The notes beneath the pieces are model-generated. The model was not told the origin of the DNA. It was given only the letters and a program-made list of their open reading frames with translations, and did not search any database. Positions 1-64,000 of a stretch of 64,000 nucleotides of DNA are shown here, in pieces. The position numbers were made by a program, and so were the translations under genes. The stretch's first letter is position 1; the number at the start of each line of letters is the position of its first letter. This DNA is from Eledone cirrhosa (lineage: Eukaryota), in the NCBI GenBank assembly GCA_964016885.1, contig OZ024743.1, positions 91,016,001-91,080,000 of the forward strand, in the 5' to 3' direction.

Positions 1-61
1 TTTACCAAATCGGTTTCAAGTCTCAAAAATAAATGGATTTCATATTCTCCAAGTGAAAAGA

Positions 62-148
62 ACCTTCTGACGAGAGTTTATCTTTTCAATGGAAGGCCGC
101 AAGGACTGTCCATTTATTTTTGAAACTCGAAACCGATTCGGTAAAGGT
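62..148 (+). ncRNA. Type I hammerhead ribozyme
   Basis: acctt-CTGACGA-gagttt...aaactc-GAAA-ccgattcgg-TA-aaggt; stems I, II and III all pair; GUA cleavage triplet. Confidence 0.85.
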
Positions 149-547
149 AACCATAGTGAGTACAGTGAATTTTTTTAAATTTATTTTGAAACTTTTTCTT
201 ATTTGCTAAATCTTGATTATATATGTTCTGGCTCGTTAATTTATTAACCTGCCATTGAACCACATTGGCATATGGTTGGACAATACATGTGTCCCTGGAC
301 GCTTTTTGCGTGTAGGGATATATACTTTATTATTATTATTCTCCCCTTGATCGAGAAAAAATTTGGTCGTTTTGACTGCTGCTATTTATAGTGGTAGTAG
401 ACTGACCTCCCTGCCTCTGCTTCTATCTTTACACTCGGCACTGGACAGAATTGCTTCCACATCATTCATTCTCATCTCAGGAACAATTTTGAATAGCGCC
501 AGTTCGTAATTTGAACTCGGGAATTTTATATTCTCCGAGTGAAAAGA

Positions 548-634
548 ACCTTCTGACGAGGGTTTATCTTTTCAATGGAAGGCCGCAAGGACTGTCCATT
601 TATTTTTGAGACTCGAAACCGATTCAGTAAAGGT
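548..634 (+). ncRNA. Type I hammerhead ribozyme (second copy, one stem III mismatch)
   Basis: acctt-CTGACGA-gggttt...agactc-GAAA-ccgattcag-TA-aaggt. Confidence 0.75.
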
Positions 635-701
635 AACCATAGTGAGTACAGTGAATTTTTTGAAATTTATTTTGAAACTTTTTCTTATTTGCTAAACCTT
701 G

Positions 702-742
<41 letters not shown>

Positions 743-769
743 CACGCAGAAACTAAAGCATATAGACAG

Positions 770-1012
770 TATGCCCTTACCCAACTCCCATTGTAAAGTG
801 GTCCTGTAGGCACCATGATAAAAAGCACCCAGTAGTCACTGTAAATGAGGTTGGTGTTAGGAAGGGCATCCAGCTGTAGAAATCAAACCAAAATCAGTTC
901 TGTATGAACAAGACATAGTCACCTGACCTGGCATTGCCCACAACAGAACAATTCGTCTAATCCATGCTAGTGTGGAAGAATGGACATAAACCGGTGATAA
1001 TGATGATGATGA
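770..1012 (+). mobile_element. RTE LINE 3' UTR fragment with (GAT)n tail
   Basis: Similar to 9950-10172; ends in gatgatgat. Confidence 0.7.
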
Positions 1013-1144
1013 TATGTATATATATAGTTGCAGAAGAGTGTTGTTTATCTTAGTTGTTATGTTGCAACTTCCTGAGGATAAACAGATCCTAGCGATCCAA
1101 AGCACTTCACATCAGTAGTTTATCCCAGGTATATCTCTCTCTCT

Positions 1145-1204
<60 letters not shown>

Positions 1205-1314
1205 GCAGCCAGGCAAACATACACACAGATAGACATATATAGAGACAGTTACAGAGATAGAGGGACTCTTTGACCCAAATGTATAGATAGTAATTGTAAA
1301 GTAACAATATATAA

Positions 1315-1498
1315 TTGTTTCTACTTTTGGCACAAGGCCAGCAATTATCCCAGTGTATTACTGGTACTTTATTTTATGGACCCCGTCAGGATGAAAGGCA
1401 AAGTTAACCTCGGCGGGATTTGAACTCAGACCATAAAGGGCCGTAACTCTTTGCTGCAAAGCATGCCGTCTGACCCTCTACCGATACTGCCAATCCAC
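1315..1498 (-). mobile_element. tRNA-derived SINE (Meta-domain-like)
   Basis: A box TGGCAGTATCGG, B box GAGTTCAAATC, then gaggttaactttgcctttcatcc...aaataaaagtaccag; related copies at 4990-5330, 45345-45512 and 50019-50207. Confidence 0.75.
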
Positions 1499-1502
1499 AA
1501 TA

Positions 1503-4392
1503 TAACAATATATAATATGTAGTGTATCCTTACCACCAATATGGTATAAACAGTAACAATATATAATATGTAGTGTATCCTTACCACCAATATGGTATAA
1601 ACAGTAACAATATATATGTAGTGTATCCTTACCACCAATATGGTATAAACAGTAACAATATATATGTAGTGTATCCTTACCACCAATATGGTATAAACAG
1701 TAACAATATATATATGTAGTGTATCCTTACCACCAATATGGTATGAACAGTAACAATATATATGTAGTGTATCCTTACCACCAATAGGGTATAAACAGTA
1801 ACAATATATAATATGTAGTGTATCCTTACCACCAATATGGTATAAACAGTAACAATATATAATATGTAGTGTATCCTTACCACCAATATGGTATAAACAG
1901 TAACAATATATAATATGTAGTGTATCCTTACCACCAATAGGGTATAAACACTAACAATATATAATATGTAGTGTATCCTTACCACCAATATGGTATAAAC
2001 ACTAACAATATATATGTAGTGTATCCTTACCACCAATAGGGTATAAACAGTAACAATATATAATATGTAGTGTATCCTTACCACCAATATGGCATAAACA
2101 CTAACAATATATATGTAGTGTATCCTTACCACCAATATGGTATAAACAGTAACAATATATAATATGTAGTGTATCCTTACCACCAATATGGTATAAACAG
2201 TAACAATATATAATATGTAGTGTATCCTTACCACCAATATGGTATAAACACTAACAATATATATGTAGTGTATCCTTACCACCAATATGGTATAAACAGT
2301 AACAATATATATGTAGTGTATCCTTACCACCAATATGGTATAAACACTAACAATATATAATATGTAGTGTATCCTTACCACCAATAGGGTATAAACAGTA
2401 ACAATATATAATATGTAGTGTATCCTTACCACCAATATGGTATAAACACTAACAATATATATGTAGTGTATCCTTACCACCAATATGGTATAAACACTAA
2501 CAATATATAATATGTAGTGTATCCTTACCACCAATAGGGTATAAACAGTAACAATATATATGTAGTGTATCCTTACCACCAATATGGTATAAACACTAAC
2601 AATATATATGTAGTGTATCCTTACCACCAATATGGTATAAACACTAACAATATATAATATGTAGTGTATCCTTACCACCAATAGGGTATAAACAGTAACA
2701 ATATATAATATGTAGTGTATCCTTACCACCAATAGGGTATAAACAGTAACAATATATAATATGTAGTGTATCCTTACCACCAATATGGTATAAACACTAA
2801 CAATATATATGTAGTGTATCCTTACCACCAATATGGTATAAACAGTAACAATATATAATATGTAGTGTATCCTTACCACCAATATGGTATAAACACTAAC
2901 AATATATATGTAGTGTATCCTTACCACCAATATGGTATAAACAGTAACAATATATAATATGTAGTGTATCCTTACCACCAATATGGTATAAACACTAACA
3001 ATATATATGTAGTGTATCCTTACCACCAATATGGTATAAACAGTAACAATATATAATATGTAGTGTATCCTTACCACCAATATGGTATAAACAGTAACAA
3101 TATATAATATGTAGTGTATCCTTACCACCAATATGGTATAAACACTAACAATATATATGTAGTGTATCCTTACCACCAATATGGTATAAACACTAACAAT
3201 ATATAATATGTAGTGTATCCTTACCACCAATATGGTATAAACAGTAACAATATATAATATGTAGTGTATCCTTACCACCAATATGGTATAAACACTAACA
3301 ATATATAATATGTAGTGTATCCTTACCACCAATATGGTATAAACACTAACAATATATAATATGTAGTGTATCCTTACCACCAATATGGTATAAACAGTAA
3401 CAATATATATGTAGTGTATCCTTACCACCAATATGGTATAAACACTAACAATATATATGTAGTGTATCCTTACCACCAATAGGGTATAAACAGTAACAAT
3501 ATATAATATGTAGTGTATCCTTACCACCAATATGGTATAAACACTAACAATATATATGTAGTGTATCCTTACCACCAATATGGTATAAACACTAACAATA
3601 TATAATATGTAGTGTATCCTTACCACCAATAGGGTATAAACAGTAACAATATATAATATGTAGTGTATCCTTACCACCAATATGGTATAAACACTAACAA
3701 TATATATGTAGTGTATCCTTACCACCAATATGGTATAAACACTAACAATATATAATATGTAGTGTATCCTTACCACCAATAGGGTATAAACAGTAACAAT
3801 ATATAATATGTAGTGTATCCTTACCACCAATAGGGTATAAACAGTAACAATATATAATATGTAGTGTATCCTTACCACCAATATGGTATAAACACTAACA
3901 ATATATATGTAGTGTATCCTTACCACCAATATGGTATAAACAGTAACAATATATAATATGTAGTGTATCCTTACCACCAATATGGTATAAACACTAACAA
4001 TATATATGTAGTGTATCCTTACCACCAATATGGTATAAACAGTAACAATATATAATACGTAGTGTATCCTTACCACCAATATGGTATAAACACTAACAAT
4101 ATATATGTAGTGTATCCTTACCACCAATATGGTATAAACAGTAACAATATATAATATGTAGTGTATCCTTACCACCAATATGGTATAAACAGTAACAATA
4201 TATAATATGTAGTGTATCCTTACCACCAATATGGTATAAACAGTAACAATATATAATATGTAGTGTATCCTTACCACCAATATGGTATAAACACTAACAA
4301 TATATAATATGTAGTGTATCCTTACCACCAATATGGTATAAACAGTAACAATATATAATATGTAGTGTATCCTTACCACCAATAGGGTATAA
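1503..4392. repeat. Minisatellite, ~58 units of 51/48 bp, derived from the exon-4 3' end plus splice donor
   Basis: Unit taacaatata(taa)tatgtagtgtatccttaccaccaatatggtataaacag; on the minus strand each unit contains tattggtg|GTAAGG. Confidence 0.97.
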
Positions 4393-4545
4393 AAAATAGA
4401 CAGATGAGGCTGATAGTCAATACAAGATGGTGCCAATCCCGTACAAAATAACTGAGTGCAGCAAGAAGCATGGCAGCAACACTAAAGACACAGTGAAGAA
4501 TAAAGCCAAACATCATACGGTACTTTGGTCCAATAATTTCCATTA
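4377..4545 (-). CDS. SLC22-like transporter, coding exon 4 (169 bp); gene continues beyond the window start
   Basis: ctctctatag acceptor; (V)MEIIGPKYRMMFGFILHCVFSVAAMLLAALSYFVRDWHHLVLTISLICLFFIPYW(W); GTAAGG donor. Confidence 0.9.
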
Positions 4546-4989
4546 CTATAGAGAGACAGAGAGAGGAACAGTGTCAATGGTGAGATGGTATATAATGGTA
4601 AAGGATGGTATGGTATGTTATGAAATGGTACGGTGTGATATGAGATGGTACAGTACGGTATGGTATTGTATCATATCAATGGTGGCAGTGGTATGAAATA
4701 TGTTTGTGGTTATGGTAATGGTATGGTAAGGTATGTTTGTGGTGCTGGTAGTTGTATGGTGTGGGATGGTATGATATGGTATGGTATATGTGTGTGGTAC
4801 TGGTGGTAGCATTGTATGATATGTTTGTGGTGGTGGTTGTATTGTATTGAATGTTAGTAGTGATGGCAGTAGTATCATGTGGTGTTAGTGGTCATATGGT
4901 GTGGTGGTGTGGTGGTATGTATACGGTTTCAGGCAATTTAGTATCAAAAATGTTAAAAGATGAATATTTGTCTCTTATAGGCTTAATGA

Positions 4990-5330
4990 TAATGGTTTCT
5001 TATATAGGCACAAGGCTAGCAATTTTGGAGGAGGGGAAAGTGACTGGTACTTTATTTTATCAACCCCCGTAAGGATGAAAGGCAAAGTTAACCTCGGTGG
5101 GATTTGAACTTAGACCGTAACTCTATGCTGCAAAGCATGGGGTCCAACGCTCTACCGATACTGCCAATACACCGCCCTTAATAATAATGATGGCTTCTAA
5201 TTTAGACACAAGGTCAGCAATTTTGGGGAAGGGAGAAGTAATATCAACCCCAGTAATTAACTGTATTTTATTTTATTGACCCTGAAAGGATAAAAGACAA
5301 AGTTGACCATGGCAGGATTTAAACTCATCT
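4990..5330 (-). mobile_element. Two tandem copies of the same tRNA-SINE
   Basis: Similar to 1315-1498. Confidence 0.7.
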
Positions 5331-5337
5331 TACAAGC

Positions 5338-6572
5338 TTAACCCATTAGTTATCAAACCAGTCAAAACCAGCTCTGGTTCTATGAAATAAAACCATCCAT
5401 TTTAAAGGTTTCCTATTTATATTAAAATCTTCCAACATAATTTTATATAAAACCTTACATTAAGTTACTATCTTAGTAATGAAACAATTAATAATTTAAG
5501 TAAATCCCTAAAAATTCTTCATTAATTAATTAACCCTTTAGTTACCAACCCGGCCAAAACCGGCTCTGGTTCTATGAAATAAAACCACCTATTTCAAAGG
5601 TTTCCAATGTAAATTAAAATCTCTCAACATACTTTTATATATAAGAGCCTTACATTAACTCTTTAGCATTCACATTATTTTATATATACTATTATATTTT
5701 CATGGTAAAGGCTTTACCTCACATAATTATCTCACATAATATCGAATCTATGAGATTTTGAAAGTATTCATTTTGAGAACAATACCGTAACATCAGATTG
5801 AACGACCAGTTGCAGCCAGTTTCAACAGAAAGAGGTAGAGAATTTTGGCCGGTTTGAACACTAAAGGGTTAAGTTTACTATCTTAGTAATAAAATAATTA
5901 ATAATTTTAGTAAATCCCTCACAATTCTTCATTAATTAATTAAAATAGAGTGTATTTCATTAGAAATGTAGTTATGAAAGGGTTAATAATAAGACAACAG
6001 CTTATCACTGGCTTCGTCACTTCCATTACTATAATTCTAATGGAAGACACAACCTATGATTTTCAAAGAATTTTGAAAATAGTAAAAAATTTAGGAATAT
6101 TTAGTAATATAACAAAGTTTGTCATTATTAAGCTGGCGTTTGGAGCATACGAAAGTTATTACATAAAATTATGATAGAATATTTTTAGATAAATATATAC
6201 ATTTTAAAAGAAAGTTTTGTATCACAAAACTAAGAAACTGTTTCAGGCAGTTTGGTATCAAAAGTGTTAAAAGGTGAAACTTTGTCTCTTGTAGGCTTAA
6301 TACCAAGAAAACAAGGCCTAACACCAGTATTAAAAGCTTCTTCAGAGTTTAACTCTTTAGCATCTAAACTGGCTGTATACGACCAGAATTCTTTCCCCTT
6401 TTTGAAACTGGCAGTAACCAGCAGCTCACACCGACGTAAAGATATCATTCTTAAAATAAATAATATCAAAATCCCATAGACTCGAGATTATGTGAAATAT
6501 TTATGTGAGATAAAGCCTTTACCATGAATATACAATAGTAAATATAGAGTAACGTAAATGCTAAAGGGTTAA
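5338..6572. mobile_element. Cluster of TTAA-flanked MITEs (piggyBac-like ends)
   Basis: Repeated ttaaccc/ttaactctttag ... ctaaagggttaa termini; 5657-5872 and 6349-6572 are inverted homologues. Confidence 0.5.
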
Positions 6573-6652
6573 GAGACAGATATATGAGACTGACTTATTA
6601 CATATAGTATAAGATATCAAGAGTAAGTGTAGAGAGAGCAGTTAAACATTAC

Positions 6653-6807
6653 CTATGATGAATCCACAGGCATAGATGCCAGATTGAGAGACACCATGTA
6701 AGAAGTAGAAGATAATGAACATCCACACATCCCTTGATAAAACTACGATACATCCTGTCACCAGAACACAGAAGAGGGACATGAAAAATCCAAATCTGCG
6801 TCCAAAT
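6653..6807 (-). CDS. SLC22-like transporter, coding exon 3 (155 bp)
   Basis: ctttgtag acceptor; (R)FGRRFGFFMSLFCVLVTGCIVVLSRDVWMFIIFYFLHGVSQSGIYACGFII; GTAAT donor; completes MFS motif A (G-x-L-S-D-R-F-G-R-R). Confidence 0.92.
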
Positions 6808-7369
6808 CTACAAAGAAAGAAAGAGAGAATGAGAGCAAAAGTGTGTGTGTATGTGTAAGAGAGAGAGAAAGAGGGAGGGGTAGAGAGAGAGATAGAGAGA
6901 GAGAGAGAAAGGAAACACAGAGAATAAGGAGGTAAACAGAGAGAGAGAAAGGAGATGAAAAGAAAGTGTGAGAGGAGTGAAGGAGAACAAAGATGTATAA
7001 TGAATATATGGAGGGTAGGAGAGTGATGTGATGGTATGGGAGAGAGTAAGGGAGGAGAGAAAATGAATAGTGGCTACATGGTTGGTTGTTGGTAGGAGAT
7101 TTGACTAGACAACTGTAAGAGGAGGGTAAAGAGGGGAGAGTGAAAGATAGCAAGAGGAATGGGCAAGGGTAAGTGGCAGATGTCATCCATGAACCATGGA
7201 GGAGGAAGAACGACGGCCAGGGACAGCTGACAGGAGTAGGGCCAGATTTAATGGGGAAGGCAAACGGGGCAAATGCTCCGGGCCCCCCACAGTAGGAGTG
7301 CCCCACGAGCGACGGCTGTAGCAATGCCACCCATTGGGAGATAAATGAAAACTAGATGGTTGGAGAGGT

Positions 7370-7952
7370 ATAATGATAAAATATGCTACCTAGGTGACCT
7401 AATTAGCAGTGGAAGGTCTTCTAACGACTCCCAATTTGCTGCTCTATTAGCATAGTAGGTAGAAAAAGAATGGTAAAAGTTCAAGGAGCTACTAACTCTG
7501 TTAAAACAAAATGATTCTCTCTACAGCTTTTGGCATGATGCCTGTATGTGATGTGATGCTGCATGATAGTGAAACATGGGCAGTGAATGTAGATGATATG
7601 CAAAAACTGACAAGAAATGAAGTGAGCATGCTTTAATGTGCATGGACAATGAAGCATGGATGAACTGAGAGAAAAAAACTGGGTATAAGAGGAATCAGAT
7701 ATAATGTGCAAGAAAGAAGACTGCACTGGTATGGATATGTGATGTATATGGATGATGATTGCTGGGTGAAGAAGTACCAAGAAATTCCAGTAGAAGGAAG
7801 CCACAGTAGAGGATGACCAAAGGTGAGCTGGTTAGAGGTGGTGAGAGTTGATAATGAATCACAGAGGAGATGAGGAAGGACTGCAATGAAAAGACCCATC
7901 CAACCCATGCAAGCATGGAAAGAGGATGTAAAATAGTGATGATGATGATGAG
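7370..7952 (+). mobile_element. Degenerate RTE LINE 3' fragment
   Basis: Decayed similarity to 9285-10172; (GAT)n tail. Confidence 0.6.
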
Positions 7953-8144
7953 GAGGGGGTCTAGTAGCAATAGAGGGATCCAGTATGAATTGGCCAGATG
8001 CCATATCGTGCTTCATGACTGGGGTGTAGAAATGGTACGATAGATAGGTGAGGGAAGGCAGGTAGAAAGATGCAAGGGTGGATTAGATAAAGGCAGTAGA
8101 TGGAGAAAGGATGCATACACACATAAAATAGAAGAATTAGTTAC

Positions 8145-8248
8145 CTGTCAGAGAGCTGGCCAAAGAGCGCACAACCAAAGATACGTCCGCTCAGAAAGAC
8201 TGCTTTGATATTACTCACAAACTTTCGTTTATCACATACCAAATTGAA
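8145..8248 (-). CDS. SLC22-like transporter, coding exon 2 (104 bp)
   Basis: ttttaacag acceptor; FNLVCDKRKFVSNIKAVFLSGRIFGCALFGQLSD(R); GTAAC donor; phase matches exon 1. Confidence 0.92.
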
Positions 8249-8513
8249 CTGTTAAAATAAGGGGAGATAAAAAAGGAAAATATAAAATTTAAAGAAAAAA
8301 ACATTGACATGACAGCTTATTTTCTTTCGTTTGGTCTCGCTTGGGAGTCCAGTCGCCTCAATTGAAGATGGTTGCTTCTGACTGAACACACGGTTACACA
8401 TAAACACACACATACATATATATACATACATACACACACACATAGATATATATATAAAATTGTATGAGTATATAGGCGTTCTTCGATTTCTTTTACATAT
8501 ATATATATATATA

Positions 8514-10172
8514 TGGGATGCAATTTGGGTTTGTACCAGGAAGAGGCACCACTGATGCCCTCTTCCTTGTGAGGCAGTTACAGGAAAAGTACCTAGCTAA
8601 AAGTAAGCTACTCCACCTGGCATTCGTCGATCTCGAGAAAGCCTTTGACAGAGTTCCCTGTGCTATAATCTGTTGGGCTCTTAGAAAACTAGGAGTAGAT
8701 GAATGGCTTGTGAAAGCTGTACAAGCCATGTATAGGGGAGCAGTCAGCAAAGTTAGGATTAGCAATGAGTATAGCGAGGAATTTAGCATACAGGTCGGTG
8801 TCCACCAGGGCTCTGTTCTTAGCCCTCTCCTGTTCATCATAGTCCTGTAGGCAATAACGGAGGAGTTTAAGACCGGATGCCCATGGGAACTCCTGTATGC
8901 AGATGACCTCGCACTTATAGCTGAATCTATGGTAGAACTAGAGAAGAAATTCCAAACTTGGAAGCAGGGACTAGAAAGAAAGGGTCTCAAAGTCAACCTA
9001 ACAAAGACTAAGGTCCTTGTAAGTAGACGAGAAAACAGAACCCAGATCCTCTCAGGGAAATGGCCTTGCTCAGTATGTAGGAAAGGTGTAGGTAGGAACT
9101 CCATTCTCTGCCCCAAATGCAAACAATGGGTACACAAGAGATGTAGCGGGATCTCAGGAGGCTTAATTAAGAATGTAGGCTTCACATGTAGCAGCTGTGC
9201 TGGGACAGTAAGCAGCAAACAGTCACTGGAAACAAGTACCACCAATCTCTGGGAGGGCTCTGTAGAAACAGTAGACAACTTCTGCTACCTAGGTGACTGA
9301 ATTAGCAGCGGAGGTGGGTGTTCAGAAAGTACAATAACTAGGGTAAGAACGAGATGGAAGAAGTTCAGGGAGCTACTGCCACTGCTAGCTGCAAAAGGCT
9401 TTTCCCTCAAAATGAAAGGCAGACTGTATGATGCGTGTATCCGAACAGCAATGTTAGATGGTAGTGAGACCTGGGCGATGTCTGTGGAAGACTTGCGTAG
9501 ATTAGAAAGAAATGAAGCCTGCATGCTCAGATGGATGTGTAATAGTAATATACGCCAACAGCAAATCATAAATGAATTGAGAGAGAGACTTAGCATAAGA
9601 GGAATCAAATGCTGTGTGCAGGAGAGGCGGTTGCGTTCGTATGGACATGTGATGCATATGAAGGATGACAGCTGCATAAAAAGGTGCAGAGCACTGGAAG
9701 TCGATTGAAACTGCGGAGTGGGGAGACCCAAGAACACCTGGGATGAGGAGATAAAAGCCGACCTTACCCAATCACACCTCTCAAAGGCGATGACACACGA
9801 CCATTACCTCTGGCGTCAAGCAGTAATACAGAGTACCCGACCTCCCATGGGTACAAGCCGAAGCTGAAGCATATAGACAATATGGCCCTACACCCTCTCA
9901 CTGCAAAGTGGTCGTGGAGGTGCCACGGCAAAAAAGCACCCAGCCCACACTGTAAAGTGGACGTGTAGGTGCCACGGAAAAAAAGCACCCAGCACTCACT
10001 GTAAATGAGGTTGGTGTTAGGAAGGGCATCCAGCTGTAGAAATCAAGCCAGAATCAGTTCCTGTATGAGCAAGACAAGGTCAGCCGACCAGACACTGCCC
10101 ACAGGACAACCCGTCTAACCCATGCTAGCATGGAAGAACGGACGTAAAACGGTGATGATGATGGTGATGATG
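8514..10172 (+). mobile_element. 5'-truncated RTE-clade LINE (RT with stops) plus 3' UTR and (GAT)n tail
   Basis: QFGFVPGRGTTDA, FVDLEKAFDRV, GVHQGSVLSPLLF, YADD, PHD-like Cys cluster, RRLRxYGHVM. Confidence 0.93.
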
Positions 10173-10259
10173 ATATATATATATAATAGGTTTGACAGTA
10201 AGTTCTCAATGTTTTTCATTTTTTTACTCGAAATAGATTTGCAACCAACATATGTATAT

Positions 10260-10724
10260 ATCATCTTCATCATCACTGTTTTATGTCCATTTTTCCACGC
10301 TAGCATGAGTTAGACGAGTTGTCCAGTTGTGGGCAATGCTAGGTCAGGTGACCATGTCTTGTGCATACAGAACTGATTTTGGCTCGGGTTCTACAGTTGG
10401 ATGCCCTTCCTAATGCCAACTTCATTTCCTGTGAGTACTGGGTGCTTTTTGTCATGACACCTACACGACCGCTTTACAGTGTGGGCTGGGTGCTTTTTGT
10501 CGTGCTTCAGCAATGGCTTGTGCTCCTGGGAAGTCGGGTCTTCTGTATTACGGCATAATGCCAGAGATCTCGGTCCTGTGCCATCACCTTTGAGAGGTGA
10601 AATTGGGCAAGGTCAACTTTTATCACCTCATCCCAAGTCTTCTTGGCTTTCATCATCTTTAAGCGCTCTGCACTTTTTTATACAGCTGTCATCCTTCATA
10701 CGCATCACATATCTACATATATAT

Positions 10725-10768
<44 letters not shown>

Positions 10769-11290
10769 GTATAGTCTTATATATGTATAGTCTTCTACAG
10801 ACAGCGCCCAGCTTTCACTACCACGAACTGCACTGTTATATGGTAGTGAAACCTGAGTGCTGTCTGTAGAAGACTTGCGCAGTTTAGAAAGAAACGAAGC
10901 TTGCATGCTCCGATGGATGTGTAATAGTAATATACGCAAATGGCAAAGCATAAACGAATTGAGAGAGAGACTGAGCATAAGAGGCATCAAATGCTGTGTG
11001 CAGGAGAGGAGGTTATGTTGGTATAGCCATGTGATGCGTATGAAGGATTACAGCTGCATAAAAAGGTGCAGAGCACTAGAAGTCAATGGAAACCGCAGAG
11101 TGGGGAGACCCAAGAAGATCTGGGATGAGGTGATAAAAACCGACCTTACCCAATTGCACCTCTCAAAGGCAATGACACACGACCGTGACCTCTGGTGTCA
11201 CGCAGTAATACAGAAGACCCGACTTCCCACAGGGACAAGCCGAAGCTGAAGCATATAGACCGTAAAATAGTGATGTTAATATATATATCA
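10260..11290. mobile_element. RTE 3' fragments in both orientations separated by (TA)n
   Basis: 10260-10710 on minus, 10820-11270 on plus (MLRWMC...WYSHVMRM). Confidence 0.8.
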
Positions 11291-11298
11291 TCATCATA

Positions 11299-11374
<76 letters not shown>

Positions 11375-11376
<2 letters not shown>

Positions 11377-14190
11377 AATGCACCTCTCAATATAGACTCA
11401 TAATTAGCGACCTCATAGTCAGGACGAGACGTACTCGACAACAGAAGAGGACTATCCTCAGGAGAAAAATATGGAAGCTAAAGGACCCCACAGCCAGTAA
11501 TAAATTTAAAAGCATATTACTTCATGCTTTTGACAGTAAGGAAGAGCAATTAGAGTCGTACGATATAGAGGAACAGTGGGAATTCCTGAAAGGAAACTGC
11601 TGATGGTGGCAGATGAAGTCTGTGGCTGGAGCAGGCCTATAGGCAGGAGGAGAGTAACGTGGTGGTGGAACAGTAAGGTGGAGGAGTCAATTAAGGCCAA
11701 AAAGCAGGCTTGGAAAGTATGGCGGGATGGGGGAAGTAGAGAAGACTATCAACTGGCCGCGAGGGAAGCTAGGAGACAAGTGTACTTCGCAAGAAGGGAA
11801 GCAGAGGAAAGAAAGTTCAAGCATGTTCTACAACGCGAGGACCAAAAACATGAGGTGTTCAGGATTGCTAGGCAATGTGTCAAGGAAAACCGTGATATTG
11901 CCGGGGAGAAGTGTGTCCTTAATGATGATGGTCTACTTGCCATCACAGACGCTGATAAGAAGGTAGCTTGGAAGTGTTACTACGAAAGGCTACTAAATGA
12001 GGAGAATAAATGGGAGAAAGACAGTCTCCCCCACATCGATCCAATAGAGGGACCAGTAGTGTTAGTCGAAGGTAGTATAATAAGTAAGGCAATCAAAGAT
12101 ATGAAGACGGGTAAGGCGGCTGGGCCTTCGGAAATAGTTGCTGAAATGCTGAAAGCTTCTGGAACGGTGGAACACACTATGGTCACCCGGATAGTAAACC
12201 ATGTCATACAGAATGGGGTTGTTCCGAAGGACTGGCGTAGCAGCATCATCATTAACTGCTACAAGAGTAAAGGAGATGCCCTAGATAGGGGTAACTATAG
12301 AGGCATTAAATTAATCGACCAGGTCATGAAGGTCACAGAAAAAGTATGAAAAGATGAAATGCAGTTCGGGTTTGTGTCAGGTAAAAGTACCACAGACGCT
12401 CTTTTCATTGTACAACAACTACAGGAGAAGTACCTAGCTAAAGGTAAACCCCTATACTTAGCTTTTGTCGACTTGGAGAAAGCCTTTGACAGAGTCCCCT
12501 GTTCCATTATCTGGTAGAAAACTAGGTGTTGATGAATGGCTTGTGAGAGCTATACAAGCCATGTATAAAGAAACAGTCAGCAAGGTTAGAATTAACAACG
12601 AATATAGTGAAGAGTTTAGTGTAAAAATTGGTGTTCATCAGGGCTCCGTTCTTAGCCCCCTACTATTTATTATTGCCCTTCAGGCTATAACAGGAGTTCA
12701 AGACCGGCTGCCCATGGGAACTCCTATACGCAGATGATCTAACGCTCATAGCTGAATCAATGGCTGAACTAGAGAAGAAATTCCAAACATGGAAGCATGG
12801 CCTAGAATCAAAAGGCCTTAAAATTAACCTGTCTAAGACAGGTTAATTTTAAGTTTGTAGGAAGGAAAATAGGGCACTGGTCCCATCCGGGAAATGGCCA
12901 TGCTCAGTGTGTAGGAAAGGAGTAGACAGAAACTCCATTTTATGTCCCAAATGCAAAGTATGGGTGCATAAAAGATGTAGTGGGATCACAGGTAAGCTAA
13001 TTAAGAATATAGATTTTATATGTGGCCGGTGCTCTGGTGCAATAAGTAGCAGCAAGTTGCCACAGAATACTAGCTCATTCCATTGCACAGATGGTTCTAT
13101 AGAAATAGTGGACACCTTCCGTTACTTGGGTGACAAAATCAGCAGTGGTGGAGGGTGCTCTGAAAGTACAGTAGCCAGAGTCAGAAATGGATGGAAAAAG
13201 TCCAGAGAGCTTATACCACTATTAGTCGCTAAAGGGTTCTCTCTAAAAATGAAAGGCAGGCTGTATGATGCCTGCATACGAACAGCAATGTTACAAGGCA
13301 GTGAGACCTGGGCATTGTGTGCAGAGGATATACGCAGACTGGAGAGGAACGAAGCTTGCATGCTCCGCTGGATGTGTAATAGTAATATACGTGAATGGCA
13401 AAGCATAAACGAACTAAGGGAAAAATTAAAAATAAGAGGGATCAGATGTTGTTTACTCGAGAGAAGACTATGTTGGTACGGTCACGTGATGCGCATGAAA
13501 GACGACAGCTGTATAAAAAAGTGCAGGGTGATAAAAATAGACGGTAGCCACGGAGTAGGCAGACCCAGAAAAACCTGGGACGACTTGATAAATTCCGACC
13601 TCACACACTTACACCTCTCCAAGACAATGTCACTGGACCGAGATCTTTGGCGCTACACAGTCATACAGAAGACCCGCCTTGCCTAAGTACAAAGCGAAAC
13701 CTACAGCCAGTAGGTACTTCTAACAAAATACACCCTCGTCCCACTACCCCCACCCCCTTAAATGTGAAGTTATGTTGCTACCACAACATCCAGTCCAAAA
13801 CAAATAAGGTCGTGTAGGTGTCACGACAAAAAAACACACAGTCCACGCTGTAATGTGACCGTGTAGGTAATACGGTAAAAACCTCCCAGTCCACACTGTA
13901 AACGTGGTTGGTGTTGGGAAGGGCACCCAGCTGTAGAAAACCCGCCAGACGTGTAGGTATCACGACAAAAAAACACACAGTCCACGCTGTAATGTGACCA
14001 TGTAGGTAACACAGTAAAAACCTCCCAGTCCACACTGTAAACGTGGTTGGTGTTAGGAAGGGCATCCAGCCGTAGAAAACCCACCAGACAGTCCTATACG
14101 AGCAGGACAACAAATCTTGCCTCAAGTGGGAAAACTCCCATCCAAACCCATGCAAGCGTGGAAGATGGACGTTAAACGATGATGATGATG
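11375..14190 (+). mobile_element. RTE-clade LINE, 5'-truncated and frameshifted, with duplicated 3' UTR block
   Basis: TWWWN, GKAAGP, NYRGIKL, FVDLEKAFD, YADD, GRPRKTW; (GAT)n tail; ~120 bp internal duplication at 13810-14080. Confidence 0.93.
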
Positions 14191-14367
14191 TATGAGCTAA
14201 GAGTGGGGTAGTGATTAGTGGGCTGCGTCACCGTGGGAGAATATAACTGCGATATCAACTCTTTGCATCCATTGTATATTTTTTCATGTGCTTTTGTTAT
14301 CAACTTCTCAATTTTATAATATATATATACATTATATATGTATATATATAATACATATATATATATA

Positions 14368-14760
14368 GTGAAGGCTTAGTGGTTAGAGCATTGGGCTTGC
14401 AATCGAAAGGTTGTGAGTTCAATTCTCGGACCGGGTGATATGTTGCTTCCTTGAGCAAGACACTTTATTTCACGTTGCTCCAGTTTACTCAGCTGAAAAT
14501 GAGTACCAGCAATAGCTGGAGGTTTAACCCTGCGATGGACTGGAGTCCTGTCCAGGGGGGAGTTTTGTGCTCTCGGTCTCTTCACGCCATGAAGCCGGGA
14601 TAAGCACCGGCCAAATGAGCCTTCTGGCTTAAGACAGACTTTAGAATTACGGCCTGCCCGCCCAGCCAGTTGGATGGCGTGATCATATGGCTAAACCAGC
14701 AATGTGCTGTAACCAGCGGCGCTGAAAGGCGCCGCCCGACAGACTGGTCGGTCAAGGTGA
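14368..14760 (+). mobile_element. tRNA-derived SINE with CORE/V-like body
   Basis: ggcttagtggttag A box, gagttcaattc B box, ccttgagcaagacactt, gcgatggactggagtcctgtccagggg. Confidence 0.7.
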
Positions 14761-14775
14761 TATACACATTATATC

Positions 14776-15590
14776 GTCATCATCATCATCACCGTTTTAC
14801 GTCCGTTCTTCCATGCTAGCATGGGTTAGATGGGTTGTCCTGTTGTGGGCAGTGTCTGGTCGGCTGACCATGCCTTGCTCATACAGGAACTGATTTTGGC
14901 TTGATTTCTACAGCTGGATGCCCTTCCTAACACCAACCTCATTTACAGTGAGTGCTGGGTGCTTTTTCCATGGCGCCTACACATCCACTTTACAGTGCGG
15001 GCTGGGTGCATTTTTGCCGTGGCACCTCCACGACCACCTTGCAGTGGGAGGGTGTGGGGGCATATTGTCTATATGCTTCAGCTTGTACCCATGGGAGGTC
15101 GGGTATTCTGTATTACTGCATGACACCAGAGGTCACGCCTTTGAGAGGTGTAATTGGGTAAGGTCGGCTTTTATCACCTCATCCCAGGTCTTCTTGGGTC
15201 TCCCCACTCCGCGGTTTCTATTGACTTCTAGTGCTCTGCACCTTTTTATGCAGCTGTCATCCTTCATATGCATCACATGTCCATACCAACGCAACCGCCT
15301 CTCCTGCACACAGCATTTGATTCCTCTTATGCTCAGTCTTTCTCTCAATCCATTTATGCTTTGTCGTTCGCATATATTACTATTACACATCCATCTGAGC
15401 ATGCAGGCTTCATTTCTTTCTAATCTACGCAAGTCTTCCACCCCCAGCGCCCAGTTCTCACTACCATGTAACATTGCTGTTCGGATACACACATCATACA
15501 GTCTGCCTTTCATTTTGAGGGAGAAGCCTTTTGCAGCTAGCAGTGGCAGTAGTTACCTGAACTTCTTCCATCCTGTTCTTACTCTGGTTC
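14776..15590 (-). mobile_element. RTE LINE 3' fragment
   Basis: MKGRLYDVCIRTAMLHGSENW...GRPKKTW plus 3' UTR and (GAT)n. Confidence 0.9.
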
Positions 15591-16442
15591 CTCTATTGGA
15601 TCGATGTTGGGCAAACTATCGTTGTGGAGCAGACTATCATTGTCCCATTTATTCTCCTCATTATATATATACACATATATACATATACACGATATATCAT
15701 CATTATCTTTGTTTAACGTCCATTTTCCATGCTAGCATGGGTTAGACACATATATATATACATATACAGTATTTACGTATCGAGAAAGAGAAAAAAGGGG
15801 AGGATAGGTGATACATATAGTTATTTGCCAAGTAGCGTATGCCAAAGGTGCTCGATACTAGTGCCGGCAGTATTAAATATTCGAAGTGTTAATATTTAGT
15901 GGGCTAGAGAGTTAGCAGAGCGTAAGCACGTGGGAAATTAAAAAATCGGAGAATAGACCGTTAAAACATGTTTATTTAAAACAGCACCTACGTACGTTTC
16001 CCCCAGTTGGGCTTCTCAAGGGCATAAATAATGAAAAGTGTTCCTTATATTGCTCGGAAAGAGTTTTTGGGGTTAAATCCACATCAAGGTTCATTGCTCG
16101 CAAAAATAGCTTGTGTTGATTTTGCAGCAGGTCAAGGGAGGTAACTCCGGCCGGTGTTAGGGCAGTCTTTCCCGGACAATTTTTTTTTTTTTTTTTTTTT
16201 TTTTGCCGCATCTGTTTGTCTGAGGCTGGGTCTGGTATGCAAGGATTGTTTCCTGAGTGTTATTTTGCAGCGCCTGCCCGCCGGGGTGTTAAGACTTGTT
16301 GCAGGGAGATCCGGTGTACGGTTTCACTCCTCATCCTTAACCCATCTGAAGAAGGATATTTTTAAGCGATGTGTACAACTTATCGCTGTTTCAGCTCTGC
16401 TGTTGATGAGCTCGTGGGGGTGCAGTTATGATGTGGTAGATA

Positions 16443-16483
<41 letters not shown>

Positions 16484-16661
16484 GTAGGAGGTGAGTTTTA
16501 TTGTAGTACAATAAAGCAATGCAGATATCGGATAAGTAGCACTCTACAGTTTGTAGGACTGGAGTATAAATAATATAAGATCAAAAGATGGTTAAAAGAG
16601 TTCCATGTAGTGAGGTTTTCACTATTCACAAGTGTTTTTTAACCTTCATATCATGTATCCC

Positions 16662-16732
16662 TATTTTATCTGACGAAAACGCAAATGTCATCTCATGATG
16701 ATATTTGTTTTTGAAATGCGCATAATAAAATA
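16662..16732 (+). ncRNA. Type I hammerhead ribozyme in a (TA)n-flanked fold-back element (~16486-16770)
   Basis: tattttat-CTGACGA-aaacgcaaatgtcatc/gatgatatttgttttt-GAAA-tgcgca-TA-ataaaata; palindromic stem III. Confidence 0.82.
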
Positions 16733-16800
16733 CATGGCACTCTTTTAACCATCTTTTGATCTTATATTATATATATATATATATACACGATATATATATA

Positions 16801-18468
16801 TATTTCAGCAACTATCTGCGAATGCCCAGCTACCTTGCCTCTCTTCATATCTTTGATTGCCTTACTTATTATACTAACTTCAATTTGCACTGCTGGTTCC
16901 TCTATTGGATCGATGTGGGGCAGACTATCGTTGTCCCATTTATTCTCCTCATTTAGTAGCCTCTCGTAGTGACACTTCCAAGCTACCTTCTTATCAGCGT
17001 CAGTGATGGCAAGTACACCATCATCATTACGGACACACTCCTCCCCGACAATATCACGGTTTTCCTTGACACATTGCCTAGCAATCCTGAACACCTCACG
17101 TTTTTGGTCCTCGCATTGTAGAACATGCTTGAACTTTCTTTCCTCTGCTTACCTTCTTGCAAAGTACACTTGTCTCCTAGCTTCCCTCATGGCCAGTTGA
17201 TAGTGTTCTCTACTTCCCCCATCCCGCCATACTTTCCAAGCCTGCTTTTTGGCCTTGATTGACTCCTCCACCTTACTGTTCCACCACCAAGTTACTCTCC
17301 TCCTGCCTATAGATTTCCTCCAGCCACAGATTTCATCTGTCGCCTTCAGCAGGTTAACTTTCAGGTATTCCCACTGTTCCTCTATATCGTACGTCTCTAA
17401 TTGCTCTTCCTTGTTGTCAAAAGCATCAAGTAATATGCTGAAACCATCTGGAACGGTGGGACACACTATGGTCACCCGGATAGTAAACAAAGTCATACAG
17501 AACGGAGTCATACCAAATGACTGGCGTAGCAGCATCATCATTAACTGCTACAAGGGTAAAGGAGATGCACTAGCTAGGGGAAACTATAGAGGCATTAAAT
17601 TAATTGACCAGGTCATGAAGGTCACAGAAAAAGTTATAGCGCAACTAATCAGAGAGCAAATTGATCTAGACGAAATGCAGTTTGGGTTTGTGTCAGTTAA
17701 AAGTACCCCAGACGCTCTTTTCTTTGTACGACAACTACAGAAGAAGTACCTAGCTAAAAGTAAACCCCTATACTTAGCTTTTGTTGACTTGGAGAAAGCC
17801 TTTGACAAAGTCTCCCGCGCCATTATCTGGTGGGTTCTTAGAAAACTAAGTGTTGATGAATGGCTTGTGAGAGCTATACAAGCCATGTATAAAGAAACAG
17901 TCAGCAAAGTTAGAATTAACAACGAATATAGTGAAGAATTTAGCGTAAAAGTTGGTGTTCATCAGGGCTCTGTCCTTAGCCCCCTATTTATTATTGCCCT
18001 TCAGGCTATAACAGAGGAGTTCAAGACCGGCTGCCCATGGGAACTTTTCTATGCAGATGATCTAAGAAATTCCAAACATGGAAGCATGGCCTAGAATCAA
18101 AAGGCCTTAAAGTTAACTTGTCTAAGACTAAAGTTCTAGTTTGTAGGAAGGAAAATAGAGCACAGGTCCCCTCTGGGAAATGGCTATGCTCAGTGTGTAG
18201 GAAAGGAGTAGGCAGAAATTCCATTTTATGTCCCAAATGCAAAGTATGGGTGCATAAAAGATGTAGTGGATTCACAGGTAAGCTATCTAAGAGCGTAGAT
18301 TTTATATGTGGCCGGTGCTCAGGTGCAATAAGCAGCAAGTGCCCACAGGATACTAGCTCCTTCTATTGCCCAGATGGTTCTATAGAAATAGTGAACACCT
18401 TCTGTTACCTGGGTTACAAAATCAGCAGTGGTGGAGGGTGCTCAGAAAGTACAGTAGCCAGAGTCAGT
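16801..18468. mobile_element. RTE LINE with inverted 5' segment (16801-17432 minus; 17433-18468 plus)
   Basis: Minus piece ends ...IVAE and plus piece starts MLK...; these are contiguous in the copy at 11576-12349. Confidence 0.88.
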
Positions 18469-18870
18469 GTGCTTATAGAAGCTCCCATGGGCAGCCAGTC
18501 TTGAACTCCTCTGTTATAGCCTGATGCATCTATATATATATATCTGGATGCCGTAGAACATGCCAATGGTAGCCGGGCGCCAGCTAGTATATATATATAT
18601 ATGTGTATAAGTGTATATATATAGATATATAAAATGATATAATGTATATGTGTATATTTATCCAGTTGATGGATGTGAAAACCGAAATATAGGGACAATT
18701 AAATCACTTCCAAGGTAACTATCTCGTGTTATTATTTTTATACTCTTTTCTATGTTCCTCTACACCCTATACGTCTCATTCTACATTTCCTCTTACATCT
18801 CTCTCATTACCACCTGATTCTCTTACCCAGAGATTTACCCATCTGCATTGTTGAGGCTTCCAAAACGACC

Positions 18871-18931
<61 letters not shown>

Positions 18932-19035
18932 TATTGAAGTTTCCGTTGAAAATTGAAAAAGTCATAGGAGTAAAGAGTGCTCTATGTAAGTTACAGAGCT
19001 AAATTTAATGTATAATAAACAAAACAATATAATTA

Positions 19036-19103
19036 CCTCATTACCAGAGGTTTCCCGAATAAGACGAATGCAAGAAACGTCCTCATTCGTTCGTCAGACA
19101 AGG
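19036..19103 (-). ncRNA. Type I hammerhead ribozyme (element ~19005-19330; second copy at 61165-61510)
   Basis: Reverse complement ccttgt-CTGACGA-acgaatgag...cttattcgg-GAAA-cctctgg-TA-atgagg. Confidence 0.75.
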
Positions 19104-19904
19104 CAATTTAAAACAGTGAAATATTTGAAAAATCTCTTCAAGAAAGGCAAACGTTTAACGGGCAAAAAAAATATATAAATAAAAGTAATGCAAGAGATAT
19201 ATAAAAATAAAGTAAGGGTATGTGTATATGCACCTACAAATGTACATTTGTGTGTATGTACAAATGCATGTGTATAGTGAAAAAATGTGTGCGTAAGTAC
19301 ATACATGAGGGCAAGCATATCAGTGTATGTGTGACCACAAATACACATATAATATATGTTGAAAAAAGAAATTGTAAGATAATAGAGTTAGCGTACATAC
19401 AGACTCAGGGACTAAGGATTGAAATATATACACATACAAGGATGAAAGGACGCACGCGTATAAACATACACACGCGCAACCACATACATGTATGTGATAT
19501 ATACAGGGAAGGGAGTGTATCAGTCAAAGCAGTGTCAGACTGAAGGTCGATACAGATATAAAAATATAAAATATGGAAATGAAATAATATATAAGAATAA
19601 AAATTAAATCAAAGAGAAAGTAAGAGAGAGGGGTTATCAATTATAAAGTAACACTAGAAAAAATAAAAGGTAGAAAACATACAGAGGTTCGTACGCACAT
19701 ATATATATATATATATACGTACAGACAAAAACACATACATACAAAAGCACGCATACAGGACAACCCGTCTAACCCATGCTAACGTGGAAGAACGGAGGTA
19801 AAACGGTGATGATGATGATATATATATATAAATACCCACTATATATATATACATATACACTATATATATATATATATATATAATATATATACATATACAC
19901 TATA

Positions 19905-20272
19905 TCATCATCATCATCACCGTTTTACGTCCGTTCTTCCACGCTAGCATGGGTTAGACGGGTTGTCCTGTTGTGGGCAGTGTCTGGTCGGCTGACCATG
20001 CCTTGCTCATACAGGAACTGATCTGGCTTGATTTCTACAGCTGGATGCCCTTCCTAACACCAACCTCATTTACAGTGAGTGCTGGGTGCTTTTTCGTGGC
20101 GCCTACACGTCCACTTTACAGTGTGGGCTGGGTGCTTTTTTGCCGTGGCACCTCCACGACCACCTTGCGGTGGGGGGAGTGGGGGCATATTGTTTATATG
20201 CTTCAGCATGTACCCATGGGAGGTCGGGTACCCTGTATTACTGCGTGACGCCAGAAGTCACGGTCGTGTGTC
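19905..20272 (-). mobile_element. RTE 3' UTR fragment
   Basis: Near-identical to the reverse complement of 9790-10170. Confidence 0.85.
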
Positions 20273-21464
20273 ATATATATATATATATAATATATACACA
20301 TATACATTATATTATACATATTTATATATATATATACATATATATAAACATCCAAAATATATATATACATATATATAGAGAGAGAGAGTGGGGGGGGGGG
20401 GTAAAAATTTAACAGTCTGCATGTCGAGAGCCATACTTGAGAGTATATTATGACGAAATAGTTTTATATAAAGTTCACTGTGTTTATGTAGTTATAGGTG
20501 GAAGATATGAGAGGTATTTAAAGTAAGAAAATACAGAAAGATAGATGTAAAAATCACTACTGAAGCACATAGTGGCGAAGTCTATGCATCGTTTAAGAGG
20601 GTTAATAACCCTGAGTTGTCTCCCGTACTTGCCGAACGCCGCAAAAGAATATTTATAGACAATTGTTGAGATTGTTGTGTTTGTTTCTCGCCGTGTAATT
20701 TTATCTGGTTAACATGTTTAATGTTCTTGTCATTAAATATGTTAACATTCACCCAGCTAAGGTAAAAGACAGTTACTTAGTGGGCCGTTTAGTGAGATCG
20801 AACCCGTGATTGCGAGCGGACTTCTTAACCATTCTACAAAGCTTTCCCTCAATCGTAATAAGAAAACAAACTTGTGAAATCACCACATAATGAATAGACA
20901 AAACTTTAATTAAAATTAAATGAAAAGAACTCGAATACATATATACATACAAATAACTCAAAACATACAGATCTACAAAGAGAGAGAGTGAGAGAGTGTG
21001 TGATAATTAGCTAGCTCATGTCTAAATTCCAATGAAAAGAATCTTGTTACTGTGTAAAAACTCGGCTTTCTCTCTCTCTCTATTGGTGAGAAATTAAAAT
21101 AATAATAATTTCTTTAATAATTCTTTCTTTAATAGCTACAATAACACCAGAACACACGTACAGAATTTTCTTTACGTTCCAGCAATCATGTGTCTTGTCA
21201 AATAGAATACTGAAACTGTAATGCGAGAGAACACATCTCTCTTTCTCTCTCTCTCATATATATATAACCTGTTAGTTCTATCGTTACTTTTGTATATTAT
21301 TGTGTGTTAGATTTTGCCTACCACAATGTCCGATTTGTCAAGCTATTTAAACGTATGTTATTACTCGAAGGACCTACCTTATCGAGTGCTTTGCTAACTC
21401 ACCATTTCATATAAGTAGGCCGAATTTGCTTGCAAACCGCCAGATTCGATTTTACTAAATTTCC

Positions 21465-21522
<58 letters not shown>

Positions 21523-21763
21523 GTATATGATTGACGGACGCGAGAAAAGAGTACTCAATACAGAAGTAGAGTTTTAATATTCATTTGTTTTCCTTAAGGC
21601 TAAATGATGTTCGCCTGTTTATCACAGGGTTATCAGACAAGAACACTTGTCTGATGACTCTGTGATAAACAGGCGGAACTCCAGAGTTACAAGACTCACG
21701 ATTTAGCCTTAATAAAATGAATATATATACATATATATACACACACAAAAAAATATTGCTTAC

Positions 21764-22162
21764 CTCGGTAATTACTGTATGCCGTGGGTTTGAATCTTCG
21801 TAGACGTATCCATGCATGCAACCGATTTTACTCAGATTTGAGTTAGCTAGCATCTCTTTGGAGCTTATATTATAGTCATGTTCGATGAGAAGCTGGTCAA
21901 CATCGTTAGGTATGTATTGCTTGCAGCTGTCTCCTGTATTACTGACCACAAGACTATAAGACCTCTGGCTAATATTTCTACCGAGTGAAGATGTGTCATT
22001 GCTTGGCGGAATGTTGCAGTAGAATTGCTGATCGGTCATTACAAACACCATACTAAACAGTACCCAGGACGATATCATAACTGGGAAACATATGAGAAGA
22101 AACTGCACCTTCTGATATCGCCCGAATTGTCCAAGTCTTTCTAATACGTCGTCAAAATGCAT
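21764..22162 (-). CDS. SLC22 / organic cation transporter-like MFS protein, coding exon 1
   Basis: MHFDDVLERLGQFGRYQK..., TM1 and a Cys-containing extracellular loop ending ...HTVITE, followed by a GTAAG donor at 21763; typical SLC22 N-terminus. Confidence 0.92.
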
Positions 22163-22835
22163 CTTCTGTTTTTTGTTCGTGTTTATCCTGTTAAAAATAT
22201 CACAAATATTTACATATATATCAATTATAGCACAAATTCGTTTTCAAGAGAGAAGAAAGTGAGAAGTTGTGGCAATCATGGGTTTTATAAGGATTTTCTT
22301 TTCAAAAGACTTTTTAAAAAACCATCAGAGTTTGTTTACATAATAGATATGAATAAATACACAAATTCCTTTTTTACGAGTGGGAAAAATGGAAACTTGT
22401 AGCATTCATACGTTTCATAAGGTTTTATATGTGCATCTTTATATGTGCATCTTACCACTGTTATGAAAAATATCCATATCCCTTGTTACGTGTAGCGAAA
22501 ATAGGAAGAAGTGATATTCATGCATATGCACAAAGGTATCGACATTTCTGGCTCATTGGTTATACTTAGCTTAAACTGAAACCTGATTGTGTGCTTAGTT
22601 ATGAGAAAACATCACCGCACTACAGCATAAGCTCGGATGATCAGAATAATTTTCGATTTGCAATAATCCTGCTAAGCTTTGTTTTGTCATTGTGCTCACA
22701 TCGCTATTTTTAGAATTTTCTTTCACGTTAAAAGCAAGGGAATTAACTATAGAGAAATTTGAGAGTTATCTTCCTTAGTGTGATAACGAAATTATAATAC
22801 ATATCTGTATGCAGCTATGCCTGAAGCTAAATCCT

Positions 22836-22910
<75 letters not shown>

Positions 22911-22913
<3 letters not shown>

Positions 22914-23679
22914 GCGAGGGTTTTTGAAACTTTTTCTTTTCAGGCACTTTTAATTGACCTACATAATTGTCACTCTAATATATCCTTGATATAGTTATAA
23001 TAAGCTAACATTCCAAATTTTTTTTCAGGTCACTACAGCGCATTAAACACTACCCCTCATACATGACCTGTCACAGCTGACAGGTTCCACAATGCAGTTG
23101 AGACATGATGAAGAATTGGGTGCTCGATATGCAATAAAGTTCTGTCAAGCTCGACAAAAACGCTGCAGCGATCTATAAAATGGTCAATACGGCTTACGGA
23201 CTAACTTTCATGAGCCGGGCGACTGGTTTTCGTTGGTACAAGAAGTTCCAAGGGGGCAGGGGGGAGGTGAGGTACGTCAAGTGGTGTGGGAGATCAGGGT
23301 GCCAAAGTTGGTCAACAAAATTCACAAATTTCTAGACGAGGACCCTCATGCAACTTTTGTGACAATTGCTAAACAATATGATGTGGCTGAGGGCACTGTG
23401 TACAGAATTATTCATGACGATCTGAGCATGGGCAAAGTTTGTGCTAAATTCGTTCCCAGGGTTCTCAATGAAGATCAAAGGCAGAGGTGCGTTGATGCCA
23501 CCAGTGAGATGGTAGAGTGGATCGCTTTGAATCCAAGTGTGTTTGAGTCTCTGGTAACCTGTGATGAGAGCTGGGTCTACTGTTATGATCCAGAGACCAA
23601 GAGACAGAGTGGCCAGTGGAAACATTGTGACTCTACAAGACCCAAGAAAGCCAGGCAAAGTAGGTCCACTAGAAAATTC

Positions 23680-23684
<5 letters not shown>
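22911..23684 (+). mobile_element. Truncated mariner transposon (pseudo-transposase)
   Basis: YAIKFC HTH, KVCAKFVPRVL, VTCDESWVYCYDPETKRQS (first catalytic D); breaks off at (TA)n(GA)n. Confidence 0.85.
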
Positions 23685-23746
<62 letters not shown>

Positions 23747-23982
23747 CTTTATTAGGCACAGGGGCACAAAAGAAGGGGACAAATACAAAGGGGGAAGTTT
23801 ACATACAATAAAAACGTGTAAAATGTTATCACAAATGGAATTTAAAAAGTTAGTCGATTTTCCCCAATAGAGGGAGACAGTTTATATGGGTAACACATAC
23901 CCCCGAAAAAAAATGTGCAACCCTCATCTCCAGGAGTACGAAGAGTTTGTACTCCTTTCCTCTCCTCCTTCTTTTCCTCAAC

Positions 23983-26900
23983 CTACAGGCTTATATAGAG
24001 AGAAGGCCCATTCACTCGGGCCATTTTCGCCACTTTCACCCACCTTTCATAAAACTTGCTGGGGTACAGCACCTCTCTCTCCATCCTGATTCTTCTTCCA
24101 AAGTGGTATTTGAAAAAAAGAATCAGTTGTTGGCCGGAGAGAAAGGTGTCTGACCTCAGCCCTTTCAACCTTGTCCACCATACAACCTCTTTCGCCATAG
24201 CTATCACACAAAGGAAAACCGCATCTCCTTCGTTTTTGAAGGAGGGTGGCGGTTTGATCATGACAACGGATTCGGTGGTCAACTGGATTGGTCCCACCCG
24301 CGACAATAGTCGTTCTACATAGCCCCACAGGTCAGTGACGCCCGGGCAGTGTATGAATGCGTGCGCGACGGTTTCTTCGTCTCGCACGCACCTCGGACAG
24401 ATCTTTTTTGCAGGGTCCCTGCCCGGGCGCCCATTTCTGTAGAGCTTGTCTCGAACTGGTAGAGCTCCTCGGTAGCACTGCCAGGCCAGGGACTTTTGGA
24501 AGTTATCCATCGGTCCCGGGCGGAAGGTCCTACCGAACAGACTGGCCAGTTCATCTTCCTCTACGCCTAGAGTTTCACCGAGCGCGTCGTCGCACTTGCT
24601 GCGGACCAACCCTCTATAGAATGACGAAGTGGAGTCTCCACTGATCGCCGGGTCCGCCTGCCAGAGGGCTGTGAGCGCCTGAGCACATTCGATGTGCCAG
24701 TCGCCCATTTTCCTCGGTCTTTGCTTGACCCAGGACTGCAGCTCGGTCAGCGAGACGAGTCGTGGGAAGGCTCGCCTCACGAACGGGGCCCACACCGGTT
24801 GTCCGATGAGGAATACGTAGAGATGCCGCAGCCTGAGCGCGTGTTTGCGCATCGTCAACCACGGCATCCCCAGCCCTCCGTTAGAAGGGTGTTGGCAGCA
24901 GATGGATCTTCTCACCAAAGGAGCCCGCCTCTTCCAAAGGAATCGGAAGAGCGCGCGCTCCATTTTGGCGAGCGTTTTGGCTGGACAAGGCACGACGGTC
25001 AAGCGGTAGTAGATGGCGGACGCTATAAAAGTGTTCGCCACCTCCGCTCGACCTTTCAAGGATAGTTTGCACTCGGCCCACTTCTGGGTGAGTGCAAACA
25101 CCTTGGCCGTCACTTCGTTCCAGTTCTTCTCCACCTGGAGGTCCGGACCAAACCAGACCCCGAGCAGCTTTACCGGTCCTTCCGTCCAGCGTCCGACGAC
25201 GCCATTGGAAGGCATCGGTCTGCCTCTCCACGACCCGAGTTGCAAACCGATGGACTTGTCCCGGTTCAGCTTCGCTCCTGTGACACTTTCGTATTCCTTC
25301 AGTAAGGTGCCGACTTCCTCGATTTGCGAGGCGCTCGACACCATTACTGTCACGTCGTCGGCGTAGGCCGACGCCGCTTTCCGCAGTCCCGGTTCCAGAG
25401 GGATGCCCTGCAATAGCTCCAGCTTCCGCAGTAGTGGCTCGAGAGTCAGTACGTACAGAAGGGAGGAGAGAGGGCATCCCTGTCGAATGGATCGCGTAAT
25501 ATGGAACGGCTCCGAGAGGTAGCCGTTCACCTTGACCCTTGAGCACATGTTGCTGTTGTGCATTGCAGCAATCCAGCCCCTGAACACGGGTCCGAAGCCT
25601 GCCGCCTCGAGCACCGCATCCAGGTAACGATGGTCAACCCTATCGAAAGCCTTAGACTGATCCAAGTTGATCAGGGCTCCACCGAAGCCGGGTTTACATC
25701 CTACCCTCTCTATGATGTATCGCATGAGGTGGAGGTTGTCGTGTATGGACCTGGTCGGGATTGCGCATGTCTGCGCTTCTCCCACCAGGTTCTCGACGAC
25801 AAGCGCCAGCCTCTTTGCCAACACCTTGGCCAAAATCTGTAACTCTGTGTTTAGCAGAGTTATGGGCCGGAAGTTGCCTATGTCATCCCCCTTATTCTCG
25901 TCCTTCCTGATTAGTGTGACCACGCCCCCGGTTACAGAACTGGGAATTCTCCCGTTCTGTTGCCAGTTGCAGTAGACCGCTTCCAGGAGACCGGAGAATA
26001 AGTCCGACATTGCTACGTAAAATTCGTAGGGTAGACCGTCGAGACCTGGAGATTTGCGTTTGCCGCATTGGCTCAGCGCGTCCCCTATCTCAGTGGCTGA
26101 AATCGGCTTTTCGCAGAACTTTGCCTCGCTGTCCGAGAGTCGCGGTAGGCCGTCGAGGTATGGACCGAAATCCATAGCCTCTCCCGGCGCGCCGCTCCCC
26201 CCGAACAGCCGAGCAAAGTGCCGCTGAAAATCCGCACACATCTGCTTCGGCTCACGTATCACGCGTCCGTTTTGGTCCTTCAAAGACCGAATCGTGAACT
26301 TGTTGCCACTTTTTGCCTCCGTCACTCGGACCCAGCTAACAGCTTTGGCTCCCTCGTTTCCTAGAGCACGTATTTTGCTTCTGACAACGCAGCCCTCGTG
26401 CTTTGCGTCGAAGAACTGGTCCAAGGCCGTTCTCGTTGCTAGCACGCTGGCTACGTTGCCACTTCTAATTGCCTCTTCTACTTTATCTACCAGTTCTTTC
26501 TCGGTTCTATTTCTATCTAACGCTAATTCTTTACTAAAAACTATCGAGTCTAATCTAACTGCCCTCTTGAGAGAGTACCACCATCTGTTGTTGACAATGG
26601 CCCCTGTCAAGTGCTGTTTAACTAAAGTGCTAATCCGTCTACTGTAGGCTTTGCTTGTCGGTAACGACAAGTTCAGCTTCCAGTAGCCGGGTCCTTGTCT
26701 ATGGGTTCTATCAAGGTTGGCCATGCAGGTCACTAGTTTGTGATCTGAATAGGCAACCATGAACATTTGTGGACAGCTTAACATGTTCCTATCCTTATTT
26801 CTAACTAGAACCCTATCTAGGTACGATCTAGATGTTCCGCTACGATTACTCCACGTCCACAGTGGCGCAGTCGGAAAATCTAGTCGATATCTATCGGCCA

Positions 26901-27420
26901 GGTCAAATCGGTCGATTAACTGTTTGAGGCTGTTACACCCCCCTTTATCGGGACATGCTCCCACATAGTCCCAACGTGCATCTAGGATTCCATTCCAGTC
27001 CCCCACTAAAAGCAAGGAGCGGGACGTTCCCAGAAAAGTCTCTAGACGTTTGAAGAAGTCTGGCCGCGGTGTCCCGGGTGGGGCATATGCGGCCACCAGC
27101 CTGAAGGCTCCACCTTCACTAACGTCAACGTCTAGGACCACAAGTCGACCCTCCGGGTCCAGATGTACCGTCTGTGTTACGAGGCCCAGGTGTTTCCGCA
27201 GCAAAACGGCAACTCCACCCCCACCCCCCGGTTGACAGAGAGATGCGTAGATCTCAAAGTCATCGAAGATGGGGTCCAGCTGTCGCTCGCCGTGGATCCT
27301 GGACTCGCAAATGGCTACCACATCCATACTGTGCGACCTGAGGTCGTTTAAGAGTTTGCCCTGTTTCCAGGGCATCCCCAGGCCGCGTACGTTCACACAT
27401 CCAACTCTTATATTGGCCAT
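23983..27420 (-). CDS. ORF2: APE endonuclease + reverse transcriptase + C-terminal Cys/His motif (intact, 1145 aa)
   Basis: NVRG, CESR, GDWN, SYLDR, SDH; SPGLDG, DQSKAFDRV, IRQGCPLS, AYADD; CPRC..ETVAHAFIHC. Confidence 0.95.
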   Translation of the reverse strand: MANIRVGCVNVRGLGMPWKQGKLLNDLRSHSMDVVAICESRIHGERQLDPIFDDFEIYASLCQPGGGGGVAVLLRKHLGLVTQTVHLDPEGRLVVLDVDVSEGGAFRLVAAYAPPGTPRPDFFKRLETFLGTSRSLLLVGDWNGILDARWDYVGACPDKGGCNSLKQLIDRFDLADRYRLDFPTAPLWTWSNRSGTSRSYLDRVLVRNKDRNMLSCPQMFMVAYSDHKLVTCMANLDRTHRQGPGYWKLNLSLPTSKAYSRRISTLVKQHLTGAIVNNRWWYSLKRAVRLDSIVFSKELALDRNRTEKELVDKVEEAIRSGNVASVLATRTALDQFFDAKHEGCVVRSKIRALGNEGAKAVSWVRVTEAKSGNKFTIRSLKDQNGRVIREPKQMCADFQRHFARLFGGSGAPGEAMDFGPYLDGLPRLSDSEAKFCEKPISATEIGDALSQCGKRKSPGLDGLPYEFYVAMSDLFSGLLEAVYCNWQQNGRIPSSVTGGVVTLIRKDENKGDDIGNFRPITLLNTELQILAKVLAKRLALVVENLVGEAQTCAIPTRSIHDNLHLMRYIIERVGCKPGFGGALINLDQSKAFDRVDHRYLDAVLEAAGFGPVFRGWIAAMHNSNMCSRVKVNGYLSEPFHITRSIRQGCPLSSLLYVLTLEPLLRKLELLQGIPLEPGLRKAASAYADDVTVMVSSASQIEEVGTLLKEYESVTGAKLNRDKSIGLQLGSWRGRPMPSNGVVGRWTEGPVKLLGVWFGPDLQVEKNWNEVTAKVFALTQKWAECKLSLKGRAEVANTFIASAIYYRLTVVPCPAKTLAKMERALFRFLWKRRAPLVRRSICCQHPSNGGLGMPWLTMRKHALRLRHLYVFLIGQPVWAPFVRRAFPRLVSLTELQSWVKQRPRKMGDWHIECAQALTALWQADPAISGDSTSSFYRGLVRSKCDDALGETLGVEEDELASLFGRTFRPGPMDNFQKSLAWQCYRGALPVRDKLYRNGRPGRDPAKKICPRCVRDEETVAHAFIHCPGVTDLWGYVERLLSRVGPIQLTTESVVMIKPPPSFKNEGDAVFLCVIAMAKEVVWWTRLKGLRSDTFLSGQQLILFFKYHFGRRIRMEREVLYPSKFYERWVKVAKMARVNGPSLYISL

Positions 27421-27453
27421 GTTGGTGCTGAAAAGTTAAAAGAGGAAAAGAGA

Positions 27454-29230
27454 TCACTCACCCTTCGCCTCCTGGGGACCAGGCCGCACGATTTCCATGG
27501 GGGTGTTGGAGGGGTTGTCTGGATGGGTGGTGGTTTCCGGCGGGGTGGGGACGCAGATGTTTGGTGGGGTGGGGTCTGGTGGGATGGGGGTGTCTGGGGT
27601 GGGGAGGCATTTGAGAAGGACGCGGTTGAGTGGTTTCACGCAGGAATTACCCACATCCTTCTCAAATGTTTCTTTTAGGGACCTATATGTTTGTATAGGG
27701 ACCCTAATCAGTTTTAGGTTCAGTTTTTTGCTATTTTTAATAGAGTGGGCGAAAGTTTTCCCTTCGGTGAAAACCGAAGGTTCGTTCGTGATGGTCTCCA
27801 TTAGTGTTTTGTTTTCAGTGTTTATGTAAGTGTAAGTGTAATTTTCTTGTGTTGTGTTTGTTTTTGTCTGTAGTTCTTGTGTGTGCTTTCGTTTTGTTGT
27901 AGGTATTTTGTTTTCAGGAGGTGGGGGTTTTGTTTGTGATATTTTTGTTGTTTGTGTTGGTGGTTGTATGTTTGTGGTAGTGTTTGCTGTTTTTTTGCTT
28001 TTGTGATGTCTTTTCTTTCTTTTCGAGCGATGGGGTTCTCCCTCGTCTTCACTGGGTGATGGCGAGATAGCCTCATCTGTTGTATCGTCTGTGTGATTGG
28101 GGAGGGGTATGTCTTGGGGAGCTGTTGTTGTCTGTATGTGATTTTGCAGTGGTTTTAGGTGGAGTGGGGTTGGGTGGGACTGTGTTTGTTGTGGTTATTT
28201 TTGTGTGTTGGTGTTGTTGTTGTTGTGGTGGTGTTGGTGGTTGTGTTGTTTTGATGGGTGTCGGCAGAAGAGCCTTTTTTTGGTTCATTAGTTTAGGACA
28301 GGAAGCCCTCAGGTGACCCCTGCTAAAGCAATGGTAACATGAAGGCCGCCTACCCTCAACCGAAAAGTTTATGTAGGTGAGTCCGTCCAGGAGTACACGC
28401 TGTGGGATCATAGCTATTCGCTCTGGGCTCATTTGCACCAGAACTTCAATGAATACATCTTTGAATACATCTCTGGGGGACTTTCCTACTGACAGTATTC
28501 TGTCTTCATCAAAATTGATGAAGCCGCACAGTATCCACCATATGTTCACCTTTGGTGTGACACTCGTGATTCTGATCTTTTGTGTCCTTTTTCCCATATA
28601 TGTAGGGAAAAAGGTGTACAGGTTGGATACAATTGGCGACACAGAGTAATTTTGGGCCGTCAATTGATCCTTCATGAGTACCGGAATACTCCCAAAAAGT
28701 TTGCTTCTTTGAATGAATGCAATATCATTCATTGAATTTTTGAAAACCAGTTCAATTTCTTTCTGTGACAATTGGACTGGTTTTCGGGTAGAATTGGAAA
28801 CTGTCCTAAAATCTATCGTTTTGAGAGCAGTTTCCTTGCGAATTTCTACCGGAGAATTGATGCTGAAAGCACCATTTTTAGCGTCCTTTAAAAGTTGTTC
28901 AGCATTTGTTATGTCGAGATATATCAATTCTTCTTTCTTTTGAACTTTCTCTGCAAAGGAGATTTTTGGTTTCTTTGTGGAATCCGTATTGGTGGTGTTG
29001 TCATTATTGTTGTTATTGTTGTTGTTATTCTTGTTGTCACCGATGTTGGTATCATCCGTATTTTCCTTGGTGTTGTTGTTGTCTTTGATGCTGGTGTTTT
29101 TGGCGTTGTCTTTATTTTTTTCTTTGTTGTTGTTATCATTGTTGCTTTTATCATCATTATTGGTTTTGCTGTTATTTTTGTTGTCATTGAACTGTTTGGT
29201 GTCATTTGTGTTGTTTGGATATGAATTCAT
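27454..29230 (-). pseudogene. Tx1 ORF1 (gag-like, CCHC knuckle), apparently one frameshift near 28120
   Basis: CYHCFSRGHLRASC; an alternative frame from ~28115 (QDIPLPNHTDDTTDE...) reads through into the 27454-27801 ORF. Confidence 0.75.
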
Positions 29231-29553
29231 TTTGTCTTTCCATCTCTATAGTATCTAGTGAAGAAGACGTTGTTGACTGCGAGCTTTGTAGTCTTACCGC
29301 CTCTCCACCACCATTATCGTTGGACGCAGCGTTCATAACGTAATCAAAATTTTACAATATTTTTTCCAAGATTCGATGGAGAAGAATTTTTTAAATGGAT
29401 ATTCCGCCCCTGTAGGGGCGAAATGAGTTGACCCACCACCTGAAGGTCCAGACGGGTGGTCAAGTTACACAATGATATAAAATTTAACTAAAAACTCACA
29501 TTTTTTTTCTTACATAAATTAACGGAAACTTCTCCGCGAAGTTACACACATCT

Positions 29554-29633
<80 letters not shown>

Positions 29634-29636
<3 letters not shown>

Positions 29637-29973
29637 TTCTTTATTAGCCACAAGGGCGCAACAAGACAGGGGACAATACAAAGACATGCCGGGGATTTTA
29701 CATACAGTCGTGTAAAAAATATAAAAACAAACAATTTCAACAATTGAAATCCCCAATAGGGGGGAGGCGCCACAAATGGGTTGTTTAATACCCCGTCGAT
29801 AGAACAACCCTCAACTCGAGGAGCGTGTTGTGCAAGTGCTCCTTTCTTCCTTTTGCTCTCTTCCTCAACCTACAGGCTTATAAACAGAGAAGGCCAATCA
29901 CTCGGGCCATTTTCGCTTCATTCACCCACCTTTCAGTAAATTTACTGGGGTGCAGTGCCTCTCTCTCCACCCT

Positions 29974-30040
<67 letters not shown>

Positions 30041-30322
30041 TATTTCTTTATTAGCCACAGGGGCACAAAAGAAGGGGACAAATACAAAGGGGGAAGTTTA
30101 CATACAATAAAAACGTGTAAAATGTTATCACAGATGGAATTTAAAAGTTAGTCGATTTTCCCCAATAGAGGGAGACAGTTTATATGGGTAACACATACCC
30201 CCGAAAAAAATGTGCAACCCTCATCTCCAGGAGTACGAAGAGCTTGTACTCCTTTCCTCTCCTCCTCCTTTTCCTCAATCTACAGGCTGATATAGAGAGA
30301 AGGCCCATTCACTCGGGCCATT
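29634..30322 (-). mobile_element. Two short 3' fragments of Tx1 family members separated by (GATA)n
   Basis: 30042-30322 nearly identical to 23743-24025; 29634-29973 is a diverged subfamily (REALHPSKFTERWV). Confidence 0.88.
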
Positions 30323-30496
30323 AGATAGATAGATAGATAGATAGATATACACGGGTGTGTATGATTGTGTATAGAAGATTATATTAATAAGAGGAATTCC
30401 AACTTCGTCTGATTTACTCGTTTTATTTACAATCCTTTAAAATTTATAATGGTATTATAATGAAATAGTATGATACTTGACTGTCACCACACATTA

Positions 30497-30535
30497 TGAA
30501 CCTGAAGATTGCGAAAGGATGAAAGTACTTGTTCA
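30497..30535 (+). ncRNA. Minimal type I hammerhead inside an inverted repeat (arms ~30381-30475 and 30558-30652)
   Basis: tgaac-CTGAAGA-ttgcgaaaggat-GAAA-gtac-TT-gttca; weak stem II. Confidence 0.65.
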
Positions 30536-30650
30536 ATTAACACTTAACATTTAATATTCTATCATACTATTTCATTATAATACCATTATAAATTTTAAAG
30601 GATTGTAAATAAAACGAGTAAATCAGACAAAGTTGGAATTCCTCTTATTA

Positions 30651-30707
<57 letters not shown>

Positions 30708-30798
30708 AATATATATGTATATATGTGTATAAATAAACATGTATATATGTATGTATATATATATGTATATGTATGTATATGTATATATATGTATGAAT

Positions 30799-30920
<122 letters not shown>

Positions 30921-30924
30921 ATAC

Positions 30925-30956
<32 letters not shown>

Positions 30957-30969
30957 ATTATGTATTATA

Positions 30970-32110
30970 CTAGGTCTGGTACCATGTAACCCAGTACAAC
31001 CTGTTTCAAGGTCAGGTAGTTGGCGTCTAAATTGGTTTCCCCTCCAAACCCTGGTCTGGTGGGGAGGGTATGTGGAAACTCGGGGGTAAAAAACCAAGAG
31101 TTTTCAAAAGGTGGATGAACTGCTAACTAAGTGTGTGTGTATGGCTACACCTCTTGGAGAGGTTAAACGCCATTACAATAACATACGATCCTCGTAATTG
31201 TCCTGTTATCTTGCCTTGGCTTGTCACTGGACACATAGCTGCGGGGATGGAGTCGGTGTTACGTGTGTAGCACAAGTACGTAGCATTGCCATCTTTATGT
31301 GCAGATATTTGTTCACGTGTCCCGCACCAGTGGAGGAGTGGAAACATGTGCAAACAAGACCAGTTAGAAGCACATAATCTCAAATCTACACATGGGCAGC
31401 TCCAGTTTTATCCTAACATTCGTGCACTGTTAACCTGAACAGCAACATACGTCGGTGGAGTTTTAAGCGTCTGAGCAGCCCTTTTTGGGGGACGCATTGC
31501 TCACCCATACAACGTGGAAAGGGTCTAGAAAAGGTGACCTAAACAAAGCTTATGCAGTAATCAAACTGGCCAACATCCTGCAGTTGATGGTGGTTCATAA
31601 TAGCAGGGCATTCGTTAAAGAGATGGCCGTCTTGAAAAAGTGACAGTTATCATATGTTTGTATATATATATATGCATGTATGATCAAGTCAGGAAGTGAT
31701 AATATTGAAACTCAACGAAGGGAACACCAAACACTGAAAAGGAAGGTGAGGAAAAGGGACTGTTCTGAACTGCCAGCTATTCAGCAACCTCTGGTTTGCC
31801 AGCACTGTGGCCGAGTCTGCCTGAGCAAAGCTGGTCTGATAAGACATGAACAATGTCATATCAGTAGAGCTCATGTAGATTATGAACAGCATGATCGGAA
31901 AAGGTGCAGGGAATGTGGCAAGGAATGTGCAATATATATGAAAACGCAGTCAGAACCAAGCAGTGGAAAGTGACAGAGGAGTCTACAGTTGCCATGTATG
32001 TGCCAGAGGGTGCAAGTCTTTGGCTGCTTTGAAGATCCACACTCGTGTCTCACATTTTTTAGCATTTAATCAGGCGATGGCAATGTTCGAACAGGAGTTT
32101 CCGACCATCA
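30970..32110 (+). mobile_element. Internally deleted RTE-BovB-like element (putative 5' UTR and 3' C2H2 fingers)
   Basis: CQHCGRVCLSKAGLIRHEQCH and CHVCARGCKSLAALKIHTRVSH at 31790-32055; 5' part assigned only tentatively. Confidence 0.5.
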
Positions 32111-32274
32111 TATGCATGTATGTATATAAATATATATGCATATGTATATTTATATAAGTATATATATATGTATGTATGCGTACCAATGACCAACCAAGGA
32201 AGACTGGCTATAAAGTTAGTAGCGTCATGGCAATGCCCCGGCATGGCTTCCGCTGGACGGCGAGAACACATAAA

Positions 32275-33200
32275 AGAGTCATCGGACAAACGAAACGCCG
32301 TTTGGCGGACCGTATTGCTGAACATTTGAGGGACATACGATTCGGTATGGATACTCCCGTCATCCGTCATTTCCGTTCTCCAGGTCACTCTTCCTTACAT
32401 GTCTTAGTCCTGGGTGTCCTTTTACATCACGGATCACAGGCCTCGCGCACCAGGACCGAACAGAGTCTGATTTACCGCTTTGGGTCCTGGTTCCCTCATG
32501 GACTCAACTCCCCTTCTCAATTTCTTTAATATTACACATATACGGTCGTGCTTACTTCTCTACCCTTTGCCTCGTCCGTTATCACAAACGCGCTTGTACA
32601 TTCACCCCTAGATTCCTATGGCTTTCTTATGGTCAGAAACATATACTCTTACAGCTGATACAGACCAACAAAATACTCACATCCACCTCTACTTTTCCCT
32701 TCACAGCTCTGTATACACACACACACACACCCTTATATTAACATACTTTTGCTCACAGCTTCGTACTTACAAGCACACACACACACACACTCTTTTACTT
32801 ACATATACACACACATATCCTCTTAGCTTCGAACAGACGTATAACACGCACGCGCGCACGTATAGCTCTATATACAAAGCGTTTTCCTTTTCCATTTCAG
32901 GTAGACGTGCTCCATCATCCACTTTTCTAAAAAAAACAAATCCTACACAAATCGCCAGCACCAACAGTTTTCCAAGAGATGTCAACATGAATGGACCTGT
33001 TATTTTTCTCTAAAAATATTTTTTCCGATTCCCTTCCCGCTCGTCCCTTCAATATTTCTAATTTCTCATTCTTTCTTCTGATGAAGGACTAGCGTCAGAA
33101 ACGTTAAGACCCTCTTCCTGCTATTTCAAGCGTTAATCTAATATATTCCTTCCATATATTGTGCCGACTGCGTTGTTATTTCTGTTTACTTTTTATGCAT
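32275..33200 (+). mobile_element. Penelope-like element 3' end: GIY-YIG C-terminus, 3' UTR and HHR
   Basis: IGQTKRRLADRIAEH...RTEQSLIYRFGSWFPHGLN; UTR is homologous to 54700-55055. Confidence 0.82.
33074..33109 (+). ncRNA. Minimal PLE-type hammerhead
   Basis: tctt-CTGATGA-aggactagcgtca-GAAA-cg-TT-aaga. Confidence 0.68.
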
Positions 33201-33213
33201 ATGTATGTGTGTT

Positions 33214-33299
<86 letters not shown>

Positions 33300-33346
33300 A
33301 AGGAAAAGCGAAGTAGTTTCAGATGTTCAAGTCCTTTAATAATAAT

Positions 33347-33420
33347 GCTGTGATATATATTTCAGTGACGACACTGGCCACACTGTTCTGTGTGCGAGTG
33401 TCGTGTCATCATCAGACAGC
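33347..33420 (-). ncRNA. Type I hammerhead (left arm of inverted repeat 33297-33675)
   Basis: Exact reverse complement of 33551-33624. Confidence 0.78.
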
Positions 33421-33550
33421 TTGTTACGCCGGTGGGGGTGAATTGGTACTCACAAGGGAGCGGATGAAAAACCCCAAAACGCGCAATTCATCCGTTCCCT
33501 TGTCGATCCAATTTGGATTGCCTCGGAAACATAACCTTATTATGTAACAA

Positions 33551-33624
33551 GCTGTCTGATGATGACACGACACTCGCACACAGAACAGTGTGGCCAGTGT
33601 CGTCACTGAAATATATATCACAGC
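33551..33624 (+). ncRNA. Type I hammerhead (right arm)
   Basis: gctgt-CTGATGA-...acgacact/agtgtcgt...-GAAA-tatata-TC-acagc. Confidence 0.78.
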
Positions 33625-33747
33625 ATTATTATTAAAGGACTTGAACATCTGAAACTACTTCGCTTTTCCTTATTCGATATTTACACCGTCACTCCTATGT
33701 GGAAAAAGAACGTTGAGTGCTTGAATTGAATTGCATCAATATTTACC

Positions 33748-33806
<59 letters not shown>

Positions 33807-33833
33807 AAGTGTGTGTGTAGAATAGTTGTAGAA

Positions 33834-33872
<39 letters not shown>

Positions 33873-34043
33873 TAGTACATCTACCAACATATGTGTACAG
33901 ATGTACACTCATGCTAGCAAATATATAAGTTATGTCTTAGTACCTATGTGGTTCTATGCAGGTGAATGCAGAACAATTATATGAAAGACGTAAAATAAGA
34001 AAATTTAAAAAAATTAAAAATTAACTTACTTACTAAAATTTTC

Positions 34044-34129
34044 ACTCCAACTAATTAGTTTCTGTAATGGGATAAATATAGTTACATAATATATATAACT
34101 ATAGAGAATTCATTACATCATCAGGGAGT
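34044..34129 (-). ncRNA. Type I hammerhead ribozyme
   Basis: Reverse complement actcc-CTGATGA-tgtaatg...cattaca-GAAA-ctaattag-TT-ggagt; partial inverted copy at 34545-34620. Confidence 0.82.
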
Positions 34130-34826
34130 CTATTCTCAGCTAAGTTCCCAGGCAATGCGCGGACACTAGGAACCCATATAAAAATAATAATTCAGTAGAT
34201 GGAAAGAAGCTAGCGTGGACTAAATTCCGGAGCACTGAAAAAATTTCACTGCCTCTGGTCAGTGGCAGATTCTAAAGAATCAATCACGTGACACCGAGGT
34301 TAATCAGTTAGAAGCGGGGTGGTATTATGACAAGAGCCTACTACTACCATGAAACAGCAGTAAATTTTGGCCAGTTTTGCTCAACAAATAATTTGGAGAT
34401 AAATATAGAGAATTAGTACATCTACCAACATATGTGTACAGATGTACACTCATGCTAGCAAATATATAAGTTATGTCTTAGTACCTATGTGGTTCTATGC
34501 AGGTGAATGCAGAACAATTATATGAAAGATGTAAAATAAGAAAGAATGAATTCTCTATAGTTATATATATTATGTAACTATATTTATCCCATTACAGAAA
34601 CTAATTAGTTGGAGTGAAAATTTTAGTAAGTAAGTTAATTTTTAATTTTTTTAAATTTTCTTATTTTACGTCTTTCACATATATATATATATATGTAGAA
34701 TAGTTGTAGAAAGATATATATATATATATTAAAGTGGAGACAGTAAACAGAAACAAAAAAACGTGGAAGCGAAGAGGCAGTACCAATGTTATTATTAGTT
34801 TCACGCTTGAGAGTGGGGTGGGGGAC

Positions 34827-34854
34827 GACGTTTCGGGCATAAGCCCTTCATCAG
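34827..34854 (-). ncRNA. Minimal PLE-type hammerhead core (element 34730-35015; degenerate copy at 40888-40915)
   Basis: CTGATGA-agggcttatgccc-GAAA-cg-TC; stem I poor. Confidence 0.55.
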
Positions 34855-35010
34855 GAGACAAGTGGGCAGGAAGAGAGTTCAGAGGGTGTGTAGGGGAGTG
34901 GTGAAAAGACATTAACAAATTATTTTAAAAGGGGGAAGGGGGGTAAAAAAATAAAAAAATAAAAAGAAACAAGTGGTGAAAGGGTGTGAGGCGTGTAGGG
35001 TTGGTGGTGG

Positions 35011-35042
<32 letters not shown>

Positions 35043-35697
35043 TTGGTGTTGGATGCTTAAAGCGTCCGTATGCGGTAGGCCGTATGCGGTAGGCCGTATG
35101 AGCACTCAATGCCCTCGTAGGGCAGAGTATGATATCACAGAAAAAAGAGAATCAGTTTGCGACGAAAAGAATTTATTGAACATATTACAAACGTTTCTCG
35201 GGCGACCAGCTCGAGGCACAATCGATATGGTGATCACACCTGACTCTGAAATCAACACGGTCGTCAGATACGTCTCGATTCTACGAAGCAGATTTTCCTA
35301 TAGTCCTTTAACATCGAATTTCTTCGTTTGTTGATTTAGATCCTATGATTTAGATCTATGAGTGGTCAGGAATTGTACACGTCACCGGTATTTCTAGCCA
35401 CTCGTGGTTGCCCACTTCTTGCTTCCTTTCGTTCTCCACATGACAAGGATGCATGTAATATGTCCAATAAATTCCTTTCGTCGCAACACTGATTCTCTTT
35501 TTTCTGTGATATATATATATATATATCCCTGGATTTCACAAAATCTGTGGATAAAATCTCTGTCTTGATTTCTTTTGAATTGAGTTTGAATTATTTTCCC
35601 ACATCTTACGTTAATTGTTTTTCCATTTTGACGTTATAGTTACTTATATATTATGAAATACTGTTGGCTCCTTGCTCACATTAATTTCTATATTTTC

Positions 35698-35818
<121 letters not shown>

Positions 35819-36046
35819 TATATATATATATATATATATGAAAATATAGAAATTAATGTGAGCAAGGAGCCAACAGTATTTCATAATATATAAGTAACTA
35901 TAACGTCAAAATGGAAAAAAAATTAACGTAAGATGTGGGAAAATAATTCAAACTCAATTCAAAAGAAATCAAGACAGAGATTTTATCAACCCCAGACCTA
36001 CGTATCCAAGCACACATAGTGCCCCTATAACCATCTCCAAGAAAAT

Positions 36047-38192
36047 ATGCTGACAAGAATCGACCTCAATACCTCCTTGAAGAACATTCCTATCCCACCA
36101 AGGAAACAGTACCTAAAAGCCCTCATTAGACGGACTGATGAATTCATCAAACGAATTAGATGGAGATCGTTCTTTTTCGACCACCCTGATGTAGCATCTA
36201 CCAATAATGAGATGTACGGCTTTAAATCTAATAAGGCTCCACCCACCAACAGCCTACTTGAACCATTTGAAGAAGACCTCTTTCAAATGATCAAAAATAT
36301 TAAATTCAGGAAAGTCAACATACCTTTCCAAACGGACTTAAAGGAGAAACTTCTGAAAATGAAAAGTTCCCCGTACCTCCACGTCCCTTCAGACAAAACA
36401 AAAAAGACTTATGCGGTTATTCCTGACACCTACAACAAGCTTGCTGATAATGCCATCACAGCAAAGTACAAAAAAGTTGATGACACTACTTTGACTGAAA
36501 CAAACTTAGCCGGAAAGAAGATCGCCACTTCCCTTAAACTGGAAGACCGGACAGAACCTCTGAGGGTAAAGTCCCCACACTTCACCCTGAAAGACCACAA
36601 GAACAACTTTGATAATAAACCGTCGGTCCGGCTGATTAACCCGACCAAGTCTGACATAGGATCCGTCAGTAAGAAGATCTTGGACAGGATTCTACCTAGA
36701 CTACGTGCTGCCTCACCCCTCCCACTCTGGAATAGGACATCCGAGACAATCACATGGTTCCGGGATTTGCCCAACAAAAGCAACACCCGTTTCCTGCAGC
36801 TAGACATCGAGGACTACTACGCCTCCATATCAGAGAGCCTGCCGATTGACGCGATTAACTTCGCCAGGAACTTTACCACTATCACCGAAGCCGAGCAGGA
36901 TGTGATCCTCCATGCACGTAAGACTTTTCTTTACCATGACAGATCCCACTGGATCAACAAAAAATCTGAGACCCCCTTCGACGTTAGCATGGGTGCTAGC
37001 GACTCGGCTGAAATAAGTGACCTTGTGGGTCTGTTCATCCTCCACAGGTTGAAGACCCTCTTCACAGGCCTCTCCGGCGGTCTCTACCGAGATGACGGCC
37101 TCTTTGCCCTCCACAAAATCAACTCCAGGACCACGGATGGGTTCAGGAAAAACCTTTACACCTTCTTTAAAAACTTAGGCCTTAGGATTACCTTAGATTC
37201 GAACTTAACTAAAGCTAACTTCCTAGACGTTACCCTCGACTTTGAAACTTCCCTTTACTACCCGTACCACAAACCTAATGAATCCCTTAGATATATAGAC
37301 GTTAATTCTAACCACCCCCAAAATATATTAGACAACCTAGTGAAAAGTGTCTCCATTAGGATATCTAGCCTCGCCGCCAATGAAGATATCTTTAGAGCAG
37401 CAGCCCCCTATTACAACGAGGCCCTGGCCCGCAGCGGCTTTAGAGATAAGATCACCTACCTTAGTATAGCCCCACGCCCACCCAGGAAGAATAGGCGAAG
37501 GCACATTAGCTGGTACAACCCCCCCCCCCTTCAACCGCGAAGTTTCAACACCTGTAGCTAAAATTTTCTTCACTCTCTTACAAAAACACTTCCCCACCCA
37601 ACATAGGTACTATACAATCCTTAATAAGAATACCATCAGACTCTCCTACTCTACCACACCTAATCTAGCTAAGAACTAAGCCAACAATAACGTCAATAAG
37701 CTAAATAAGTCTACTTTTTCCGAAGCCCATCCAGCAACCGATGGCAATTGCAATTGCCCTGATAAGACTACTTGCCCCCTCAACAACAACTGTCTAAAAA
37801 AAGATCTCGTCTATATATGCGATGTACTCTCAGGCCCCGATGAAAAAAGAAACTCGTACATCGGGATGACTTCTAACAGTTTTAAGACTCGCTGGTACGC
37901 CCACACACATTCGTTCCGGCGCCCAGACAAATCTAACCAAACAACACTCGCCGCCCACATCTGGCACCTTAAAAGGAACTCCATCCCCTTCAAGACCCAA
38001 TGGAGACTACTCCAGAGAGCGCGATCTTACACGGGAGGACATAATTGCTGTGACCTCTGTATCTCCGAGAGCTATGAGATTCTATTCGCCAAAGGCCCTC
38101 TCCTCAACAAGATCTCGGAACACTCCCCTAATTGCATGCACAAGAACTATGCAAATTACAAAAACTACAGACCCACCCGGCCCCCCGATTGA
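36047..38192 (+). pseudogene. PLE RT + GIY-YIG endonuclease (frameshift in the C-run at ~37520, TAA at ~37677)
   Basis: SLKNIP, RLINP, LDIEDYYASI, MGASDS, LYRDD, FLDV; CNCPDKTTCPLNNNC, LVY...YIGMT, CCDLCISE...CMH. Confidence 0.9.
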
Positions 38193-38398
38193 CCCCCCTA
38201 TCACCACCCCACCCCGTCCCCCATCCCACTTCCGTCCCTCCTTCTCTCATTATTACCTTCTTTCCTCCCCTCCAGGTCTTTATATTGTGTTGTATGCCTC
38301 TGAGTAAGATTCCGTGGCCGCACACACACATTCACGTATATATCTGCTCATGCTTGCATTCGTGCAGTTATGAACTGCTGCAAGCACACGGTCGAGAT

Positions 38399-38429
<31 letters not shown>

Positions 38430-38430
38430 C

Positions 38431-38461
<31 letters not shown>

Positions 38462-38801
38462 TTTGTTTATTTGTTTATCTGTTTGTTTGTTTGTTTGTTA
38501 GTTAATTAATTTATTTATTATTTAATAAGTGAATGATTAAATAATGAATAGATAAAAATAAAAGATAGGTAATAAATAGTGAATGGTAAATAATAAATAA
38601 TAATTATTTACTTGATGATAATATTAATAATTTAGTAGTGATAATAAATATTTTAATCTTTTATCAGGCTCAGTTTATAATTTGTCCCACTACTTTTTCC
38701 CAATATATATAGATACATATATGTGTGTGAACGAGTGCGTGTATGTGTAGATGTGTATATGTGTATGTATTTGTATGTGTGTATGTGTATATATGTGTAT
38801 A

Positions 38802-38901
<100 letters not shown>

Positions 38902-39019
38902 TATGTATGTGTTTGTGTGTGTGTATGTATGTGTATGTATGTGTGTGTATATGTATGTATATGTATGTATAGAATAGTTTATACCGAGAGACATACATAC
39001 ATGTATATATATATATATA

Positions 39020-39070
<51 letters not shown>

Positions 39071-39449
39071 GTGTATGTGTATGTATATATATATGTGTGT
39101 GTATGCGTGTGTTTGTATATGTGTGTGTATGTGCTTTTTTGTGTGTGTATATATATATAAATATATGTATAGATATACATATATATGTGTGTGTAAGTGT
39201 TTATGTATGTGGTTGTGAGTATGTAAATATATTTTATTCTTTTCATTCTACAAAAACACTCTGGCCACCTGTAGCTTGTATGTTAACTTGACCACTCACC
39301 TTAGAACAATGGTCTGTGCCATGATTCGGTCTTGTTTATCTTCTAATACCAACCCACCTAAAAAAAATTTCCCTACTATATATATCTGTTGAATTACTAT
39401 TCTTGGAGTTTTTATTTATTTTTATTCATTCATTCATTCATTCATTCAT

Positions 39450-39480
<31 letters not shown>

Positions 39481-39717
39481 CTTTTTCTTTTTCCTTTTCT
39501 TTTTCTTTTTCTTTTTCTTTTTCTTTTTCTTTTCCTTTTTCTTTTTATTTTACAAAAGCACTCCGGCTAATTGACCACTCCCCAAAGAAAAAACGGTCTG
39601 TGCCATGTTATGGTCCTGTGTATCTAAATACCAATCTACCCCCCCCCCCCCCCTCAACCACCACCCCTCCCCTACCACTACCTAAATGTATAAATACCAG
39701 AACTTAATATGACACCC

Positions 39718-39768
39718 AGCTTCCTGAAGATTTCATCTGAATGAAACAGTTCTAGTCCTGTAGAAGCT
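39718..39768 (+). ncRNA. Hammerhead in the PLE 3' pLTR
   Basis: agcttc-CTGAAGA-tttcatctgaat-GAAA-cagttctagtcctg-TA-gaagct. Confidence 0.8.
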
Positions 39769-39995
39769 CCTTCTATACAATAAATATATTTTACTCTGCC
39801 ATGTATTGAGTACCTTACTTACTGTGGTTATCCCCGACTCAACCCGGGACCTACGTATATATATATATATATATATATATTTGACTCCAGTTCCTCAGTG
39901 AATTAACAACTCAACAAGGAACTGGGCATATCAGAGTATTGACAATATTATACACCTAAACAACATATGTACTTGTCTATACCATACTAATTCAA

Positions 39996-40050
39996 ACTGC
40001 CTGAAGAGGTCACAGCCAAAGATGGCTGTCACTGAAATATATATAGCAGT
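39996..40050 (+). ncRNA. Type I hammerhead in a ~220 bp (TA)n-flanked element (39881-40100)
   Basis: actgc-CTGAAGA-ggtcacagcca/tggctgtcact-GAAA-tatata-TA-gcagt. Confidence 0.8.
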
Positions 40051-40742
40051 AATAAACGAAGCTAAATTTTAATCATTTGACTTTTATTTAACTTTATTTT
40101 ATATATATATATATATATATATTGTTATACTTTGGGAGGGCCATGTTGCCAATAAGACACACACGCACCAGTTGCTTTCACTTCAATTTATTATAAATTA
40201 AATTTATAAATTTAGGATTTTATAAATTTCCGGTTGGTTGGTTGGTTCCACAACCAGACGATTGTTCATATATTGTCAAAGTTCATATATTGTCATATAT
40301 TGTCAAAGACAATATATGAACAATCGTCTGGTTGTGGAACCAACCAACCAACCGGAAATTTATAAAATCCTAAATTTATAAATTTAATTTATAATAAATT
40401 GAAGTGAAAGCAACTGGTGCGTGTGTGTCTGATTGGCAACATGGCCCTCCCAAAGTATAACAATATCGGTTTCAACACACGTTTTCAGATAAAGAATCTT
40501 GCTAAACAAATTCAGAAACGAAATATATATATATATATATATATATAACGAAGGAAATGTGGTAAGGAACCAGGTGGACCATAACGCACCAAAGTACTCA
40601 ATACTTAGGGCAGTAGAGTGGGTAATAGGAACGAGTAGGACCCCGACGGCTGAGCTCAAGCCGTTTCGACGGCTAGTTCTAGTTCTAGTCCAGAACTAGC
40701 CGTCGAAACGGCTTGAGCTCAGCCGTCGGGGTCCTACTCGTT

Positions 40743-40797
<55 letters not shown>

Positions 40798-40798
<1 letters not shown>

Positions 40799-42436
40799 GG
40801 AAAATTTGAACAGGAACAAAACAGAGAGGCAGTACAACGAATGTTTATTAATTTCACGCTCTGGAGAGTGGGGTGGTGGTGGGGAATGACGTTTCGGGCA
40901 TAAGCCCTTCCTCGGGTGAGAAGTGTGTGGGAACAGAGTTCAAAGGGTGTGTAGGGGAGTGGTGGAGAGACATATAGCGAAAGGAAACGGTGCGAATGAA
41001 ATTAAAAATAAAAATAAAAATAAAGCATGATCAAAATAAAAAGAAATGAAATAAAAATAAAGATAAAAGCATGATCAAAATAAACTGAAATTAAAAAGGG
41101 GTAAAACAGGTGGTGGAAGGGTGTGGGGTGTGTAGGGGTGGTGGCGGGTGGAGTGGGGAGAGGGAGACGGGGTGTCCGAGCGGGGAGGGCTGGAGGTGGT
41201 GTGTGTGTGTAGGTGTACGTGTGTGTGTATGTGAAAGCAAGGGTTGGGGGAAGAACGGGGTTGCATGTTCAGGAAGAGGTGTGTGTATGGGGGGGGTGTA
41301 GGTCGGAGTGTCTGTGCGTGTGTGGATAGAGGGGTGGGGGGAGAGGAATCAGGAGGCTGAGGGTGTAAATATGTGGTGGAAAGCACGTGTGTGTGGGGTT
41401 TAAGCGTGTTGTGGGTGTAGGTGGCGTGTGAGAGAAACATTTTTTGGGGTGTGTGTGTGTGTGGGTGAGTTATATAGGTGATTCCGTAAGAGGATAGTTG
41501 AAATGTTGGTAAATTCCTATGATGTTAGTAGATTCCGCGGTGGTCAAGTACCACATACGAGTATTCCATGAAGAGATGGTCGGAAGAGGAGAGATGTGGG
41601 CTGCGCGCGCAACAGGAAATGGTCAAGGGGGTGGGAGTGCTGTGTGTCTGTTTGTGCTGGGAGGTGGTCAGAGGGCATAGCAGCAGTCGGGTGGAACGGT
41701 AAAGGGGCGAGGATGGGTAGGTGTGAAAGTTGGAGTGAGGAGGGTGTGTGTGTGTATTAGTAGAGGTGTTAGTGGGATGAGTGAGTGTGGAGAAAGGGTG
41801 TGGGTGGAGCGGGAGAGAAGGGTGTGTGTAGTTCGATGGAGGATGTGTGGTGTACTGGTGTGTGTGTAGTTTGATGAAGGGGGTGTTAGTGGGTGTTAGT
41901 AAACGGGAGGTGGGGAAAGGGTTGAATGCAGGTGTGAGTGGGGGTTAGTGGTGGTAGGGTGTGTAGAGTTGGTGGTGTACGAGGGTGTGTGGGTACGTGT
42001 GCGTGGGGTTGGGGGGTGTTAGTGATGTTAGTTGCGTGTGGGGTGGGTGGTGTAAGTGGGTGCGTGTGTTCGTGTGCTTGGGGTCAGGGGGTGTTAGTGA
42101 GGTTAGTTGCGGGGTGGTGGGATTGAGGTGTGGGGATGAGGGTTAGTGGTGGTAGTAGGGTGTGTGTTTAGTGTGAGCATGTGTATATATGTGCCGGTGG
42201 GTGTGTGCGTGTGATAAGGAGGGGGGGGGGGAGAAGAAGGGAGGGATGTTAGTATGTTAGTTGGGGAAGGGTGGTCGGATTTTTGTAGGAAATGAGGAGT
42301 AAAACCAAGGATGAAGTGAAGTTCACCACATGTTTGGTGGGTAGGTGGGTGTTTGGGTAGGTGGCAGAGTTTAGACTGAACTAAAGTTCACCACATGTAT
42401 TGGTAGGTGGCTGGGTGGCTGTGTTTAGTCTGTTCC

Positions 42437-42440
<4 letters not shown>
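40798..42440 (-). mobile_element. Probable degenerate PLE 3' region with CA-rich low-complexity body
   Basis: 40800-40975 is homologous to 34730-34915, including the HHR-like core; GT-rich on plus. Confidence 0.45.
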
Positions 42441-42524
<84 letters not shown>

Positions 42525-42776
42525 AACAAGTAGGACCCAGACGGCTGAGCTCAACCGTTTCGACGGCTAATTCTGAGTCCAGAATTAGCCGTCGAAACGG
42601 CTTGAGCTCAGCCGTCGGGGTCCTACTTGTTCCTATTACCCACTCTACTACCCTAAGTATTGAGTACTTTGGTGCGTTATGATCCATCTGGATCCTGACC
42701 ACATTTCCTTCGTTATATATATATATATATATATACGATATTAATAAATGGAAACTATATTTATAAAACCATATTT

Positions 42777-42839
42777 ATTTCATTATACATATTTCAGGGA
42801 TACCAAATTAAATTATGGTATGCCTTCATCAGACAAAAT
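42777..42839 (-). ncRNA. Type I hammerhead (left arm of inverted repeat 42735-43106)
   Basis: Reverse complement of 43001-43063. Confidence 0.75.
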
Positions 42840-43000
42840 ACAATATATAACAGTTTTACAAATAAGCTTTGACGTACCCTATTAAAATGCAACCATTATT
42901 TTTGGAAGCCATCTGGATAGTGAGTTGTTTATATTATTTTAATAAGTCATAGTGTTAAGGACAATTAGAAAAAGACGGTTGTAAAACTGTTATATATTGT

Positions 43001-43063
43001 ATTTTGTCTGATGAAGGCATACCATAATTTAATTTGGTATCCCTGAAATATGTATAATGAAAT
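43001..43063 (+). ncRNA. Type I hammerhead (right arm)
   Basis: attttgt-CTGATGA-aggcatacca...tggtatccct-GAAA-tatgta-TA-atgaaat. Confidence 0.75.
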
Positions 43064-43192
43064 AAATATGGTTTTATAAATATAGTTTCCATTTATTAAT
43101 ATCGTATATCTACTCCAAATACTTGTCGAGTGCTTTCTATCAGTTATAAAAATATTTACTTGTTGTATCCCAACAATTTTAAATAGAACTTT

Positions 43193-43256
<64 letters not shown>

Positions 43257-43796
43257 AAAGAATAGAGGTGTAACACACAAGTTATGATATATTGGTAAAC
43301 GGAATAGAAAATGGTGGCAAATTGTTCACAGTGAAAAATAGTTTAATTAGGAATAAGTGAAAATTAGTAATAGTATTGGTTAGTATTAAGTTTTGGTTTT
43401 AAGTTTTACCGGTTGCGCATTTCTAATGCTTTTCAAAAATAATTTTGAGATAGAGCGTCCGTGATGTTTGCTCTGATTAGTTTTGGGAATTCTACCTGTT
43501 TTTATGTTAAAAAAGTGGCTCCAGCGGTATTAAAATAAGTTTTGCGCCAATTCGTGTTGCAAAAATTCTTGTGGTCAAAACAATTTTGATTGGTCGGTAG
43601 AGGTCATGTGAATGTAAAAAATTGATTTTGCGCCAAATGTAGGTTTATGTCGGCTGACTGAGGGATAAGTCTTTCACAACAAATATGTGACTGTGTGTGT
43701 GTGTAGTAGTAGTAAAGAGGTTCGTTGTTGTGATAATGGTCAGCAGGGATGTGTGTGCGAACCGCAGTCTGTTGACAGTTCAAATGCCTATTAAGA

Positions 43797-43843
<47 letters not shown>

Positions 43844-43936
43844 CAGAGTAATTCATGGTAGAGGGATGGTCAGTAGGAATGTGTCTGTAAGTGTGTGGGG
43901 GATATTTTAACATGTTAAAATATATTTTTTCAGCTC

Positions 43937-44036
<100 letters not shown>

Positions 44037-44131
44037 GTGTGTGTGTGTGTGTCTGTGTGTGTGTATGTGTGTGTCTGTAAGTGTGTGGGGGATATTTTTT
44101 TCAGCTCTTGTCTTATACGGAGAAGTGTGTG

Positions 44132-44163
<32 letters not shown>

Positions 44164-44718
44164 CTCTTTGTATGTTAATGTACGCGTGTGTATGTGTGTG
44201 TGTATATATGTGTGTGTGAGAGAATGTGTGTGTGTGTGGGTGGATCAGTATTTATTTCTGTTAAAATGGTGTACATTATTCGATATTTTCAGTAAAATCG
44301 ATTCTCTCAATAGAACATCAAAAACCTTAATAATAAAAGGTGTGAAATGATATATAGTATTGGCATAATACCAAGGTGTGTGTGAGTGTGTCCAGATTGT
44401 ACGTACTGCAAGGGGGATCCATTAGGCCTTGCCGTATTGGAATATCTGTGCACAAATATGTATCTGGAGTGTGTCCAGAAATTGTATACCCGTGCACAAA
44501 TTGTATACCTGTGCACAAATTGTATACCTGTGCACAAATATGTATTTGGAGTGTGTCCAGATTGTACGTACTGCAAGGGGAATTCATTAGGCCTGGCCGT
44601 ATTGGAATACCTGTGCACAAATATGTATGTGCCCATCAGTGTGCAATGCATGTGTGCATTTATGTATGTGTGTGTGTCGGCACGTTTATATCTATAGACA
44701 TCAAAAGGTATGCAAATT

Positions 44719-44774
<56 letters not shown>

Positions 44775-44869
44775 CTTGGGGGGGGGGGTCATATTTGTGT
44801 AATATTGCCAGAATTAATAACAGAACACACGATTTCATCTCAAAAACCTCGCAAAACTAATTCATCGCC

Positions 44870-44939
<70 letters not shown>

Positions 44940-45344
44940 TTCTACATCTGTGTGTGTTATCGTTCTACATCTATTGTCCATGCTTGCATGGATTAGACGG
45001 GTTGTCACATTACAATTTGACATGGTTTCTACGGTTGGATGCACCTGCTTAGCTGCCTGTATTGATTAATTAATATACGTTCACAACGCTTGTACAATTG
45101 TGCTGATTAGAAAAGAGCGAACCAGTTTAATCCGAGTTTGTATATACCTATATAAATGGCTATAAGAAGCTATTATTCAAATTGTAATAAATATCCAATG
45201 AAACTAGTTAGACTTCTCTTCTTTTATTTGTTACAGAAAAGTTCCAGGGAACTCCGTCAGTTACGACGACGAATATTATTTAAGACACCATAGGAAAAAA
45301 ACAATATATGGAACATTATATTATGTAACATTCTCTCATTATTA

Positions 45345-45512
45345 TCAGTAGAGGGTCGGACGCCATGCTTTCCAGCATAGTTACGTCCCTTTACGATCTG
45401 AGTTCAAATCCCGCCGAGGTTGACTTTGCCTTCCATCCTTACGGGGTCGATAAAATAAAGTACCAGTAATGCACTGAGTAATTGCTGGCCTTGTGCCTAA
45501 AGTAGAAACAAT
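45345..45512 (+). mobile_element. tRNA-SINE copy
   Basis: gagttcaaatcccgccgaggttgactttgccttccatcc. Confidence 0.75.
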
Positions 45513-45787
45513 TATTTTAATTTATATTCCTTTGAAGTTCCGATGAGCCGCTCTGTCTTTTAAATATGTTAATTATTTTCAACTGAACCAGATCAATTAT
45601 GATATATAGTCATCTGATCCAGAAATATTATATGGAGTAGCGAAACAATTGTAAACGGACATTATTATTATTAATATTATTATTATTATTATTCTCTACA
45701 TTCCTTACATCAAACTAAAATATGTTGAGAATCTTTTAATAATGTCTTCCTTGTGAAATTTGTGGTCTTGTTTTGCTTAACTAATGA

Positions 45788-49591
<3,804 letters not shown>

Positions 49592-50018
49592 TATATATAT
49601 AATTGCGACATCTGTTTATAATGAAAGCAAATGGTTGTTCCTATTTATTAATACAACTTTCATTCCACCACCGCAAGAGGTGCTGGTTGCTTTCCTTCAG
49701 TTGAACGTAACAAGAGTGAAATACCATAATTTATCAGTGAACTAAATTTTATTAGTGACATTCAAAATATTTGGGGAACTAGGCTTCTCATCGCGAATTT
49801 TTTGTTATTGCTCATCTTACTGAGATATCAGGTGATGCTGATTACTGAACTGTATTTAACTGTTTCAGCGCTTCATCTTCGCTAGCATGTGGTTGGATGC
49901 GTCTAAAAATCGCTATCTGCAGTGCTGTTGTGACATTCGACTTTAAATACAGCATATACCAACCAAATTATCAAAGTATTTTGATAATTTGGTTGGTATA
50001 TGCAGTATTTAAAGTCGA

Positions 50019-50207
50019 AGGCGGTGGATTGGCAGTATCGGTAAAGGGTCGGACGCCATGCTTTCCAGGATAGTTACGTCCCTTAACGACCTGAGTTCAA
50101 ATCCCGCCGAGGTTGACTTTGCCTTTCGTCCTTACGGGGTCGATAAAATAAAGTACCAGTAATGCACTGGGTAATTGCTGGCCTTAACCAAAAGTAGAAA
50201 CAATTAT
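50019..50207 (+). mobile_element. tRNA-SINE copy
   Basis: ggcggtggattggcagtatcgg...gagttcaaatccc. Confidence 0.78.
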
Positions 50208-50224
50208 TATATACGGTATCTTTG

Positions 50225-50600
50225 CAGACAGGCAGCCAGACAGACAGATATTATAAGCATGCGACGTTATAGTTATGTATCTAATGCAGACAGCCAGACA
50301 TACAGAGACATATTATAAGGGCGCGACGTTATAGCTATATATCTATCTAAAAAGACAGACTAAGAAAGAGAGGGGAATGTCGTATAACCGGAAGTGTTGA
50401 CATTTGAACATTTTAAAGAAGTGAATATTTAAATAAACGATAAAATATCTTTAATCTTTTAATGAAATTTAGAAGACAAAAATACCCTCACTTTCTTACT
50501 TGGAAAAAGTTACATCTATGGTGCAAATTTGGTGCTTTTTGGTCCAGCCGTTTGGCGAAAAGTTTGTTACATACATACGGCCGTCAGCTTTATAATATAT
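50225..50600 (-). mobile_element. Inverted copy of the Helitron 5' segment
   Basis: Reverse complement of ~45813-46165. Confidence 0.65.
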
Positions 50601-51107
50601 ATAATAATAATAATACAAGGACGATTTGTTAAGCCTTCATTACGTTTATTGATTGGTGGCGCGCATTTGGCTAGCCAATAAAACATGTTAATACTTGAAA
50701 TAAACCCTACTGTATAGCTTCTCCGTGTTATTCTTCATTCCTTCATTATATAAATCATAGCAATGAGAGAAGGCACATAATAAATTGTCAGATAACAGGG
50801 AATAAAGTACCTATTATCTGACACAATTTATTATGTGCTTTCTCCTATTGCTATGATTTATAATGAGCTCGGTCTCTCTTCCTTGAAGTCCCTTGATCAT
50901 AGCGGACTATTGTGAGTTTCTAGCTCTATATTTTAATAATTTGATATATATATATATTGAGTATATTTTGGTTGTTTACCGACACCTCACTATGCAGATT
51001 GGAGCACTCGACGAAGTACGCAGGTTGTTTTGTTCACTCCGGAGTAATGTAAAATAATTAAGTCAAATATGTAAGATTTGGCTTCGTTTATTATAAATTA
51101 TAGATAT

Positions 51108-51162
51108 ACTGCTATATATATTTCGGTGACAGCCATCATTGGTTGTGACCTCTTCAGGCAGT
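51108..51162 (-). ncRNA. Type I hammerhead (left arm of inverted repeat 51064-51356)
   Basis: Reverse complement of 51254-51308; same family as 39996-40050. Confidence 0.8.
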
Positions 51163-51253
51163 CCGAATTGGTGTGGGAAAGACAGGTACACATGTTGACG
51201 GAATAAAACACACTTCAACAACATGTGTTCCTGTCTTTCCCACACCAATTCGG

Positions 51254-51308
51254 ACTGCCTGAAGAGGTCACAACCAATGATGGCTGTCACCGAAATATAT
51301 ATAGCAGT
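51254..51308 (+). ncRNA. Type I hammerhead (right arm)
   Basis: actgc-CTGAAGA-ggtcacaacca/tggctgtcacc-GAAA-tatata-TA-gcagt. Confidence 0.8.
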
Positions 51309-51778
51309 ATATCTATAGGTAATTTATAATAAACGAAGCCAAATTTTACATATTTGTATATAAAAGAAAAACCCCAAAACGTAATGTACACTCCTTCAGA
51401 TACAGACAACGACGGAGAATACTAATGTTTTTTTCTAAAAAAAGTTTAAGGCAACATAAAACCACTTGAGCCATGCTAGCGAAGATGAAGCGCTGAAACA
51501 GTTAAATACAGTTCAGTAATCAGCATCACCTGATATCTCAGCAAGATGAGCAATAACAAAAAAATTGCGATGAGAAACCTAGTTCCCCAAATATTTTGAA
51601 TGTCACTAATAAAATTTAGTTCACTGATAAATTATGGTATTTCACTCTTGTTACGTTCAACTGGAGAGCAACCAGCACCTCTTGCGGTGGTGGAATGAAA
51701 GTTGTATTAATAAATAGGAACAACCATTTGCTTTCATTGTAAACAGATGTCGCAATTATATATATATATATATATATA

Positions 51779-53300
51779 TTTATTCCAATTTCTAATTTCT
51801 GCCGGACCGGCAACCGCTCTTTCAAACCAGTTCCTGTACACAGCTAAGTATTCTATAAGTCTCTAGCTGTGTCATTCTCGATAAAAGCACTGGATATGTA
51901 GTCCTGATGATTTCTAACGAGAATGAAACGCGTAGATTACTTCCCTTGCTTTTATCGAGAATCTAATTGTAATACGTGACGTATTCTATTCTATAGCGAT
52001 TAGGTCTTCAAAATGTTTATTATAAACATACAGAATATTTTCGAATATTCTATGTCTATATTCACATATATATCGCTATTTCAGAGCATTTATTCCAATT
52101 TCTAATTTCTGCCGGACCGGCAACCGCTCTTTCAAACCAGTTCCTGTACACAGCTAAGTATTCTATAAGTCTCTAGCTGTGTCATTCTCGATAAAAGCAC
52201 TGGATATGTAGTCCTGATGATTTCTAACGAGAATGAAACGCGTAGATTACTTCCCTTGCTTTTATCGAGAATCTAATTGTAATACGTGACGTATTCTATT
52301 CTATAGCGATTAGGTCTTCAAAATGTTTATTATAAACATACAGAATATTTTCGAATATTCTATGTCTATATTCACATATATATCGCTATTTCAGAGCATT
52401 TATTCCAATTTCTAATTTCTGCCGGACCGGCAACCGCTCTTTCAAACCAGTTCCTGTACACAGCTAAGTATTCTATAAGTCTCTAGCTGTGTCATTCTCG
52501 ATAAAAGCACTGGATATGTAGTCCTGATGATTTCTAACGAGAATGAAACGCGTAGATTACTTCCCTTGCTTTTATCGAGAATCTAATTGTAATACGTGAC
52601 GTATTCTATTCTATAGCGATTAGGTCTTCAAAATGTTTATTATAAACATACAGAATATTTTCGAATATTCTATGTCTATATTCACATATATATCGCTATT
52701 TCAGAGCATTTATTCCAATTTCTAATTTCTGCCGGACCGGCAACCGCTCTTTCAAACCAGTTCCTGTACACAGCTAAGTATTCTATAAGTCTCTAGCTGT
52801 GTCATTCTCGATAAAAGCACTGGATATGTAGTCCTGATGATTTCTAACGAGAATGAAACGCGTAGATTACTTCCCTTGCTTTTATCGAGAATCTAATTGT
52901 AATACGTGACGTATTCTATTCTATAGCGATTAGGTCTTCAAAATGTTTATTATAAACATACAGAATATTTTCGAATATTCTATGTCTATATTCACATATA
53001 TATCGCTATTTCAGAGCATTTATTCCAATTTCTAATTTCTGCCGGACCGGCAACCGCTCTTTCAAACCAGTTCCTGTACACAGCTAAGTATTCTATAAGT
53101 CTCTAGCTGTGTCATTCTCGATAAAAGCACTGGATATGTAGTCCTGATGATTTCTAACGAGAATGAAACGCGTAGATTACTTCCCTTGCTTTTATCGAGA
53201 ATCTAATTGTAATACGTGACGTATTCTATTCTATAGCGATTAGGTCTTCAAAATGTTTATTATAAACATACAGAATATTTTCGAATATTCTATGTCTATA

Positions 53301-53305
<5 letters not shown>
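51779..53305 (+). repeat. Tandem array of ~4.9 apparently identical 310 bp units, each with a hammerhead (non-LTR retrozyme-like)
   Basis: tattccaatt recurs at 51781, 52091, 52401, 52711 and 53021; (TA)n on both sides. Confidence 0.95.
51874..51962 (+). ncRNA. Type I hammerhead with extended helix I (repeated at +310, +620, +930, +1240)
   Basis: attctcgataaaagca..gtagtc-CTGATGA-tttctaacgagaat-GAAA-cgcg-TA-gattac..tgcttttatcgagaat; predicted cleavage after 51934. Confidence 0.88.
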
Positions 53306-53345
<40 letters not shown>

Positions 53346-53621
53346 TGAGCTGCACTGATGAAGAGTGATGCCCAAAAACATTAGTGTCTGCAGTTCTGTT
53401 TACATGCTAACACAAGAGCAAGAATGAGGGGCTCATTCTACTGACATGGCTTAAAAGAGGCTTGTTTGCATAATTGTAAACGAATCGAACATTATTATTA
53501 ATATTCGAAACACTCAGGTTACATTTATATATATACATTTTATGGAAATTATCAGTGGGTACTCCCGATTACACTCGGGCCTCACACACACATATATATG
53601 TATATATGTATGTGTGTGTGT

Positions 53622-54068
53622 GTAGGGAGAGGCTGAAGAAATTAAAGCTTTACTCCCTGGAACGGAGACGGGAGAGATACGCAGTAATATACATAGGGAA
53701 GATCCTGGAAGTGTTAGCACCAAATTTCGGCTTTGGAGGCAGGACCATCCCACGAACAGGACGTCGCATCGAGAATAAGGACCACATACTGTAATAGCCT
53801 GGTGTTTAAGAGACCCCAGTTTTTTAATACGCTGCGAAAAAATCTGAGAGATCTACATAGCGTGCATGTAGATTCTTTCAAGAGACTTCTCGACATTCTA
53901 CTGACCAAGATCCCGGATGAACCCACGGCACGGGGCAACGCACAAGAGCAGCAGAACAAACTCCCTTTTGCATCAATGGCCAACCAGGGAAGGCTGGTTA
54001 TAGAAAGTGTAGCATCGGTGGTGGTGCACAGGCATGACCTCAGCCCCTCGGCTGGAACATAAATAAAT
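53622..54068 (+). mobile_element. CR1-group LINE 3' fragment
   Basis: RERLKKLKLYSLERRRERY...FFNTL...SFKRLLDILL..IPDEP; related 3' UTR at 32185-32275. Confidence 0.75.
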
Positions 54069-54104
<36 letters not shown>

Positions 54105-54936
54105 ACATTTATTCACAGTTGTATAAATAACATTACAAATTGCTTATAATTTTTACAGAATGAAAATATAAACGCATATAATAAATACAATTTATTATTG
54201 CTAGGAACCTCACAAATGTAATGCACACAAATATATGATGAAAGCGAGAGAAAAAGAAAAGAAAAAATAAACAAACAAAAACAACCATTAATTCAGCACC
54301 AAGTGAGACAATAAAGGTCACACACCATAAAGGTCAACGGAAAATTTTGAGGAAATCCAACACGCTGGTAGCATTACCGTCTTGGAGACGGAAAAGAATT
54401 GGAGAAGGGAAACGCCTGCGGGAATTTGACTATGTATCTGCCGGACAACGGCAATGGCTATTACACTAAAGTGATTTAGCCAACATTTGCACAAAAAATT
54501 TGGAATGCTTTCAGCAAATTCCCCAATTTTACATATCAAAGTTAGCTTGGCGCAAGTAATTGGAATTGAAAAGGTATACACTCTGTTTAGCTCTACACCT
54601 CGCTACAGACGTGAATCAAGATATCGAATGCTCACCTGAGTGAACCTACAGTAACTTCACATTACACTCCCTATAATAACACACACACACACACACAAGC
54701 ACATGCTTATGCACGTGCTCAAGTATAGCTCTTTTTACAAAACGTTTTTTTTTTTTCATTTCAGGTAGACGCGCGCCATCATCCACTTTTCTAAAAAAAA
54801 CAAATCATACACAAAACGCCAGCACCAACAGTTTTGCAAGAGATGTCAACATGAATGGACCTGTTATTTTTATCTGAAGACATTTTTTCCAATTCCATCC
54901 CGCCCGTTCCCTCAATCTATTTTATTTCTCATTCTT

Positions 54937-54972
54937 TCTTCTGATGAAGGACTAGCGTCCGAAACGTTAAGA
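54937..54972 (+). ncRNA. Minimal PLE-type hammerhead
   Basis: tctt-CTGATGA-a-ggac-tagc-gtcc-GAAA-cg-TT-aaga. Confidence 0.72.
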
Positions 54973-56952
54973 CCCTCTTCTTGTTGTATCAAGCGTTAAC
55001 CTAATATATACCTTCCATATACTGTACCGAATGTGTTGTTATTTCTGTTTACCTTTAAAACGGCGGCGAAGATTCGAAACCGAATCTGATCTTTCCCGCC
55101 TTTGGGACAAGCCGTGGTTAGTTGTTTACGCCCGGCAGACCAACCCCTTGGGGGATGCTAACCACAGGTCAGATGTTGTTTACGCTCGGCAGAAAAGAGG
55201 TCAGATGATATATCCATCCTTCTAACTTCAACCGTTATAAATACAAGGGTTGTTTACACCCGGCAGAAAAAGTGAGACCACAGATAAGAGAGGATCTATT
55301 TCACCAACGCTGTCAATACTCCCTTCACGAAAAACAGTCTGTCCACTAATTTCTCACACGCCATTCACGCCTGGCTGATCGAATACTACTACTGCTAAGA
55401 CAAGAACGTTACTAATACGCACACACATACACATAGTAAGTTCACACTGTTTGCATTTTACATTCACCATTACTGTCTGTCACATTGTATCTGTAGTGAC
55501 TAGCGCCACCTTCGTCCGGGGAACTAAATTAATTGGAGTTACTTTCCCGTGGCCTCTCTCTCTCTCTTGCAGCTTGACCTTGCTAAGGTAAATACCAATT
55601 CTTCTTTTGCTCCGCAAACACGAACAATATGTAACGACAAAACATTACTACAGGCCTGGCCAACACCTCAGCCAGTCGACCGTACCTTCTCTTGCAATCT
55701 TAATTGGTTTATTTCATTTCTTTTGGCACGCAAAAAAAAAAAAAATTAACAGTATATCAAAAAAATTTCAACACGAACACGCAGCAAAACAAATCACCAT
55801 CGCTAAAAATGGAAAAAACACAAACAAACTCTTTCGTTGCAGCAAACTCATCAACAGGTCATATTAAATTCGCAACCCGAAAGAACAAAAAAAATAAGGA
55901 ACAAGCAGACGTATACACAGACACCAAACAGGTGAACTTTTCGTTGGGACACACTTTCTTCCACCTAACGTGGCATTTCGGACAAAAAAATTGCTCCGGC
56001 TTCAAGGACACAAATTTTCTCCGACAAACAAAAAAACAGTTTCTCCAACGAATAACATTTTCCTACACCTCACGTGTTATGTCATCTAAATGTGTCTCAC
56101 TCACTGGATATATATTTCGTTACATCTTTCATTTTCGGTAGCCATCTTGTCTCTTTCGTAATTTTCCCGCGCAAAAAAAATGTTTTCAACTTCAATTTCA
56201 CCTTGTTCTAGCACGTGTGTAGTGCACAAATCTCGACTCACTGAGAACCCACGCTTTGCTATTTCTTTCCAAGGACTTCATCAGCCCAAGCTATTTTTTT
56301 GTATTTGCCAGTAAAAAATTTGCGACACTACAAAGTCGTAAATTGGGGTTAGTTACTGTGCATTTATCCTACATGCTCGTTTCTATGGTCGCAACTTCAT
56401 CTGGACTCAAACAGATCAAACATTTATATTTAATAAACTGGTCATAAGGTTATTTACTCTAGTAGATAACACTGTATGCCAATTATTAATTTAATAATTT
56501 AATAAGTGAAGGAACACAAGAATATGTAAGGAAAGCAGGAAGCAAGATGATGGTATGCAGACAGGAAATAATATATATGATAACAACGATAAGTCTTCTC
56601 AACTGTATATGAAGGTAGTTTTTCTTTATTCGTGTGCTTGTGTGTGTGTATATTACAATGGTTAAATGACATACCTGTCACTTGTTTTGTTAATCCTTGT
56701 GAGAAGGAATGGAATATATCTGAGCTGAGCCTTATGGTATAGGTCCTCAGGCAGATGTGTTGCAGGTCGGAAAAGCTCGACCGAAAGAGAAATAAGAGCT
56801 AAGAATTACCTTTGGCGAAACCGTGCCTGTCCTACTAGGCAGGCGGCTAAAAGTTGAAGAGAGAGAGAGAGAGAGAGGCTCCCTTATCTACTGGCCACGG
56901 GGAAGTAACTCCAAATAGTCTGGTTCCCCGGACAGATGGCGCTAGTCACTAC

Positions 56953-57070
<118 letters not shown>

Positions 57071-57261
57071 TGGAAGCCTAGTAAAATCGAAGCTTTGGCT
57101 GTGGGCAAGCAAAGTCGACCTACAATAGGAATGAGTTAGCAAAGCACTCAATAAGGGTAGGTCCTTAGAGTAATAACATACGTTTAAATAGCTTGACAAA
57201 TTGAACATTGCGGTGGCAAAACCCAACCACACAATACCAAAGTAACGAAAGAACTAACAGG

Positions 57262-57312
<51 letters not shown>

Positions 57313-57706
57313 AAGTGAGTCCTTCATCAGTGACCCTCCAACCGTCCTCGGCATTTCATCGCTTTAAGGGCCATATGCCTCAGGTTGGTGCGAACAACGG
57401 CTAAAAAAAGTCGTTGGGACACGTAAACAAAGGGGGACGCTAGAGTAACAACAAAAAAGTTTAAGCAACGGAAAGTGAGTAGAAATAGACAAGTCCCAGA
57501 TCTCTATGAATATACCCATTTGCAACGCCGCAGCTCCATTATTATCATATTTACACATATATATATATATATATAGAAGTGGTTCACCAGTACCGGTAGT
57601 TCACCATACCGGTATGGTGAACTAACTGTTGTGTTACCACTTCTACCTAACTCGTCCCATGAACTGAGTGCTCTACTACTACGGATATTACCTTCCAGTG
57701 TTCTAC

Positions 57707-57788
<82 letters not shown>

Positions 57789-58095
57789 GGTAAACAGAAA
57801 TAACAACACAATCGGTACAGTATATTGAAGGGATATATTAGGTTAACGCTTGATATAGCAGGAAGAGGGTCTCAACGTTTCGGACGCTAGAAGTTTAATT
57901 TAGAAATGGCTTTTACAGGACTAGAGCTGTTTCATTCAGAAGAAATAATGAAGGATTTTCCGATGATTTCTTTTGAATGAAACAGTTCTAGTCCTGTAGA
58001 AGCTAACTCTATATTAAACTTGATGATTACACTTTACTAATGAATTCAACCGAGGACTCACACACACATAATTAGTTACAACAGTGACATATACA

Positions 58096-58205
58096 GGTAC
58101 TTAAGTTTCGTTGGGTTATTCACTTTCAACTCATTCAGCCATTTTTAATTGTATGACAGGCTGAATAAGTTGGGGTGTATAACCCAACGAAACTTAAGTA
58201 CCTGT
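58096..58205. ncRNA. Inverted pair of variant hammerheads (58096-58140 minus; 58156-58205 plus)
   Basis: acagg-CTGAATAA-gttggg...cccaac-GAAA-cttaag-TA-cctgt; the minus copy has CTGAATGA. Confidence 0.6.
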
Positions 58206-58974
58206 ATATGTCACTGTTGTAACTAATTATACTTAACTCGTCCTATGGATTCAGTGCTTTAACACTCGGATATTAATACCAAATTTGTACTATAATATAT
58301 ATATTTAATTTCTACTGCTATTGTCTGTTTAACTTGTTAATCTATTCACGACATAAAACATGTTTTCGCTTTATGTTCCCGTTTTTTACCTTGCTCTTTT
58401 CAAATCATATTAAAAAAACACACAAACCTGTTAACTTTATCATTACTATTATAAATAAATAATAAATATATAGTAAAACGAATAGATTACGTTTTTTTTT
58501 TAATATGACTAAAACGTCTCTTCGACGCTGTTTTAGTTTCAACACAGGCTCAGAACAAGTAACTCGATAGTATTGTACAAATAAAACTTTATTACAGGGG
58601 CGGTAGAGCATGACCTTTCCTCAATAGTTATATTTTTCTCCCCAAACTACCAAAACACATCTATTTGGTTGATATTTGATAATGACACTGCAATATATAT
58701 TGTTAACTTTCATAGTAAATTTTTTTGTCATGTCATAATTTTTCTCCACATATCACTATTTGCCAATTATTAATATGTGTGTTCAGAGACAGATTTCATA
58801 GGTCATTTTGCTATAATCACTTTTAAATTATTGACACTTGTAAATGCAATATGACCTGCTTGGACTCAAACTGCATTTTCTAACCATTTTATAAATTGCT
58901 CGCGATTCGTTCAAAAGAACATTATAAATATAATATAATATGATTCATTGAACAATAATGATAAAGGAAAGAAA

Positions 58975-59235
58975 AAAAGGTGAGGGTGCAATTCACCACT
59001 AAGGTGCGACAATCGGCCGCACTTCACACCTTGAGGGTTAACTATACACTTTGAGACAAGCCAACACGGTCGTAGCATTACCACGAGTGATGGCGAGGCT
59101 AAGGCGCTGAAATAACCAGGCGCCTGGTACCAGGCATCACCTGACACCTCAGTAAGGTGAGCAACCAGTGATGACAAGAACTTCGCTGTCAGCGGCCCAA
59201 CTCCACCAAACGTTTCGAACGCCACAGGCTGGAAA
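58975..59235 (-). mobile_element. CRE-clade (RLE) LINE 3' fragment
   Basis: PVAFETFGGVGP..AKFL..L...L....GD motif. Confidence 0.6.
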
Positions 59236-59378
59236 AAAATTATTATTTTACCATTTTAGAGTGCAAAGAGTTAACCTAATCACTATAACTAAATTGACCA
59301 AATTTGTCCCACCCCAAATCAGAAATGCTTCCACCATTGTATATATATATAATTATATAATAAACAACACAAGATAAT

Positions 59379-59452
59379 TATTCCATTACCTAAGGTTTCA
59401 CGAAATTAGACGATTCTAACAGAAACGTCTAGTTGATTCATCAGATGAAATA
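59379..59452 (-). ncRNA. Type I hammerhead ribozyme
   Basis: Reverse complement tatttcat-CTGATGA-atcaactagacg...cgtctaatttcgt-GAAA-ccttagg-TA-atggaata. Confidence 0.75.
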
Positions 59453-59522
59453 CATAGAGCACTTTTATTTCCTTTATATTTTCTACGGAGATACCTAAAA
59501 ACACACACACACACACACACAC

Positions 59523-59641
<119 letters not shown>

Positions 59642-60339
59642 TACTTTGGGAGGGTCATGTTGCCAATAAGAAACATACGCACCATGACCCTCCCAAAGTA
59701 TAATATCGGTTTCAACACACGTTTTCAGATAAAGAATCTTGCTAAACAAATTCAGAAATGAAATATATATGTATATATATATATATATATATATCTCATA
59801 CTTCTCGCCCCCTTTACCACCTCTTCTACGGCTTCGATATAAATACCCCCTCCGCCTCCGTGGTATTTTCTTCGGGGTTATAAGAGGCTTAGCTCTGTTT
59901 CTCGACCGTTGTATCGCGTGACTATCTCCCCTCCGCCTTTTGGGATTCTTTCTCACGTCGTGTAGACGCGTTCTTGAAGCTAGTAAAATGAGGTATCCTC
60001 TTGATAAGTCGGCAAACCTCGCAAAGGCTCTATATCTTTATGATGTACTGTTTTTGTTTATGCCACGAAACTACGTAGTCGAGGAATCTAGGAGCAGTTT
60101 AGGTATGATACATTTTATTACTAATTATATCTAAATGTTTCTTCTCTCTTCATAATGTATTTTTAACTCTGATACTGGTTCAGTCTAGTTCAACCGGATT
60201 GGTCTGTCCCAGTCATTCATTGAGCAACATCGGTAAGGTTGGCACCATTAACTCACGGTTGGGTGTGGATGCATTCATGTATATGTGTGTGTCCGCATGT
60301 ATCTGTGTGTTTCTAAATATATTATATATATATATATAT

Positions 60340-61069
60340 CTGTTCTACATCATCCACTCTCATCCCAGGAACAGTCTTTGATAGCGCTAGTTTGTGATTT
60401 AAATTCAGGAATTTTATATTCTTTGAATGAAAAGAACCTTCTGACGAGAATCTCTCTTTGCAACGAAGGCCGTATGGTCTCCGTTTTATTTTTGGGATTC
60501 GAAACCGATCGGTAAAGGTAACTATAGTAGGTAAAGTCAATTTTTAAAAATTTATTTTGAAACTTTTTCATTATTTACTAAACCTTGTTTATATTTGTTC
60601 TGGCTCGTTAATTTATTAACCCGCCATTGAACCACACTGGCACTTGGTTGGACAATACATGCGTACCTTGGCGCCTTGTACGTGAAGGGACGTATTTCAT
60701 ATTACTACTACCTCCACAAACGTTGAGAACAAACCGGGTCATTCCGACTGCTGCTGACAACAGCGGTGGCTAGTTTGACCTACCTCCTTTTGCCTCTATC
60801 TTTACTACGGCCCTTGATAAACCTGTTCTACATCATCCACTCTCATCCCAGGAACAGTCTTTGATAGCGCTAGTTTGTGATTTAAATTCAGGAATTTTAT
60901 ATTCTTTGAATGAAAAGAACCTTCTGACGAGAATCTCTCTTTGCAACGAAGGCCGTATGGTCTCCGTTTTATTTTTGGGATTCGAAACCGATCGGTAAAG
61001 GTAACTATAGTAGGTAAAGTCAATTTTTTAAAATTTATTTTGAAACTTTTTCATTATTTACTAAACCTT

Positions 61070-61074
<5 letters not shown>
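60340..61074 (+). mobile_element. Retrozyme-like element, 483 bp period (1.5 units), (TA)n on both sides
   Basis: ~250 bp direct repeats at 60340 and 60823, each with an HHR. Confidence 0.82.
60436..60519 (+). ncRNA. Type I hammerhead (second copy at 60919-61002)
   Basis: acctt-CTGACGA-gaatct...gggattc-GAAA-ccgatcgg-TA-aaggt; palindromic stem III. Confidence 0.85.
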
Positions 61075-61135
<61 letters not shown>

Positions 61136-61192
61136 CAAATTCAGAAACGAAATATATATATATAATGTATAATAAACAATACAATATAATTA

Positions 61193-61260
61193 CCTCATTA
61201 CCAGAGGTTTCCCGAATAAGACGAATACAAGAAGCGTCCTCATTCGTTCGTCAGACAAGG
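61193..61260 (-). ncRNA. Type I hammerhead (same family as 19036-19103)
   Basis: Reverse complement ccttgt-CTGACGA...GAAA-cctctgg-TA-atgagg. Confidence 0.75.
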
Positions 61261-62152
61261 CATTTTAAAACATAGTGAAATATTTGAAAATCTCCTCAAG
61301 AAAGTCAAAAGTTTAACGGGCAAAAAAAATATATAAATAAAAGTAATGCAAGAGATATATAAAAATAAAATAAGGAAATATAGTAAGGGTATGTGTATAA
61401 ATGTGTGTATATTCACTCACAAATGTACATATGTGTGTATGTACAAATGCATGTGTATAGTGAAAAAATGTGTGCGCAAGTACATACATGAGGGAAAGCA
61501 TATCAGTATATGTTTTTTTGTATGTAAAATAAAATTATTAGATTCTCCAGTTACTGTATCGATTTGAATCACTTACAATAAAATTTCACCGGAGATAGAT
61601 TAACAAACTTTAATAAGCGGGGAGGGTGATGAGGGGAAGGGTCTGAAAAATTAATAAACGGGGGGTGGGGGATTATTCAAGACCTAAGAGTAATTGATAG
61701 AGAGAGAGAGAGGGGCATTGAGAGAGACAGTGTCGTGGTAGAAACAGAGAGGGGGAGAGTTTAGTGTGTTAATTGATAGAGAGGAGGATTGGAAGAGTAC
61801 CGTGTAGTAGATATATAGAGAGGGACAGTATATTGGTAATTGATATAGAGATGGGTATTGAAAGAGTGTGTCTTATGTTAGATATAGAGAGGGGGCGAGT
61901 TGTTGGTATTGTATATATAGAGAGGGGGATTCAGAGTGTTTTGTATGGTAGATATAGAGAGTTGGAGAGTGTAGTGGTAATTAATATAGGGAGGGGGATT
62001 TGGTGTGAGTGTCGTGTGGTAGATATAGAGAAGGGGGAAATGTAGTATTGATTGATATAAAGAGAGTACTGTATATTAGATATAGAGAGGGGGAGTGTTT
62101 TGTGGTTGTAGATATAGGGAGGAGGATAATAAGAGTGTCGTGTAGTAGATAT

Positions 62153-64000
62153 ATATTTCTATTTATTTGCCACCAGGGCATCAAAGATTGGGACAAATAC
62201 AAAGGGGGGAGTTTACATACATTTAAAAAGACGTGTAAAAAACATATAACAAATTAAATTTAACAATCGATGTCCTCAATAGGGAGGGGCGTTGACATGG
62301 GTCGCACCCCCCCCCCCCGAAAAAATGTGCAACCCTCCTCTTCAGGAGCACAAAGAGCGGGTGCTTCCTTCCTCTTCTCATTCTTCTCCTCTCTCCCCTA
62401 CAGGCTGATATAGAGAGAAGGCCCATTCACTCGGGCCATTCTCGCTACTTTCACCCATCTTTCATAAAACTTGCTGCGGTAGAGCACCTCTCTCTCCATT
62501 CTGATCCTTCTTCTAAAGTGGTACTTGAAAAAAAAGACCAGTTGTTGGCCGGAGAGAAAGGTGTCTGACCTCAGCCCTTTCAACCTTGTCCACCATACAA
62601 CTTCTTTCGCCATGGCTATCACACAGAGGAAAACCGCCTCTCCTTCGTTTTTGAAAGGGGGAGGCGGTTTGATTGTGACAATGTTCTCGGTGGTCAACCG
62701 GATTGGTCCCACCCGCGACAGTAGTCGTTCTACATAGCCCCACAGGTCAGCAACGCCCGTGCAGTGTAAGAATGCGTGTGCGACGGTTTCCTCGTCACGC
62801 ACGCATCTTGGACAGATCTTCTTCGAGGGGTCCCTACTCGGGCGCCCGTGTCTGTAGAGCTTGTCCCGAACGGGTAGAGCTCCTCGGTAACATTGCCAAG
62901 CCAGGGACTTTTGGAAGTTGTCCATCGGTCCCGGGCCAAACGTCCTACCGAACAGACTGGCCAGGTCGTCTTCCTCCATGCCCAGAGCCTCTCCGAGAGC
63001 GTCGTCGCACTTACTGCGCACCAACCCTCTATAGAATGTTGAGGTTGAGTCTCCACTGATTGCCGGATCCGCTTGCCAGAGGGCCGTGAGCGCCTGGGCA
63101 CATTCAATGTGCCAGTCGCCCACTTTTCTCGGTCTTTGCTTGACCCAGGATTGCAGCTCGGTGAGTGAGACGAGTCTCGGAAAGGCTCGCCTCACAAACA
63201 GGGGCCACACCGGCTGACCGGTGAGGAATACCTGGAGGTGCCGTAGCCTTAATGCGTGTCTACGCATCATCAGCCACGGCATCCCCAGCCCTCCGTTCGA
63301 AGGGTGTTGACAGCAGATGGATCTTCTCACCAAAGGAGCCCGCTTCTTCCAAAGAAATCGGAAGAGCGCGCGCTCCATTTTGGCGAGTGTTTTCTCTGGG
63401 CAAGGCACGACGGTCAAGCGGTAGTAGATGACGGACGCTATATAAGCGTTCGCCACCTCCGCTCGACCTTTCAGGGATAGTTTGCACTCGGCCCACTTCT
63501 GGGCGAGTGCAAACACCTTGCCCGTTACCTCGTCCCAGTTTTTCTCCACCTGGAGGTCCGGTCCGAACCAGACCCCGAGCAGCTTCACCGGTCCCTCCGT
63601 CCAGCGTCCGACGATGCCGTCGGAGGGCATCGTTTTGCCCCTCCACGTCCCGAGTTGCAAACCGACGGACTTGTCCCGGTTCAGCTTGGCTCCTGTGAAC
63701 CTTTCATATTCCTCCAGTAAGGTGCTGATCTGCCCGATTTCCGAGGCGCACGACACCATTACTGTCACGTCATCGGCGTAGGCCGACACCGCTTTCCGCA
63801 ATCCCGGTTCCAAGGGGATGCCCTGCAACAGCTCCAGCTTCCGCAGTAGTGGCTCGAGAGCCAGCACATACAGGAGGGAGGAGAGAGGGCATCCCTGTCG
63901 AATGGATCGCGTGATTTGGAACGGCTCCGAGAGGTAGCCATTCACCTTGACCCTCGAGCAGGTGTTGCTGCTGTGCATTGCAGCAATCCAGCCCCTGAAA
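62153..64000 (-). mobile_element. Second Tx1-family copy (ORF2 C-terminal half plus 3' UTR), runs off the window
   Basis: ORF 62398-63978 is closely similar to the C-terminal half of 23983-27420; AYADD, CPRC..H....C. Confidence 0.93.

Follow-up and report, generated by a model that had tools for sequence, protein, structure and literature searches.

Hammerhead retrozyme arrays of Eledone cirrhosa are probably inserted at (TA)n tracts by a Penelope-like enzyme that starts twice on one RNA

The closest described relatives of the array reported here are the metazoan non-LTR retrozymes (Cervera and de la Pena 2020, PMC7229834). The portions of that paper used here describe tandem non-coding units of 150-450 bp with a GC content <50% and a type I hammerhead, in genomes that also carry Penelope-like elements (PLEs); all of this applies to the present locus. 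In the same portions, circular forms of related retrozymes are seen to accumulate in coral, mussel and axolotl, and mobilisation by PLEs is proposed, not demonstrated. As regards cleavage, 1/9 Xenopus retrozyme dimers cleaved in vitro in the part of the study drawn on here (Li, Clavereau and Pollet 2026, bioRxiv 10.64898/2026.07.22.740005).

PLE insertions leave a recognizable pattern. The sections of Craig et al. 2021 considered here describe an inverted 5'-truncated copy with a tail of 30-40 bp at one end, as well as (TA)n targeting and hammerheads in the Hydra clade. Naiad elements, like Hydra, have a (TA)n microsatellite target, according to the excerpts at hand. In the available parts of a biochemical study, a purified PLE starts reverse transcription (RT) at two adjacent internal sites that bracket the tail, uses these start sites in vitro without strand difference, and cuts and extends both strands; a dimer was predicted (Frangieh et al. 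2024, PMC11167929). There, the purified anole PLE did not require hammerhead cleavage and used mainly unprocessed RNA as its substrate.

We analysed a window of 64,000 nucleotides of the E. cirrhosa genome (assembly GCA_964016885.1, contig OZ024743.1, positions 91,016,001 to 91,080,000). It contains a tandem array with an exact 310-bp period and 0 mismatches (Table 1). An earlier note, made from the letters of the window, had described five identical 310-bp units between (TA)n tracts: identity, period and TA flanks stand, the whole-unit count does not, as there are 4.93 units. The GC content of the units is 34.5%, and the window scan found no reading frame of at least 200 aa in the array, which is thus non-coding. 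Unit position 1 is set at 51935, the first base past the predicted cut. In this numbering the array is a single arm, truncated at its 5' end at unit position 154-156 and ending in 3' at unit 130, hereafter site A. The retrozyme arrays adjoin (TA)n directly and have no LTR structure. An allele with an empty site was not seen for this insertion in four sequencing runs, only one of which covered any flank.

Table 1 Features of the array in the window
Feature	Positions	Strand	Basis
Single-arm retrozyme array, 4.93 identical 310-bp units	51778..53304	+	periodicity and end mapping
Left part of (TA)n target tract	51757..51779		sequence
Right part of (TA)n target tract	53305..53342		sequence
3' junction, where unit 130 (site A) meets (TA)n; most frequent A end (23/50 A ends in one mapped set)	53292..53313	+	end mapping
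35-nt 'tail' from site A (unit 130) to site B (unit 165), drawn in the first unit containing the tail	52065..52099	+	end positions; PMC11167929, in part, for the interpretation
First type I hammerhead domain, repeated every 310 bp; predicted cut after 51934	51874..51962	+	core, helices and folding
Second hammerhead domain, predicted cut after 52244	52184..52272	+	pattern
Third hammerhead domain, predicted cut after 52554	52494..52582	+	pattern
Fourth hammerhead domain, predicted cut after 52864	52804..52892	+	pattern
Fifth hammerhead domain, predicted cut after 53174	53114..53202	+	pattern

Other features of the window deserve mention. To the left of the array, at a distance of 400 bp, is a near-perfect palindrome (51064-51356) with arms of 99 and 37 nt that are 97-99% complementary. 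Its right arm shows, by inspection, a motif resembling a hammerhead near 51258, whose stem III is TA-palindromic, and the palindrome likely consists of two PLE ends placed head-to-head. The Hydra-type PLE at 36020-38192 (+) is broken near its 3' end; it has a frame of 513 aa and a CxCx5C linker. The frame at 21584-22243 (-), about 30 kb from the array, which lies upstream of it, contains what we take to be exon 1 of an organic cation transporter of the SLC22 type. Two long frames, at 23986-27435 (-) and 62401-63999 (-), of 1150 and 533 aa, are presumably LINE-like, judging by their motifs. Finally, an AT-rich tandem array of ~2.9 kb with periods of 51/99/150 bp is found at 1503-4393.

The hammerhead core CUGAUGA...GAAA...UA is present in every unit (unit positions 280-286 and 301-310), giving five cores at 51904+310n, the first at 51904-51910. 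Stem I comprises 6 proximal base pairs, an internal loop and a 16-bp distal helix in which 51874-51889 pairs with 51947-51962. Stem II has 4 bp with a closing U.U mismatch, a feature absent from the earlier note, and stem III is reduced to one pair with a palindromic CGCG loop. Similar oddities are known in axolotl: HHR_Amex1 has a one-pair stem III with a palindromic tetraloop, HHR_Amex2 has a U.U at the base of helix II, and the axolotl retrozyme hammerheads with these features act as dimers (PMC7229834, relevant passages). For the 89-nt domain, the folding energy is -31.3 kcal/mol (z = -6.4), and 0/200 shuffles are equally stable. The complete type I core per unit, the helix I extension past the internal loop, the tiny palindromic stem III and the expected cut position 51934+310n, where GUA ends at the predicted site 51934, had all been claimed before and are borne out here. 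As far as sequence can tell, it is confirmed that every unit has a complete type I hammerhead, predicted to cut itself. The Rfam scan suggested by the earlier note had a different outcome: no hammerhead was detected in the window at the gathering score, nor at E<=10 on 51700-52420, though the motif is real.

Older relatives of the unit, at ~70-80% identity, have the same layout with different stems; the core is decayed or variant in several. Their hammerheads show a double-sided change in 16/28 predicted pairs (7 domains, related and not independent), and the covarying stems that the earlier note expected in other copies are therefore found among these relatives.

Insertions were mapped in the window and at 110 loci on contig C1, of which 10 were the first core matches; a further 40 were selected through an A or B junction, and 60 through the exact B junction. 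The mapping left out the divergent loci L082 and L090, ignored fragments <70 bp, skipped an inner duplicated junction in L041 and counted L099 as two insertions. Two arms are observed in 97/110 insertions, and they are head-to-head in 97/97. The others (13/110) have one arm only (7 A, 6 B), two of them being cut by an N gap or by the fetched edge. Arms end at two sites: A ends are mostly at unit 130 or 139 and B ends mostly at 165, each varying by several bases. One arm ends at A and the other at B in 95/95 pairs with both ends visible (AA = 0, BB = 0); in 2/97 pairs the far end lies outside the fetched DNA. Most loci were chosen through one end, and only the partner end is then a free result; pairs picked by the core alone are A+B in 9/9. 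Within the window and the ten core-chosen loci, 20/20 3' ends are in (TA)n. Several of the older relatives are also head-to-head and end, by inspection, at a site equivalent to B. The single arm of the window is thus supported as the minority form of a head-to-head, two-primer insertion, which the earlier note overlooked.

The 5' ends behave differently from the 3' ends. Their distribution along the unit does not depart from uniform (p=0.24, n=93); 1/93 lies within 5 nt of the cut, where 3 are expected. Nor are they enriched at the other arm's site (6/102 and 7/101, ~5 expected). Arm junctions are locus-specific, with a mean microhomology of 2.24 nt (n=59) versus 0.75 at random and inserts in 38/97. 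Arms measure 1488 bp on average and 8459 bp at most, with up to 27 units; 183/204 are longer than one unit, and their lengths are indistinguishable from exponential (KS p=0.08, n=204). Between the ends of the mapped insertions, no ORF was found, and the RT plus GIY-YIG frame of an autonomous PLE is absent. In one case, a GC-rich foreign piece of 272 bp (L054:4499-4770) separates the two arms and possibly results from a template switch to another RNA.

Long inverted arms with TA flanks resemble, we presume, terminal inverted repeats at a TA target. One might then think of a DNA transposon of the foldback type whose arms are tandem repeats, or of an artefact of assembly in which reads are folded back on themselves. 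Yet the two ends differ, being always A versus B and each variable by several bases, single-arm 5'-truncated copies exist, and junctions are unlike from locus to locus. Moreover, an independent run contains the same haplotypes and TA junctions. Both versions are largely refuted and we give them almost no credence.

In the genome of 3.0 Gb, a pattern search finds the exact core 4256 times. The relaxed core has 9535+9281 = 18,816 matches genome-wide versus 13+11 = 24 for the reversed control. The most frequent B junction has 1013 occurrences genome-wide, and looser junction patterns match 747 B and 633 A junctions on the forward strand, those counted in reverse being redundant with them. From these counts and the mean arm length, we estimate ~1,500-2,000 insertions in the genome. 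The earlier note had predicted further arrays with variable unit number and phase, and the relaxed cores and the 110 mapped insertions agree with this. The retrozyme family is very young, since unit-private divergence is 0.036% per base (83 differences in 740 units, any assembly error included). The reading of the array as a young non-LTR retrozyme, proposed in the same note, is supported by this low divergence, by the dispersed arrays and by the type I hammerhead in each unit.

Head-to-head arms, a one-ended tail of ~35 nt and a (TA)n target together make the signature of a PLE, which argues for Penelope mobilisation. The earlier suggestion that a Penelope-like RT mobilises the array gains support from this end signature (inverted arms, A+B pairing, (TA)n). 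The offset of 35 nt between the retrozyme ends is within the range of PLE tails, 30-40 bp. By analogy with the purified enzyme, we infer that the 35-nt tail segment may lie between two RT initiation sites. A Penelope-type enzyme likely copies the RNA from both broken DNA ends at once. We therefore think it probable that the element is a non-autonomous hammerhead retroelement, a non-LTR retrozyme, and that a Penelope-like enzyme inserts it into (TA)n by priming two times on the same RNA, which is probably circular and 310 nt long.

The proposed mechanism would proceed in five steps. First, read-through transcripts would cleave themselves, probably as hammerhead dimers, and the monomers would be ligated into circles. 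Second, a Penelope RT-endonuclease dimer, likeliest from the TA-targeting Hydra clade, would cut both strands of (TA)n. Third, the two DNA ends would prime at different sites, one at A and one at B, which are separated by 35 nt and located 130-165 nt from the ribozyme cut. The 35-nt offset matches the one-ended tail of inverted PLE insertions, and this tail equals the gap between the two internal RT start sites of the purified PLE (PMC11167929, in the part consulted). Fourth, each RT would copy several rounds and then fall off. Fifth, the two cDNA ends would be joined via microhomology or a short filler. A single arm, as in the window, would arise when one primer alone is extended.

The nature of the template can be approached through haplotypes. 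Both arms carry one haplotype in 62/64 insertions (0.154 expected), although this agreement could also reflect one active source locus per cell. The 80 insertions of at least 3 full units contain 27 haplotypes, 18 of them singletons. Units differ at 2.7 positions between loci versus 0.22 within a locus, a 12-fold contrast. Because haplotypes are fixed per insertion and loci contrast in this way, new variants appear to pass through one unit and then multiply. Since priming is 130-165 nt from the cut, a linear monomer could not give multi-unit arms without jumps. The one RNA template is thus probably a circle, as the circular-RNA and rolling-circle step put forward in the earlier note would have it.

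An uncleaved linear multimer transcribed from a parent array could also serve as template, with the same Penelope machinery and priming sites and no circle; the hammerhead fold would then be kept for another role, for instance protein binding or 5' processing. At L098:1309-7701, reading from the 3' end gives H1,H1,H2 in both arms, and this shared switch fits a mixed multimer rather than a single monomer circle. Of all loci, it is the most informative about how the template is built. Minority variants recur within the arrays L050, L053, L054 and L084, arms do not stall significantly at whole units (11 observed vs 7.2 expected, p=0.11), and the main use of unprocessed RNA by the purified enzyme in vitro (PMC11167929, partial source) points the same way. 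Folding of the monomer circle predicts stem II to be ~14% populated and stem III unpopulated. However, daughters of a linear multimer cannot exceed their parent in length, and arms reach 27 units at the very low divergence of the family. The 18 singleton haplotypes, each fixed across one insertion, need passage through a single unit, and the related retrozymes mentioned above do form circles (PMC7229834, in part). We regard a linear multimer as the general template as unlikely, and we rate the circle as the usual template, probably not the sole one.

It has also been discussed that such arrays grow later as minisatellites (Li et al. 2026, 10.64898/2026.07.22.740005, in the part used). A short terminal Penelope fragment would be inserted first and then expand at the DNA level by unequal crossover. 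The few arrays with minority variants repeated at a distance are what local duplication or conversion gives. But both arms are multi-unit and homogeneous with a random 5' phase, most arms exceed one unit, and units within a locus are far closer to each other than to those of other loci. Ribozyme-breaking substitutions, moreover, are never locus-wide, and amplification of DNA would not filter them. Growth after insertion appears very improbable to us. It is likely that the arrays are made at insertion, by a Penelope RT priming twice on one RNA.

The filter just mentioned emerges when variants shared by a whole locus are compared with those private to one unit. At constrained hammerhead positions, the 30 distinct locus-wide variants include 5 tolerated and 0 breaking substitutions, whereas the 83 unit-private changes include 3 tolerated and 15 breaking ones (Fisher p=0.0017; breaking vs all others, p=0.010). 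Two locus-wide insertions add a bulge in stem I. The remaining locus-wide changes of the domain affect the variable core position 7 or loop 2, or convert U.U to A-U. As the transmitted substitutions spare the core and the pairs, the ribozyme appears to be needed for transmission. Four of the 5 tolerated changes are A-to-G, with A276G on four haplotype backgrounds, and RNA editing in the long stem could yield these four without selection.

Locus-wide A-to-G changes recur in stem I at unit positions 2, 20, 259 and 276, on several backgrounds (L059, L064, L066, L068, L071 and others). In L066, an A switches to G partway along one arm. Possibly these changes stem from A-to-I editing of the template RNA, which was then copied back into the genome.

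We then considered which PLEs might provide the enzyme. Hydra-type PLEs are abundant and young in the genome (59,704 candidates, 150 scored). One candidate helper, L176, has an intact 709-aa ORF (<3 kb) with DKT, a CxCx5C linker and GIY-YIG at its C terminus, and a TA target. A Pfam scan of this ORF gave no match; its atlas neighbours carry HTH_animal, GIY-YIG and RVT_1. On a comparison of motifs with the published description, L176 would qualify as a Hydra-clade PLE.

Head-to-head pairs of the Hydra-type family have one short and one long end in 5/5, with an end offset of 88 nt. In the young Hydra-type PLE at L171-L184, a hammerhead-like motif whose core is variant (A at the second base) is located ~65 nt before the short end. 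A sister hammerhead element (L187-L216) is dispersed, with 9393 matches, and agrees with the core of the unit at 26/28 bases. Its two TA ends are 68 nt apart and it has one short and one long end in 4/4 pairs. No ORF was found within 1.5 kb upstream in the one copy translated, and the element is probably the 3' end of a PLE. Neither the Hydra-type family nor the sister element was retained as direct partner: the end offsets are family-specific (88, 68 and, for the unit, 35 nt), and neither has ends resembling those of the unit in the loci and copies compared. The unit has no similarity to the 3' end of the Hydra family in the 30 copies examined. In loci L001-L170 and the window, no PLE end resembling the unit was found; similarity was confined to older relatives and a sister hammerhead core. 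This comparison covered few of many PLE families.

Other tandem elements were encountered. L067:3194-4594 is a young tandem array of a 616-bp unit in a TA tract, in which a pattern search found no hammerhead. L188:2132-3027 is a young array of a 467-bp unit in a TA tract, with a canonical hammerhead. Loci L037, L040, L044 and L106 represent a further hammerhead family.

Near-identical units, with 65-100% of the unit's words, were found in 20 runs (17 studies, 18 coded organisms), none recorded as RNA. Seven distinct runs were examined. Run X5 contains the full haplotype mix and part of the flank, and X8 contains short pieces. Runs X1, X2, X3, X10 and X15, under five organism labels, each hold a single contig of 340 letters that covers one unit and an overlap and shows 0-2 differences. 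Such one-unit contigs would be expected if an assembler collapsed trace DNA, since the haplotypes have similar frequencies, and trace DNA from this repeat-rich genome is a more likely explanation than horizontal spread. We judge it quite improbable that a viroid-like 310-nt RNA circle is now spreading between animal species and is written into each host by its own Penelope dimer, rolling from both ends of a broken (TA)n. The loose ends in X8 were considered as a native low-copy insertion and rejected; they start exactly at the GANTC cut position 52270, which we take to be an enzyme cut site, and are better explained as proximity-ligation chimeras.

The footprint of Penelope is thus seen on retrozyme arrays, with two RT start sites used once each per insertion. 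This bears on how animal retrozymes move, on the role of the hammerhead in the Penelope cycle and on the origin of the structure made of an inverted copy plus a tail. With its 310 nt and two mapped start sites, the unit can serve as substrate in the in vitro PLE assay that already exists, where circle and multimer can be compared directly.

Two priming events on one RNA are also known from LINE-1. In twin priming, one RNA is primed by both target strands, synthesis of the first cDNA ends at the second primer and the head-to-head junction shows microhomology. Here, in contrast, 5' ends show no excess at the site of the other arm, and the two sites of priming are internal and fixed.

Hydra-clade PLEs share with the retrozyme the inverted 5'-truncated copy, the one-end tail, (TA)n, the hammerhead and two internal RT starts (Craig et al. 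2021; Arkhipova et al. 2013; Frangieh et al. 2024, each in part). Unlike them, the retrozyme has no ORF and its 310-bp unit is repeated up to 27 times per arm; strict pairing of one A with one B is unstated in the passages on Hydra-clade PLEs considered here. The non-autonomous Chlamys PLEs such as MRC1, from a green alga, mostly lack hammerheads and have a 3' end like that of the autonomous partner (Craig et al. 2021, in the part used). For the metazoan retrozymes, the sections of Cervera and de la Pena 2020 (PMC7229834) used here demonstrate cleavage and circles, which in E. cirrhosa are predicted from sequence. The words 'inverted', 'tail', 'head-to-head' and 'microsatellite' are absent from a word search of its main text, supplement aside. 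Li, Clavereau and Pollet 2026 (10.64898/2026.07.22.740005), in the portion available, connect PLEs with tandem hammerhead repeats on the grounds of co-occurrence and of pLTR homology; no pLTR homology of the 310-bp unit was found in the loci examined. These authors favour later local amplification, whereas our data favour arrays made at insertion, and a word search of their main text, supplements aside, found no analysis of insertion ends. A literature search, beyond which most subscription papers lay, found no description of a two-arm A+B retrozyme architecture. The family described here belongs, on the features assessed from sequence, to the known non-LTR retrozymes, and the new information consists of the end rule, A with B, and of the signal of selection on the ribozyme.
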